A DNA stretch of 63,680 bases, filler included, from Aduncisulcus paluster (Eukaryota), in the NCBI GenBank assembly GCA_024181965.1. It is 44 parts of 44 records of this genome, joined end to end, with 100 filler letters (N's around TTAATTAATTAA, not from the genome) between each part and the next. Parts side by side here need not be neighbours in the genome. Positions count along the whole stretch, not along the records: positions 49,522 to 50,717 come from BQXS01010553.1; 43 more parts are not named here. One strand, 5' to 3'. Of the stretch, positions 1-63,680 are shown one piece after another; within the stretch, counting starts at the first letter, position 1, and every line of letters begins with the position of its first letter. The notes beneath the pieces are model-generated. The model worked only from the letters and a program-made list of their open reading frames with translations, did no database searches and was not told the DNA's origin. Position numbers and translations under genes: made by a program.

Positions 1-2
1 GA

Positions 3-1226
3 AGTGCACAATGGCGTTCAAAAGTTGTAGAGCCTTTATATGAGTCAAGAGCAGATCATGAGATATTATTTGATTTTGCAAAAAGACTAGGTTTTTATGA
101 TGAGTATATTGCAGGTATGGGTAAAGGTGATAAGTTTACTTGGCCAGAAGATGCTACAAACGAGATTGCAAGAAGTTTAAAAACTATTGGATATCGAGGT
201 AGAACTGCTGAAAGAATTAAAAAACATACAGCAAATTGGCATCTGTTTGATTCTGTGTCATTAAAAGGTAAAGGTGTTACTCAAAAAGAGTACTATGGAT
301 TACCATGGCCATGTTGGAATGAAACACATCCAGGAAGTCCTGTTTTATATAATCTGAATTTACCAGTATCACAAGGTGGTATGGGATTTAGAGCAAGATT
401 TGGAACAGAACGAAATGGGTCTGATTTACTTTCTGCTAAAGGTAGTGCACCTGTTGATTCTAAAATCGATGGTGGATATGCTGAAGTTACTTCAAAAAAT
501 ATTGAAGAGCTTACAGGTACAACTTTAACACCTGCTGAGAAAAAAGCAGTTGAGGGTAAAAACTGGAAAACTGATGATAGTGGTATCTTAGTTGATAAAG
601 CGCTAGCTGCTGGACTTGCTCCTTATGGAAATGCACGAGCTAGAACTATTGTATGGAATTTTATTGACCAAATTCCTAAACATAGAGAGCCATTACATTC
701 ATTTAGACATGATTTAGTGAAAAGATATCCTGCGACTAAGGATCAGAAAAATCACTACAGAACAAATGTACGATATGAATCTGAACAAAATAAACAAGTT
801 TGGGTAAAAGATTATCCTGTAAATATTGTTTCAGGAAGAATTGTTGAGCACATGGGAACAGGAACAGAAACACGAGCTTCTAAATATCTTGCAGAGTTAT
901 CTGGAGAGATGTATGGTGAGGTTCATCCAAATTTAGCTGCAAAACTTGGTATCAAAGATAACGAGATGATGTGGGTTTATGGAACAGGTGAAGGGAAGAT
1001 TAAAATAAAATGTAAGCACTCTTTACGAGTAGATGAAAATTCTGTATTTTTACCACAAAACTTCTCAGGAGTTTGGAGTGGAGAAAGCTTAGAAAGTAAA
1101 TATCCAGAAGGAACTGCACCTCATAGTTTTGGTGAGAGTTCAAATCAAGTTACAAGTTATGGTTATGACCAACAGACTTCTTGTCCAGAGACAAAATGTT
1201 CTTTGGTACGATTAGAAAGAGCATAG
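3..1226 (+). CDS. fdhA: Formate dehydrogenase major (Mo/W) subunit, C-terminal part
   Basis: Open from the window edge (SAQWRSKVVEPLYESRADHEI); GLPWPCW motif, molybdopterin-dinucleotide-binding C-terminal domain ending CPETKCSLVRLERA; followed by an Fe-S subunit. Confidence 0.93.
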   Translation, partial: SAQWRSKVVEPLYESRADHEILFDFAKRLGFYDEYIAGMGKGDKFTWPEDATNEIARSLKTIGYRGRTAERIKKHTANWHLFDSVSLKGKGVTQKEYYGLPWPCWNETHPGSPVLYNLNLPVSQGGMGFRARFGTERNGSDLLSAKGSAPVDSKIDGGYAEVTSKNIEELTGTTLTPAEKKAVEGKNWKTDDSGILVDKALAAGLAPYGNARARTIVWNFIDQIPKHREPLHSFRHDLVKRYPATKDQKNHYRTNVRYESEQNKQVWVKDYPVNIVSGRIVEHMGTGTETRASKYLAELSGEMYGEVHPNLAAKLGIKDNEMMWVYGTGEGKIKIKCKHSLRVDENSVFLPQNFSGVWSGESLESKYPEGTAPHSFGESSNQVTSYGYDQQTSCPETKCSLVRLERA

Positions 1227-1232
1227 GAGAAT

Positions 1233-1358
1233 ATGATGAGTAATAAACCAGATTTTGCAAGAATGAAGTTCTATTGTGATGAAAACCTATGTATCGATTG
1301 TAATGGTTGTGTTGTAGCTTGTAAAGAGGCACATGAAGTTCCAGTTGGTGTAAATAGA
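1233..1358 (+). CDS. fdhB: Formate dehydrogenase Fe-S subunit, N-terminus
   Basis: AGGAGA RBS, then MMSNKPDFARMKFYCDENLCIDCNGCVVACKEAHEVPVGVN with CxxCxxCxxxC. Confidence 0.92.
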
Positions 1359-1458
1359 NNNNNNNNNNNNNNNNNNNNNNNNNNNNNNNNNNNNNNNNNN
1401 NNTTAATTAATTAANNNNNNNNNNNNNNNNNNNNNNNNNNNNNNNNNNNNNNNNNNNN
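1359..1458. other. Artificial contig-joining spacer N44-TTAATTAATTAA-N44 (first of 43 copies; last core at 62589-62600)
   Basis: Identical 12-mer with stops in all six frames, flanked by 44 N each side; genes are cut and GC content often jumps across the spacers. Confidence 0.99.
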
Positions 1459-4400
1459 ATTACTGGAGGAACACTTAGTATAGGAACCGCAGGTATTTCT
1501 TTTGGAGCTGGTGGAAATGGCACTTCGAGTTATACGGCAGCTGGTACACTAGCTGCAATTAATACTGCCTTGGATGCTGCAACTTTTACACCCACGCCTA
1601 ACCTAAGTGGGGTTAACGCAGGTACCATTTCGTTTACGACCAAGGATGGAACGGATACTTCAAGTCCTGCATCGGTTAGTTTTAATATAAATGATACATC
1701 AATTCCTACATTAACTTCGAGTGTGCCTATTGATAATGCTGATAATGCTTATTTAGGAACTAATATTGTTCTTGATTTTGATGACAATATGGTTGCGGGA
1801 ACGGGAAATATTACCATAAGACGTTTAAATGATGACACAGTCTTTGAACAAATTGCAATTAATGATCCTAAAATTACAATTACATCAAATCAAGTAATAA
1901 TTAATCCTGCTGGAATTCTATCAAGAGGACTTGCTTATTATATCGAGATTGATGCGACTGCATTGGACGACGATGCAGGAAATTCATTTGCAGGAATTAG
2001 TGGAAGTTCAACTCTTAATTTCACAGCAGTTGATGTTCTGATTAATGAAGTAGTAACTGATCCGCAACAAGATTGGAGCACTCATGATTTTATTGGAATA
2101 ATCGGTGATGGTGCAATAAGTACAGGAACTGATGAATGGATTGAGTTACTGATTAATTCTAATGGTATTGATCTTTCAGGTTGGACTTTAGAACTTTTGG
2201 ATGGAACTGATGTTGTGGGAGATTTAACAAATACAGGTGCTTTTGATGATATTGTTTTTTCAGGAATAGGTTCATTCAACAATACAAATTCAGGCGATTA
2301 TTTGATACTTGGGAATGTAGATGGTTCTGGAGCTATGAATAATTCGATTACCATCAATCTAAAAGATCCAAGCGGAGCTATTGTTGATGCAGTAGTCATT
2401 GGTGGAGGAGCTGGAGAAGCTCCTTCTGGAAATGCTGATAATATCTATAATGAATCAATTCAGCGTTTTTTCAATGGTTTGGATACCGATGTACATGATA
2501 ATGACTTTACTTTAGGAATGGCAAGTTTAGGTTCTGCAAACACAGGTCCAAGTGTAACCCTTTCTGCATCTACAGCTACCATTGCTGAAGCTGCTGGTAT
2601 CTCCACATTAACTGCTGAACTTAGTGAAATATCAAGTCAGGATGTAACGGTTACTTTGGCGGTGGACGGATCAAGCTCAGCTGTTCTGACTGATTATACT
2701 TTATCTTCTGCATCTATTGTTATTAATGCTGGAAGTTTAACAGGAACAGCTNNNNNNNNNNNNNNNNNNNNNNNNNNNNNNNNNNNNNNNNNNNNNNNNN
2801 NNNNNNNNNNNNNNNNNNNNNNNNNNNNNNNNNNNNNNNNNNNNNNNNNNNNNNNNNNNNNNNNNNNNNNNNNNNNNNNNNNNNNNNNNNNNNNNNNNNN
2901 NNNNATTTATAATTGATGATGACGATGTTCCCGCAGTAGCCTTTAATACAACTTCTTCAAATGCCTCGGAAGCGATAGGCAGTGCAAACTTGAAGGTTGA
3001 CCTTTCTGACATAAGCGGTCTGACCGTAACGGTTGACTATACGCTAACCGGTACTGCGACGGATGCAGATTATGCTTTGACAGATGGTACTCTAACAATT
3101 GCTCCAGGCAATGAAAATGAAAACATTACCATTGCAAGTATTGTGAATGACCTTTTGGATGAGAATAACGAAACAGTAATCGTGACGCTTACAAATCCTA
3201 CAAATGCAACATTGGGAACCAATACGGTTCATACTTATACGATTAATGATAATGATGCCACACCATCTATAGCTTTTAAAACGACTTCCTCTAGCGGTTT
3301 AGAAACGCTAGTTAGTGCTGATTTACAGGTTAATTTATCAGCAGAAAGTGGTTTAGATGTAACGGTTGATTATACGGTAAGTGGAACTGCAACAGAAGCA
3401 GATTATATTTTAGAGAATGGAACTCTGACAATAGGTTCAGGTGAGGATAGTGAGAACATTACAATTACAAATATTGTAAACGATTTTTTAGATGAGACGA
3501 ATGAAACAGTTATTCTAACTTTATCCAATCCGGTAAATGCAACACTTGGAACAAATACAGTACATACTTATACAATTAATGACGATGATGTGACAGGCTT
3601 CTCCTTTGCGGAAACAGACGGTGATACACAAGTATTCGAATCGGGTGCAAATGATTCTTTCACCGTGCAATTAGATGTTATACCTTCTTCAAATGTTGTT
3701 ATTGATCTTGTTAATGGCAATATCAGTGAGATTTCCTTGAGTACAGCAAACCTGACTTTTACACCAGACAACTGGAATGTTCCACAGGTAGTAAGTTTAA
3801 ATACCGTTGATGACAATTATGCCGATGGAGATCAAAATGTAATCATTACTCTCAGTATCAATGATGCAAACAGTGATGATGCATTTGATAATCTTGCAGA
3901 CGAAACGGTAATAGTTACTTCTGTAGATGATGAAGTTCCCGGATTTAGTCTGTCAAAAACGACAGCTATCATTAGTGAAGATGGAGGAACTGATAATTTT
4001 ACCGTGGTTTTGGATTGTCAACCACNNNNNNNNNNNNNNNNNNNNATTGTCAACCACTGACCGATGTTGTCTTGGAAGTAAGTAGTGGAGATACTGGTGA
4101 AGTAACTGTTTCATCACCTTCCTTAACATTTACAACAGGTAATTGGGATACTCCTCAAACCATTGATCTTACTGGTATTGATGATGCTATTGTGGATGGA
4201 AATAAAAATGTATCTATTACTATTGCTGTAAATGATGCAAGAAGTGACAATGTTTTTGATGCAGTACCCAACCAAAGCGTAATATGTACCAATGAGGATA
4301 ATGAAGAAGCTGGTTTTACTTTTAGGGAAACCGATGCTTATACACTTGTTAAGGAAACTCATACAACAGATCAGTTTTCAGTTGTTTTGAATGGACAACC

Positions 4401-5355
4401 AGCTAGTGATGTGGTTTTAAATATTAGTAGCGGGGATACCGGAGAGGCTACTGTTAGTTCCAGTAGTCTAACTTTTACCTACGACAACTGGAATATATCC
4501 CAAACCGTTATTGTCACTGGAGTTGATGATGCAATAGCGGATGGTTCTCAGGAAACAACTATTACTATTTCCGTGAATGCCCCTGGTAGTCACGATGCTT
4601 TTGATTCTTTAGAAGATAAAGAAGTTACAGTAATAAATGTTGATGATGATACGGCAGGATTTACAATTTCTCAAACTAATGGAGGTCCAAAAGTTAATGA
4701 AATAGGAATAATTGATACGATGTGGGTTGTTTTAAATAAGCAACCAGCTTCTGATGTGGTTCTTGGTTTTGAGAGTAGCGATGAAAATGAGATTATTCGA
4801 GAGCATGATGAGAATAGGTTTACTGTATCTAATTGGAATATGCCACAAGATTTTCGAATCAGGGGAATGGCTGACTATATTGTTGATGGTGAAGTTTATA
4901 CGGACCTAACAATTAAAGTACTAGATGCATATAGTGACAATGCTTATGATGCCTTACCTGACAGGGTAATAAGTGTTGTTAATATCGATAATGATATTGC
5001 TAGTTTTTCTTTATCTCCAGCAAACCTTAATGTTGTTGAAGATCATGGAACTGAAACATTTAAAATCACTCTTGGGACTGCAGCAGAAGGAGATGTAAGT
5101 TTTAACATTGCTAGTTCTGACGATGGTGTTGTTACTGTTTCTCATTCGAGCATTACAATACCAGCTGGTAACACTGAATCTGCAAATATTACACTTACCA
5201 TTCAGGATGATGATATAGCTGACGGTACAAAAGATGCAAATATTATTGTAAGTATTAATCAAGCTGTATCTTTCGATCCATTCGATGATCTTGAAGATGA
5301 AAAACTGCCAATTCAAGTTACCGATGATGAGGTAATTGAGTTGATTGTTGCAGGA
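1459..5355 (+). CDS. Giant surface adhesin-like protein, internal fragment (Ig-like Big_5, lamin-tail-like domain, multiple Calx-beta repeats), interrupted by two scaffold gaps
   Basis: PTLTSSVPIDNA..NIVLDFDD (Ig-like), VLINEVVTDP..DEWIEL (LTD-like), repeated TVDYT..GTAT..DY / DENNETVIVTL / YTINDND, and LTFTxxNWNxPQxV motifs; acidic, Thr/Ser-rich. Confidence 0.85.
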
Positions 5356-5457
5356 NNNNNNNNNNNNNNNNNNNNNNNNNNNNNNNNNNNNNNNNNNNNT
5401 TAATTAATTAANNNNNNNNNNNNNNNNNNNNNNNNNNNNNNNNNNNNNNNNNNNNAC

Positions 5458-5946
5458 GCGGCGATCTGCAAAGAGCTGGGGCTACCGCTGCGTTTCCCCG
5501 GCACGCCAATTTGCTATGGAAAACTCGCGCAGGTGACAGATTCATCGCAACTGGCCCGCGGCTCTGTCTGGGCCGCGCAGGAGGCCGATGGTGGCGAGGC
5601 CTATAACCTGACCAATGGCGACATCTTTCGGTGGTCGCATCTGTGGAAACGCATTGCAGCGCATCTCGAGATGGATCCCGGCGAGCCGATGCCGATTTCG
5701 CTGAGCGAGATGATGGCCGACAAGGCCCCGCTCTGGGATCGGATCAAGGACAAATACGGCCTTCAGGATGTGCCCTTCGACAAGATCGCAGCCTGGGGCT
5801 TTGGAGACTTCATCTTCAATTGCGACTGGGACGTGATCTCGTCGACGACCAAGATCCGGCAGGCAGGGTTCGTGGATGCCGTCGATAGCGAAGCGATGTT
5901 TTTAAGCCTGATCGACGAATTCCGTGAAAGGAAGGTTATCCCATGA
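5458..5946 (+). CDS. SDR oxidoreductase of the PRISE (progesterone 5-beta-reductase-like) type, C-terminal part
   Basis: AAICKELGLPLRFPG..VTDSSQLAR..GEAYNLTNGDIFRW..STTKIRQAGF..KVIP pattern. Confidence 0.8.
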   Translation, partial: AAICKELGLPLRFPGTPICYGKLAQVTDSSQLARGSVWAAQEADGGEAYNLTNGDIFRWSHLWKRIAAHLEMDPGEPMPISLSEMMADKAPLWDRIKDKYGLQDVPFDKIAAWGFGDFIFNCDWDVISSTTKIRQAGFVDAVDSEAMFLSLIDEFRERKVIP

Positions 5947-6494
5947 GCAATATCCGTGGCCTCGAACATATCGGCATCACTGTGCCGGACCACGACGAAG
6001 CAGTCGCCTTCTTCACGGCAGCCTTCGGCGCTGAAGAGATCATCTCGCAGACCCGCACCAATGGCGGCCCGATACCTGCGAGCGATGTTAGCCCGATGAA
6101 CGGACTGCGCGCCGGAACCTCGATGGTCAAAGTCTCGATCCTGCGGCTGCGCAACGGGCCCAATGTCGAACTGTTCGAAATCGACCGGCCCGGCGGCACT
6201 CCCGATGCCAATATCGCCGACTTCGGCATCAGCCATTTCAGCGTCAACGTCGAGGATGTCGATACCGCCATCCGCGCCTTCGAGGCGGCGGGCGGCGGGC
6301 GGCTGTCCGACCCTTACAACTTAGGCGCGCCCGAGGATGGTCCCGGTAATCGCGGTGTCTTCGGCCGAGCGCCTTGGGGGCTGCTGGTCGAAATCCAGCA
6401 ATTGCCCGCCACCATGACCTACCTGCCCGACGCGCAGGCCACCCGCTGGCGTCCTGAGAGCGACGCACAGGCAGAGACCAGAAAGGACATCTGA
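5943..6494 (+). CDS. VOC/glyoxalase family protein
   Basis: GLEHIGITVPD, VELFE, GISHFSVNVEDVD, PWGLLVEI metal-ligand pattern; ATGA overlap with the upstream gene. Confidence 0.88.
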   Translation: MSNIRGLEHIGITVPDHDEAVAFFTAAFGAEEIISQTRTNGGPIPASDVSPMNGLRAGTSMVKVSILRLRNGPNVELFEIDRPGGTPDANIADFGISHFSVNVEDVDTAIRAFEAAGGGRLSDPYNLGAPEDGPGNRGVFGRAPWGLLVEIQQLPATMTYLPDAQATRWRPESDAQAETRKDI

Positions 6495-6495
6495 C

Positions 6496-6972
6496 ATGAG
6501 TTTGCAAGACAAAGACATTCTGATCCTCGGCGGGTCTTCCGGCATCGGCTTCGGCGTGGCGCAGGCGGTGAAAGCCGCAGGTGCCCGCGTGACCATCGCG
6601 TCGCGCTCGCAAGACAAGGTCGACGCCGCTGCGGAGAAACTGGGAGCCAAAGGCGTGACGCTCGACACGGGCGATGCGGAGGCGCTGGAGGCCTTCTTTG
6701 CCGAGCGTGCGTTCGATCACGTCTTCTGCTCCGCTGCCAGCACCAAAGTCGCGGCGGTCCGCGAACTGCCGCTCGAAGATGCCTACGCTTCCTTCCAGTC
6801 GAAATTCTGGGGGGCCTACCGCGTCGCACGTGCCGCCAATATCCGCGTTGGCGGTTCGCTCACCCTGATCTCGGGCTTCCTCTCGGTGCGACCTAAAGCA
6901 GGAGCCGCAATCCAAGGCGCGATCAATGCCGGGCTGGAAGGGCTCACACGCGGGCTGGCGCTGGAACTCGCG
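6496..6972 (+). CDS. Short-chain dehydrogenase/reductase, 3' truncated
   Basis: ILILGGSSGIG Rossmann motif, GGSLTLISG, LEGLTRGLALELA. Confidence 0.9.
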
Positions 6973-7104
6973 NNNNNNNNNNNNNNNNNNNNNNNNNNNN
7001 NNNNNNNNNNNNNNNNTTAATTAATTAANNNNNNNNNNNNNNNNNNNNNNNNNNNNNNNNNNNNNNNNNNNNTTGATATATCAGAATGATATTTATTATT
7101 ATAT

Positions 7105-8094
7105 GATTATCCGTATTTATACCCAAATGTATTTTTATAACTCACACAAGCCACAAGTAGCCTGTTAAAGATAGCCTCTCCAAAATATCTGCGATTAAAT
7201 TTATAGCAAAACTCATCAAGATAATTCTGTAGGAATTCCGGTTTAATGTCATGAAAAGTATTTATCAATTGCCTTTTGGCATTGCTTATGGCTATATGTA
7301 CCCAAGGCAACACTTCTCCTACCTTTTCTTTTGGTATTACCTGGGAGTTGTGTTTTGGGATATAATCCTTTAGATCAACATACGAAGTTGAGTCATCTGT
7401 ATCAACTTCCGTTGCATTGTTTGCTAAATTTTTAACAAGCTCATTAATAGTCTCGCTTTTTAGGTTTTCAATAACTTTCATTTTTAAATAACCGACCCTG
7501 CGTGGTTTTTGACCGGGCTTGGGAGACTCAACCATTTCGCTTTCTGCCATAACCAACACTTTTGATTTCTTCTGGCTGCCCCGGCCCCTTTTTAAGGGTT
7601 TATCTTTTTCTGAGATAGGTACTTCTGTTGAAAAATAGCCTTCGTCCAGTTCAATTCTTCCTGCCAAAATATATTCCCCATCTCTTTTCCCCATGCATTC
7701 ACGCAATTTATGCACCATGTGCCAAATTGGATGATAACGCTTATGCCCTAATTGTCGCTGTATTTCTTTGGCTGAAAAACTTTTCTTGGTTGCTGTCAGT
7801 AAATGCATCGCAATAAACCAATACCGGAACGGAAGTTTTGATTTGTGCATAACCGTGCCGCTTTTTAAGGTTATCCTTGTCCGACAACACTTACATTCAT
7901 ATTGTTCTTTATCCTTTTTCCAATAATGGTCTGTCCCCCCGCACTTTGGACAAACAACACCAACATGGTCCCGGTATTCCTTGAACTTCTGCTTGCAGCT
8001 TTCTTCGTCTGGAAATTGTGATATAAAGTCAATTACGCTCATGATACTTTCGTTTTTTCAAAGATAGTCTATTTAGGTAAATATACGGGTATTC
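7105..8094 (-). mobile_element. IS1595-family insertion sequence, apparently complete
   Basis: Imperfect terminal inverted repeats (7103-7128 vs reverse complement of 8071-8096, 21/26 identical) around one transposase; ATTATAT direct repeat at 7098-7104 and 8095-8101. Confidence 0.85.
7107..8042 (-). CDS. IS1595-family DDE transposase
   Basis: N-terminal Zn ribbon (CPKC..YECKCC), SAKEIQRQLG helix-turn-helix, IELDEGY, KRGRGS, TDDSTSY, WVHIAISNAKR, YLDEFCYKFNRR. Confidence 0.95.
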   Translation of the reverse strand: MSVIDFISQFPDEESCKQKFKEYRDHVGVVCPKCGGTDHYWKKDKEQYECKCCRTRITLKSGTVMHKSKLPFRYWFIAMHLLTATKKSFSAKEIQRQLGHKRYHPIWHMVHKLRECMGKRDGEYILAGRIELDEGYFSTEVPISEKDKPLKRGRGSQKKSKVLVMAESEMVESPKPGQKPRRVGYLKMKVIENLKSETINELVKNLANNATEVDTDDSTSYVDLKDYIPKHNSQVIPKEKVGEVLPWVHIAISNAKRQLINTFHDIKPEFLQNYLDEFCYKFNRRYFGEAIFNRLLVACVSYKNTFGYKYG

Positions 8095-8255
8095 ATTATA
8101 TTTTTTTCAAAAAGACCAGATTGGAATTCAGAACAAGAATGGAGAATATTATCCCNNNNNNNNNNNNNNNNNNNNNNNNNNNNNNNNNNNNNNNNNNNNT
8201 TAATTAATTAANNNNNNNNNNNNNNNNNNNNNNNNNNNNNNNNNNNNNNNNNNNN

Positions 8256-8506
8256 ATTTTAGGTACTTGGTACATTTTCATAACACCATCTTTCATATCA
8301 TGTGTATGAAGCTCAACATATTTAGAAACTTTAGAATATGCCTTTACGATATTTATATCTTTTGCTGTTTCATTTTCTATAGTCATAAATGCAGCAGAAT
8401 TTGGTAGCCCTGGAGGTGTTGCTCTTACATAAGAATCTTTAATTTCGATGCTTGAAGCCAAAAGTGTTGATGCACATAGTAGTGCAGAAGCGATTATTTT
8501 TTTCAT
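8256..8506 (-). CDS. Copper chaperone PCu(A)C, 3' truncated
   Basis: Signal peptide, YVRATPPG..NSAAFMTIEN, VELHTHDMKDGVMKM (H-x10-M type Cu motif). Confidence 0.9.
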
Positions 8507-8566
8507 GTTTATTCCTTATATTTCTAAATTATATAATATGATTGTTAATTGATTATTAATTTTACT

Positions 8567-9196
8567 TTATTCTTCACACATCTCTATAGCAACTTTAAAA
8601 AAACTTGTATATGCTACATTGTCAAAGGTGAGTGAGTCATTAAGATTGGATTTCATCTCATCTAAAGCTTTTATATAGTTTTCATAAAATTCAAAACTAG
8701 GTTTTGGTTTATAATTACAATCTTTGAGTTCAAAGTATTTGATGATCATTTTTGTAGTAGTTGGTTTGATGAAGTATTCGGTATGTCTATTAATACAATA
8801 TGGAGTTACACTTATAATAGTCCATTTTGCTAAGTTGTACTGTGCTAAAAATTCAACTAGACCTTCGAAGCCTTCTTTTTTATTGCCATATAAAAGCTCA
8901 TATATTTCGATACTTAACATATCTTTTTCATAAGAGTTTAGAGATACAATGGCATCTTTGAGTTTTAACTTATCAAATAGTGAAACCATAACAGACTTTT
9001 GAACGGTTTTAAAAAATCCTTCAACTACAAGATTTGGATTTGAAAAGTTTTCTTTTTTTAGAACATCTTTCGCAAAGAGTTCAAGTTTCTCAGGTTTGAA
9101 CTTTTGGATTTGCGGGAAAAAACTTTCATCTTTAAAACCACTAGGATATCTATGCAAAAATTCTGATTCTAAATCTTTTAATTTTTCTAAATTCAT
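8567..9196 (-). CDS. Hypothetical protein (209 aa)
   Basis: Complete ORF with RBS-like AAGAG and coding-like composition; no family recognised. Confidence 0.7.
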   Translation of the reverse strand: MNLEKLKDLESEFLHRYPSGFKDESFFPQIQKFKPEKLELFAKDVLKKENFSNPNLVVEGFFKTVQKSVMVSLFDKLKLKDAIVSLNSYEKDMLSIEIYELLYGNKKEGFEGLVEFLAQYNLAKWTIISVTPYCINRHTEYFIKPTTTKMIIKYFELKDCNYKPKPSFEFYENYIKALDEMKSNLNDSLTFDNVAYTSFFKVAIEMCEE

Positions 9197-9298
9197 TTTA
9201 TTCTCTTAAGTTTAATATTTTAAAGAGTAATTATATCATATAAATTTCTTTTAAACTTATTCATTTATAATCGAAATAAACTAAAGAAAGATAAAATA

Positions 9299-9451
9299 AT
9301 GCAATTCAGTAAAAAACACAACACAATTACAAAAGAAAATATAAATGGGATGGTTATCACATTTTACACAAAAATTTTAAAAGAAGATGGTGAAGTTGCC
9401 AAAGTCTTTAGAGATAAGCTAGGTGAAGATATAAATAGTGAAGAGTGGCAG
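9299..9451 (+). CDS. Group III truncated haemoglobin-like protein, N-terminus
   Basis: TITKENINGMVITFYTKI..VAKVF..EEWQ resembles the Ctb/trHbP N-terminus (FY at B9-B10). Confidence 0.7.
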
Positions 9452-9552
9452 NNNNNNNNNNNNNNNNNNNNNNNNNNNNNNNNNNNNNNNNNNNNTTAAT
9501 TAATTAANNNNNNNNNNNNNNNNNNNNNNNNNNNNNNNNNNNNNNNNNNNNG

Positions 9553-10467
9553 ATGATGTATAAAATAAACCAAAGCCAAGATATAGGTGGAAATATCAAA
9601 GTTTATAATGGTGATTATCACCTAGCAGATGATGGAGAAAAAATTCCTACTAATGATTCACGACATCCAAAATTTGATCCATCAAATCCAAATAAAGATA
9701 GATATCTGGTTATAGAATCGACAACAGGTGGAGAAAAAGGCTCTTTTACAGGAGAATTTATAGTAAATGATAGCAATGTTAAAAATCATCAAACTAAAAA
9801 CGAGTCATTGAGTAACAAAGGGATTGATGATATCCATTTAGAAATATATGAAAAAGAGATTAATCTTACCGGTGGTTCTGTAAAAGCGATGATTGACAAT
9901 GTTAAAACAGATTCAGGTTCAAATATTTTTAATGAATACAAAGATAAGTTAAATCAATTTGCTAAAACATTATCAAACTTAACAGATTCTTACATAGAGA
10001 ATTCAGATCAAACTTATGTTTATGGAACAGATGAAGTGGAGTTAAGTTCAGAAGAGGACAAAAAAGTATTACTAAATCTATTTTCAGGGGCTGATGTAAA
10101 ATCATTGAAGTTTAACACTGCTTCATTAAATACATTGACGCAAGACAAACTTGATTATTTAGCAACATTACAATGGCGAGAAGAAGTAGACTTTGATGGG
10201 ACAGGATTAAATAATCAAACATTTTCACAATTTTACCAAACACTCAGAGTGGAAGTAGCTGATAATAAAGAAAATGTAGATTTTTCACAAGGTGCACAAG
10301 CAGCAGTAACAGAGTCTATGCAAAATGCATATGACAAAATAACAAAAGTTGATAAAGATGAAGAGATGATTCAACTCATAAAATTTCAATCAGCATACGA
10401 AGCAAATGCAAAAATGATTACAATTGTAGATGAGATGTTAGCAACTTTACTCGGAATGAAACGATAA
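9553..10467 (+). CDS. flgK: Flagellar hook-associated protein FlgK, C-terminal part
   Basis: C-terminal KVDKDEEMIQLIKFQSAYEANAKMITIVDEMLATLLGMKR. Confidence 0.9.
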   Translation: MMYKINQSQDIGGNIKVYNGDYHLADDGEKIPTNDSRHPKFDPSNPNKDRYLVIESTTGGEKGSFTGEFIVNDSNVKNHQTKNESLSNKGIDDIHLEIYEKEINLTGGSVKAMIDNVKTDSGSNIFNEYKDKLNQFAKTLSNLTDSYIENSDQTYVYGTDEVELSSEEDKKVLLNLFSGADVKSLKFNTASLNTLTQDKLDYLATLQWREEVDFDGTGLNNQTFSQFYQTLRVEVADNKENVDFSQGAQAAVTESMQNAYDKITKVDKDEEMIQLIKFQSAYEANAKMITIVDEMLATLLGMKR

Positions 10468-10492
10468 CTAAAATAAATATAAGGAGTTTATT

Positions 10493-10690
10493 ATGGCAGA
10501 TTACACACAACTAGGATCATTTAATACAGGTGGTGCGGCTTCATTAAATGGGGAATTAATTCAAAAACTTTACGATGCAGAATCAAAAAGTAGAGTAACT
10601 CCAATCGAAACTAGCATAGAATTAATAGACACAGAATCAGAAAAAATCACAGAGATTAATACGAAAGTGAATGAACTTATTGCATCAATT
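10493..10690 (+). CDS. fliD: Flagellar filament cap FliD, N-terminus
   Basis: AAGGAG RBS; LGS..GG..LNGELIQKLYDAE..RVTPI resembles FliD_N; follows flgK. Confidence 0.7.
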
Positions 10691-10790
10691 NNNNNNNNNN
10701 NNNNNNNNNNNNNNNNNNNNNNNNNNNNNNNNNNTTAATTAATTAANNNNNNNNNNNNNNNNNNNNNNNNNNNNNNNNNNNNNNNNNNNN

Positions 10791-11327
10791 ACAGCAAAAC
10801 TAGTAAGTGAAGAGTCATTGGGGTTACGAAAAGTTGATTTGTACAATGAAAATACAGTAACACCAGATGAAACAAAATATAGTAAAGAGTATGCAGGAAG
10901 TGGGCATCTTATTAAAAGAGCATTTCAAGATGCACCGCCAATGATACCTCATGATACAGAAGGGATGTTACCAATTACAATTGACAACAACCAATGTGTA
11001 GGGTGTCATACCCCAGGTGTAGCAGAGAGTATGAATGCAACTCCAATTCCAAAATCGCACTTTACAAATTTTAGACCACATCATAAATTTGATGGGAAAA
11101 AATTTGAAAAAAGTATCGACAATATGAAAAATGAGATAGCTATTCAAGAGAAAGATGTTTTAGTAAATGCTCGATTTAATTGTAGTCAATGTCATGCACC
11201 ACAAAGTGAAGGACAGCTAGTTGAAAATACATTTAATGCTGAATTTACAAGCAAAGATGGTGCAACAAAATCAAGCTGGAGTGGGTCTAAACTTACAGAA
11301 GGTTTAGATACAATACTTGGTGAATAA
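10791..11327 (+). CDS. napB: Periplasmic nitrate reductase di-haem cytochrome c subunit, 5' truncated
   Basis: RAFQDAPPMIPH, NQCVGCH, RFNCSQCHAPQ. Confidence 0.95.
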   Translation, partial: TAKLVSEESLGLRKVDLYNENTVTPDETKYSKEYAGSGHLIKRAFQDAPPMIPHDTEGMLPITIDNNQCVGCHTPGVAESMNATPIPKSHFTNFRPHHKFDGKKFEKSIDNMKNEIAIQEKDVLVNARFNCSQCHAPQSEGQLVENTFNAEFTSKDGATKSSWSGSKLTEGLDTILGE

Positions 11328-11329
11328 CC

Positions 11330-11809
11330 ATGGATAGAAGAGAACTTTTTGGTTCTCTTTTTTCTTCAAAAGAAAAAGAGAAAAAACAAAGTGTAGTAAG
11401 ACCTCCATATTTTATAGATGAGGATTCTTTTCTTAAAGAGTGTATAGAATGTGATGGTATTTGTAGCACTTTTTGTGAAGAGAACATTATAGTAATACAA
11501 GAGAACAAAACACCAAAGTTGGATTTTACTGAAAGTGGCTGTACCTATTGTGATGAGTGTGCAAAAGCTTGCCCTAGTGATGTTTTAAAAGTTGAATATA
11601 AAAAAAATATAGCTCAAAAAATCGAGATAGATATACTCAAATGTATGAGTTGGCATGATACTATGTGTTTTTCATGTAAAGACCCATGTTTAGAAGATGC
11701 AATAGAGTTTTTGGGTATGTTTAGACCAAGTATTGTGGATGATAAATGTACTTCATGTGGATTTTGCATCAGTAGATGCCCAACACAAGCAATAATAATA
11801 AAGGATTAA
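11330..11809 (+). CDS. napF: Ferredoxin-type protein NapF
   Basis: MDRRELF start, VRPPY, four Cys clusters; directly after napB. Confidence 0.88.
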   Translation: MDRRELFGSLFSSKEKEKKQSVVRPPYFIDEDSFLKECIECDGICSTFCEENIIVIQENKTPKLDFTESGCTYCDECAKACPSDVLKVEYKKNIAQKIEIDILKCMSWHDTMCFSCKDPCLEDAIEFLGMFRPSIVDDKCTSCGFCISRCPTQAIIIKD

Positions 11810-11932
11810 AAAATGGCAGTAAAATTTACATCNNNNNNNNNNNNNNNNNNNNNNNNNNNNNNNNNNNNNNNNNNNNTTAATTAATTAANNNNNNNNNNNN
11901 NNNNNNNNNNNNNNNNNNNNNNNNNNNNNNNN

Positions 11933-12533
11933 CTTTTTTAATTTGTTGTTCTCTAAAGTCATTACCATTACCATCTTCATATTGGTCACCATTTTCAATA
12001 GAAGTAGAAAGTAGTAGTTTAAATTTATCACTTCCTCCACTTACTGTTGCACTTGCTTTTTTGTATCCGAAGCTTCCAGCATTTAAGTTTACTTCACCTT
12101 GAAATTCTTTTGATGGTTCTTTTGTTTTTACTTGAACAAGACCACTAAGTGTTCCAAAATTTTCTACATCATAAGGACCTTCTGTAACTTTTACACTTTC
12201 GATATTATTTGATAAAACATGTGAAGTAGGAGGATCCATTCTATTTGGACATGCACCATAAATTTTTGCATCATCTACTAAAATATTGATATTGTCTTTT
12301 TTCTGACCTCTTAAAATAATATCATTTGCAATACCACTTCGTCTAACAATAGAAACAGATGGTATGTTTTTTGATAATGCTTCAGCTAAATCTGCACTTT
12401 TAATCTCTTCAGTACTTACATCTGATACTATTTTATTATTTATCTTTTCAGATACCTCTATTTCCCCTAAATCTTGTGCTGCTGCATTCATTGCAACTAA
12501 GCACGCTAAAGATAGATAGATTTTTTTATTCAT
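11933..12533 (-). CDS. TonB-dependent receptor (OprC-like copper type), N-terminal part
   Basis: Signal peptide, plug domain with GACPNRMDPPTSH (CxxxM motif of OprC/NosA copper receptors), VTEGPYDV. Confidence 0.85.
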
Positions 12534-12578
12534 AAACTTTACCTTTTATTAAATTTTCAAGATAAAGAATATCTTTAA

Positions 12579-12605
12579 AGTGTTAATTAACTGTTAATCA
12601 ACACT
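12579..12605. promoter_or_regulatory. Candidate operator upstream of the TonB receptor: 13-1-13 inverted repeat that is also an 11-bp tandem repeat
   Basis: AGTGTTAATTAAC-T-GTTAATCAACACT, one mismatch; could also act as the glnD terminator. Confidence 0.45.
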
Positions 12606-12621
12606 CTAATTAAGTTTTTTT

Positions 12622-13190
12622 TTATTGCTTTGTAATAAGTTCCAAAATTTTTTCTTTATTATCACAAAAATGACTATCTCTTGAGATAAGGAAAAGATCA
12701 TTTGCTTTACCTCGTATAGATTGAATTTTTGCACTGTTTATCTCTACATCAAAATCATCAAAGGTTTTTGCAATATAAGAAAATAGCCCTTTTTGATCTT
12801 TAGTGTTTATTTTCATCAATGCTAAGCTTTTTGTATGATTACAGTCTATAAAAATTTCCTCTTTTAAGATCGTTGGTTTTTTTAGTTTGATATCTCTAGA
12901 CATATCAAAAGAGTCTGTAATAATCTCTTCAACAAAAGGTAAATCATCTTCATCTAATCTTTCATTAAAAGTTATTTCGAAAAACTTTTTATCATCAAAG
13001 AGTTTATAAATTCCCATTGAAACAATATTTAAAAATTGCATTTTTCCTAATAGATAACCCAAGTTTAAAGGAACAGCTCGCGTTATTTTAATAGAGAGTC
13101 TTTCTTTATTTGAAATAGTATAATCCCAATTTATAGCATTTTTTGCACGCTTTGCAATTTTAATAATATCTTCTGCCTTGTATTTTAAAT
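12622..13190 (-). CDS. glnD: [Protein-PII] uridylyltransferase-like protein, C-terminal ACT region
   Basis: IDCNHTKSLALMKINTKDQKGLFSYIAKTFDDFDVEINSAKI..ANDLFLI ACT domain typical of Campylobacterota GlnD. Confidence 0.75.
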
Positions 13191-13290
13191 NNNNNNNNNN
13201 NNNNNNNNNNNNNNNNNNNNNNNNNNNNNNNNNNTTAATTAATTAANNNNNNNNNNNNNNNNNNNNNNNNNNNNNNNNNNNNNNNNNNNN

Positions 13291-13433
13291 CAGGTCGCTG
13301 GGTGGAGGTACGTGGTGGGTGCGATTGCCAGAAAGAGTGTGCACATGGGTACTGCGATTACCAGGCGCCAGTCCGCATAAGGGTTTTTCGACAGGTACGG
13401 ACGTCGTCTACCGTCTTCGGTATGTTTGCCCAC
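13291..13433 (-). CDS. Hypothetical membrane/secreted protein, N-terminus (actinobacterial)
   Basis: MGKH start typical of actinobacterial proteins, then a hydrophobic stretch; 9 nt after the previous stop. Confidence 0.4.
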
Positions 13434-13442
13434 AGCGGCTGA

Positions 13443-14111
13443 CTATCGGGGCCCGGGCGGGAATGGATACGGGTACTGCGGTGGTGTTGGTTTGCGCCGC
13501 CGTGACGCCGTGATAATGAGCACGATGATTCCAGCGCCGGCAAGCGCGAGACCGGCGATGGGGCCTGCGAAAGTGGCTGTGATGGCGCCGGTTCCGGCGC
13601 GCGGACCTAGTCCGTAGGTTATGTCTGAGTAGCCGGCGCAGCTGATGGTGTAGTTGCCTGCCTGGTGGGCGCGCACCACGTAGAGCGCATGCCATTGGTT
13701 GATGCTCATGGAGCCGTCGTAGCGGCTGACGGTGGCATCGTTGTTGTTCTCGTCGCGGGCCATACAGCGTGTGTTCTGAGTCAGTCTCGGCACGGGTTCG
13801 ACATCGGCGACGTAGATGATCATCGAGTCACCTGAAGCGAATTGCGCAGTAGCAGAGCCGTTTGCGTCGAACTGGCTCGTGGGCCCTTTGAGGGCGTAGA
13901 CGAGTCCTGCGACGAACAAGCCGATGCCCCCGATCAGCCCAACCGCTGTCAGTGCTGCGCCGATGGCGTACCAGTAGCGCGGTGTCGGCCGGTGTGGCGC
14001 GGCGGGAGCAGGTGCGGGCCACTGCGGAGGAGGCGTCGGGCTCCAAGGATATGCGCCGGCGTGTGGCGGGGGTGGCTGTGTCCACGAAGCACCAGGATCG
14101 TTGTCTTGCAC
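13443..14111 (-). CDS. Proline-rich two-TM membrane protein (mycobacterial-type hypothetical)
   Basis: Pro-rich N-terminus, two hydrophobic helices flanking an extracellular domain with a Cys pair, Pro-rich tail. Confidence 0.75.
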   Translation of the reverse strand: MQDNDPGASWTQPPPPHAGAYPWSPTPPPQWPAPAPAAPHRPTPRYWYAIGAALTAVGLIGGIGLFVAGLVYALKGPTSQFDANGSATAQFASGDSMIIYVADVEPVPRLTQNTRCMARDENNNDATVSRYDGSMSINQWHALYVVRAHQAGNYTISCAGYSDITYGLGPRAGTGAITATFAGPIAGLALAGAGIIVLIITASRRRKPTPPQYPYPFPPGPR

Positions 14112-14180
14112 CGTGTAACCCCCGTTTTCATCCCGCCTGTTCAGAACATATATGAGAGTAGCTGACAGGTTGCTACCTGG

Positions 14181-14357
14181 TCATGGTTGAACGGTGCCGT
14201 TGTGCGGTGCGTGTGCGGATCCCGCGAGAAGTTGTGCCCGGGCTTCGAGCACTGAGGGATAGAGCCACCAGAACACGGCCATTGCTGCAAACGTACTGGC
14301 GCTGCTGAGCGTGGCGAAGGTGATTTTTGAACCGAAGGCTGAAGTGCCCAGTTGCAT
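14181..14357 (-). CDS. C-terminus of a membrane protein (possibly a transporter)
   Basis: Manual translation MQLGTSAFGSKITFATLSSASTFAAMAVFWWLYP..; open to the segment edge. Confidence 0.35.
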   Translation of the reverse strand: MQLGTSAFGSKITFATLSSASTFAAMAVFWWLYPSVLEARAQLLAGSAHAPHNGTVQP

Positions 14358-14459
14358 AANNNNNNNNNNNNNNNNNNNNNNNNNNNNNNNNNNNNNNNNN
14401 NNNTTAATTAATTAANNNNNNNNNNNNNNNNNNNNNNNNNNNNNNNNNNNNNNNNNNNN

Positions 14460-15477
14460 ATTATAGAGATCTTCAAATTCGTTTTCATCTAAAAAATTTC
14501 CATATTTATTTTGTGTATTCACAAATGCTTTTTCTAAACTTTTTGTATCAAAATTTTTCATCATCTCCAAACAATAGTGTGTCGCTATACCAAAATATCG
14601 TGCCTTTAAACTACCTATACTATTATCTTGAGTAGATTTCGATTTCTCTTGATAGCCTAGATTTAATGGCTTATACTCAACATCTTCTTCACTATTTCTT
14701 ACTTTTTTATGCACTATCTCTTTATGCAAACTCCCTATAGTTTTTAAAGGAAAATCTCCTAACAAATCAAAAACACTATTTTTCTCTTTTTTTAGAACTA
14801 TCATATTGTTTTTTGCTCTTGTTAAAGCTACATATAAAATATTGAGTTCGTCAGCTACGACAAGTTTTTTTTCTTTATTGACAGCTTCTTCATAAAATCT
14901 ATCTAGGTTTTCCCTTTTTGATCTTTTGTAAAATATCTTTTTTAAATCGATATCATCATATTCAAAAAGCAAAGAGCCTCTATCAGGGTTTTTTTTCGTA
15001 ACTCTATCAAGTACAATTACTGTATCAAACTCTAAACCTTTTGATTTGAAGACTGTTAAAATAGAGATTCCATTTTGTGCTTGTGATACAATTGAGGTAT
15101 CATCTTTACTACTATCATATACAAAGTCTACAATAGTATCATACGATACAGACAACTCTATAAAACGGATAACATTATCATCAACTATATCAAAATGATA
15201 TGCCACTTTTTTAAGCAGTGTCACTACATCAATATTAGATATATCAACGAAATATTCAAACTGTGTAAAATACTCTTTTCCTACAAGTGTATTGAAATTT
15301 ACCCTATAGATATCTTCTTTAAAATAGATATATTTTATAGCATTGATGAGTGCTTTTACATTTGTTTGATTGATAAGTTTAGAGGTCATCTCCGTTACCA
15401 CTTCAAGTTGTGGATTTTTTTGTTTAAAATATTCATAAATAGCTAAAACATCTGCATTTGTATAGGTAAGTATTGCT
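14460..15477 (-). CDS. addA: RecB/AddA-like helicase-nuclease, internal fragment
   Basis: ILTVFKSKGLEFDTVIV (motif V), ELNILYVALTRAK (motif VI), FGIATHYCLE start of the nuclease domain. Confidence 0.85.
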
Positions 15478-15577
15478 NNNNNNNNNNNNNNNNNNNNNNN
15501 NNNNNNNNNNNNNNNNNNNNNTTAATTAATTAANNNNNNNNNNNNNNNNNNNNNNNNNNNNNNNNNNNNNNNNNNNN

Positions 15578-16589
15578 TACAAAAGAAGTTATCATAAGTG
15601 ATTTGATAGCACCAAATATAGATAGAATCGGTTGTTTCTTACCCTACACTGCTTTACATCATTTGTTATTTCAGTACTTAGATAATCCTATAGTAGCTTC
15701 TAGTGCAAACATGGCGGGAGAACCTATCATCACAACAAAAGAAGATATAGTTAATAAACTTTCATTTGTAGAGTATATAGTAGATTTTAATCGTGAGATA
15801 ATAAATGCTGTTGATGATAGTGTGGTACAAGTTATAAATAGTGATATTCAACTCTTACGAGCAGGTCGTGGATATACTCCTACAGTAATAAAACTCAAAA
15901 AGAAAATAGACAAAAAGATTTTAGCCGTTGGAGCAAATGCTAAAAATACTATCTCTATTGCTTTTGATGATACCATTATAGTTAGTCCTTATATAGGGGA
16001 TTTGGATTCGATAGTGGCTTTTGAGTATTTTAAAAGAACAGTTGAAACTTTTAAAAACTTTTATGATTTTGAGCCAGATATTATCGTACATGATAAACAT
16101 CCAAGTTATGAAACAACAAAATGGGCAAAACAACAAAATATTCAGCTTATAGAAGTACAACATCACTTAGCACATATCTATGCTACAAAAGCAGAATTTA
16201 CACTTGAAAATAAAGAGTATGTAGGTTTTAGTTTTGATGGAACTGGATATGGGGAAGACAAAACTTTATGGGGTGGTGAAATTTTTGTAAATGATGAAAG
16301 AAAATATCACTTTAAACCTATAAAACTTTTAGGTGGTGTAAAAGCGATAAAAGAGCCAAGGCGTGTTGCCCTTTCTATGTTATTTGAAAAGTATACTTTA
16401 GATGAGGTATTAGCTCTTGATATTGATACTGTAAACTCATTTAAAGATTACGAAATAAAAATGCTACATAACAGTTATATGAAAAATTTAAATGCACCAT
16501 TGAGTAGTTCTGTTGGAAGAATATTTGATGGTATTGCAAGTTTAGCTGGACTTTTACAAATTCAAAGCTATGAAGGTGAAGCTGGATTA
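15578..16589 (+). CDS. hypF: Hydrogenase maturation carbamoyltransferase, internal fragment
   Basis: LPYTALHHLL, SANMAGEPI, VDDSVV, DKHPSY, VQHHLAH, FDGTGYG, SSSVGRIFD, YEGEAG. Confidence 0.96.
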
Positions 16590-16690
16590 NNNNNNNNNNN
16601 NNNNNNNNNNNNNNNNNNNNNNNNNNNNNNNNNTTAATTAATTAANNNNNNNNNNNNNNNNNNNNNNNNNNNNNNNNNNNNNNNNNNNNT

Positions 16691-16903
16691 AAAGAAGCAA
16701 AACTCTATTTAAAAAGAGTTTTACTAGAAGAAGATATAACTTATGGTGAATTATCTACTAAATTACAAGCAGCAGGATTTGAATATTCTATGGATAGTAT
16801 AAGAACTAAAATAAATCGTGGTAGATTTGATTTTGCATTTGTTTTACAAGTTTGTGAAGTGCTTAATTATAAAACAGTAATCTCTAAAAATCATCAATCA
16901 TAA
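16691..16903 (+). CDS. DUF6471-like small HTH protein, 5' truncated (not in the ORF track)
   Basis: Manual translation KEAKLYLKRVLLEEDITYGELSTKLQAAGFEYSMDSIRTKINRGRFDFAFVLQVCEVL; TYxELxxxL and KINRGxF pattern. Confidence 0.75.
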   Translation, partial: KEAKLYLKRVLLEEDITYGELSTKLQAAGFEYSMDSIRTKINRGRFDFAFVLQVCEVLNYKTVISKNHQS

Positions 16904-17569
16904 AGCTATAGTTTTATCAGGTCTGGAATGATCCTAAACTCTCTATCGCTTTGAGATCATAAAAGTAAAAAACATCTTGAAGTTATCAAGCCATTTACAC
17001 TCAGGCTAAATATGAAGAACTTGTCGATACAAAATTTTTAAAACCATTCTCTAGATACAATCAAGTAAAGAGGAGATTGGACTCAAACAAATATTATAAC
17101 GATAAGTTCATCATCGATAAAGCTTATGCAAAATATCTTCACAATAAAAGAATTGTTTGTATCATATGGAATCAAAAACAAAATACTACAATCAACTTCT
17201 TCAGAAAAGATATAAAATTGGAAAATTTGGTATTAAATTTAAAAACTGTCAAAGAGATAAATAAAACAAAAAAAGTTTTTAGTTTATTTATCACTTGCAT
17301 GAAATGGTGGCTATATTTTACTCTTTAATTTGTCATCCTATATTATATAAATCTTTTTCGTGCTAAATAGGTTCTAAAATCGCTTTTAATAGCCCAAATT
17401 CTTCTTTTAAGATGTTTTTCATATAAAGTCATACCTTGTGATAAATAAGTACACAGAGACACTCTATGGGTTTTTTATTTAAAATAGACTAAAAATCATC
17501 CTAAACATATCAAATAAATTTGCTTATTGTAATTTATTACAATTAAAGTATTAAGATTTTACTATATTT

Positions 17570-17600
17570 TACTATAATAGTAAATATTACTATTATAGTA
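17570..17600. repeat. Perfect 14-bp inverted repeat with a 3-nt loop in an AT-rich non-coding region
   Basis: TACTATAATAGTAA-ATA-TTACTATTATAGTA. Confidence 0.8.
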
Positions 17601-17872
17601 TACAGAAATTTATTGTAAAATAATAGCTGATTTTATCCAATAATTTATAACTTTTTCGTAAAATTATCGAATTTTATTTGATAATTTAAGAGTTAAAAAA
17701 GCTACTTTTAGCTCTTAATATTTGCTTAAAAATAGCTTTAATTGATACTTAATATATTGTGAAATTTGATANNNNNNNNNNNNNNNNNNNNNNNNNNNNN
17801 NNNNNNNNNNNNNNNTTAATTAATTAANNNNNNNNNNNNNNNNNNNNNNNNNNNNNNNNNNNNNNNNNNNNT

Positions 17873-18148
17873 GATTTACCAAGAGGAAGTTCTGATTATG
17901 TTCATAGAATCGGACGAACTGGACGAGCTGGAAAAGAGGGCGTTGCTATATCTTTTATTGGTTTAGAAGATTTTGAACATTTTAACTTAATAGAAAAAAA
18001 AGTAAATATCTCTTTAGAAAAAGAGGAGATACAAGGGTATGAATTAGAAGGTGTTCCTATTTTAAAAGAGAAAGGAAAAGCTCCAATAAAAGGGAAAAGA
18101 AAAAGTAAAAAAGACAAACTACGAGAAGCACAAAATAAAAAGTCTTAA
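17873..18148 (+). CDS. DEAD-box RNA helicase, C-terminus (not in the ORF track)
   Basis: [20 protein letters not shown] (motif VI) and basic tail [13 protein letters not shown]. Confidence 0.93.
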
Positions 18149-18764
18149 AAAACACACAAAGGCCTTCTCTCTTTTAGAGATTGTTTTTGTACTCATTATT
18201 TTAGGAATAATCTTATCTCTTAGCGTTCCTAAAAATCAAATCTCAAAGCTAAATCTTGCAACACAAAAAATTATTTTATATCTAAACTATACTAGGTATA
18301 TAGCTCATATTGATAATAAATTTGATATCAGTGATGATGAATGGAAGAAAAGACTTTGGACTTTGAAGTTTTTAAATTGTCAAAGTAGTATAGGTGGTTT
18401 GTATTATAATGTGTATAGTGATACACAAGGTGGAACAGGACATTTTGAAAAAGAAGATACACTTTTAGACCCTTTGAACAATAAATATCTTTATTCAAAT
18501 CAATGTAAAGAAGATACTGTAGGGGATAAAAGTAAACATGTCCTTTTGACAAAAGAGTATGGTATATCCAAAGTTGATGTGAGTTGTAATACAACATCAA
18601 CCATAGGACAGATTAGTTTTGGATATGATGGAAAAATATATTCACAACTTGGAAAGAATATAAAAGAGATAACAACACCTTGTGAAATAAAGTTATTTAA
18701 TGAAAAAGATAAATTTACTACAATAATGGTTGAGCCAAAAACTGGCTATATACATAAAATTTAA
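18135..18764 (+). CDS. Prepilin-type N-terminal cleavage/methylation protein (pseudopilin); start codon uncertain
   Basis: The frame of the tracked ORF stays open upstream and reads [22 protein letters not shown], a class III signal peptide. Confidence 0.8.
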
Positions 18765-18809
18765 ACTATCATTTGGTATAATCGCGGGATACAATATAAA
18801 GGAATCCCT

Positions 18810-18945
18810 TTGCATAATTTTGAAAAATATCCATTTGAACGACTCAATGAATTATTAGAAAATGTTACACCAAATTCTAATTATGAATTAAGTAGTTTGA
18901 CAATAGGTGAACCACAATTTAACACTCCTGATTTTATTCAAGAGG
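18810..18945 (+). CDS. dapC: Succinyldiaminopimelate transaminase, N-terminus
   Basis: AAAGGA RBS, TTG start, FEKYPFERLNELL..LTIGEPQF. Confidence 0.75.
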
Positions 18946-19047
18946 NNNNNNNNNNNNNNNNNNNNNNNNNNNNNNNNNNNNNNNNNNNNTTAATTAATTA
19001 ANNNNNNNNNNNNNNNNNNNNNNNNNNNNNNNNNNNNNNNNNNNNTT

Positions 19048-20058
19048 ACTAATTACAATAGCGATTTATTAGTTCAAATTTTTACAAGTGTAAATAATCA
19101 AGAGTACATACTTTATTTAAGAGATGAAGTACTTTCCTTTCTTCCAAATGCAAAAATCATTGGAACAACAACAAATGGTGAGATCTCTATGAATGGTTCT
19201 TTGACCCATTCAACAGTTATATCTGTTTCTGTATTTGAGCAAACAAAAATTGTTACAACACTTGTTTCTACTAAAACAAATAGTTTTGATAATGGGAAAG
19301 AGATTATAGAAACGCTCAATCAACAAAAAAGTTTAAAACTTCTAGTTACTTTTACAGATGGATTAAATACAAATGGGGAAGAATATTTAAAAGGTATCTC
19401 TTCAGTAAACAACAAAATAGTTGTAGCAGGTGGAATGGCTGGTGACTACTCAAAATTTGAAAACACTTTAGTGTTTAATGAAACACAAATTACCAGTAAT
19501 GGTGCTGTAGCTGCTGCTTTTTATAATGAAAACTTAAATATACATACAGAATACAGTTTCAACTGGGAAACTGTAGGGAAAAAACATAAAATAGACAAAT
19601 CTCTAAAAAATAGAGTATATCAAATTTCAGGTCGAACTGCTGTAGATTTTTATAAACACTATTTAGGGGAAGATGTAGATAAATTACTTCCTGCTATTGG
19701 AGTAGAATTTCCACTTGTAAGCAATGTTGATGGAGTAAATATTGCTCGAGCAGCTTTGATAAAACACGATGATGGAAGTTTAAGTTTTGCAGGGAATGTT
19801 GAAGAGGGAAGTGAAGTTCAACTAGGGCATGGAGATGTTCAACTTATCATCAAAAAAGGTTTAGATAATATAAAAAATATTATTAAGTCCCCAATAGAAT
19901 CAATTTTTATCTATTCATGTATGGCAAGAAAAGGACTACTGAAAGAAGATATAAATTTTGAAATATTGCCACTTAAGGAGATTGCTCCTATTAGTGGTTT
20001 TTTTGCGTATGGTGAATTTTTTAATAATCTTGAAAAAGATGAAAATCAAGCAAAACTT
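19048..20058 (+). CDS. FIST-domain signal transduction protein, fragment
   Basis: IIGTTTNGEI, FTDGLNTNGE, VAGGMAGD, IYSCMAR, GFFAYGEF. Confidence 0.9.
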
Positions 20059-20158
20059 NNNNNNNNNNNNNNNNNNNNNNNNNNNNNNNNNNNNNNNNNN
20101 NNTTAATTAATTAANNNNNNNNNNNNNNNNNNNNNNNNNNNNNNNNNNNNNNNNNNNN

Positions 20159-20930
20159 TTGGTTTTGCAATTTTTACTATCTCTTCATACTCTTCACCCA
20201 TACCTATGACTACTAAAGTTTTATCAGGCATCTCATTGAAAGCTTCCACTATAAGTTTAGTTTTTTTATAAGGAACCAATCTTGATGCTGTCAGATAAAA
20301 ATCTTGCTTGTTCTTCCTTAAAGAAAAAGCACTGGTATCTACAGGTGGATATATCACTTTTGAATCTCTATGATAAGTTTTTTGAATACGATTTGATACA
20401 AAATCAGAATTTGCAATAAAATAATCAACTCGGTCACTAGTGTTTAAGTCCCATTTTCGTATATAGTCTAAACTTTTCTCCACCAAAAACTTTTTGGGTT
20501 GTGTTAGATTTGAGGTATACTCTTCATACAGATCCCAAGCATACCGTATGGGAGTATGACAATATGATATATGAAGTTGATTTGTGTGTTTTTTGATACC
20601 CTTAGCTACAGCCCATGAAGATGATATGATCAAGTCATAAGCTTCTAAGTCCAAACTCTCTATCGCTTTAGGAAAAAAAGGTAAATAGTTTCTAAAATGT
20701 GTTTTGGCAAATGGTAAGTTTTGGATAAAAGAGTTCTTTGTATCTTTCCCTTTTATCACGACTTTTCTTTCATCATCACTCAAAAAATCTACAAGAGAAA
20801 ATATATCCGCATCAGGATAAACATCAACCAAAGCTCTCAAAACCTTTTCCGCTCCTGCATTTGTAACTAACCAGTCGTGTACTATTGCTACTGTATACTT
20901 CATACTTTGTTCACTTCGTTCTTGCATCAA
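20159..20930 (-). CDS. Glycosyltransferase family 4 (WbaZ-like), 3' truncated
   Basis: VAIVHDWLVTNAGAEKVL, YCHTPIRYAWD, VIYPPVD, ASRLVPYK. Confidence 0.92.
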
Positions 20931-22001
20931 AGAGCCAATAGCTCCAATAACTTTGACTGATACTCTAAAGCAGTTATTTTATCGATAGCCTCAAATCTTG
21001 TCACTAGTTTTGGGGTAGTGTTACTAGCGCGGACAAGTCCCCAACCATTTTCAAAAACTACTCGTACACCATCAACTGTGATGATATCTTTTATCTTTGG
21101 AAAATTTTCTGGTGGATTTTGTAGCTTGATTTTTAACTCATCTATGATTTGGAACTTTTTTTCCTCTGTTGTATCTATAGTTATCTCATCTGTTGAAAAG
21201 AGTTGTGGAAGTTTTTCAAATTCTAAGTCATAGTCAAATCCATCATGAAGTAACTCTAAAGCTCGTAGTGTTGAATATATAGCATCATCATATCCAAAGT
21301 ACCTATCATTGAAAAAAATATGTCCTGAAACTTCTGCTGCAAAGCTTGCGTTTGTTTCTTTTATCTTAACTTTTAGGTTACTATGTCCTGTTTTGTACAT
21401 GATAGCTTTGCCGTACTCATTTATCTTATCGTACATAATTTGGCTACATTTCACTTCTCCTATTACTGTAGGATTTGGTATAAATCTTGAGAAAAAGAGT
21501 GCTAAAACATCGCCTTTGAAATTATACTTTTGTGTTAATACAGCTATACGGTCAGCATCACCATCATAAGCAAACCCTAGGTCATAGTTTCCTGTGTTTA
21601 GTTCTTTTTGGATATCTTGTAAGTTGTGTGCATCACTAGGATCGGGATGATGATTTGGAAATGTTCCATTTGGTGTTTCATACATGATATGATGATTGAT
21701 ATGAAGTCTATCTAATATCTCTCTTAGAACCGTACCTGCAACTCCGTTTCCACAATCAAAAACAAACTTTTTATCTTTTAGATCTAAATGTTTAAACTCA
21801 TCTACTAAATAATCTATATATTCTTTTTTTGTATCTATTTTTATTGTTTGAGTATTGTCGTCTATCTCTATATCACTTTCTATTATCTTATCACCTAAAG
21901 CATAGATATCCTCACCAAAAAAGGGAGTTTGGTCTAGTGTGATTTTGAAGCCATTGTACTCTGGAGGATTGTGAGAACCTGTTATCATAATAGAAGCAGA
22001 T
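20927..22001 (-). CDS. Phosphomannomutase/phosphoglucomutase, 5' truncated
   Basis: ITGSHNP catalytic Ser loop, DGDADR metal loop, AEVSGH, VRASNTTP. Confidence 0.95.
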
Positions 22002-22101
22002 NNNNNNNNNNNNNNNNNNNNNNNNNNNNNNNNNNNNNNNNNNNNTTAATTAATTAANNNNNNNNNNNNNNNNNNNNNNNNNNNNNNNNNNNNNNNNNNN
22101 N

Positions 22102-23093
22102 CTATTTTAGAAGCAGTTATTCTTTCAACAACGCCTACTTATATAAAAGTACTAAAAAATTCTCATGCTAAAATTGGTAAACAACTCGAAAAACAAAAAA
22201 AAGATATCGATAAATCGATAGCATCAATACTAACACTCAATACTTTTGCTCATACTTTAGGAGCAGCTGGTGTTGGAGCAGAAGCTGCAAAGATATTTGG
22301 GGAAGAGTATATGTTTTATGTCTCTGCAATTTTAACAATTTTGATTTTGGTTTTTTCAGAAATCATACCAAAAACTATTGGAGCATATTATTGGAAAGAG
22401 TTAAGTAGTATGAGTTCATATATGATTCGCTTTTTAGTTTTTATTACATATCCTCTTTTGGTTGGTATGGAGTTTATTACAAAAGCAATTGCAAAAGATA
22501 AAAATAAAAATAAGATCACAAAAGATGAACTTGAAGCAACTGTTGCCATGAGTGAAGAAGCAGGTATACTCAAAGAAAAAGAGATTAATATTATAGGAAA
22601 TATTTTCGAATTAAGAGAGCTTCGTGTTGAAGATATTTATACTCCTAGAAATGTTCTTTTTGCACTTCCTAAAGATACTTTATTGGAGAGTTTAAGTAAA
22701 AATGACAAATCAATTATTGATTTAGAAAAACTCAAAGAGTACTCAAGAGTTCCTATTTATAAAGAAAATATCGATGATATTGTGGGAGTTGTTTTTGCAA
22801 AAGAGTTTTTTTATGAATTTATAGAGCAAAAAATAAAAAATAAAAAAGAGATTATTAAACCTGTTTATAAAGTACATAAAAATATCCCTCTTCCAAAACT
22901 TATTGACTTGTTTATTGTCAGAAAAGAACATCTTTTTATAGTGATTGATAGCTATGACCAAACAGCTGGTATCGTAACTCTTGAAGATGCTATAGAAACA
23001 CTTTTGGGTCTTGAGATCGTTGATGAATTTGATAACAACCCAAATATGAGAGAACTTGCAAAAAGTTTAAAAGCTTTTAAAAATAATCTTTAA
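22102..23093 (+). CDS. CNNM/CorB-type (DUF21 + CBS) membrane protein, 5' truncated
   Basis: ILTLNTFAHTLGA, FSEIIPKTIG, YSRVPIY, GIVTLEDAIETLLGLEIVDE. Confidence 0.92.
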
Positions 23094-23097
23094 TATA

Positions 23098-23313
23098 TTA
23101 TAACTTTTTCTCTTGATTTATTTTTATAAACTCAAGCACTTTTTGCCCACTTTTTGATGAACCATATTGGGAACTATCAATATATAAATGATAATTTTCT
23201 TTATCATTCCACTCTTTTTTTGTAAAATGATAACAATAATTTGCTCTTTTTATATCTATAGTTTTAAGATCATCTTTTGTAAAAGTTGTGTTTAAATTGT
23301 ATTGAGTATTGAT
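23098..23313 (-). CDS. Cytidylate-kinase-like family protein, C-terminus (not in the ORF track)
   Basis: Manual translation ..IDIKRANYCYHFTKKEWNDKENYHLYIDSSQYG.. matches the DxxRxxYYxxxTxxxWxDxxNYDLxIxSS pattern. Confidence 0.6.
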   Translation of the reverse strand: MNTQYNLNTTFTKDDLKTIDIKRANYCYHFTKKEWNDKENYHLYIDSSQYGSSKSGQKVLEFIKINQEKKL

Positions 23314-23415
23314 TCNNNNNNNNNNNNNNNNNNNNNNNNNNNNNNNNNNNNNNNNNNNNTTAATTAATTAANNNNNNNNNNNNNNNNNNNNNNNNNNNNN
23401 NNNNNNNNNNNNNNN

Positions 23416-23487
23416 AAGAGATTGTTGCTTTAACAATACTTGCTGGTTGATCTGTTGTTGCTTTAGTTTGTAAAGTTTTTCTATCAT
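23416..23487 (-). CDS. Start of a coiled-coil protein coupled to fliQ (possibly FliJ-like)
   Basis: ATGA overlap with the fliQ stop; MIEKLYKLKQQQINQQVLLKQQSL. Confidence 0.4.
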
Positions 23488-23750
23488 TGTGTTTTACCAA
23501 ATGTTATAATGATATCCCATAAATTGTATGTATATTCTTCTATATTATCACCTATCCAAGGAAGTGAGATAACAATAAAAATAGATACAATAATCATTTT
23601 TGGTACAAATGATAATGAAGCATCACTAATTTGTGTAACAGCTTGGAAAATACTAATCACAAGTCCTATAACCATACTAACAATTAAAGAGGGTAAACCC
23701 AATAAAAGTATAATTGCTACAGTGCTTTGTGATATTGCTATTAAATCCAT
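23484..23750 (-). CDS. fliQ: Flagellar export protein FliQ
   Basis: IGLVISIFQAVTQISDASLSFVPK, LPW; 88 aa. Confidence 0.95.
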   Translation of the reverse strand: MDLIAISQSTVAIILLLGLPSLIVSMVIGLVISIFQAVTQISDASLSFVPKMIIVSIFIVISLPWIGDNIEEYTYNLWDIIITFGKTQ

Positions 23751-23751
23751 T

Positions 23752-24522
23752 TTAATCTTTTATTTTAATCGTAATCTCTATGGTTTTATTATTTAATAAT
23801 TGACTCAGTAATGAAGCTAAGTCATTTGTACTAAGCTCAGATATAGTATTTTGATTACTTACTTTTTCTATTTCTGTATTTTCTTCTGCTTCAATCTCTG
23901 GTTCTGGTAATTTTTTATCATCAGGGGATTCATTAAAATCTTCAATTAAAATTTCATTTTCAGCATCTTCAATTGTAATTTCATCTTCGGCATTTTCTAT
24001 TAAAATGTCATCTTCAGAGCTAGATGTATCTTGTTTTTCCCCTAAAGCTTCAAGTATATCTGATTCTATTAATTGGTCTAGTTCCGATAATTCATTCTTT
24101 ATATTTTTTGAGTTGTTCTCTTCATATTCAAAAGCATCAAATATCTCATCTACACTACTGATTTCTGCTGCTTTAGGTTTTTTAAGCGCGGTTTCTAGTC
24201 TTTTTTCAATGTAAATAGTTAGGTCATTATAAGTTCTTGAACTAACATCACCGATACCATGATGGTCTAAAAAGCTTTTTTCTATACCATCTTTTGGGAC
24301 TAAAAATTTTAAATACTTTGAAATAAAATCATCTTCAATAATCTTATTTTCATCTATCAAAAAAATTTGGTAAGGATCTTCTAAAATAAGATTTTTTAGC
24401 TCCTGAAGTGTTGAAATATCAGTTATCTCACCATCTTCTATTTTAAATCGTATATTCCCGCGATCAAGAATTTTGTGTATTTCATTGTTAAAATTTGTAC
24501 TGCCATAAATGTATATATTCAC
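23752..24522 (-). CDS. Acidic hypothetical protein in a flagellar operon
   Basis: Complete 256-aa ORF ending LLSQLLNNKTIEITIKIKD, 1 nt before fliQ. Confidence 0.7.
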   Translation of the reverse strand: MNIYIYGSTNFNNEIHKILDRGNIRFKIEDGEITDISTLQELKNLILEDPYQIFLIDENKIIEDDFISKYLKFLVPKDGIEKSFLDHHGIGDVSSRTYNDLTIYIEKRLETALKKPKAAEISSVDEIFDAFEYEENNSKNIKNELSELDQLIESDILEALGEKQDTSSSEDDILIENAEDEITIEDAENEILIEDFNESPDDKKLPEPEIEAEENTEIEKVSNQNTISELSTNDLASLLSQLLNNKTIEITIKIKD

Positions 24523-24667
24523 AAGAAACCTTAATATTAAATAATTTACATTAATTATATCTTTANNNNNNNNNNNNNNNNNNNNNNNNNNNNNNNNNNN
24601 NNNNNNNNNTTAATTAATTAANNNNNNNNNNNNNNNNNNNNNNNNNNNNNNNNNNNNNNNNNNNNAA

Positions 24668-24880
24668 AAGTGTAATTATACAGGGTATAACAATAGACAA
24701 ATTATCTCTGAGGTATTAAGCATAGACAGTGATTTGTCTAAAATGATAGCTAACAATCGTAATATTTATGAGATTGAAGAATATTGTAAACAAAATGGTT
24801 ATGTAACTCTGAAAGAAAATGCACTAAAGTTAGTAGAAAATGGAATTACAACAATAGAAGAATTTTATAGTAAAGTGTAG
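24668..24880 (+). CDS. GspE/PilB-family ATPase, C-terminus (not in the ORF track)
   Basis: Manual translation KCNYTGYNNRQIISEVL..TLKENALKLVENGITTIEEF. Confidence 0.88.
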   Translation, partial: KCNYTGYNNRQIISEVLSIDSDLSKMIANNRNIYEIEEYCKQNGYVTLKENALKLVENGITTIEEFYSKV

Positions 24881-24886
24881 TAATAG

Positions 24887-26095
24887 ATGATAAAATATAA
24901 AATACGCTATCAAGAAAAACAAAAAATGAAAACGCTCTATTTGGAAGCACAAAATAGAAGTGAACTCCAAAGCCACAAAAATTTCCCAACTAATATTATC
25001 AATATTAAAGAACAAAAAAATCTCTCTTTTGATTTTGTTAGTATAAGAAATAAAAAAAAAGATATTTTTGAACTTTTCTCTCAATTAGATATTATGTTAA
25101 GTGCTAGTCTTAGTTTTAGTGAATCCATAGAGATGCTTTTACAATCACAACAAGAAACAAAGATACGAGAAATTTTGAAAATAATTGAAGAATCATTATC
25201 TTCATCAGTTCCTTTAGATATAGCATTAAAACCATATAAAAATTATCTGGGGAATAACACTATCCTTTTTCTAAAATTAGGTTTTGAAAATGGAAATATT
25301 AAAGAATCAATTCATTCTTTAGTAGAGATTTTAGAAGAAGATATCCAAAGTAGTGAAAAATTTCAAGAGGTGATGAGGTATCCTCTTATTCTAATTTTTT
25401 CCTTATTCGTTTCAGTAGGGATGATTTTTGTTTATGTTTTACCAAATTTTGATTTTGTTTTTAGTTTACTCAAAGATGAGATANNNNNNNNNNNNNNNNN
25501 NNNNNNNNNNNNNNNNNNNNNNNNNNNNNNNNNNNNNNNNNNNNNNNNNNNNNNNNNNNNNNNNNNNNNNNNNNNNNNNNNNNNNNNNNNNNNNNNNNNN
25601 NNNNNNNNNNNNNNNNNNNNNNNNNNNNNNNNNNNNGTTTTACTTTTAAAAATACCTATTTTAAGTAAAGTAATTCAAGATTATCATTTCTATAGACTTT
25701 TTTTATCTATTAGTATTATAGTAAAATCAAAATATCAATTTCAAGTAGCCATTTTAAATAGTAAAAATATTGTAAATAATTTATATGTAAAAGAGATGAT
25801 GAATGGTATTCTCAAAAATATAAAAAATGGCTCAAATATTTCAGATGCTTTTGCGGCAAGTAAAATATTTGATAATCTTACGATTAAACTTTTACATACA
25901 GCTGATTATACAAACGAATATGAAACTGTACTATTGAACATTACATCTCAATATAAAAAACGCTTTCATAAAAGTCTGAAAAGTTTTTCTTCACTTATTG
26001 AACCTGTACTTATATTTTTTATAGCATTGATTGTCTTATGGCTTATTTTAGCTATTATGCTCCCTATTTGGAATTTGGGAGCAGTTATAAATTAG
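24887..26095 (+). CDS. Type II secretion/type IV pilus platform protein (GspF/PilC family), spans a gap
   Basis: FSQLDIMLSASL, MRYPLIL, LIEPVLI..AIMLPIWNL; follows the GspE ATPase. Confidence 0.9.
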   Translation: MIKYKIRYQEKQKMKTLYLEAQNRSELQSHKNFPTNIINIKEQKNLSFDFVSIRNKKKDIFELFSQLDIMLSASLSFSESIEMLLQSQQETKIREILKIIEESLSSSVPLDIALKPYKNYLGNNTILFLKLGFENGNIKESIHSLVEILEEDIQSSEKFQEVMRYPLILIFSLFVSVGMIFVYVLPNFDFVFSLLKDEIXXXXXXXXXXXXXXXXXXXXXXXXXXXXXXXXXXXXXXXXXXXXXXXXXXXVLLLKIPILSKVIQDYHFYRLFLSISIIVKSKYQFQVAILNSKNIVNNLYVKEMMNGILKNIKNGSNISDAFAASKIFDNLTIKLLHTADYTNEYETVLLNITSQYKKRFHKSLKSFSSLIEPVLIFFIALIVLWLILAIMLPIWNLGAVIN

Positions 26096-26096
26096 A

Positions 26097-27132
26097 TTAT
26101 AATTGCTCTTTAGCTATATAAGTAAATGAAAATTCTTCTTTTTTAAAATCGATATTTACACTACCACCATTTTTGAGTTCTCCAAAAAGTATCTCATCTG
26201 TAAGTGGTACTTTTATCTTTTGTGTTATCACTCTTTGTAATGGACGAGCACCCATAAGTTTGTCGTACCCTAATCGTGCTATCTCTTTTTTTGCTTTTGT
26301 TGTCAGTATGATTTTTATGTTTTTATCTGCTAAATTTTCTTCTAAATCTTTAATGAATTTACTTACAATTTTTATCAAAATAGGTTCACTTAATGGTGCA
26401 AATTTTACAGTTGCATCAAGTCTATTTCTAAACTCGGGGGCAAAAAACTTTTTAACAGCTTTATCTTCATTGATTCCATCATCTTTAGCAAATCCCATTA
26501 TATTTGCTTGAGTTGCTCCTAAGTTTGAGGTCATAATAAGTATAACATTTTGGAAGTCTGATTTTGTTCCATTGTTATCTGTTAGAGTTGCATTGTCCAT
26601 AACTTGAAGCAATAAACTCATCAAGTCTGGATGAGCTTTTTCTATCTCATCAAGAAGTAAAACGGTATGTGGATGTTTTCTGATAGCTTCTGTAAGAAGA
26701 CCACCTTTTTCATAGCCAACATAACCAGCAGGTGCACCTATAGTCTACTTACAGTGTGTGCTTCACCATATTCACTCATATCGAATCTTTCAAAGTGGAT
26801 ACCCATAACATGTGCTAACTCTTTAGCAACTTCTGTTTTCCCTACACCTGTACTTCCTGTAAATAAAAAACTTCCCACAGGTTTGTTGTCTATTCCCATA
26901 CCTGAACGGTTTACTTTAATTGCTTTTACTATTGTAGTGATTGCATCATCTTGTCCAAATACTCTTTTTTGTAAATTTGTTTCAAGCTTTTTAAGCAATG
27001 AAAGATCAGAAGAGGTAGCCGTTTTGGGTGGTATTTGTGCTATATTTGAGATTGTTTTTTCTACATCTTTTGCTGTTATTTTGATCGTTTTTTTAGATTT
27101 TTTTTCTAATTTAATGGTTGCACCTACTTCAT
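26097..27132 (-). CDS. clpA: ATP-dependent Clp protease ATPase ClpA, C-terminal part, with a 1-nt frameshift near 26741
   Basis: VFGQDDAI, GSTGVGKTE, RFDMSEY..HTVSRL, then IGAPAGYVGYEKGGLLTEAI..LLDEIEKAHPD..APEFRNRLD..GARPL in the next frame. Confidence 0.92.
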
Positions 27133-27232
27133 NNNNNNNNNNNNNNNNNNNNNNNNNNNNNNNNNNNNNNNNNNNNTTAATTAATTAANNNNNNNNNNNN
27201 NNNNNNNNNNNNNNNNNNNNNNNNNNNNNNNN

Positions 27233-28331
27233 AGTTCTCGAAAAAACACAGTATAGTCAACCCCTGTTTGTACCATCAGTATCTCTAACTCATCATACAA
27301 CTCTTCATCAAAACTTTCAAGCCCTAGTTTACTTGCCCACATTTTTTTCATCTCATTTTGCATAACTAAAGAGAAATCAGCTCTTATTTTGTGTAACTCT
27401 TGCAGGTGTGTTTGACTAGAACTCAACAGATTTTGTAAAGCAGAATAAAACTGTTGAAAGTTTTTTTCTGCTGCATTTGGCTGATTTAAAAATGCAAAAT
27501 GATTTCCACCACCTGTCCACGACTGATAGTAAGGGTCAAACAAATCCATAAAACCAAAAGGACCAAAATCAAGAGTATACCCTCCAGCTGCACAGTTGTC
27601 ACTGTTGAAATTTCCTTGACAAAAACCAACACGAATCCAATTTGCTACAAGTTTTGTAAGCCTACTTCGAAACTCTTTTGCTAAGAGTATCACTTGATCA
27701 GGAAATGGTAAATTTGTATCGATTTCTTCACTATATTCACGCTCTATCAAGTGTGATACTATCTGTTTTAGTTCACTCATCGCTTTTGGGTGTTCATTTT
27801 TACGAGCTCGGCGTGCGAAAAGTTCTATTTGTCCCACTCTTAAAAATGATGGTGCAACTCTTGTAGAGATAGCAACCGACTCATTTACCATCATATCAGG
27901 ATCAAACGAATGTGAGTTGTGTGAATACCAAGGTCGTTTTACAAACTCAGTTTTTGAAGTGTACAAACTCAACGAGCGTGAAGTAGAAATACCTAAAGCA
28001 TACATATGTTCTTGAGCCAAAAACTCTCTTACGCTTGAGCGTAAAACAGCTCGACCATCTGCCCCTCTACAATATGGAGTACGACCTCCACCTTTGAGTT
28101 GCATCTCCCATCGTTTACCATTTAGAACACCTTCAAACACAGAAACAGCACGCCCATCTCCATAGCCATTTCCTGTTTGGAAAGGACACTGGGCGTAGTA
28201 TTCTGTTCCATAAATAGAAAGTGCATATCCAGTTGCCCACCCATATTTACTCATAGGTTTTGGTAGATTTGAAGTATCACCTGAAAACATTGCCATAAAA
28301 TCAGGCGAATGGGCTAAACTATCATCAAAAC
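27233..28331 (-). CDS. selO: Protein adenylyltransferase SelO/YdiU family, fragment
   Basis: [53 protein letters not shown]. Confidence 0.92.
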
Positions 28332-28431
28332 NNNNNNNNNNNNNNNNNNNNNNNNNNNNNNNNNNNNNNNNNNNNTTAATTAATTAANNNNNNNNNNNNN
28401 NNNNNNNNNNNNNNNNNNNNNNNNNNNNNNN

Positions 28432-28603
28432 GATCCATATCAAAATGATATCTTGCAAATGTCACTAAAAACAGATTTATACCGTTAAGCATCATCTCTA
28501 TAGACATATATATTACAAATATATTTTTTCTTGATATTACCCCTATTGCACCGATTGAAAAAAGCATCATAGAAACAAATGCTAAAGATGTTAATGAAAT
28601 CAT
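28432..28603 (-). CDS. nuoK: NADH-quinone oxidoreductase subunit K, 3' truncated
   Basis: LFSIGAIGVISRKN..MSIEMMLNGINL. Confidence 0.93.
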
Positions 28604-29130
28604 GATTCATCTCCTTGATTTTTAACTCTTTTAACTCTTTTTTTAGCAAGCACAACAGAACCTATTAATGCAACTAAAAGTAATATAGAAACTAACTCAA
28701 ATGCAACTAACCAATTGTCAAAAAGTACTAATCCTATAGGTGCTAGATCACCAAAATCAGTATCTGTTAATAACATATCTTTTGCAGGTAATTTAGAAAC
28801 TGCTTGTATAACTAAAATATTTAGTGGAATCATAACAATTGCACCCAATCCAATAATTTTAAACTTATTTGGTTCTTCTGGTAAATCTTCTTCTCTAATA
28901 TTTAAAAACATTAAAATAAATAAAATAAGCGTCATAATCGCCCCAGCATACACTATGATTTGTACCATAAATAAAAATGTTGCATTTAAAAGTGCAAAAA
29001 TTCCTGCAACACTTAACATAGAAATCAACACACCCAATGCACTATACATAGGATTTTTATATACAAGCATAGCAAGAGCACCACCGACTGAAAGTAACGA
29101 CAATCCTATAAACAATACATCAACCATCAT
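28600..29130 (-). CDS. nuoJ: NADH-quinone oxidoreductase subunit J
   Basis: NPMYSAL, QIIVYAGAIMTLILFILM, FELVSILLLVALIG. Confidence 0.93.
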   Translation of the reverse strand: MMVDVLFIGLSLLSVGGALAMLVYKNPMYSALGVLISMLSVAGIFALLNATFLFMVQIIVYAGAIMTLILFILMFLNIREEDLPEEPNKFKIIGLGAIVMIPLNILVIQAVSKLPAKDMLLTDTDFGDLAPIGLVLFDNWLVAFELVSILLLVALIGSVVLAKKRVKRVKNQGDES

Positions 29131-29626
29131 TTAAATCCTTTGATCTTTCATTTGCCATTAAAGCTTTTTTATCCAGAACAAACTCTTCTCTTGTTCCACC
29201 TGTAAATGAAAATATACCTGTATCCATACGAATAGCATCACAAGGACACGCCTCAACACAGTATCCACAAAAAACACACTCTAAAAGATCTATCTTAAAC
29301 TCTTTTGGTCGTTTCTCATCAACTCCATCAAACCTTTCTTCTGCTTCAATAAAGATACAGTCAGCAGGACAAGCAGTAGCACACATATAACATGCCACAC
29401 ATTTCTCAGTCTGATCTTCATGTTTTGTGAGTCTATGTACACCTCTATATCTTTCATTAAGATCATCTGGTTGCACCTCAGGATAATGTCTTGTTCTTAG
29501 ATTATCATTATCTTTTAGATTTGTTCGAAAATGTTTTAAAGTAGTTTTCATTCCACTAAAAATAGCTGGTAAAAACAATTTATCTTTAAAAGATTTTCCC
29601 TCTCTTTTTACTACTGTAATTCCCAT
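29120..29626 (-). CDS. nuoI: NADH-quinone oxidoreductase subunit I
   Basis: RYRGVHRL, CVACYMCATACP, CVFCGYCVEACP. Confidence 0.95.
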   Translation of the reverse strand: MGITVVKREGKSFKDKLFLPAIFSGMKTTLKHFRTNLKDNDNLRTRHYPEVQPDDLNERYRGVHRLTKHEDQTEKCVACYMCATACPADCIFIEAEERFDGVDEKRPKEFKIDLLECVFCGYCVEACPCDAIRMDTGIFSFTGGTREEFVLDKKALMANERSKDLNDG

Positions 29627-29627
29627 A

Positions 29628-29989
29628 TTAACTCCCTAACACTACAATAATCGTAGCTGTAACAACAATGTTTAAAAGTGATAATGGTATTAAAACTTTC
29701 CAACCTAACATCTGTAACTGATCATATCTAAATCGTAAAACAGTCCATCTCACCCAAATATATACAAATGCCATCATGAAAAATTTTACCAAAAATGTTC
29801 CTATTTGAATAACAGCCGTCATGATATTTACACCATTTGCATCAATTCCTGTGATTAAGAAATATGCCATTAAAGCTACAACAATAATAGCTATACTCCA
29901 AAAAGCGATAGTTAAAATTTTTGTTTCTTTTACTCTTGATAAATCTTCACCAATCGCTTTATTATTTTTTTTCATCCATTTTGTAAAAC
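29628..29989 (-). CDS. nuoH: NADH-quinone oxidoreductase subunit H, C-terminus
   Basis: YIWVRWTVLRFRYDQLQMLGWKVLIPL. Confidence 0.93.
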
Positions 29990-30089
29990 NNNNNNNNNNN
30001 NNNNNNNNNNNNNNNNNNNNNNNNNNNNNNNNNTTAATTAATTAANNNNNNNNNNNNNNNNNNNNNNNNNNNNNNNNNNNNNNNNNNNN

Positions 30090-31340
30090 ATGTTATATTA
30101 TTTACACTTATTGTTTTAGGAATAGAAGCTATTTTTGGTTTCTCTTCATCCTCTTTTGTTCCACATTGTACATACGGACCATATTGTCCTACACGCGCTG
30201 TGATTGGTTTTTTTAGTTCAGGATGTTCTCCTAACTCTCGTATGTCTGAAAATTTAGCACGAGGTGCATTTTCTGTTTTATCATCTACATTTTTAACAAA
30301 TGGTTCATAAAACTCTTTCATAACATCTTCCCAAGCCATCTCACCATCAGCAATTTTATCAAACTCTTCTTCTACATGTGCTGTAAATCCAAGACTTACA
30401 ATGTTTTCAAAATGCTCAACTAAAAAGTCATTTACAACTGTACCTATTAAAGTTGGTTGTAGTTTTTTATCTTCTGTTTTGATTACATATTCTCTTGCTT
30501 GAATTGTGGCAATTGTTGGAGCATAAGTAGAAGGTCTTCCTATACCTTCTGCTTCCATTTTTTTAACCAAAGCAGCTTCTGAGTATCTAGCAGGTGGCTT
30601 AGTAAAATTTTGTTCTGTTATAAGTTTTTCAAGATTTAAAACTGTCCCTTTTGAAATAGTAGGTAAAATCTTTTCTGTATTATCTAAAGCAGCTTCGGGA
30701 TCATCACTTCCCTCTGTATATGCTTTCATAAATCCTGCAAATACTATTCTTGTTCCTTTTGATTGGAACTCATACTCTTTGTTTGCACCAGCTGATATTT
30801 TATATGTAGTATTTGCTACTACTGCTTGTGCCATCTGTGTTGCAATAGTTCTTTTCCAAATAAGGCTATAAAGTCTGTATTGACTATGGTCTAAATATGG
30901 TTTTACATCACTAGGTTTTAGAGCTAAATTAACTGGACGAATCGCTTCATGGGCTTCTTGAGCACCTTTTGCTTTGCTTTTATAGTGTCTAGGTTTTGCT
31001 AATGCATATTGATTTCCATATTCACTAGTAATAACCTCTTTTGCAGCACTTGTAGCAAATGAAGATAGATTTACACTATCTGTTCTCATATATGTTATAA
31101 GACCTCCAGTATGACCTGGAATTGTTACACTTCCTTCATAAAGCTGTTGGGCTACTATCATTGTTTGTTTTACACCGAAACCAGCTTTTCTACTTGCCTC
31201 TTGTTGTAAAGTAGAAGTTGTAAAAGGAGGGGCAGGGTTTCTTTTACTCTCTTTTTCTTCTATATCCTCAAGTATATATTGACCCTTATTACAAGAGTCT
31301 TCGATAATTTTTGCTTCTGCTTCATTATTGATTTTTGCTA
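30090..31340 (-). CDS. topA: DNA topoisomerase I (type IA), internal fragment
   Basis: FTTSTLQQEA, LITYMRTDS catalytic Tyr, AQEAHEAIRP, GIGRPSTYA. Confidence 0.96.
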
Positions 31341-31440
31341 NNNNNNNNNNNNNNNNNNNNNNNNNNNNNNNNNNNNNNNNNNNNTTAATTAATTAANNNN
31401 NNNNNNNNNNNNNNNNNNNNNNNNNNNNNNNNNNNNNNNN

Positions 31441-32007
31441 GTTCGGGCGGAAGCCGTGGGTCAGGTGACCGCCGGTATCGAGCGACATACCCATGAGCCG
31501 CTGATTGCCGTACTGGTGGCGCAGCTCCTCCCAGTCGGTCTCGGACAGGTCGTTGACGTTGCGCACGCCCTTCTCCGCCAGCGCCGGCGCCTCCACCCGG
31601 GTAGCCAGGATTGCCCAGTAGGCAACAAGATTGGCGTCGATACCCGAATGCGGCTGCGCGTACGCGTACGGCGCCCCGAACAGCTCGCGGGCGTGCTCGG
31701 CGGCCAACGACTCGACCGTGTCGATGTTCTGGCAACCGGCGTAGAAGCGGTGACCGATGGTGCCCTCGGCGTACTTGTCCGACAGCCAGGTGCCCATGGT
31801 GAGCAGCACGGCCGGCGAGGCGTAGTTCTCACTGGCGATCAGCTTGAGCGAATCGCGTTGGTCGGCAAGCTCTTTGCGGGTCGCGTCCGCGATGCGCGGC
31901 TCGATGGTCTCGATGACCTGCAGGGCCGACTGGTAGGCGGCACTGGCGGTCTCGGCATACTGCGCACCCTGCGCGATATCGCTGGAGGCTGAAGTCGTCA
32001 TGACCAT
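31441..32007 (-). CDS. glyA: Serine hydroxymethyltransferase, N-terminal part
   Basis: [37 protein letters not shown]. Confidence 0.95.
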
Positions 32008-32022
32008 CAGCCTAGTCGGCGG

Positions 32023-33069
32023 CTACACCAGGGTGGACGCCACCAGGGGCTCATCGAGCAGCCTGCCGAAGCGGGTCGTCAGTGACTGCTCCGGCGGGCG
32101 ACGGTCCAGCCATCCCTTCAACAATTGATAGCCCTCGACGTAGGTGGAGATGTACGCCCGCCACAGCGGCGAGGACAGGAATTTGAGCATGTGCCGGGCT
32201 CGCTCGTCGGGCACCAGCAGCCAGCGTTTGAGGAAGGCGATGACCTCCTCGGCATCGCTATGCTCGTCGTGAAGCATGAGCGCAGCGTCCTGTCTGACGT
32301 TGATCAGCCCGGCGCGCGCTCGCCCTATGGCCTGCGCCTGCTCGCCATCGAAGCGCAGCCCCAGGTCGGCGTAGATCTCTTGGGCCCACAGGCCCCAGTC
32401 CTCGCCGACGGCCGCGTAGAGCGCCAGGTCGGCGAGCCCCTCAGCCATCAGGCACTGCGGCGTGTTGACCAGGAAGATGGTTTGTTCCTGCTGGTCTCCC
32501 AGGTGCACCAGGCCGGCCTCCTTGCGGCAGTGCTCGGTGTGGTGTCCCGGGTAGGACTCGTGGGCGATCAGGGCGGGCACGTTGTTCAGGTACTGCTTGA
32601 GGTCGGAGTTGACGGCGACCGTCGAGCGATAGTTGCCCTCGTAGTAGTTGAAGCCCGACCACGGCTTGTCGCTGACAACCCCGTACGTGACCGTCCGGTG
32701 TCCGGCAGCGGAAAGTCGGCACGCACCCGGTCGCGCAGCGCGCTGGAGAAGGCGTCCACACATTCCTGCAGCCGGTTCGGATCGATCTCCTGGAGCCGGT
32801 CGTAGGCGGTCTTGCGTTCCAGCAGCGAACCGCCTTCGGGCAGAACGGCTTCCAAGGCACGGTGCGCTTGGCGGTAATTTTCCTCATCGCCCTTGACGAT
32901 GCGCACGTCGAAGTAGTCATGCACCTCGTCGACAAATCCGATGTCTTCGCCGGCGAACTTGCGCCCGGCACAGGCCAGTGCCTTCAGGTGAGTGTCGATG
33001 AAGGCCTTGCGCGCCCCGTCGAGGTCGCTTGCCGCCAGCTCCGCCCGCAGCGCGCCGGCCTGGCGGGCG
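32023..33069 (-). CDS. DUF885-like metallopeptidase-type protein, 5' truncated, with a 1-nt frameshift near 32696
   Basis: ..RVRADFPLPDT continues as TVTYGVVSDKPWSGFNYY in another frame; IAHESYPGHH and AEGLA motifs. Confidence 0.8.
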
Positions 33070-33169
33070 NNNNNNNNNNNNNNNNNNNNNNNNNNNNNNN
33101 NNNNNNNNNNNNNTTAATTAATTAANNNNNNNNNNNNNNNNNNNNNNNNNNNNNNNNNNNNNNNNNNNN

Positions 33170-33403
33170 GTTGTAAATAATAATCTAATACTTGAAGGAT
33201 TAGAAAATGAAGAGTTTTATTTTATGCATTCATATTCTGTAGTAAATTTTCATGATGTAAGTTCAACAACTACATATAGTAATCATCAATTTGTTTCATC
33301 TATAAAACATAATAATATATATGGAGTACAATTCCATCCTGAAAAAAGTAGAGAAGCAGGAATAAGATTATTTAGAAATTTCATTAATTTAGGAGATATT
33401 TAA
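33170..33403 (+). CDS. HisH-like glutamine amidotransferase, C-terminus (not in the ORF track)
   Basis: Manual translation FYFMHSY..IYGVQFHPEKSREAGIRLFRNF; stop overlaps the next ATG. Confidence 0.9.
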   Translation, partial: VVNNNLILEGLENEEFYFMHSYSVVNFHDVSSTTTYSNHQFVSSIKHNNIYGVQFHPEKSREAGIRLFRNFINLGDI

Positions 33404-34236
33404 TGATTGCACATAAAGATACACAAAATAGATATAACTTACCATCAGAAGTTAAATATTGTACAGAATGTACTATATCTAATCAAAGACCAAGAATTAC
33501 ATTTGATGAAAAAGGTGTTTGTTCTGCATGTAATTATGCAAAAATAAAAAAATTAGAAATAAACTGGGAACAAAGAGATAAAGAATTACAAGAGCTATGT
33601 GATAAGCACAGAAAAAATGATGGTTCTTACGATGTAATTGTTCCCTCAAGTGGAGGAAAAGATAGTGCTTATGTAGCATATCAACTTAAGTATAAATATA
33701 ATATGAATCCCTTAACAGTTACTTGGTCTCCTCATATTTGGACTAAAGACGGATTTGATAATTTTCAACAGCACATACATGTAGGTGGATTTGATAATGT
33801 ATTAGGAACTCCAAATGGTGATATTCATAGAAAACTTACTAAAATTTCTTTTGAAGTTTTAGGTGATCCTTTTCAGCCATTTATTTATGGTCAAACAAAT
33901 TATCCAATGCAAATGGCATTAAAACATAATGTTGCACTAATTATGTATGGTGAAAATGGTGAAGTAGAATATGGTGGAAGTATGAAGAATGCTTACAAGC
34001 CAAATAGAGATTGGAAAACTGATCATAAGGAACATTATTTTTCAGGTCTTGCACCAGAAGATCTTGTAGAGTATGGAATTAGTTCAAAAGATATTCTCCC
34101 ATACATGGCTCCTAAAACAGAAGAATTAGAGAATTTAGGTTTAGATATTCATTTCTTTGGATATTATAAACAATGGGTACCTCAAGAATTATATTATCAT
34201 GCCGTTGAGCATACTGGCTTTAAACCTAGATATGCA
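33403..34236 (+). CDS. N-acetyl sugar amidotransferase (PseA/PtmG/WbuX family), 3' truncated
   Basis: CTECTISNQRPRI..GVCSAC, YDVIVPSSGGKDS PP-loop, YGENGEVEYGG. Confidence 0.92.
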
Positions 34237-34371
34237 NNNNNNNNNNNNNNNNNNNNNNNNNNNNNNNNNNNNNNNNNNNNTTAATTAATTAANNNNNNNN
34301 NNNNNNNNNNNNNNNNNNNNNNNNNNNNNNNNNNNNGTTTTGAGCCATGGCATGTAGAGGTTATATAAATT

Positions 34372-35358
34372 ATGAACATCAATTTCAAAAAATCCTTTTT
34401 TCTTATTTTTATATCATTTTTATTTTTAGGATGCAATGAAAAAAATGAACCTATAAAAACACCACCTCTAAATCAAAGTACTATTATCGAAAAAGAAAAT
34501 ATAGATTCAAACAAAACAAAAGTTAAAGAGCTAAAAAAGATTGAAGATGGGACAAAAAAAGCATTGTCGTATCCTCCCAAAACTATACAAAGATCAAGCT
34601 CAACGGCAACAAAAAGTACAATAAAAAACTTTGATTTCAATATCATCAAAAAAGGTTTTAAAGATGACAATAATACTCTTCTAATCGTAGGGGGTATTCA
34701 AGGTGATGAACCTGGTGGTTTTATGGCAGCATCTTTAATTGTGACTCATTATAAGATTACAAAAGGTTCTGTTTGGGTTGTACCAAATCTAAACTTTTAT
34801 AGTATCATCAAACGAAGTCGTGGACCTTATGGTGATATGAATCGTAAATTTGCCAACTTATCAAAAGATGACCCTGAATACGAAACAATTCAAAGAATCA
34901 AAAACTATATCAATCATGATAATGTAAAATTAATAGTAAATCTCCATGATGGAAGTGGTTATTATAGACCAAAATATATAGACAAAGAACATTCTCCATA
35001 TAAATGGGGACAGTGTTCAATCATTGATCAAGAGATACTTAAAGACCACAAATATTCAAACCTTTTTGAGATATCAAACAGTGTAGTATCTCATGTAAAC
35101 AAAAGTCTTATTAAAAAAGAACATATATATCACCTACACAATACTCGTACACGAGAAGGTGATAAAGAGATGGAAAAAACACTCACTTACTATGCTATAA
35201 ATAAAGGAAAAGCTGCCTTTGGAAATGAAGCAAGTAAAAATTTACCAACACACCAAAGAACTTATTATCACCTTCTTGCTTTAGAAAAATATATGGACAC
35301 AATGAGTATTGAGTATGAAAGACAATTTAATCTTAACGATCAAGTGATAAAAAATATT
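34372..35358 (+). CDS. M99-family peptidoglycan DL-carboxypeptidase (Csd4/Pgp1-like), probable lipoprotein, 3' truncated
   Basis: FLGC lipobox, GGIQGDEPGG, DMNRKF, NLHDGSG, WGQCSIIDQ, NEASK. Confidence 0.9.
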
Positions 35359-35621
35359 NNNNNNNNNNNNNNNNNNNNNNNNNNNNNNNNNNNNNNNNNN
35401 NNTTAATTAATTAANNNNNNNNNNNNNNNNNNNNNNNNNNNNNNNNNNNNNNNNNNNNCAATTGTATTTACAAGTTCCATTCCTAATACTCCTAATTTTT
35501 ATTAGAGCATCTTAACAGTATTTTTAATTTACTATTAAAAGTATTACATTTTGCAATATGTTCATCTAAAATCAAATTATAAATAGTTTAATTTTCGAGA
35601 ATTTAGATAAGGATTATTAAA

Positions 35622-36389
35622 CTAAATAGTCACAATTTTAAGACTATTTTCTTCTTTAACTATCTCTGTATACTTAAAGTTCGTCTGTTTTATAATATAA
35701 TCTTTCACTTCTGATTTCATTTCACAACCAAAAATAATCTCAGAAACTGCTTCTTTGGGATATTTCTTTAATATAAATTCTTTTCCTTTTAGATTACCAC
35801 TCATTATATACCTATATTCTTGTTCAAATTTATAACTATCCAATTTAACAAATAATTTTTCATAAATTTCTTTTGCTAATTTCTCTTCACTTCCTATCTT
35901 AAAATATATCTTCATCATTGTGTATATATTTAATTTTGCTATTTCTTTTTGATAATGCATAGGGAAAACTCCAAAATCTTTACCAAATTTTTCTTTCTTA
36001 AATTTTATGCAAAATCCTTTATGAGAATTTGCATAGTTATTCCACATATCTTTATTTGTTCCAATATCTGTTAAACAATAGATACCATAATTATCTATCA
36101 TTTTATCTAGCATTATTTCCAAAGATGAAAATAATTTATTCCCTTTTTTTGTAAAACCATCCTTATTTATCAAATCTTTATATTCTTGAAACATATTTCT
36201 TGGTATAGATTTTCTTAATTGTTTTACTAAATCATAGGATGGTTTTACTAAATTAATCTTTGAATCATATTCATCTTCAAATTTCGTTCTACTAGAAATC
36301 AATGCATTATTATTTATTAAATCTTTAATGCTATTACTTTCCTTGAAATTCTTTTCATCTATAGCTCTATATTTGTATAAATAATCCAT
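35622..36389 (-). CDS. DUF2971-domain protein
   Basis: LYKYR, IYCLT..MWNNYANSHKGFCIKF, KLDSYKFEQEYR, EIIFG. Confidence 0.85.
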   Translation of the reverse strand: MDYLYKYRAIDEKNFKESNSIKDLINNNALISSRTKFEDEYDSKINLVKPSYDLVKQLRKSIPRNMFQEYKDLINKDGFTKKGNKLFSSLEIMLDKMIDNYGIYCLTDIGTNKDMWNNYANSHKGFCIKFKKEKFGKDFGVFPMHYQKEIAKLNIYTMMKIYFKIGSEEKLAKEIYEKLFVKLDSYKFEQEYRYIMSGNLKGKEFILKKYPKEAVSEIIFGCEMKSEVKDYIIKQTNFKYTEIVKEENSLKIVTI

Positions 36390-36400
36390 ATCATCCTCTT

Positions 36401-36505
36401 CTATAATACTAACTCAAATTCACATTCACCCAAAACAACACCATTAACCATTACACTCAATTTATGCACCCCTAAATAATATCTTCGTGTACTAATAGCT
36501 TTAAA
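36401..36505 (-). CDS. DNA alkylation repair protein (AlkC-type with Ig-like tail), C-terminus
   Basis: Manual translation FKAISTRRYYLGVHKLSVMVNGVVLGECEFELVL matches the TRxxYxGxHxxxxxVNG..F tail. Confidence 0.65.
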   Translation of the reverse strand, partial: FKAISTRRYYLGVHKLSVMVNGVVLGECEFELVL

Positions 36506-36607
36506 TGNNNNNNNNNNNNNNNNNNNNNNNNNNNNNNNNNNNNNNNNNNNNTTAATTAATTAANNNNNNNNNNNNNNNNNNNNNNNNNNNNNNNNNNNNN
36601 NNNNNNN

Positions 36608-36943
36608 CTGGTTGATTTCATGGCCCCGGAGTTCGGTGCTCTCAAAACGACGAAATTCACATCGCGTCCGAGGATGTTTCAAAAGCGCATATCAGATATG
36701 GCTGAACACCCGAACAATATGAAAGATGCCGGCGAATTTTTCCTTTCACACAATCCGGAGCTCTCGGACAAAATAATGTTGCCGATTGTCGAGACCATTG
36801 GCATTCAAGATTTGGCCAAGCTTTGTTCGCAGTGGTTTAAGAAGACGCCCAAAAAGATACAGGCGTCAGTCGCGACCATAGATCAGAACGGCAAAGTTCG
36901 CCCGGTCAAACTCAAAGCCATCAGAATTAATTCAAGTTGGTGA
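36608..36943 (+). CDS. Hypothetical protein C-terminus, candidate restriction endonuclease
   Basis: Open from the segment edge and convergent with a C5-methyltransferase; no family recognised. Confidence 0.45.
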   Translation: MVDFMAPEFGALKTTKFTSRPRMFQKRISDMAEHPNNMKDAGEFFLSHNPELSDKIMLPIVETIGIQDLAKLCSQWFKKTPKKIQASVATIDQNGKVRPVKLKAIRINSSW

Positions 36944-37031
36944 GACCACCCTCACCCCGCACGCGAAAGCAGACTCAGCCCTAGCGAAACGCATTGAGCA
37001 AGACGCGGAGATGGGTTGAGACCTGAAGAGT

Positions 37032-38138
37032 TCACTTACCTGCGTAGGCCAACTCTCCACCGTCTGTGCCCGCGTACACCGCCCCACCTTTGTACCAACG
37101 TCGGGTCCGAACGTGCGACTTGATGTAGACACGACGAAACGGTTGCTTGCTATTTCGATAGGTCGACCGTTTTTCGTTTCCCATCGCATCAAGTAGATTG
37201 GATACAACCTGCGCCGTAACTTTGCCCAAACGCACCGGCACCGCATTGCCAATTTGAAGATACTTTTCAGATGTTTTACCGCAGAAAATCCACCCATCAG
37301 GAAACTCTTGAATACGAGCGTATTCTTTAACCGACAAAACTCGAACCTGTTCAGGATGGCATAAGGATGTGCTCGCGTGATTAGGCATCGTCACAAGAGT
37401 TGGGCAAGGAAAATCCCAACTAAGCCTTCGCCACCAACCTGAACGGCCACCTTTTGCGTGCCATGCCCGCCCCATTGATTCCTGCTGCACCTCAACAGGA
37501 AGCGAGCGCCAATTCCCACCTTCGGGCACCAGTGATAAGAAACCTTTTTTTCTGGGACTAAAGTCCATCAGTTCTGGGTCGTTCTCTCTCAAATCACCGA
37601 TCGCGTCGCGCAGGGTCGCCCAGGACTTTAACTGACTTCCATTATAGGTGAACAGATTGGACTGATCCGCATCACTTTCAACGCCATGAGTGGGCTGAGG
37701 AAATTCAACCTCTACTCCGAATGAGTTACCAATGAAGACGACCCGTTCCCGTATCTGCGGCGCGCCATAATTGGCAGAATTTACTTCGAAGGCATCAACT
37801 CGATATGCGCCCTCTGTTTTGTCTCTCAGGTCTTCGACAAATTTCGCAATGACTGATCCGGGCTCTTCCTCTTCGACCAGTGCTGGACCGCCCTTCTCCG
37901 GCCGTTCAGCGATGGGACGGTGCTTCAGTGCGGCGGACATCAATCCTCGCACATTCTCCATGACAAATGCCTTTGGGCGGAGTGCCACGACAAACTCAAG
38001 GTACCGCCACAACAACGTGCCGCGCCTGTCTTGCACCGACTGGCGTCTGCCTGCTGTGCTGAACGACTGGCACGGCGGACCTCCTATCAAAAGATCGAGT
38101 TCACCTGGCTTGCTCCCGATCTCAGCCCTGAGTCCTTG
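37032..38138 (-). CDS. DNA (cytosine-5)-methyltransferase, 5' truncated
   Basis: GGPPCQSFS (IV), MENVRG (VI), PQIRERV (VIII), LSVKEYARIQEFPD (IX), QIGNAVP (X). Confidence 0.96.
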   Translation of the reverse strand, partial: QGLRAEIGSKPGELDLLIGGPPCQSFSTAGRRQSVQDRRGTLLWRYLEFVVALRPKAFVMENVRGLMSAALKHRPIAERPEKGGPALVEEEEPGSVIAKFVEDLRDKTEGAYRVDAFEVNSANYGAPQIRERVVFIGNSFGVEVEFPQPTHGVESDADQSNLFTYNGSQLKSWATLRDAIGDLRENDPELMDFSPRKKGFLSLVPEGGNWRSLPVEVQQESMGRAWHAKGGRSGWWRRLSWDFPCPTLVTMPNHASTSLCHPEQVRVLSVKEYARIQEFPDGWIFCGKTSEKYLQIGNAVPVRLGKVTAQVVSNLLDAMGNEKRSTYRNSKQPFRRVYIKSHVRTRRWYKGGAVYAGTDGGELAYAGK

Positions 38139-38259
38139 NNNNNNNNNNNNNNNNNNNNNNNNNNNNNNNNNNNNNNNNNNNNTTAATTAATTAANNNNNN
38201 NNNNNNNNNNNNNNNNNNNNNNNNNNNNNNNNNNNNNNAGTAAGGTAAAAGGGATAAAA

Positions 38260-39486
38260 ATGTTTGATGAAATAAAATTTAATAGAGTAGAGTTATTACC
38301 AAAATATGTATTTGCAGAGGTAAATGAACTTAAAATGAAAGAGCGCCATAATGGTCACGATGTTATAGACTTTTCTATGGGAAATCCAGATGGAGATACA
38401 CCTAATCATATTAGAGAAAAGTTAGTAGAATCTGCTAAAAAAACAAAAACACATGGGTATTCTACATCAAAAGGTATCCCTAAATTACTAAAAGCTATAG
38501 CAGATTGGTACGAAAGACGATATGATGTAGTTTTAGATCCACAAACACAATGTGTTGCGACTATGGGAAGTAAAGAGGGATATGCTCATTTAGCTTATGC
38601 TATTACAAATCCAGGTGATGTGACTGTTGTTCCTGATCCAACATATCCTATTCACAATTATGCTTTTATATTAGCAGGTGGAGAGGTAAAAAATTTTGGT
38701 ATTGTTTTTAACGAAGATTATGAAATAGATGAAGATAGATTTTTCAATGATCTTCAAGAGATATTTGATAATGCTGAAGAGGGCAAAAGACCAAAACATG
38801 TTTTAGTGAATTTTCCACACAATCCATCTACAGCAACAGTAACACCTGAATTTTATGTAAGACTTGTAAATATGGCAAAAAAAGAGCGATTTTATGTAAT
38901 TAGTGATATTGCGTATGGTGATATTACTTTTGATGGGTATAAAACACCATCTATATTAGCAGCACCTGGAGCTTTGGATGTTGCAGTTGAGTCATTTACA
39001 TTAAGTAAATCGTATAATATGGCAGGTTGGAGAGTAGGTTTTTTTGTAGGAAATACTAGACTTATAGGTGCTTTACAAAAAATAAAATCGTGGTTAGATT
39101 ATGGAATGTTTACACCTATTCAAGTTGCAGCTACAGTGGCACTAAATGGTGACCAAAAATGTGTACAAGATATAACGGACAAATATGATCACAGACAAGA
39201 TGTACTTTTAGATGCTTTTGCAAATGCAGGTTGGAAAATAAAAAGAAACAAAGCAAGTATGTTTGTATGGGCAAAACTTCCAAAATGTGTAGAACATTTA
39301 GGTTCACTCGAGTTTTCTAAAAAATTGCTTGTAGAAGCTGGAGTTGCAGTTGCACCTGGTATTGGTTTTGGACCAACTGGTGAAAATTATGTAAGAATAG
39401 CATTGATAGAAAATGACAAAAGAATACGACAAGCTGCAAGAAATATAAAAACATTTTTAAAGCAGTATGAAAATGGAGAGAAATAG
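38260..39486 (+). CDS. PLP-dependent class I aminotransferase (AlaC/LL-DAP aminotransferase-like)
   Basis: FSMGNPD, MGSKEG, NFPHNP, SDIAY, TLSKSYNMAGWRVG. Confidence 0.93.
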   Translation: MFDEIKFNRVELLPKYVFAEVNELKMKERHNGHDVIDFSMGNPDGDTPNHIREKLVESAKKTKTHGYSTSKGIPKLLKAIADWYERRYDVVLDPQTQCVATMGSKEGYAHLAYAITNPGDVTVVPDPTYPIHNYAFILAGGEVKNFGIVFNEDYEIDEDRFFNDLQEIFDNAEEGKRPKHVLVNFPHNPSTATVTPEFYVRLVNMAKKERFYVISDIAYGDITFDGYKTPSILAAPGALDVAVESFTLSKSYNMAGWRVGFFVGNTRLIGALQKIKSWLDYGMFTPIQVAATVALNGDQKCVQDITDKYDHRQDVLLDAFANAGWKIKRNKASMFVWAKLPKCVEHLGSLEFSKKLLVEAGVAVAPGIGFGPTGENYVRIALIENDKRIRQAARNIKTFLKQYENGEK

Positions 39487-40749
39487 ATGTTAAAAGTAGG
39501 AATAATAGGTGTAGGAACAGTTGGGTCTAGTGTTTGTCAAATATTAGAAGCTAATAAAGATATTATTACAGCAAGAGCAGGAGTAGAAATCACACCTGTA
39601 AGTGGTGTGGTTCATAATCTATCAAAAAAAAGAGATGTGTCTATTAAACTTACCGATAATGTTGATGATATATTAAATGATGATTCTATTGATATAGTAG
39701 TTGAACTAATGGGTGGTGTTGAACAACCTTACGAAGTTGTTAAAAAAGCACTCCAAAAAGGGAAAGCAGTTGTAACAGCAAACAAAGCACTTCTTGCGTA
39801 TCACAGATATGATTTACAAGATATAGCAGGTGACACTGCATTTGAATTTGAAGCAGCAGTTGCTGGTGGAATCCCTATTATTAATTCCCTAAGAGATGGA
39901 TTGAGTGCAAATCACATAGAATCTATCAAAGGTATTATGAATGGTACTTGTAACTATATGCTAACACGAATGATCAATGATGGCGTAGAATACGAAGATA
40001 TTTTAAAAGAATCACAAGAGTTAGGATATGCAGAAGCTGATCCTACATTTGATGTTGGTGGATTTGATGCTGCTCATAAACTGCTTATTTTAGCTTCGAT
40101 TGCTTATGGAATCGATGCTAAGCCTGAAGATATACTAATTGAAGGTATAGAAAATATCAATAGTGATGATATCGCTTTTGCAAAAGAGTTTGATTACTCT
40201 TTAAAACTTTTAGCAATAGCAAAAACAAATGAAGATGAAGTAGAACTAAGAGTTCATCCTGTTCTTATTCCAAATAGTGAAATGATTTCTAAAATTGATG
40301 GTGTGATGAACGGAGTTTCTGTTATAGGAGATAAAGTTGGTGAAACGATGTATTATGGACCAGGAGCTGGTGGTGATGCTACTGCTAGTGCAGTCATAGC
40401 AAACATAATAGACATTGCAAGAAGTGGAAAATCAACACCAATGCTAGGATTTAATAAGCCACTAGAATCAGGACTCAAATTAGCAAATATAGATAATATG
40501 GTTACAAAATATTATCTAAGACTTGAAGTTGAAGATAAAAGTGGAGTATTAGCAAAAGTGGCTACTATTTTAGGAGATAAAAACATCTCTATAAAAACAA
40601 TGGTACAAAAAGCATCAAAAACAAATAGTGTAAACCTTCTTTTATCTACACACAGTTGTAAAGAGTTAGATATTAAAAATGCTTTGAAAGAATTAAAAAA
40701 TGCAGGTGTCGTTAATAGTGAACCTACTATGATAAGAATAGAAGAGTAA
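39487..40749 (+). CDS. hom: Homoserine dehydrogenase
   Basis: GVGTVG, VVTANKA, EAAVAGGIP, NGTCNY, YAEADPTFDV, GPGAGG, C-terminal ACT domain. Confidence 0.97.
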   Translation: MLKVGIIGVGTVGSSVCQILEANKDIITARAGVEITPVSGVVHNLSKKRDVSIKLTDNVDDILNDDSIDIVVELMGGVEQPYEVVKKALQKGKAVVTANKALLAYHRYDLQDIAGDTAFEFEAAVAGGIPIINSLRDGLSANHIESIKGIMNGTCNYMLTRMINDGVEYEDILKESQELGYAEADPTFDVGGFDAAHKLLILASIAYGIDAKPEDILIEGIENINSDDIAFAKEFDYSLKLLAIAKTNEDEVELRVHPVLIPNSEMISKIDGVMNGVSVIGDKVGETMYYGPGAGGDATASAVIANIIDIARSGKSTPMLGFNKPLESGLKLANIDNMVTKYYLRLEVEDKSGVLAKVATILGDKNISIKTMVQKASKTNSVNLLLSTHSCKELDIKNALKELKNAGVVNSEPTMIRIEE

Positions 40750-40756
40750 ATAAAAG

Positions 40757-40790
40757 TTATACAAATGTATTTGAGTATACATTTGTATAA
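40757..40790 (+). terminator. Perfect 14-bp hairpin just after the hom stop, possible terminator
   Basis: TTATACAAATGTAT-TTGAGT-ATACATTTGTATAA; no clear U-tail. Confidence 0.55.
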
Positions 40791-40806
40791 TATATACTCC
40801 TTAAAA

Positions 40807-40858
40807 TTTCCAATTCTTAAGATAAGATTATCAACAATCTTATTTTAAGAATTGGAAA
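40807..40858. repeat. 23-bp-arm inverted repeat
   Basis: TTTCCAATTCTTAAGATAAGATT-ATCAAC-AATCTTATTTTAAGAATTGGAAA, one G.T pair. Confidence 0.85.
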
Positions 40859-40980
40859 GTAAAAGCTTTAGATAAAGGGCTCACTAACAATAAATTTCTT
40901 AAAAATAAGCCAATTTTAAGATATGTTCACTTATAATAGAACTATAAAACATATACACTTAAGAAAAGAGGAATTTTCCC

Positions 40981-41225
40981 ATGAGAATCAATACAAATGT
41001 AAGCTCACTAGTAGCACAAGAAGCAAATAAACAAACAAATGTAACACTTGCAAATTCGTTAGAGAAATTATCAACAGGTTTCAAAATCAATAAAGCTAGT
41101 GATGATGCATCAGGATTATCAATAGCAGATAAATTAAGAACACAAGCAAATGGATTAAATCAAGCAGTTGCAAATGGAAATAGTGCTATTACGCTAACAC
41201 AAATTGCAGATAAAGCTATGGCAGA
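40981..41225 (+). CDS. Flagellin, N-terminus
   Basis: [39 protein letters not shown]. Confidence 0.97.
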
Positions 41226-41325
41226 NNNNNNNNNNNNNNNNNNNNNNNNNNNNNNNNNNNNNNNNNNNNTTAATTAATTAANNNNNNNNNNNNNNNNNNN
41301 NNNNNNNNNNNNNNNNNNNNNNNNN

Positions 41326-41928
41326 ACTTAAAACAAATAATGTTTCAAAAGCACTATTAGGAACAACTCTATCATAAACACTCATAGTAAATAAAGGAAC
41401 TGCTAGAGCAAAAAGATTGATAAAAAATGTTAAAATTCCTATTTCTATATATGAACGCCAAAAAGATTTTACAGGATCAAAAAACCAAGACTTTTTTTTC
41501 TCTTTATCTATATATTCTTTTTTCTTTTCATCTCTAAAAATAATGATAGCTTGCACATATTTCTTTAAAAGATTTTTTTCTATCTTTTTCTCTATTTTTT
41601 CGTAAGGATCATACAAATAAGCATTTTTTCCATCTTTTTTGAGATAAACCATAGGATGATTTTCAGCATCAAAAATAATACAAGGTAAAAAATAACTTGG
41701 TAGTTCATCTGCAGTGATATCTTTTTTTATTGAGTAAAGCCCTAAGTTTGATACCACCTCAGATACACAATTTTCATCAAAACCATTTTGCGTTTTTGGA
41801 GTAAAACTAGAGATAGTTTCAAGTGAAATATCACCATAATAAAAATCTAGTATAAATTTTGTAGCTATTAAAAGCGGATCAGATTGAAACTCTCTATTTT
41901 TAGCTACTTTTTTTTGTTCATTCAACAA
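41326..41928 (-). CDS. Type I secretion ABC permease/ATPase (LapB/LssB-like), N-terminal part
   Basis: C39-like domain (DPLL..LPCII), then [32 protein letters not shown]. Confidence 0.9.
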
Positions 41929-41935
41929 CTATGCC

Positions 41936-42544
41936 TTATTTTTTTAATTTTAATTTATATTCTTTATCCATTTTAGCAAAGAGTGATTGAAATACAGCTT
42001 CCCATATTCTATTTTGTTTTTGTCTAAATAGTTTCATAGAGGGATATAAATACGATGTATCACCTTTATTAAGCCATCGCCAGTCTGGATATTTTTGAAG
42101 AAGAGTATAAGTTTTTACTCCAATTGCCCCAGCTAAATGTGCTACACTTGTATCAGAACTGATTACTAAATCTAACTCTTTCATAAAAGAGGCTGTTTTT
42201 GAAAAATCTGAAAATTTGTCTGTAAAATCTATCATATAATTTTCATATCCATTTTGTTCTATTTGTTCACTTCCATAACCTACTTGAAGCGAATAAATTT
42301 GGATTTTTGGATTTTTTATAAGAGGTTCAAAATGACTTAGGTCAAATACTTTACCATCATAGCTCTCTCCTGTTGCAGAAGCAGACCAACAAAGTCCTAT
42401 TTTGATTTTGTCGTTTTGGAGTTGAAACTCTTCATCTTTTTCTACTTTGAAGTAAGGTTCAGTTGGAAAATCACTCAAACCTCGTACATCTAAGATATAA
42501 GCCAAACTCATAATAGGAAGATGTAAATCAAAGCTTGGTGTATT
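41936..42544 (-). CDS. Glycosyltransferase (GT9-like domain usually found fused to TPRs), C-terminal part
   Basis: FDLHLPIMSL, KIGLCWS, YSLQ, DFSKTA..LDLVISSDTSVAHLAGAIG, PDWRW, YPSMKLFRQ. Confidence 0.88.
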   Translation of the reverse strand, partial: NTPSFDLHLPIMSLAYILDVRGLSDFPTEPYFKVEKDEEFQLQNDKIKIGLCWSASATGESYDGKVFDLSHFEPLIKNPKIQIYSLQVGYGSEQIEQNGYENYMIDFTDKFSDFSKTASFMKELDLVISSDTSVAHLAGAIGVKTYTLLQKYPDWRWLNKGDTSYLYPSMKLFRQKQNRIWEAVFQSLFAKMDKEYKLKLKK

Positions 42545-42644
42545 NNNNNNNNNNNNNNNNNNNNNNNNNNNNNNNNNNNNNNNNNNNNTTAATTAATTAA
42601 NNNNNNNNNNNNNNNNNNNNNNNNNNNNNNNNNNNNNNNNNNNN

Positions 42645-43002
42645 GGGTAACACCTCGGCGTCGTAGATGCAGATCGAGGTCGGTTCCATAGAACGCGCCC
42701 CAGTTTCGTTTGGTGATGACGATGTCGTCTGGGTGCCTGGACAGCTCGTCAACGAAGTGGTGTCCATCCGATAGTGTTGCCCAGGTTGGCCCTTGGAGTC
42801 GCGGGTGGTCGGTCCGGCCCGGGGGAGCCGAACCACCCTGCGATGCCAGCCCGACAAGCACGACGGGCAGTCCGCAATGCCGGAACGCGGCGGCAAGTTG
42901 TGCCGCGTGTTCGACTACGGGCCGCGCGGGCGCAGCCTGCGCGATAGCGTTTTGCAGGTCGATGAGTACAAGAGCGGGATGTGGATCAAGCGATAGGGTC
43001 AT
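42645..43002 (-). CDS. Isochorismatase-family cysteine hydrolase (YecD-like), 3' truncated
   Basis: ALVLIDLQN, ITKRNWGAFYGTDLDLHLRRRGV; ATGA overlap with the upstream gene. Confidence 0.9.
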
Positions 43003-43643
43003 GGGGCAGTGGCCTTCCGGCCCGGGGCGCCGTAGACCCAGGGGCGGCGCTGTTGGTCGAGGCGCCGGAAGTCATCGATACGACTACGGTGCGCAAGCGT
43101 CTGACCGATTGCGTCCAGGCCGCCGATCAGCTGCGCTCGTGTTCTGGCATCGATGGTGAAGCCGTGTCGCGGACCCTCCGCGATGCCGACTAGCTGATCT
43201 ACGAGGTCGATACTGACCACGGATCGGATACCGGAACCGAAGGTCTCATCAACGAGCTCCCGGTGAACGTCTGCCGGGATTGCCAGGGGCAGAATGCCAT
43301 TGCGTATGCAGTTGGTTTCGAAGATGAGTGTGAAGCTAGGGGAGATGACCGCCCGAAAGCCGGCGTCGCGCAGTGCCCATACCGCAGTTTCCCGCGAGCT
43401 TCCGCAGCCAAAATTCGGCCCCGCAACCAGGATCGACGCCGTGCGGTACCGCTCCTGATTGAGTACGAAGCCGGAGTTGACGGTTCCATCAGGGTTGTAC
43501 CGCCAGTCCAGGAACAAGGCGTCCCCAAACCCGTGCTTGGACAATTCGGCGGGTTTGAAATGCGATGGGCAAATGGCATCGGTGTCGACATTGGCACGCA
43601 ACAGTGGCGCCGCGATACCGGTGACATACGTGAAGGGCTCCAT
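42999..43643 (-). CDS. 3-isopropylmalate dehydratase small subunit-like (LeuD paralogue)
   Basis: Likely start MEPFT; NVDTDAICP, NFGCGSSRETAVWAL, LIGGLDAIGQTL. Confidence 0.9.
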   Translation of the reverse strand: MEPFTYVTGIAAPLLRANVDTDAICPSHFKPAELSKHGFGDALFLDWRYNPDGTVNSGFVLNQERYRTASILVAGPNFGCGSSRETAVWALRDAGFRAVISPSFTLIFETNCIRNGILPLAIPADVHRELVDETFGSGIRSVVSIDLVDQLVGIAEGPRHGFTIDARTRAQLIGGLDAIGQTLAHRSRIDDFRRLDQQRRPWVYGAPGRKATAP

Positions 43644-43647
43644 GGGC

Positions 43648-44386
43648 TCACACCCGCCTAGGATCACTGATGCATCCGGCGATGGCCGATGCGGCCACCG
43701 TCGCGGGACTGGCCAAATGTGTTCGCACACCGGGTCCTTGACGGTTTTCGAAGTTCCGATTAGTGGAACTGATCACCCGGGTGCTCGGCGCAAAGCGGTC
43801 GCCCCCGGCGTAAAAGCATAACCCACAACCGGATTCACGCCATTGGAATCCCGCCTCAATAAAGATCTTGTCGATGCCTTCGGCTTCGGCCGCTCGGCGC
43901 ACCGCGGTGGATCCGGGCGTGCATAGAGCCGTGACTCCCGCTGCCACCTGGTGGCCGCGCAACACTTCGGCCGCAAACCGGAGATCGCTCAACCGGGCGT
44001 TGGTGCAGGATCCGATGAAAACGGCGTCAATGGGCAACCCGGCGAGTGACATGCCCGGCCGTAGCGCCATGTAGTCCAGCGCACGCTGCGCGGCGACGGG
44101 GTCGGAGGTGTCCTCAGGAGGCGGGATCGGCGCATCGATTCCCGATGCGTGCTGCGGACTGGTACCCCATGTCACCTGGGGCGCCAGTCCTGCCGCATCG
44201 AGTCGCACGGTGCGGTCATAGGCGGCGCCGGGGTCGCTGCGCAAATCCAGCCACGCGTGCGCGGCAACCTCCCATTCGTCGCCCACGGGGCAGAAGGGGC
44301 GTCCTTCCAAAAACTTCAGCAGGGTCGCGTCGGGCGCAACCAGGCCGGTGCGGGCGCCAGCCTCAGTTGCCATGTTGCATAGCGTA
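43648..44386 (-). CDS. 3-isopropylmalate dehydratase large subunit-like (LeuC paralogue), C-terminal part
   Basis: LCNMATEAGA, PQVTWGTSP, FIGSCTNARLSDLR, GCGLC, STNRNFENRQG, THLASP. Confidence 0.92.
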
Positions 44387-44488
44387 NNNNNNNNNNNNNN
44401 NNNNNNNNNNNNNNNNNNNNNNNNNNNNNNTTAATTAATTAANNNNNNNNNNNNNNNNNNNNNNNNNNNNNNNNNNNNNNNNNNNNCA

Positions 44489-45739
44489 CAAAATGAAAAA
44501 ATCACTTCAATTGCAGCAGGAAAAGGGCATATTTTAGTTTTGAGTGAAACAGGTATTGTATATGGATGGGGACTAAATGCAAGTAGTCAGCTAGGATATT
44601 ATGGATATCAGTATAAAAACACAGATGAAGCGTGGGATAGAACTATTTTTGGTCCAAAGGTTATTTTAGAAAATAACGATACAAATCAAGTTACACAAGT
44701 ATATGCTGGAGGAAATTCAAGTTATATTTTAAGAGAAGATAAAAAAATATATCCATGGGGACAATATGGAGAAACAAGTGATGCAGGTAAGCAAGAATAT
44801 AATAATTTAGATTTTCCTGAAGACAAATTAACAGCAATTAGTTCAGTAAAAAACATCGCAGCAGGATCACTTCATATAGCAGCAGTTCAAGAGGATGAGA
44901 CTATTTTTACTTGGAGATGGAGTTATGAAGGTTCATTAGGTGGTGGAGAAGCAACAGCAAATATATGGTTTTATAATTATCCAATCAAACCTATTTTTAA
45001 AGTAGATTCAAATAGCTCAAATCCTGATGATACAACAGATAGTGAAATAGATGACTCAAAATGGGCACCAAATGGTGGTAATGCAACTGTAAAATATGAT
45101 AAAGTTGAGCCTTTTATGAAAATTTCAGAGAAAATTTCTGAAGGGGAGATTAGTGGGGTGTCACAAGGGAGGGAACTTTTTCTTGCTCAGTGGGATGTAG
45201 CAGGAGGTTCTAGACCGACACTTGATGGGCTAGGACCATTGTTTAATGCAAATGCTTGTACCTCTTGTCATGTTTCAAATGGAAGAGTTGTACCATATTT
45301 TAATGATGGTACAACAGATAAATCATTTTTATTTCGTGTAGGAAATGAAAAAGGTGAACAACATCCAATTTTCGGAGGACAACTACAAACACAAGCAACA
45401 GTTGGTGTAGCAGAAAGTAATATCACATGGAGTAAAGATGCAAATGATAATATACAATTTATCTCATCAGCAGATTTACATTCAGATGGATTTAATATGG
45501 GTGGTAGAATCTCTCCACATTTATTAGGGATGGGACTTTTAGATTTAGTATCAGAAGCAACTATTTTAGAGTATGAAGATGTCTATGACTCAAATAAAGA
45601 TGGGATATCAGGAAGAGCTCATTGGGTTATAGAAGAGGGTGAAACAAAAATCGGTAGATTTGGATGGAAAGCTATTAACTCGAGTTTAAGAACTCAAAAT
45701 GCAGGAGCTTTACACCAAGATATGGGTCTTACAAGTGTT
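44489..45739 (+). CDS. Fusion of RCC1-like repeats and a di-haem oxidoreductase (DHOR/DUF1111-like) domain, fragment
   Basis: Three RCC1-type repeats (IAAGKGH..VYGWGLN..QLG), Ser/Asp linker, then GRELF..DGLGPLFNANACTSCH, GGQLQ, LLGMGLL, DGISGRA, GRFGWKA, in one frame. Confidence 0.85.
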
Positions 45740-45839
45740 NNNNNNNNNNNNNNNNNNNNNNNNNNNNNNNNNNNNNNNNNNNNTTAATTAATTAANNNNN
45801 NNNNNNNNNNNNNNNNNNNNNNNNNNNNNNNNNNNNNNN

Positions 45840-46821
45840 TTTTTGTTGCAATTGCTGCATCACCTATAACATGAACATCTTTAACTAGTCTTGACTCAAA
45901 TGTTTTTGTATTGATAGGACACCAGTCACCTTTTGTAAGTCCAGAATCAAATGCTAATTTTCCGGCTTTTTGATTTGGGATATAGTTTAGTACATCTGCT
46001 TTTACATCACCTTCTTCTGTAGTAAGTATTCTATTTTTAGGATCTACTTTAGTTACTTTACCACCAAATTCAGCACTTCTCCACTCAATCATATCTTCAT
46101 AGAGGTTTTCCCAACCCTCTGTAAATAATCCTTGTTTAGAAAATTTATTTTTTTGGTCTAATATAACAATTTTCGATTTTGGTTTATTATTTTTCAAATA
46201 ATGTGCAACTAAAGAAACTCTTTCATAAGGTCCAGGAGGACATCTAAAAGGATTTTCAGGAGCAACCATTACATAAGTACCACCATCTTTCATATCTTCA
46301 AGTTGTTTTCTTAAAAGTGAAGTTTGAGCTCCTGCTTTATATGCATGAGGTGAGTGTAGTTCTGAACCTTCTACATACCCTTTGTCATACTTGAAATCTA
46401 TCCCTGGAGATACAATAGCTTTATGATATGCAATAACTTCACCATTTTCTAAAATAACACTATTTATACTACCATCAACTTTTTTTACTTTTTCATGTAG
46501 TACTTTTATTTTGTATTTACTTTCTAAAGTTTTGTAGTCATGTCTGATATAGTCTATATCATTTATACCTGCAATTACAGTGTTTCCAAATGGACAAGTG
46601 TAGTACTCTTCATTTTGCTCTATTAATACAACTTCAGTATCAGGGCTAAACTTTTTGAGGTATTTAGCAGCTGTAGCTCCACCAAAACCACCACCAACAA
46701 TAACAACTCTTTTTTTATTTTTTGGTAATGTTCCTGACATATTTGTAAGACTACTACAAGCTGCCATTGAAAGTGCAAAAGAGCTTACCACTAATTTATT
46801 AAAATTTCTTCTATTTAACAT
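45840..46821 (-). CDS. fccB: Flavocytochrome c sulfide dehydrogenase flavoprotein, 3' truncated
   Basis: NRRNF Tat motif, VGGGFGGATAAKY, YYTCPFGN, PFRCPPGPYER, WCPIN, VIGDA. Confidence 0.9.
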
Positions 46822-46833
46822 AATAATATCCCC

Positions 46834-47004
46834 TTATCTTTTTACTTTAGAAAAGTAATATGAAACTTGTTCTAACTCTTCATCAGAAAAACCTTTAACA
46901 TGCTTTTGCATCATTGTTCCAGTTTGTCTTCCATATTTAAAATCTAGTAAAATTTTGTTCATACTAGTTTTTCCCATCCCTGCTAAAGTAGGTGTAATAC
47001 CATT
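46834..47004 (-). CDS. c-type cytochrome subunit of sulfide dehydrogenase, C-terminus (not in the ORF track)
   Basis: Manual translation TPTLAGM..LLDFKYG..GTMMQKHVKGFSDEELEQVSYYFS, class I cytochrome c tail directly upstream of fccB. Confidence 0.8.
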   Translation of the reverse strand, partial: NGITPTLAGMGKTSMNKILLDFKYGRQTGTMMQKHVKGFSDEELEQVSYYFSKVKR

Positions 47005-47104
47005 NNNNNNNNNNNNNNNNNNNNNNNNNNNNNNNNNNNNNNNNNNNNTTAATTAATTAANNNNNNNNNNNNNNNNNNNNNNNNNNNNNNNNNNNNNNNN
47101 NNNN

Positions 47105-48272
47105 CTACTATAGAAGAAAATTTTAGAGATGATCCATTAAAACAAATGGTATTAGAAAAAATTACTGATGATACTTTGACTGTATATTCTCAAGGTGACT
47201 TTGAAGATTTATGTAGAGGTCCACACTTGCCAAATACAAAAATGATTAGAAACTTTAAACTTATTAGAGTTGCTGGTGCGTATTTAGGTGGAGATGAAGA
47301 GAATGAGATGATTACTAGAATTTATGGTATCTCATTTTTTGATAAGCAAGAACTAAAAGACTATATAACTATGCTTGAAGAAGCAAAAAAAAGAGATCAT
47401 AGAAGATTAGGTACAGATTTAAAGCTATTTACATTTAGTGATGATGTAGGTGCAGGTTTACCATTATGGCTTCCAAATGGTGCACGACTTAGAGGTAAAT
47501 TAGAACAACTTTTATATAAAGCTCATAGAGTAAGAGGATACCAGCCTGTACGTGCTCCGGAAATCTTAAAAGCAGAAGCTTGGGTAAAATCAGGACACTA
47601 TGCTAACTATAAAGAAAATATGTACTTTACATCAATTGACGATATGGAATATGGTTTAAAACCAATGAACTGTGTTGGACATATTGAAATATTTAAAAAT
47701 GATTTAGTTTCATATAAAGATTTACCACTTAAATTTTTCGAGTATGGTGTAGTTCATAGACATGAATTAAGTGGAGCTATGCATGGGTTATTTAGAGTAA
47801 GAGAGTTTACTCAAGATGATGCACATATATTTTGTACACAAGATCAAGTAAAATCTGTAATTATAGAAGTAATTGAGTTTGTTGAAAGTCTTATGTCTTT
47901 CTTTGGCTTTAAATATGAGATGGAAGTATCTACAAAACCTAAAAAAGCTATCGGAGATGATGCATTTTGGGAATCAACTACAAAAGGTATCAAAGATGCT
48001 TTAGATGAAAATGGATACACATATGGTATAGATGAAGGTGGTGGAGCATTTTATGGTCCAAAAATTGATATTAAAATAACAGATGCTATTGGAAGAAAAT
48101 GGCAATGTGGTACAATTCAGGTCGATATGAACCTACCTGAAAGATTTGATATCAACTATACTACATCAGATGATACAAGAGAGAGACCAGTAATGATTCA
48201 TAGAGCTATTCTTGGTTCTTTTGAAAGATTCATTGGAATTATGACAGAACACTTTGCTGGTGAATTTCCATT
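47105..48272 (+). CDS. thrS: Threonine--tRNA ligase, internal fragment
   Basis: DLCRGPH, RDHRRLG, LKPMNC, GLFRVREFTQDDAH, AFYGPKID, MIHRAILGSFERF. Confidence 0.98.
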
Positions 48273-48374
48273 NNNNNNNNNNNNNNNNNNNNNNNNNNNN
48301 NNNNNNNNNNNNNNNNTTAATTAATTAANNNNNNNNNNNNNNNNNNNNNNNNNNNNNNNNNNNNNNNNNNNNAC

Positions 48375-48914
48375 TGGGATAAATTTAAACAAGTTTTTGA
48401 CAGAGGTTTTAGTTTGGAACTTTTTAAAGGATTGGGGATTACTTTTAAGATTTTAAGAGGTGTGATTTTTAACAATGAATCACATAATACAAGATACCCT
48501 ATCGAAAAACTTCCAATAAGTCCTCGATATAGAGCGGTACATAAACTTCTAGCGCTTTTAGAAAGTGGAACAAACAGATGTATAGGCTGCGGGTTATGTG
48601 AAAAAATATGTATAGCAAACTGTATTCGAATGGATACTAAAATAGATGAAGAGTCACGAAAAGAAGTTTTAGAATATACGATAAATTTAGGACGATGTAT
48701 TTTTTGTGGGTATTGTGCTGAAGTTTGTCCAGAGTTAGCCATAGTTCATGGAGATAGATATGAAAATGCGAGTGAACAAAGAGAACATTTTGTTTTAAAA
48801 GAAGATATTTTGACTCCATTTGCAGAACTTCAACAACAGTTAGAATATCAAGGTTTTGGAGCAGTTTCACCAGATGCTGATGCTAGAATCAAAAAAACAC
48901 CGTTGGAATATTAA
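48375..48914 (+). CDS. nuoI: NADH-quinone oxidoreductase subunit I (Campylobacter-type), 5' truncated
   Basis: SPRYRAVHKL, CIGCGLCEKIC, CIFCGYCAEVCPELAIVHG. Confidence 0.95.
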   Translation, partial: WDKFKQVFDRGFSLELFKGLGITFKILRGVIFNNESHNTRYPIEKLPISPRYRAVHKLLALLESGTNRCIGCGLCEKICIANCIRMDTKIDEESRKEVLEYTINLGRCIFCGYCAEVCPELAIVHGDRYENASEQREHFVLKEDILTPFAELQQQLEYQGFGAVSPDADARIKKTPLEY

Positions 48915-48930
48915 ATATGAAGGATAATAT

Positions 48931-49421
48931 ATGTTTGAAGTAGTAGCTTTTTATCTATTTTCTTTTTTAACAATAGCTATGTTTAGCATAACTGTTATGA
49001 CAAAAAATGCACTTTATGCTTTAAGTTCACTAGCAGCTGGAATGATATTTATATCAGCATTTTTCTTTTTGCTTGGTGCTGAGTTTTTGGGTGCTGTGCA
49101 AATTGTTGTATATACAGGTGCTGTGATGGCACTCTATGCTTTTGGAATGATGTTTTTTGACTCAATGAAAGAGATAAAAGAATCACCACAAAACCCAAGG
49201 CTTACTTTTGTATTGACAGGAATGATTGCACTTATTATAGTATTTATTTTTACAGCTCCAATTATTGGTGCAAATATAACAGCAGAGTATCCGCTAGGAA
49301 TGGCTGCAGAATTATACGGAACAATTGATGGAAATACGCAAGATATAGGAATAGTTTTATTTACAAAATATTTAGTACCTTTTGAAGTTGCTGCTGTGAT
49401 GTTACTTGTTGCTATGATAGG
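48931..49421 (+). CDS. nuoJ: NADH-quinone oxidoreductase subunit J (Campylobacter-type), 3' truncated
   Basis: MFEVVAFY, QIVVYTGAVMALYAFGMMFFD, LVPFEVAAVMLLVAMI. Confidence 0.93.
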
Positions 49422-49521
49422 NNNNNNNNNNNNNNNNNNNNNNNNNNNNNNNNNNNNNNNNNNNNTTAATTAATTAANNNNNNNNNNNNNNNNNNNNNNN
49501 NNNNNNNNNNNNNNNNNNNNN

Positions 49522-50098
49522 TTTTTGAACGGTCCTCATAATAGACTACCTCACATGGTCTAAGGGAGGATGTTATCTTGGCTTTGAGGCTTCCTAGTGG
49601 TGCCACAATCTTAGAAAGCAGGGAGTAATCGGTGAATATTTTCGCCGGTGGCCATTCTTTTATGAGCACACCTGATATATCTTCAAGGTCAACTGAGCCA
49701 GTTGGAGACAGCAATGTAAAGTGGTAGGACTCGAGCGCTACCCAGACAACATCTGATTCGGCGTCACCTCGGTTATAGAGAGTGATTCCACCCTGATCCA
49801 CGATACCAATGCAAATTTTTGCAGCTTTTGCAAACGCAAAAATTTCATCGGAAGTCGCAAGATAGTCGTGGTCCAGGGCTTCACCAACAGTCTTGGAACC
49901 GCCAAGATAGGACAAACATTTCATGGTTACACCGAGTCTTTTGGCAAGCTTCTCGTGAACCTTCCCGGTAAGGGCTGCGGACATGCAGTAATAAAAACAA
50001 AGATTATCCGTGCCACTTACGTAAGTTAACCGGGGGCAGTGACCAAAAATCGCAGTAAGAAGCTGTAAAATATTACGGGAGAGGGTATAACCTTCCAT
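49522..50098 (-). CDS. N-terminus of a protein starting with an OTU-like cysteine protease domain, 3' truncated
   Basis: VSGTDNLCFYYCMSAAL (Cys box), LATSDEIFAFAKAAKICIGIVD (central helix-strand), VWVALESYHFTLL (His box). Confidence 0.65.
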
Positions 50099-50497
50099 TA
50101 CTCGGGCAAATCGAAATTTCCGGGGATATCAACGGGTTACCACAAAAAAAAAAATTAATTGTTATCGCTTTATGCTTAATTAGATTATGATAGAGTTAAT
50201 CAGAGGTGGTAATTTATTTTATTTATTAGAATCATACCAAATCAGAGATCATGACTGGGGAGATACATGATCCTGTACTTCTCGAGCAGGATCTGAATGG
50301 GAAGAGGGCTCGAAGCAAAACACTTGAATTGAGTAAAAAGATATTCTAAACCTCATTATTATTTACTAAAAAATCAACCGGTGTCCAGGAGAATCATAAT
50401 TCGGGTTGTTCGTTGTTTGTTGTTGAACAACATGAAATAAAGGCGCCTGGAAAACGTAGGAATGTTACACCAAAGTAAAATTGTATCAAGTTGTTTT

Positions 50498-50717
50498 TTA
50501 TTCATCTTGGGTTTCTTCCTGGTCTTCATCTTCATTGAGGACCTTGAAGATAGACATGCGATGTGGCTGTGATGGAGCCCGGGAATGTTCTACCCGTGTT
50601 GTTGACTGTACAACTTCAGACTCTTCAACCCCACTTGATTGTGAGAGGCTCTGAGAAGCAACACTTGCAGCCCAATCCTTACAAGTGGCATATTCTCTCA
50701 GGATTTCCATTTCAGAT
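50498..50717 (-). CDS. C-terminus of an unknown protein with a Ser-rich, acidic disordered tail
   Basis: Open from the segment edge, ends NEDEDQEETQDE; same strand as the OTU-like ORF. Confidence 0.55.
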
Positions 50718-50853
50718 NNNNNNNNNNNNNNNNNNNNNNNNNNNNNNNNNNNNNNNNNNNNTTAATTAATTAANNNNNNNNNNNNNNNNNNNNNNNNNNN
50801 NNNNNNNNNNNNNNNNNCTGTTACACTTTTTAGTTCTAATATTGTTACATCTA

Positions 50854-51153
50854 TCATGATTGTTTCTCACTTAAAAATTTATACAGCATATCACTAATAC
50901 CAAGTGATCCTGATGATTTTTGAGAAAGAGCATCTGTATACATACCTTTTATGATATCTGAACCAGTTCCCTCTCCCGCCATTTTTGATGATTTTAATGA
51001 TACTTCTAAAATTTGATTCATAAAAAATGATTCAAAACTATTACATACATCTCTTAATGAACTATCATCTTTTAGATTTTGAGTACTCATAGATTCTAAT
51101 TTGTTAGGTTTTGTACTCATTATGTCTACAAATTGATTATTTATTTCCATCAT
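50854..51153 (-). CDS. Rod-binding (FlgJ N-terminal-like) protein
   Basis: LRDVCNSFESFFMNQIL..MYTDALS..LGISDMLYKFL. Confidence 0.85.
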   Translation of the reverse strand: MMEINNQFVDIMSTKPNKLESMSTQNLKDDSSLRDVCNSFESFFMNQILEVSLKSSKMAGEGTGSDIIKGMYTDALSQKSSGSLGISDMLYKFLSEKQS

Positions 51154-51159
51154 AACTCC

Positions 51160-51834
51160 TTATTCCTCTATTCTATCAAAAAAGCTTTCATCTTCAGCCA
51201 TTCTGTTACTGTCCTGACTTGTTGAAACAAATCGTAACTCTACTCTTCTATTTTCAAAAGCATTATCACTTTTTGGTCTATACGATCCAAATGCACTTAC
51301 TTTTAAAGTAGCTGGATCGATTCTATTTTTGATGAACTCTTTTACAACAGCAATTGATCGAAGAGCAGAAACATCCCATGAATCACGAGGAATACCATTT
51401 GATCTTTGATAATTGGAACCAGTATGACCAGCTACTTCAATATCAAATTCTTGTGTCATAGTTCGTAAAACCTTAGATACTTTTGTAATAAATCTTTTTG
51501 CATTAGGATTAGTCAGTTCATACTCCCCTTCTTCAAATATCAATGAAGAGGGTATATCTAAAGTAAATTCATTATTTCCTTTAAGTGTTAATTGAACTTC
51601 TTGATTGTCTTTATCACTTGTATCATTAAACTCCTGAGTAATCTCCTCAATCAGCTTAGAAACATCTGCAGACTCACTATCTTGCCCTACACTATCACCA
51701 CTTCCTGATTCTGATTTATCAGCGTGATATTGAGAAAGAGATTCTTTTTCTGCTTCTGCTGTATCTTGAGCACCTTGCAAAAAGCCCATACTTCTTCTCA
51801 TAATCTCAAAATACTCTTCAACTTTTTTCTTATC
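51160..51834 (-). CDS. motB: Flagellar motor protein MotB-like, 5' truncated
   Basis: OmpA-like domain IEVAGHT..WDVSALRSIAVV..AFGSYRP..NRRVE among flagellar genes. Confidence 0.85.
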   Translation of the reverse strand, partial: DKKKVEEYFEIMRRSMGFLQGAQDTAEAEKESLSQYHADKSESGSGDSVGQDSESADVSKLIEEITQEFNDTSDKDNQEVQLTLKGNNEFTLDIPSSLIFEEGEYELTNPNAKRFITKVSKVLRTMTQEFDIEVAGHTGSNYQRSNGIPRDSWDVSALRSIAVVKEFIKNRIDPATLKVSAFGSYRPKSDNAFENRRVELRFVSTSQDSNRMAEDESFFDRIEE

Positions 51835-51934
51835 NNNNNNNNNNNNNNNNNNNNNNNNNNNNNNNNNNNNNNNNNNNNTTAATTAATTAANNNNNNNNNN
51901 NNNNNNNNNNNNNNNNNNNNNNNNNNNNNNNNNN

Positions 51935-52491
51935 AGCTCTAAATCAAAACCTTTATTTCGTCCATCTTTATCAACCGATTGTAATAATATTTCTCCAGCA
52001 CCTCGTTTTTCAACTTCTTTTGCCCATTCTATTACATTTTTACCAGATTGAATCCGTCCACAATCACTATAACACTCCCAATGAGTGTCCCATTTTTTAG
52101 CTTCTATATTTACAACAACCGCTTGACTACCAAAAATTTCAGCCGCTTTATTTATAATAGTTGGATCTTCTTGTAATGCGAAAGTATTTATAGCAACTTT
52201 ATCCGCACCCAAATGAAAAAGTTTCGAAAAATCTTCAATAGACCTTACTGCTCCACCTACACCAAAAGGTATAAATAAATTATTTGCTGTCTTTTCAATT
52301 TCATCAAATACAATATCTCTTTGATATAAAGAAGATACAATATCTATATACATAACTTCATCTGCACCTTGCTCATAATATTTCTTTGCCATTTCAAAAG
52401 GAAACCCCACTTTTCTTAATCCTTCAAAATGTACAGGTTTCACTACATAGGGAGGTTTGACATCTAATTTTACTATTATTCTTGTATTCAT
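51935..52491 (-). CDS. HisF-like cyclase paralogue in a sugar-modification locus, 3' truncated
   Basis: RIIVKLDVK, QGADEV, GADKVAINT, FGSQAVVV, GAGEILLQSVDKDG; directly downstream of neuC. Confidence 0.9.
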
Positions 52492-52496
52492 CTATT

Positions 52497-52944
52497 TTAT
52501 TTCTCCTTTTTTAGATCATGAAAAGATTTTTTTAATATATTATCTAAATCAACATTTTTTATAACTTCAATAATTTGTTCACTAGCGCATCCATCACCAT
52601 AGGGATTTTTTACTGTTTTTAAAATATCTTTGAACTCACTCAAATAAAGTTTATCAAAAGCTTTTTTAATACTTGGTTTATTTGGTTCACAATCTAGCAC
52701 ACTGTCTGCTTTGATTCGCCCTTTTTGTCTATCTCCAATATTGATTGTTCCTATTTTAAAACTAGGAGCTTCGGCTAATCCACTTGAACTATTTCCTACC
52801 ATCGCATCTACATATTGTAAAGCACTTAGATATCTAAGTTGTCCTAAAGATGTAAAGCATACTGCTTTATGAGCATTTTTAGCCACATAGTCATCACACA
52901 TTTGATTTATAATTCTTCCATCAGTGTCACTATTTGCTTTTGTG
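52497..52944 (-). CDS. neuC: UDP-GlcNAc 2-epimerase, hydrolysing (NeuC/LegG), C-terminus
   Basis: SLGQLRYLS, VGNSSSGLAEAPS, NIGDRQKGR, NPYGDG. Confidence 0.9.
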
Positions 52945-53044
52945 NNNNNNNNNNNNNNNNNNNNNNNNNNNNNNNNNNNNNNNNNNNNTTAATTAATTAA
53001 NNNNNNNNNNNNNNNNNNNNNNNNNNNNNNNNNNNNNNNNNNNN

Positions 53045-54337
53045 ATTACGTGTTCCCCAACCCGTACGACAAGTCCGACACGGCGGCCATGGACTACGTG
53101 CGCCCGTTGAAGGAAGAGGTCAAGCGCCGGGGTTTGTGGGCGTGCCACCTCGGGCCCGAGCTGGGCGGTCCGGGCTTCGGCCAACTCAAACTGGCGCTAC
53201 TCAATGAGATCTTGGGCAGGTCGGTCTGGGCTCCTTCGATATTCGGATGCCAGGCGCCCGACACCGGCAACGCCGAGATTCTCGCCCACTATGGCACCGA
53301 AGCGCAGAAGGCCAAGTATCTGCAGCCGTTGATGGACGGCGATATCGGCTCCTGTTACGTCATGACCGAGCCGCAGGGCGGATCGGACCCGACGCTGTTC
53401 AAGACCACCGCCGTACGCGACGGCGACGAGTGGATCCTCAACGGAGAGAAGTGGTTCAATTCAGAGGCGCGGCACGCCTCGTTCTGGATCGTCATGGCGG
53501 TCACCAATACCGACGTCAGCCCGTATCAAGGAATGTCGATGTTCATCGTCGACCCGAGCGCCCCCGGTGTCGAAATCGTCCGGAACATCACGGTGCACGG
53601 GTTCAGCGAGGATGAGGCCTACACCCGCTTCACCAACGCACGGATTCCCGCCGAGAACATGTTGGGCGCCGAGGGCGGTGCGTTCGCCATCGCGCAGACC
53701 CGTCTCGGAGGCGGCCGCGTGCACCACGCCATGCGCACGGTGGCCCAGGTGCGCAAGGCGTTCGACATGATGTGTGANNNNNNNNNNNNNNNNNNNNNNN
53801 NNNNNNNNNNNNNNNNNNNNNNNNNNNNNNNNNNNNNNNNNNNNNNNNNNNNNNNNNNNNNNNNNNNNNNNNNNNNNNNNNNNNNNNNNNNNNNNNNNNN
53901 NNNNNNNNAAACTGCAGATGACACAGGAACGCATCGCCGACAGCTGGATCGAGATGGAATCCTTCCGGCTGCTGGTACTGCGCACGGCCTGGTTGATCGA
54001 TAAGCACCAGGATTACCTGAAGGTGCGCAAGGACATTTCGGCGATCAAGGCGGCGATGCCGAAGGTGATGCACGATGTGGCGCAGCGCGCACTGCATCTG
54101 CACGGCTCGCTGGGGGTGTCCGAGGAGATGCCGCTGGCCAAGATGTTCCTGTACTCCGAGGTGATGGGTCTGGTGGACGGACCGACCGAGGTGCACAAGG
54201 TCACCATCGCCAAGGAGGTGCTCAAGGACTACACCCCGTACGAGGGGCTCTTCCCGCCGAGCCACATTCCGGCGCTGACCGAAAAGGCGCGGGCCCACGT
54301 GGCGGCGCGGCTCGAGCACCGGGTGGGCAACCTGTGA
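53045..54337 (+). CDS. Acyl-CoA dehydrogenase (ACAD10/11-like), 5' truncated, spans a gap
   Basis: GCQAPDTGNAEIL, MTEPQGGSDP, LNGEKWF, AQTRLGGGRVHHAMR, LVDGPTEVHK. Confidence 0.93.
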
Positions 54338-54568
54338 TGAGCGACTCGCGCGAAGAACGTCAGACGCAGTTGGCCGCGCCGGAGCATGTGGATCCGAAGA
54401 GTGTGGATTTCGAGGTTGTTTCGCGCTGGATGGACGAGCAGGGGCTTCCTCAGGGGGACATCGATGGAGTGTCCCCGATATCCGGCGGCACCCAGAACAT
54501 CATGGTGCGGTTCAGCCGTGGTGGGCGCGAGTACGTGCTCCGTCGGCCCCCGAAGCATCTGCGCGAGG
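54334..54568 (+). CDS. Phosphotransferase (APH) family protein, N-terminus
   Basis: ISGGTQN..EYVLRRPP; usual partner of this ACAD class. Confidence 0.85.
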
Positions 54569-54668
54569 NNNNNNNNNNNNNNNNNNNNNNNNNNNNNNNN
54601 NNNNNNNNNNNNTTAATTAATTAANNNNNNNNNNNNNNNNNNNNNNNNNNNNNNNNNNNNNNNNNNNN

Positions 54669-54899
54669 TCCCACGATGAACCGGCGCCCTCGATGTTCGA
54701 AGTACCCCAGGGGTGTCAGCCGCTCGATCCCCGACTTCGCGCCGGTGATGGTGACGATGAGTACCGGCATCTCGTCATCGGACACTCCCGGCAGCTTGCC
54801 GCCGTTCTCGCGGAGCAGCCCGATCATCCGGTTATTGTGTTTCTGCACACCGTTTTCAGAAAGTTCCCGGTAGGTATCCGAGGTCACGCCTTCGGTCAT
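54669..54899 (-). CDS. Deazaflavin (F420)-dependent nitroreductase family protein, N-terminus
   Basis: HNNRMIGLLRENGGK..PVLIVTITGAKSGIERLTPL. Confidence 0.85.
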
Positions 54900-54946
54900 G
54901 CCCCGACGCTAGCGCGCAGTCGGCGGCGCGACTCCGCATGTCCCGC

Positions 54947-55823
54947 CTAGCGGACCGTTCGTACCCGCTGTCGCAGCTCGGACGCCTCGCCGGAGTCGGT
55001 ACCGTACACCCGCACCACGGCCTCATCGCCGGCCTGCAGGTATGTGGATTCACCCAGCGCCGTGTACTTGGTCGCCCCGATACCGATCAATACGTGCTCG
55101 GGGTGCCCCGCGGCCACCATCAGCGCACCGACATCTTCCAGCGGCGTATCGGAGGAACCCTTTTGGTTGTCCAGGCGCTCGGTGATCCAGTCCAACAGCA
55201 CCTCGCCGTAGTACGAGTATCCGAGCAACGGGCTGTCGACGCCATACGCGTGCTCCTGNNNNNNNNNNNNNNNNNNNNNNNNNNNNNNNNNNNNNNNNNN
55301 NNNNNNNNNNNNNNNNNNNNNNNNNNNNNNNNNNNNNNNNNNNNNNNNNNNNNNNNNNNNNNNNNNNNTCAGGAGTCAGGTCACCAATCTCAAAGAACTG
55401 TCGCGCAACACCTTTGGATGCCGCACCCCAGTTCTTCTTGTGGCTGATCTTGGGGGCATTGGGCCGACGGATCGAGCAATCGTTGAAGGCGCCCAGCGCA
55501 AACGGCTCCAGCGAGGCGACGACGTCGCCGCGCCAATGCACCCGGCACGCCAAGCCCACCTCGGGTTCGATCTGGAGGTTCAGCGGCGTGTCACTCTCGG
55601 GCAGCACCGTCTCGTCCTGCGACAGCGGGAACTGTCCCAGGAATCCCTCGTCGCCCGGTACGTACCAAGGAAAGATTCCCTTGGGCGCGACGCCATTTGA
55701 GGCGACGTTCACGAAATCTGCCGACTCCCCCGCCTGTTCGAGATGACCGGCGAAATTCCCGGCCACCCCAAAACCGAACCAGCCCCGCAGTTCGTTCAAC
55801 TCGACGTCGAACATCTTGCTCAT
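54947..55823 (-). CDS. DUF5718-family protein, spans a gap
   Basis: [43 protein letters not shown], and after the gap [14 protein letters not shown]. Confidence 0.75.
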
Positions 55824-56066
55824 TTGGGCTCCAGCACTTCGGTTCCGACGAAGGGCACCAACGCCGCGGGCACGCGGACGCTGCCATCAGGCTGCTGGTG
55901 GTTCTCGAGGATCGCCACCAACCACCGGGTGGTGGCCAGGGTGCCGTTGAGGGTGGCAGCGGTCTGCGGCTTGCCGTTTTCGTCGCGGTAACGCACGGCC
56001 AGCCGCCGCGCCTGGAACGTGGTGCAGTTAGAGGTGGAGGTCAACTCGCGGTAAGCCTGCTGTGTC
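55820..56066 (-). CDS. serS: Serine--tRNA ligase, C-terminus
   Basis: [38 protein letters not shown] (actinobacterial type). Confidence 0.96.
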
Positions 56067-56166
56067 NNNNNNNNNNNNNNNNNNNNNNNNNNNNNNNNNN
56101 NNNNNNNNNNTTAATTAATTAANNNNNNNNNNNNNNNNNNNNNNNNNNNNNNNNNNNNNNNNNNNN

Positions 56167-57565
56167 GGTCGATATCAACGGCTGGAAACCCGTCAAAGAC
56201 GTGATCTATTCGGCCGTCAGCACGCTGGGCTGGCCGTCCTTGTCGCAACAGACCGTGGGCAGCCGCTTTCTCGACAAGCTCGACAAGCTGCCGGACACCA
56301 AGCCCGGTGTCGACTACCTGGTGGTGAGCACCAAGAATGATGTCGTCGCCACCCCGTACAAGTCTCAATTCATCACAGCGGCACCGGGTTCCACTGCGGT
56401 CAACATGGAAGTGCATTCGCTGCCCGGGGTGCCGCGCGACGGGGTTGTCGACCACGGCCTGAACGGCGGGGAGGTCATCTCGGCCGTGACCAACTACCTC
56501 AAGTCCAGCCAGTCGGCGCAGCGCTCGGCCGATCAGATCAAGGCCAATCCCGGTACCACCCTCAGCAGGGACGGCAGCACCACAACCGTCTCCGAGGGCA
56601 CCAAGGTGGTCGCGACCATCGAAGACCGGCCCGAATCTGCAAAGCAGAACGCCACCAAGCAATCTCAAGAGGCAGTCGGCAAGGCGGCGACCGGCACCAC
56701 AGTCACCACGCCTTCGGGNNNNNNNNNNNNNNNNNNNNNNNNNNNNNNNNNNNNNNNNNNNNNNNNNNNNNNNNNNNNNNNNNNNNNNNNNNNNNNNNNN
56801 NNNNNNNNNNNNNNNNNNNNNNNNNNNNNNNNNNNNNNNNNNNNNNNNNNNNNNNNNNNNNNNNNNNNNNNNNNNNNNNNNNNNNNNNNNNNNNNNNNNN
56901 NNNNNNNNNNNNNNNNNNNNNNNNNNNNNNNNNGGCGCGATGTCACGTTGAAGCGCAACGGCCAGTCTGTCTCGATCAGCGAGACACACGGCGTGACGGT
57001 TGCCAATACCCCGGCCGAACAGACACCGAGCGGCAAGACCTCCCCACAGCCGGATCACCTCGCCAAAGCCACCGAGAGCCCGGTCACCAAAGCTTCTCCG
57101 GCGGCCGGTGAAACGAAGACAAAAGAGTCACCGGGCAAGCCCGATATCGACAAGAAGCCCGCGGCACACGAGTCCAACACCATCGCGCCGAAGATCGGTA
57201 TCGGCGCCAACGGCATAGCCCACGACGGGAAAACCGCGGGGAGCAGGCTTTCCGACCATGCGGCCGGTCCGGCGGCTGAGTCGGGATCTACGAAGACCGA
57301 GAAGACACCGACGGCGACCAAGAAGAGCGGCGCGGCGGCCACAGACGCCTCGGCCACCGCGCATTCCGGCACCGAGAATTCCACCACGAACGGGAGTGCG
57401 AGTACCGGTTCGTCAGCCAGCGTTGGCGGACAACAGGCTTCCGCATCGAACGGGGCAAGCGACCACAAGCCGGGGCATCCGGATACCGGCTCGGCGTCGA
57501 GTTCCGGTGATCACAAGAAGACCGCCGACGGACCGTCGCACGAGCACACCGCGGGTGCCTCCTAG
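56167..57565 (+). CDS. Lipase-like alpha/beta hydrolase C-terminus with a long low-complexity Ser/Thr/Ala/Lys tail, 5' truncated, spans a gap
   Basis: QQTVGSRFLDKL..PGVDYLVVSTKNDVVATPY..VDH carries the Asp and His of a lipase class 2-type triad. Confidence 0.7.
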
Positions 57566-57682
57566 CCGGTCAGCTCGGCGTTNNNNNNNNNNNNNNNNNN
57601 NNNNNNNNNNNNNNNNNNNNNNNNNNTTAATTAATTAANNNNNNNNNNNNNNNNNNNNNNNNNNNNNNNNNNNNNNNNNNNN

Positions 57683-57848
57683 CCACGGCCTCGGAAACCG
57701 AATGGTTGTCCTGAACGAAATCGATTTCGATCCCGGCCTCGGCAAATCGCTTCGCCGAATAGCTCTCCGAGAAAAACCCACGGTGATCGCCGAATCGCTT
57801 CGGCGTGATCACTAGAACCCCGCTGAGGGGTGTTGGTTCGACCTGCAT
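57683..57848 (-). CDS. rfbC: dTDP-4-dehydrorhamnose 3,5-epimerase, N-terminus
   Basis: GAAGGC RBS-like site, MQVEPTPLSGV..PKRFGDHRGFFSES..FVQDNHS. Confidence 0.93.
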
Positions 57849-57947
57849 TCGCCCTGCCTTCCTTGCTTCGGGAAAGTTGTGCCAAAGCACGGCCCGAAAG
57901 GCCAGCGACATCGCTAGAAGCCAAGAAATCAGGGGAAATCGGGAAAA

Positions 57948-58024
57948 TGGTCGGAGCGAGAGGATTCGAACCTCCGACCCCCTGCTCCCGAAGCAGGTGC
58001 GCTACCAGGCTGCGCTACGCTCCG
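57948..58024 (-). tRNA. tRNA-Pro (anticodon CGG)
   Basis: CGGAGCGTAGCGCAGCCTGGTAGCGCACCTGCTTCGGGAGCAGGGGGTCGGAGGTTCGAATCCTCTCGCTCCGACCA folds as a cloverleaf with encoded CCA. Confidence 0.97.
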
Positions 58025-58076
58025 ACCGTGGGCGGGGAATTAGCCGCTTGCGCAGGGTTTTGCAAGGGGGTCTGAG

Positions 58077-58827
58077 TCAGCTTCTTGAATTGCGTGCGCG
58101 AAGGCCCAAAACGCGACCCAGAAGCGACGATCGCGGGGCGGTGACGGTTTCCGACCGGCCCCTTGTGCGCAGCACCGGCTGATTCTCGGAGACACGCGTC
58201 TCGCGAATGACGATGTAGATGCCCGAGAGGATCACCACGCCCGCGCCGACAAGCGTCGGAATGTCCACGCTCTCGTGGAAGATGATCCAGCCGTAGAAGA
58301 CCGCCCAGAGGATCTGCGAATATTGCATCGGTGCGACGATGGCGGCCTCGCCAGCGCGATAGGCGAGGATTTGCAGGAAAGAGGCGGTCAGGCCGAAGAT
58401 CGCGATCACCGCCAGGAGGCCGAGATCACCGATCTGCAGCGGCTGCCAGACGAAGGGCAGAAGGATCGCCATGACGATCACATTGCCCAGAAGCGGCGAG
58501 AGGAGCAGCACGACGGAGCGCTCCTCCGACCCGATCTTGCGCACGATGACCGAGGCCAGCGCACCGGTGACAGCCGCCGTCATCGCCGCAAAGTGGCCCG
58601 GCGCGAGTTCTGCCTGTCCGGGGCGCACGACGATCACCACGCCGATCAGGCCGAGAATGACAGCGGCCCAGCGGTGAATGCCGACCTTCTCGCCCAGGAT
58701 CGGGATCGAGAAGACAGTGACCAAGAGCGGCATCGCGAAGAGGAGCGGATAGACTTGTGCGAGCGGCAGGGTCGAGAAGGCGTAGAAAGCGCAGAGCCCG
58801 GTGACGACGGTGGTCACGACCCGTCCC
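58077..58827 (-). CDS. DMT/EamA family transporter, 5' truncated
   Basis: ILGEKVGIHRWAAVILGLIGV, VAPMQYSQILWA, multiple TM helices. Confidence 0.92.
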
Positions 58828-58927
58828 NNNNNNNNNNNNNNNNNNNNNNNNNNNNNNNNNNNNNNNNNNNNTTAATTAATTAANNNNNNNNNNNNNNNNN
58901 NNNNNNNNNNNNNNNNNNNNNNNNNNN

Positions 58928-59377
58928 GGAAAATAGAGGAAGATAAAAAGAAGAAGGAAGAGTTGGAAAAGCAAGAAGCCGAAAGAAAAAGAAAATTGGA
59001 GGAAAAGAAGAAGAAGAGAAAAGAACTCGAAAAGCAAGAAGCGAAAAGGAAAACAAAATTGGAGGAAAAGAAAACGGAACAATACCGAATAATGTTTGAA
59101 GAAGAGAAGAGGAAGAGAGAAGAACTCGAAAAGATGGCAACAGAAAGAAAAAGGAAAATAGAGGAAGATAAAAAGAAGAAGGAAGAGTTGGAAAAGCAAG
59201 AAGCCGAAAGAAAAAGAAAATTGGAGGAAAAGAAGAAGAAGAGAAAAGAACTCGAAAAGCAAGAAGCGAAAAGGAAAACAAAATTGGAGGAAAAGAAAAC
59301 GGAACAATACCGAATAATGTTTGAAGAAGAGAAGAGGAAGAGAGAAGAACTCGAAAAGATGGCAACAGAAAGAAGAA
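58928..59377 (+). repeat. Two copies of a 225-bp coding tandem repeat
   Basis: Unit GGAAAATAGAGGAAGATAAA.. starts at 58928 and 59153; a degenerate third start at 59378. Confidence 0.9.
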
Positions 59378-59427
59378 GGAAAATGGAGGAAAAGATGAAG
59401 GAGATGATATTTGTTCCCATCCGTTAA
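58930..59427 (+). CDS. Glu/Lys/Arg-rich coiled-coil or single-alpha-helix protein fragment, probably eukaryotic
   Basis: Open purine-rich frame with 75-aa repeats; may continue into 59445-59834 through a frameshift. Confidence 0.6.
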   Translation, partial: KIEEDKKKKEELEKQEAERKRKLEEKKKKRKELEKQEAKRKTKLEEKKTEQYRIMFEEEKRKREELEKMATERKRKIEEDKKKKEELEKQEAERKRKLEEKKKKRKELEKQEAKRKTKLEEKKTEQYRIMFEEEKRKREELEKMATERRRKMEEKMKEMIFVPIR

Positions 59428-60063
59428 AAATTGAAGAAGAGTATATGGCGTTGAGATCTTTTTCTTCGGGAAGAATAGATCCAAAGAAAGAATATGCACT
59501 CTTGGTGGCCTTCAATGCTCTTCTTGTTGCTGATCTCGTCGATGGTTTTCAAGCTCAAGTCCAGCAATGGAAATGCAGACGACGAGGTCTGGCATCTGGT
59601 TCATCTTGCATGATAATGTCAGAAACAGTTAAATATGATAGCAAGCCAATAGATTCTTTACTGTGGAGTATTGGAAGGATATATAAATGTGACATTGTAG
59701 CTCTGCAGTCGCTGGCTAGAGCTAGTGCATTATGTGCTGCTCGTAATTCTATCATATGTCAAAATGCTGGATTGACACATTTATCTCGTTCATTGGTGCA
59801 TATGGCCCAGGTGTTAGATGCCTACTATAGCTGACCAAGATGATTGGACATGGAAATAAAACAGAGTTATCTCTTCAGCTTCTCGAGTCTTCGCTTATCA
59901 TCTCACTTCACTTCACCACATTTTTTCCTTGTTGTTTCACTTTCAAGTGATGAATTGATATGTNNNNNNNNNNNNNNNNNNNNNNNNNNNNNNNNNNNNN
60001 NNNNNNNTTAATTAATTAANNNNNNNNNNNNNNNNNNNNNNNNNNNNNNNNNNNNNNNNNNNN

Positions 60064-61290
60064 CCTTGGCTTCCTTCTCTTCAAGCTTGGCCTTAAGAGC
60101 AGCAACCTCTTCTTCAAGCTCTTGTTGCTTGGCAGCAAGTTCATCTCTTTCTTCTTCAATCTGCTTGTGTTCAGACTCAAGTTCGGAAAGTTTCTGTTCA
60201 TCGTCAACAAAGGTCTGTCTGGCTTCTTCGATCTTCTTGCGTTCATCTTCGAGCTCATCAAGCTTGCGTTGCTCTTCCTCTTCTCTTTCGGCAAGGGCAC
60301 GGATCTTCTCAACAAGGGCGGCCTGATCGGCTTCAAGCTCAGCACGCTTGCGATCGAGTTCTTCCTTGTCTTCAGCAAGTTGCTCTTCAGCATCCTTGAG
60401 CTTCTCGAGTCTGGCACGCTCAGCCTCCTCACGGGCAACACGATCTTTCTCAAGCTCAGCCTTTCTTGCCTCGATCTTGGCAATCTCAGCTTCAAGCTCA
60501 GATCTCTCGCGTTGTTCGGCATCACTGTCTTCCATGTCGGTTTCAAGGGAGGCAAGCTCATCCATCATCTGTTGACGTTCATCCTCAAGCTTCTGACGCT
60601 CAGCTTCAATGGCTTCTCTCTCGGCAGAGAAATCGGCAGCAACCTCAACTTCAATATCAAGTCCAGGCTCTTGTTCTCCATAGTCAGGACGGGTCTCAAC
60701 AGATTCAGCCTCCTTCTCTTCGAGCTTGGCTTTCAAAGCAGCATTTTCTTCTTCAAGAATACGTTGCATCTCAAGGAAATTATTTCTCTCATCGTCGATC
60801 TTCTCACGCTCATCTTCGATATCCTTAAGCTTACGAACTTCTTCAGCTTCCTTATTAGCAAGTTCACGGCTCTTCTCTATAAGATCAATTTCAGCTGCTT
60901 CTAGCTCAAATCTGAGAGCATTCAATTTTTCTTGATCTTCAGCAAGTTGCTCTTCAGCATCCTTGAGCTTCTCGAGTCTGGCACGCTCAGCCTCCTCACG
61001 GGCAACACGATCTTTCTCAAGCTCAGCCTTTCTTGCCTCGATCTTGGCAATCTCAGCTTCAAGCTCAGATCTCTCGCGTTGTTCGGCATCACTGTCTTCC
61101 ATGTCGGTTTCAAGGGAGGCAAGCTCATCCATCATCTGTTGACGTTCATCCTCAAGCTTCTGACGCTCAGCTTCAATGGCTTCTCTCTCGGCAGAGAAAT
61201 CGGCAGCAACCTCAACTTCAATATCAAGTCCGGGCTCTTGTTCTCCATAGTCAGGACGGGTCTCAACAGATTCAGCCTCCTTCTCTTCGA
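60064..61290 (-). CDS. Acidic coiled-coil protein fragment with long internal repeats, probably eukaryotic
   Basis: Frame open across the segment, E/K/A/L heptads, biased codon use (GAG/AAG/CTT/CGT). Confidence 0.75.
60369..61290. repeat. 355-bp near-identical direct repeat with a 567-bp period
   Basis: 60369-60723 vs 60936-61290; one difference seen (TCCAGGCTC vs TCCGGGCTC). Confidence 0.88.
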
Positions 61291-62644
61291 NNNNNNNNNN
61301 NNNNNNNNNNNNNNNNNNNNNNNNNNNNNNNNNNTTAATTAATTAANNNNNNNNNNNNNNNNNNNNNNNNNNNNNNNNNNNNNNNNNNNNAGATGAAGAG
61401 TTCTGGGTTTATAGAGGGATGAGAAAATGTCGATTAGAAAGTTTGTTTTGTCAGTTTTTTTTTTTTTTTGAGAGATTTTAAAGATAAAAATGAGTGTTTC
61501 TAAACACTAAATATAATTTAAGGAAATGGGTAGTTGTATGTGTAAGAGAGGAGTCATGTGATAAGGGGTAGGGTATAACAGAGAGAGAGTTGGAGACTCA
61601 TAACGGAATAGGAGAGTATAGAATAGAAGGTATTTGAGGTCATCAGACCGAAATCAGAGAGTCAAGCAAGAGTAGTCAGGATGGTATCTGGGGCGGGGGG
61701 CTATTTTGTATTTTCAGACTATCATTTCACAGGCGTACCATTTATCAGTAAAATAATTCCACTATGATTTCGAAAAGCGCCTTAGAATAAGAGCGGCTAT
61801 GTTTACTTACTAAGACTCCTCTATGTATGTAATATGTAAAAATCAAGACATAGTAAAATTACAAAACAAATCCATTACAAAACATTTAATTAATATATTA
61901 TAAATTGTAATGGACCCATAATAAATGCTTATTATGGATCCAATACTGCACACAACAAATCTATTCACTCAGACTTGATTTCTTAAGTTATAAAGCAAAA
62001 ATAAAAAAAAATAAACAGTAAAAACACAAAATCGTTGGAGTCCCCCCCTTTTTTTGGGATATGAGAAATAAGGGGGGACAACANNNNNNNNNNNNNNNNN
62101 NNNCCCATAATAAATGCTTATTATGGATCCAATACTGCACACAACAAATCTATTCACTCAGACTTGATTTCTTAAGTTATAAAGCAAAAATAAAAAAAAA
62201 TAAACAGTAAAAACACAAAATCGTTGGAGTCCCCCCCTTTTTTTGGGATATGAGAAATAAGGGGGGACAACAAGTGGGGAAGCAGCGAAGGGGCAGAAAA
62301 CAAGAATGACACAATAAAACATAAGTCTTACGCTCCCCCGGGTTGATCAGACCCAGGGGAACTGCTTTTCCATATATTAGTGTGCCCAAAACCAAAGCCC
62401 GCAATTGTGAGATTCACACCGAAAGGTTAATGTGGGAAATATTAGAATGTAAATTAAGATTAAAGGTATAATAAATAGTTAATAATTTATTTTTGTGCAT
62501 GAGTTATTGATAATATGCTCATGTTAAGAGATCAGAAATAAGATNNNNNNNNNNNNNNNNNNNNNNNNNNNNNNNNNNNNNNNNNNNNTTAATTAATTAA
62601 NNNNNNNNNNNNNNNNNNNNNNNNNNNNNNNNNNNNNNNNNNNN

Positions 62645-63680
62645 ACTTTTCACACAAAAGCATCTGTCTTGAAAACATCTTCACTCATGATCACACACAA
62701 AACACACACAAACAAAACAAAAAACACACACAGCACACACAACACACAAAATAACACACACCACGTGTAAAACAGGCAATGAGATGGGCTGGGGGGGAGG
62801 AATCGTGTGAGGAATTATTACTTGACATATACATGTATACACATAGTAGTCACATCAAAAGTACACAGATGAACACATTCAACCACACGTATGACACACT
62901 CTTACCATCATATTACCAAAAATAGCCTCAATAGTAGAGATTCAGATGATACTATACAACTTCACGACTTGACATGATCATTCAACATCATCACTTCCAA
63001 ACATCTTCATACACATGATCGCAACTAAACACAAATTAAACACACAAACATACCGTTTTACTATACACTTTACGACAAATATGACATCCATTCAAATCAT
63101 CGCTCAAGGCTTCACACACTTTTCACACAAAAGCATCTGTCTTGAAAACATCTTCACTCATGATCACACACAAAACACACACAAACAAAACAAAAAACAC
63201 ACACAGCACACACAACACACAAAATAACACACACCACGTGTAAAACAGGCAATGAGATGGGCTGGGGGGGAGGAATCGTGTGAGGAATTATTACTTGACA
63301 TATACATGTATACACATAGTAGTCACATCAAAAGTACACAGATGAACACATTCAACCACACGTATGACACACTCTTACCATCATATTACCAAAAATAGCC
63401 TCAATAGTAGAGATTCAGATGATACTATACAACTTCACGACTTGACATGATCATTCAACATCATCACTTCCAAACATCTTCATACACATGATCGCAACTA
63501 AACACAAATTAAACACACAAACATACCGTTTTACTATACACTTTACGACAAATATGACATCCATTCAAATCATCGCTCAAGGCTTCACACACTTTTCACA
63601 CAAAAGCATCTGTCTTGAAAACATCTTCACTCATGATCACACACAAAACACACACAAACAAAACAAAAAACACACACAGC
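62645..63680. repeat. 473-bp perfect tandem repeat, about 2.2 copies
   Basis: Unit ACTTTTCACACAAAAGCATC.. starts at 62645, 63118 and 63591; copies look identical; strongly A/C-rich on the + strand. Confidence 0.95.

Follow-up and report, generated by a model that had tools for sequence, protein, structure and literature searches.

Contig C10553 of the Aduncisulcus paluster genome assembly (G000) carries an open reading frame that opens with an OTU-like domain and is truncated by the contig end, which raises the question of what kind of gene this is and what entity it serves. An earlier note on this DNA had proposed the 5' end of a polymerase or polyprotein gene of a virus or retroelement. A. 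paluster is described as a free-living fornicate flagellate, a relative of Giardia. The window, a stretch of 63,680 nucleotides, consists of short unrelated contigs joined by N spacers; the gene piece of 1,196 bases occupies positions 49522-50717 and is identical to C10553. The following features were recognised on it:

49522-50098, minus strand: OTU-zinc-finger gene, subfamily 1, codons 1-192 of 242; the remaining 50 codons, which include the CxxC and HxxxC ligands, are taken from contigs C461 and C633 of G000.
49694-50098, minus strand: predicted OTU-fold protease domain, approximately residues 1-135, from fold searches.
49997-50008, minus strand: Cys box Asp31-x-x-Cys34 with predicted nucleophile Cys34, from the family alignment and aligned with the Cys box of yeast Otu1.
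49715-49723, minus strand: His box His126-Phe-Thr128, with Thr at the canonical OTU Asp/Asn position, from alignments and the accessible text of PMC3744425.
49522-49606, minus strand: start of the C-terminal helix and beta-sheet zinc-finger module, from about residue 165 onward, by alignment and model.
50099-50248, minus strand: upstream flank, 90% common with the copy in contig C12620; the match stops at 50248, the first junction, where a read-derived contig spans the joint without any difference.
50248-50379, plus strand: patchwork filler of a 53-base and a 51-base piece resembling C12620:5194-5246 and 4468-4518, by sequence comparison.
50447-50476, plus strand: second junction, together with what is left of a subfamily-3 OTU-finger gene (its last few codons); sister copies have that gene here.
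50498-50717, minus strand: 3' end of accessory gene ORF-X, the whole of which is found in contig C1316 (100% identity over 218 bases).

The frame begins at an ATG at 50098, with no Shine-Dalgarno-like stretch before it, and leaves the contig at 49522, as described previously; on the minus strand, Asp31 is encoded at 50008-50006, Cys34 at 49999-49997 and His126 at 49723-49721. The GC content of the gene piece is 42%, versus 33% and 32% in the two adjoining segments. The difference in composition from bacterial segments that the earlier note remarked upon is real as a figure, but it compares unrelated contigs that were joined by N spacers. The two low-GC neighbours (window positions 47105-49421 and 50818-52944) are contigs of co-assembled bacteria unrelated to the OTU gene, on which genes of threonyl-tRNA synthetase, NADH dehydrogenase subunits and a flagellar motor protein were recognised by eye.

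The length of the gene was established from other contigs. C461 contains the whole frame and is 99.7% identical to the window piece over a 679-base overlap, while C633, 100% identical over 364 bases, holds the gene end; in both, the frame closes 50 codons beyond the window edge, giving a protein of 242 aa. A copy in C12620, 92% identical, stops at the same codon, and corresponds to a database protein (P0001) of 242 aa. No same-strand frame of at least 60 aa is present in the 730 bases downstream of the gene in C633, and no RdRp, reverse transcriptase or helicase follows the OTU-zinc-finger ORF when the contig is extended. The gene is thus a complete, free-standing 242-aa OTU and zinc-finger ORF, and because the frame closes at 242 aa in three contigs the reading as the start of a polymerase or polyprotein is refuted. 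An identity as the 5' end of a nairovirus- or tenuivirus-like L protein, another viral polyprotein or a retroelement ORF has accordingly next to no probability: the structures of nairovirus OTU proteases do match the protein (Z 9-11), as expected for any OTU fold, but the sequence is present in a DNA-type run and in multiple copies, and one subfamily of the genes apparently bears an intron.

Searches of G000 gave 13 matches to subfamily 1, among which members of subfamilies 2 and 3 were also caught, and 24 to subfamily 4; here and below, match counts in G000 are not copy numbers. Contig depth, at 3,317-3,783 in the window-type pieces and 1,162-1,217 in the variant, is likewise not taken as copy number. 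A sequencing run that may be of RNA yielded a single partial piece of 96 bases, which counts neither for nor against expression. In contig C11332 the subfamily-3 gene lies in two exons, split by an apparent intron. A fusion of OTU and SET reading frames by splicing was considered and judged unlikely, since no SET gene follows a window-type copy and since the database protein stops at 242 aa. A comparison of window-type with C12620 copies by the Nei-Gojobori method gave 21.5 synonymous and 24.5 replacement changes over 242 codons, a dN/dS of 0.33 (Fisher p 2e-4); dN/dS is also below 1 in other pairs with estimable dS, and in more distant pairs the synonymous sites are near saturation and the replacement sites are not. 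The gene family is under purifying selection.

NCBI names the nearest protein in the databases, at 92%, as a hypothetical protein of Aduncisulcus paluster. Database searches for relatives covered proteins of near length; within that scope there was one relative among 478 candidates, three among 1.84 billion representatives (all of the OTU-finger family), two among 2,246, and at least seven among 8,000 scored. Every named relative is from A. paluster and none was found outside this species among near-length proteins, which bears out the earlier assignment of the gene to the eukaryote in the assembly. A single-protein query, which finds close relatives only, detected no relative in viral contigs and gave 197 pattern matches in metagenome contigs, none of them confirmed.

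The membership of the domain in the OTU fold was examined with an AlphaFold2 model built from eight family sequences (pLDDT 70). When 48,161 chains were searched with this predicted model, rows 1 to 31 of the best 50 were all of OTU type, with OTUD3 at the top (Z 12.4, rmsd 2.8, 122 residues aligned). Cellular OTUD3, Otu2, OTUD1 and OTUD2 (Z 11.8-12.4) score slightly above nairovirus OTU proteases (Z 9-11), and the PRO peptidase of TYMV scores Z 5.9. Foldseek matched A20 (E 2.6e-4) and yeast Otu1 (E 4.3e-4), and a profile of 18 members searched against PDB sequences placed yeast Otu1 first, weakly (E 0.24), with the Cys and His boxes in register. The Cys box, the central TSDEI..ICIGIVD stretch and the His box all lie where the earlier note had placed them, and the fold matches put their agreement beyond chance. 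By sequence the family is less visible: the Pfam OTU family matches none of 18 members, PDB sequence searches with the window protein returned no OTU match, and a genome search with PF02338 found six other loci, none of the OTU-finger family. UniRef labels one subfamily-4 member 'OTU domain-containing protein'.

The family alignment has 18 rows; Cys34 is conserved in all 15 that cover it, as is His126 in its 15. At His+2, Thr, Arg or Gln is found in every one of 15 rows and Asp or Asn in none, the Asp at Cys-3 is found in only 6 of 15, and Leu80, as read from the Otu1 profile alignment, appears to stand in place of a conserved Trp. Asp or Asn at His+2 is the third catalytic residue of canonical OTUs according to the accessible text of PMC3744425. 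The predicted fold, together with Cys and His in OTU order, places the domain among the OTU-fold (clan CA) cysteine proteases, and by its sequence (no Asp/Asn at His+2, no Pfam score) the protein is not assignable to the canonical triad OTU deubiquitinases of PF02338. It is probably an active protease, for which ubiquitin would be the substrate. The same cargo gene might instead encode a weak or non-ubiquitin peptidase, acting on H3-like tails or proteins of the element, or a ubiquitin-binding scaffold. The missing third residue and Trp mirror the active site of TYMV PRO, described in PMC3744425, as far as its text is accessible, as a processing peptidase and weak deubiquitinase with the same two losses, and the want of a Pfam OTU score fits this reading as well. 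We regard it as rather improbable, since the structure is nearer to cellular OTUD3, Otu2 and OTUD1 (Z about 12) than to TYMV PRO and since Cys-His dyads occur among OTU-like deubiquitinases (PMC10318531, accessible text).

The C-terminal 80 aa form a second module, in which CxxC and HxxxC are invariant in 19 of 19 aligned rows and which is modelled as one helix and four strands (pLDDT 86). Its fold search gave no match at Z of 8 or more, and Foldseek none at E of 0.001 or below. The candidate match is the AFT2-DNA structure 4LMG (Z 5.2, rmsd 3.4, 71 residues aligned), tied with an unrelated protein (Z 5.3); the AFT2-type fold is one that we take to be a WRKY-GCM1-type DNA-binding finger. The finger is also present without an OTU domain in a separate gene, ORF-Z, and is thus a reusable module. 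ORF-Z was noted at L009:4599-5150 (plus strand) and L108:8790-9347 (minus strand), and in C12564 it lies upstream of a transposase piece; its start is weakly H3-like, with scores of 37-40 that fall inside the shuffled range. The finger profile matches the N-termini of transposases in five of six tested (E 4e-7 to 0.03, in a small database). The first half of the finger also resembles, more weakly than it does the transposase N-termini, the C2H2 finger of a host Otu1-like gene, a likeness that would favour ubiquitin over DNA as the ligand of the finger. The finger may bind DNA.

The genes that accompany the OTU-finger family identify its carrier. Contig C11332 (7,544 bases) has a CACTA end at position 679, followed by a palindromic repeat array, ORF-X, a subfamily-3 OTU-finger gene, a gene with an H3-like start and helical body, a subfamily-4 OTU-finger gene and a transposase C-terminus, so that OTU-finger genes lie inside a CACTA end. 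The transposase C-terminus corresponds to part of transposase frames of 908 and 927 aa elsewhere. The same 19-base end occurs in C9703, C11332 and C10055 with different flanks, and not at all in the reversed control; as the next base is common to all three, the end may extend by one base more. This end fits the 5'-CA..TG-3' termini of EnSpm/CACTA-like transposons. In C9703 the order is transposase, SET gene, array and CACTA end. OTU-finger genes are joined to a transposase in C10269 and C10308 as well as in C11332. Transposases of the family (69 matches in G000) align with D, D, C(2)C, H(3-4)H and E as read by eye, which is the signature of the CMCT clade in the accessible text of PMC12730594; Pfam support for Plavaka is negligible (E 0.052, in one of four long copies).

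Homologues of ORF-X are present on six of the fetched transposase contigs, and ORF-X of the window is 61% identical to that beside the CACTA end in C11332. The fetched loci that have an OTU or finger hit number 45, and in 18 of them another gene of the element is present (3 transposase, 9 ORF-X, 5 H3-tail or helical-body and 4 SET); the share is not that of a random sample, because the loci were chosen by similarity to element genes. Of the other 27, 26 are no longer than 1,285 bases. No complete element, no target-site duplication and no contig with both ends of one copy was seen among these sequences. No Pfam family was found for ORF-X or the K27-mimic genes (see below) among those scanned. 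At least four OTU-finger subfamilies travel with this CACTA-like (CMCT) transposon family, and the ORF of the window is very probably an accessory gene of such a CACTA/EnSpm-like DNA transposon family of a fornicate protist. The mobile origin suggested earlier thus stands as far as a repeated mobile element is concerned, but its carrier is a DDE cut-and-paste transposon and not an RNA virus or retroelement; nor is the gene an ordinary single-copy cellular one.

Several side observations concern the same transposon-rich DNA. An inverted repeat of about 100 bases (L051:4076-4176 and L049:2162-2261, 77% alike) sits in the spacer before an H3-tail gene and between transposase and SET genes, and may be a shared promoter or binding site. 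Other transposon-like frames (L215 in C11439, L217 in C12120, L218 and L219) open with a Pfam-positive OTU domain, one of them looking like a Mutator-OTU fusion, so that OTU domains have been acquired by at least two kinds of DNA transposon in this genome. OTU-like fragments of further types, recognised by their motifs by eye, lie in degenerate transposon regions of C12756 and C12408 (L054:5065-5493 and L163:5847-6182, both minus strand).

Two further origins were weighed against this carrier. One is that the genes are an expanded host family derived from Otu1/YOD1 and merely located in transposon-rich DNA. The best cellular match of the family profile is indeed the host Otu1-like gene in C11432 (E 5e-4 in a small set), over a span from His box to CxxC; yeast Otu1 came first in the profile search of PDB sequences, and the contig of the window copy has no transposase. 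However, the host gene with the UBX-like, OTU and C2H2 layout of an Otu1/YOD1 orthologue is a separate locus, whereas the window protein starts with its OTU domain; members of the family are found within a CACTA end and next to transposases, keeping a fixed order relative to the element genes, and their copies have been rearranged by swaps and filler DNA. We consider a host family very improbable. No more credible is the second, that the gene is part of a large DNA virus (Nucleocytoviricota), whether endogenous or co-assembled, or of a Polinton-like element. OTU and SET genes are carried by large DNA viruses; the two top-ranking Atlas clusters (0.92 and 0.90) consist of hypothetical viral proteins, mostly of Nucleocytoviricota, and among the viral fold matches an iridovirus OTU comes first (E 6e-5, 16% identity). 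Against this, the viral fold matches are generic, at 9-20% identity across unrelated virus groups; the single-protein query of viral contigs found no relative; the neighbours identified are transposase, SET genes and CACTA ends; and no capsid, packaging ATPase or DNA polymerase was recognised among the frames listed, most of which had no viral-family scan. A search of G000 with the capsid family PF04451 had no match, and its control also matched nowhere. The OTU gene may have an older viral origin.

The window copy is linked to the transposon through ORF-X, its flanking DNA and its sister subfamilies, and it has been rearranged. Sister copies have a subfamily-3 OTU-finger gene on which ORF-X converges; in the window this gene is missing from the start codon to the last few codons. 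In its place is an inverted replacement consisting of the subfamily-1 cassette (93% identical to C12620) and two filler pieces of about 50 bases, of which the 51-base piece is the 3' end of another accessory-gene family (frame end ..ELSKKIF, then stop). One OTU-finger gene has therefore replaced another. The downstream joint, which rests on C461 and C633 only, has a 4-base microhomology, and past it the DNA runs into a gene starting MARTK. Misassembly was rejected for the two upstream junctions, both of which are bridged without difference by read-derived contigs; the read run may be from the source sample, so this evidence is not independent. An overlap walk from the window copy led to ORF-X upstream and the H3-like gene downstream, with no terminus or transposase in any contig reached. 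Template switching during gap repair, a process of plant DNA transposons, probably made the rearrangement.

Two other classes of accessory gene are associated with the OTU-finger genes. A SET gene adjoins them in four loci, and the order in C12620 is ORF-X, OTU-finger gene, SET gene and a gene starting MARSKQTARK. SET genes gave 29 matches in G000, cellular ones included; the accessory SET gene matches PF00856 (E 5e-11), and its closest solved structures are KMT2A/B (E 5e-14), a likeness that does not fix the target lysine. A more distant SET gene (38%) at L052:3099-4019 (minus strand, C11425) converges on a non-LTR retrotransposon-like frame of 1,000 codons.

The second class consists of non-histone genes that open like histone H3. 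The H3-like-start pattern had 14 hits, with none in the control; four are true histones and ten are non-histone genes, all from families tied to CACTA-like elements. The ten, which start MAR(T/S)KQT, and a further gene family that starts with MARTK only are at L057-L063, L066, L067, L070 and L203:743-1057 (plus strand). The MAR(T/S)KQT genes have a low-complexity linker and then, where visible, a helical body, which by Atlas features only resembles armadillo proteins (0.94, 157 shared features), a lead at this stage; they converge on subfamily-4 OTU genes in five loci. Tail and body are in one frame in four of the ten genes, and out of frame in C11332. Independently of the start pattern, a comparison of residues 14-34 of host H3 with 3,754 frames matched five that are not histones (four distinct genes), with scores of 59-76 compared to a maximum of 41 in 30 shuffles, and all five matches begin 1-3 residues past a methionine, the predicted start codons. 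In the best match, 18 residues around K27 agree almost exactly. These K27-region mimic genes are at L158:1221-1877 (minus strand, C94), L158:2024-2299 (plus strand), L165/L170 and L009:4206-4415 (minus strand). Besides canonical H3 copies, a divergent histone H3 variant of 149 aa was noted at L069:4012-4031 (minus strand, C12414).

From these associations a mechanism can be proposed, in which the finger would dock the OTU protein on the element's own DNA or chromatin, where the OTU domain would strip ubiquitin from nucleosomes or silencing factors. It would act together with the MLL-like SET methyltransferase of the element, and the proteins opening with copies of the H3 tail (K4 or K27 region) would be decoys or docking pegs for host readers and writers, with the net outcome that the element is kept out of host silencing. 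Action in the nucleus and against silencing is a plausible function for the protein, and the whole chain of steps comes close to an even chance of being correct. The wider generalisation, that CACTA-like elements carry a multi-gene chromatin counter-silencing kit of element-targeted deubiquitinase, MLL-like methyltransferase and H3-tail mimics, whose cargo is swapped as modules, is possible and on the doubtful side. Somewhat unlikely, in our estimation, is that the same transposon cargo is a true deubiquitinase with the transposase or DNA-repair factors at the excision or insertion site as its target, where it would protect the transposase from degradation or steer repair and not alter chromatin marks. 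Such a role has been proposed for the OTU and Ulp1 domains of Ginger1, Helitron and Mutator (PMC2836005, accessible text), and it is consistent with the OTU-finger genes directly after the transposase in C11332 and C10269, with the likeness of the finger to transposase N-termini, and with the Pfam-positive OTU domains that lead long transposase-like frames in this genome (L215, L217). In this family, however, the OTU stands as a gene of its own and has been retained by several subfamilies in the company of SET and H3-tail genes, an arrangement that favours chromatin as the target.

The chromatin anti-silencing role is made directly testable by the presence of the OTU gene beside SET genes and H3-tail look-alikes, and a free-standing gene of 242 aa is small and easy to express and assay. 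If the H3-like peptides are decoys, histone mimicry would be a strategy of transposons as well as of viruses, and the cargo would reveal by which histone marks mobile DNA is silenced in a eukaryotic lineage that is poorly known. Should the protein prove inactive, or the transposase be its only target, the finding is a modest addition to known cargo.

Comparison with known systems was made against the accessible text of the sources cited. The Plavaka (EnSpm/CACTA) elements of red algae with their PAG1-3 cassette (bioRxiv 10.1101/2025.02.11.637652) are likewise of CMCT type with several separate accessory genes, and they share a SET gene, inverted-repeat arrays, a cassette that moves between element families, and a proposed anti-silencing role, put forward as a hypothesis. 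Unlike the A. paluster elements, they have no OTU in the text available (0 occurrences) and no histone-tail mimics were found there; their other cargo consists of an adenine methylase, ParB and a 2OG oxygenase. Ginger1 and Helitron are DNA transposons that also carry OTU domains, for which a role of the ubiquitin system in transposition has been proposed; as far as its text is accessible, PMC2836005 offers only a guess as to why DNA transposons repeatedly acquire OTU or Ulp1 proteases. The Ginger1 OTU is fused to the transposase and matches pfam02338 (PMC2836005), whereas that of A. paluster is free-standing, has its own finger and no Pfam match, and belongs to a different transposon superfamily. 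Fungal TET/JBP transposons, HarbingerS with SET, and VANDAL with VANC, which acts on its own element, similarly carry anti-silencing enzymes or factors (PMC12730594, PMC13547354), but they target DNA methylation or carry SET alone, and the accessible parts of these sources contain no deubiquitinase, no H3-tail peptide and no occurrence of 'OTU'. No free-standing OTU-finger gene in a CMCT element and no H3-mimic transposon gene appear in the parts available of PMC5751038, PMC13547354 and PMC12085086. Nor did the literature searched yield a paper on OTU genes in EnSpm/CACTA elements or on transposon histone-tail mimics, although Repbase Reports, subscription literature and bioRxiv supplements may hold cases.

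Among cellular proteins the best structural matches to the modelled domain are Otu1/YOD1 (OTUD2), OTUD3, OTUD1 and Otu2 (PDB 3BY4, 4BOZ, 4BOU, 4BOP and 7PL7; Z 10.6-12.4). Otu1 also has a zinc finger after its OTU domain, but the finger of Otu1 is C2H2 and that of the transposon gene is CxxC..HxxxC on a helix and sheet module; identity to the cellular OTUs is 11-15%, with no UBX-like N-terminus and with the third catalytic residue missing. The nearest parallel for the H3-like genes is that of viral histone mimics (PMC11738798, accessible text), in which proteins of a genetic parasite that are not histones likewise bear short motifs resembling the H3 tail; these are described for viruses, whereas here several accessory genes of a transposon open with them, matching host H3 over up to 18 residues. 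Judged by the accessible parts of these sources, OTU genes on transposons are known (PMC2836005), as are SET genes on CACTA-type elements (bioRxiv 10.1101/2025.02.11.637652), and the histone-tail mimics are the novel part of the A. paluster cargo.
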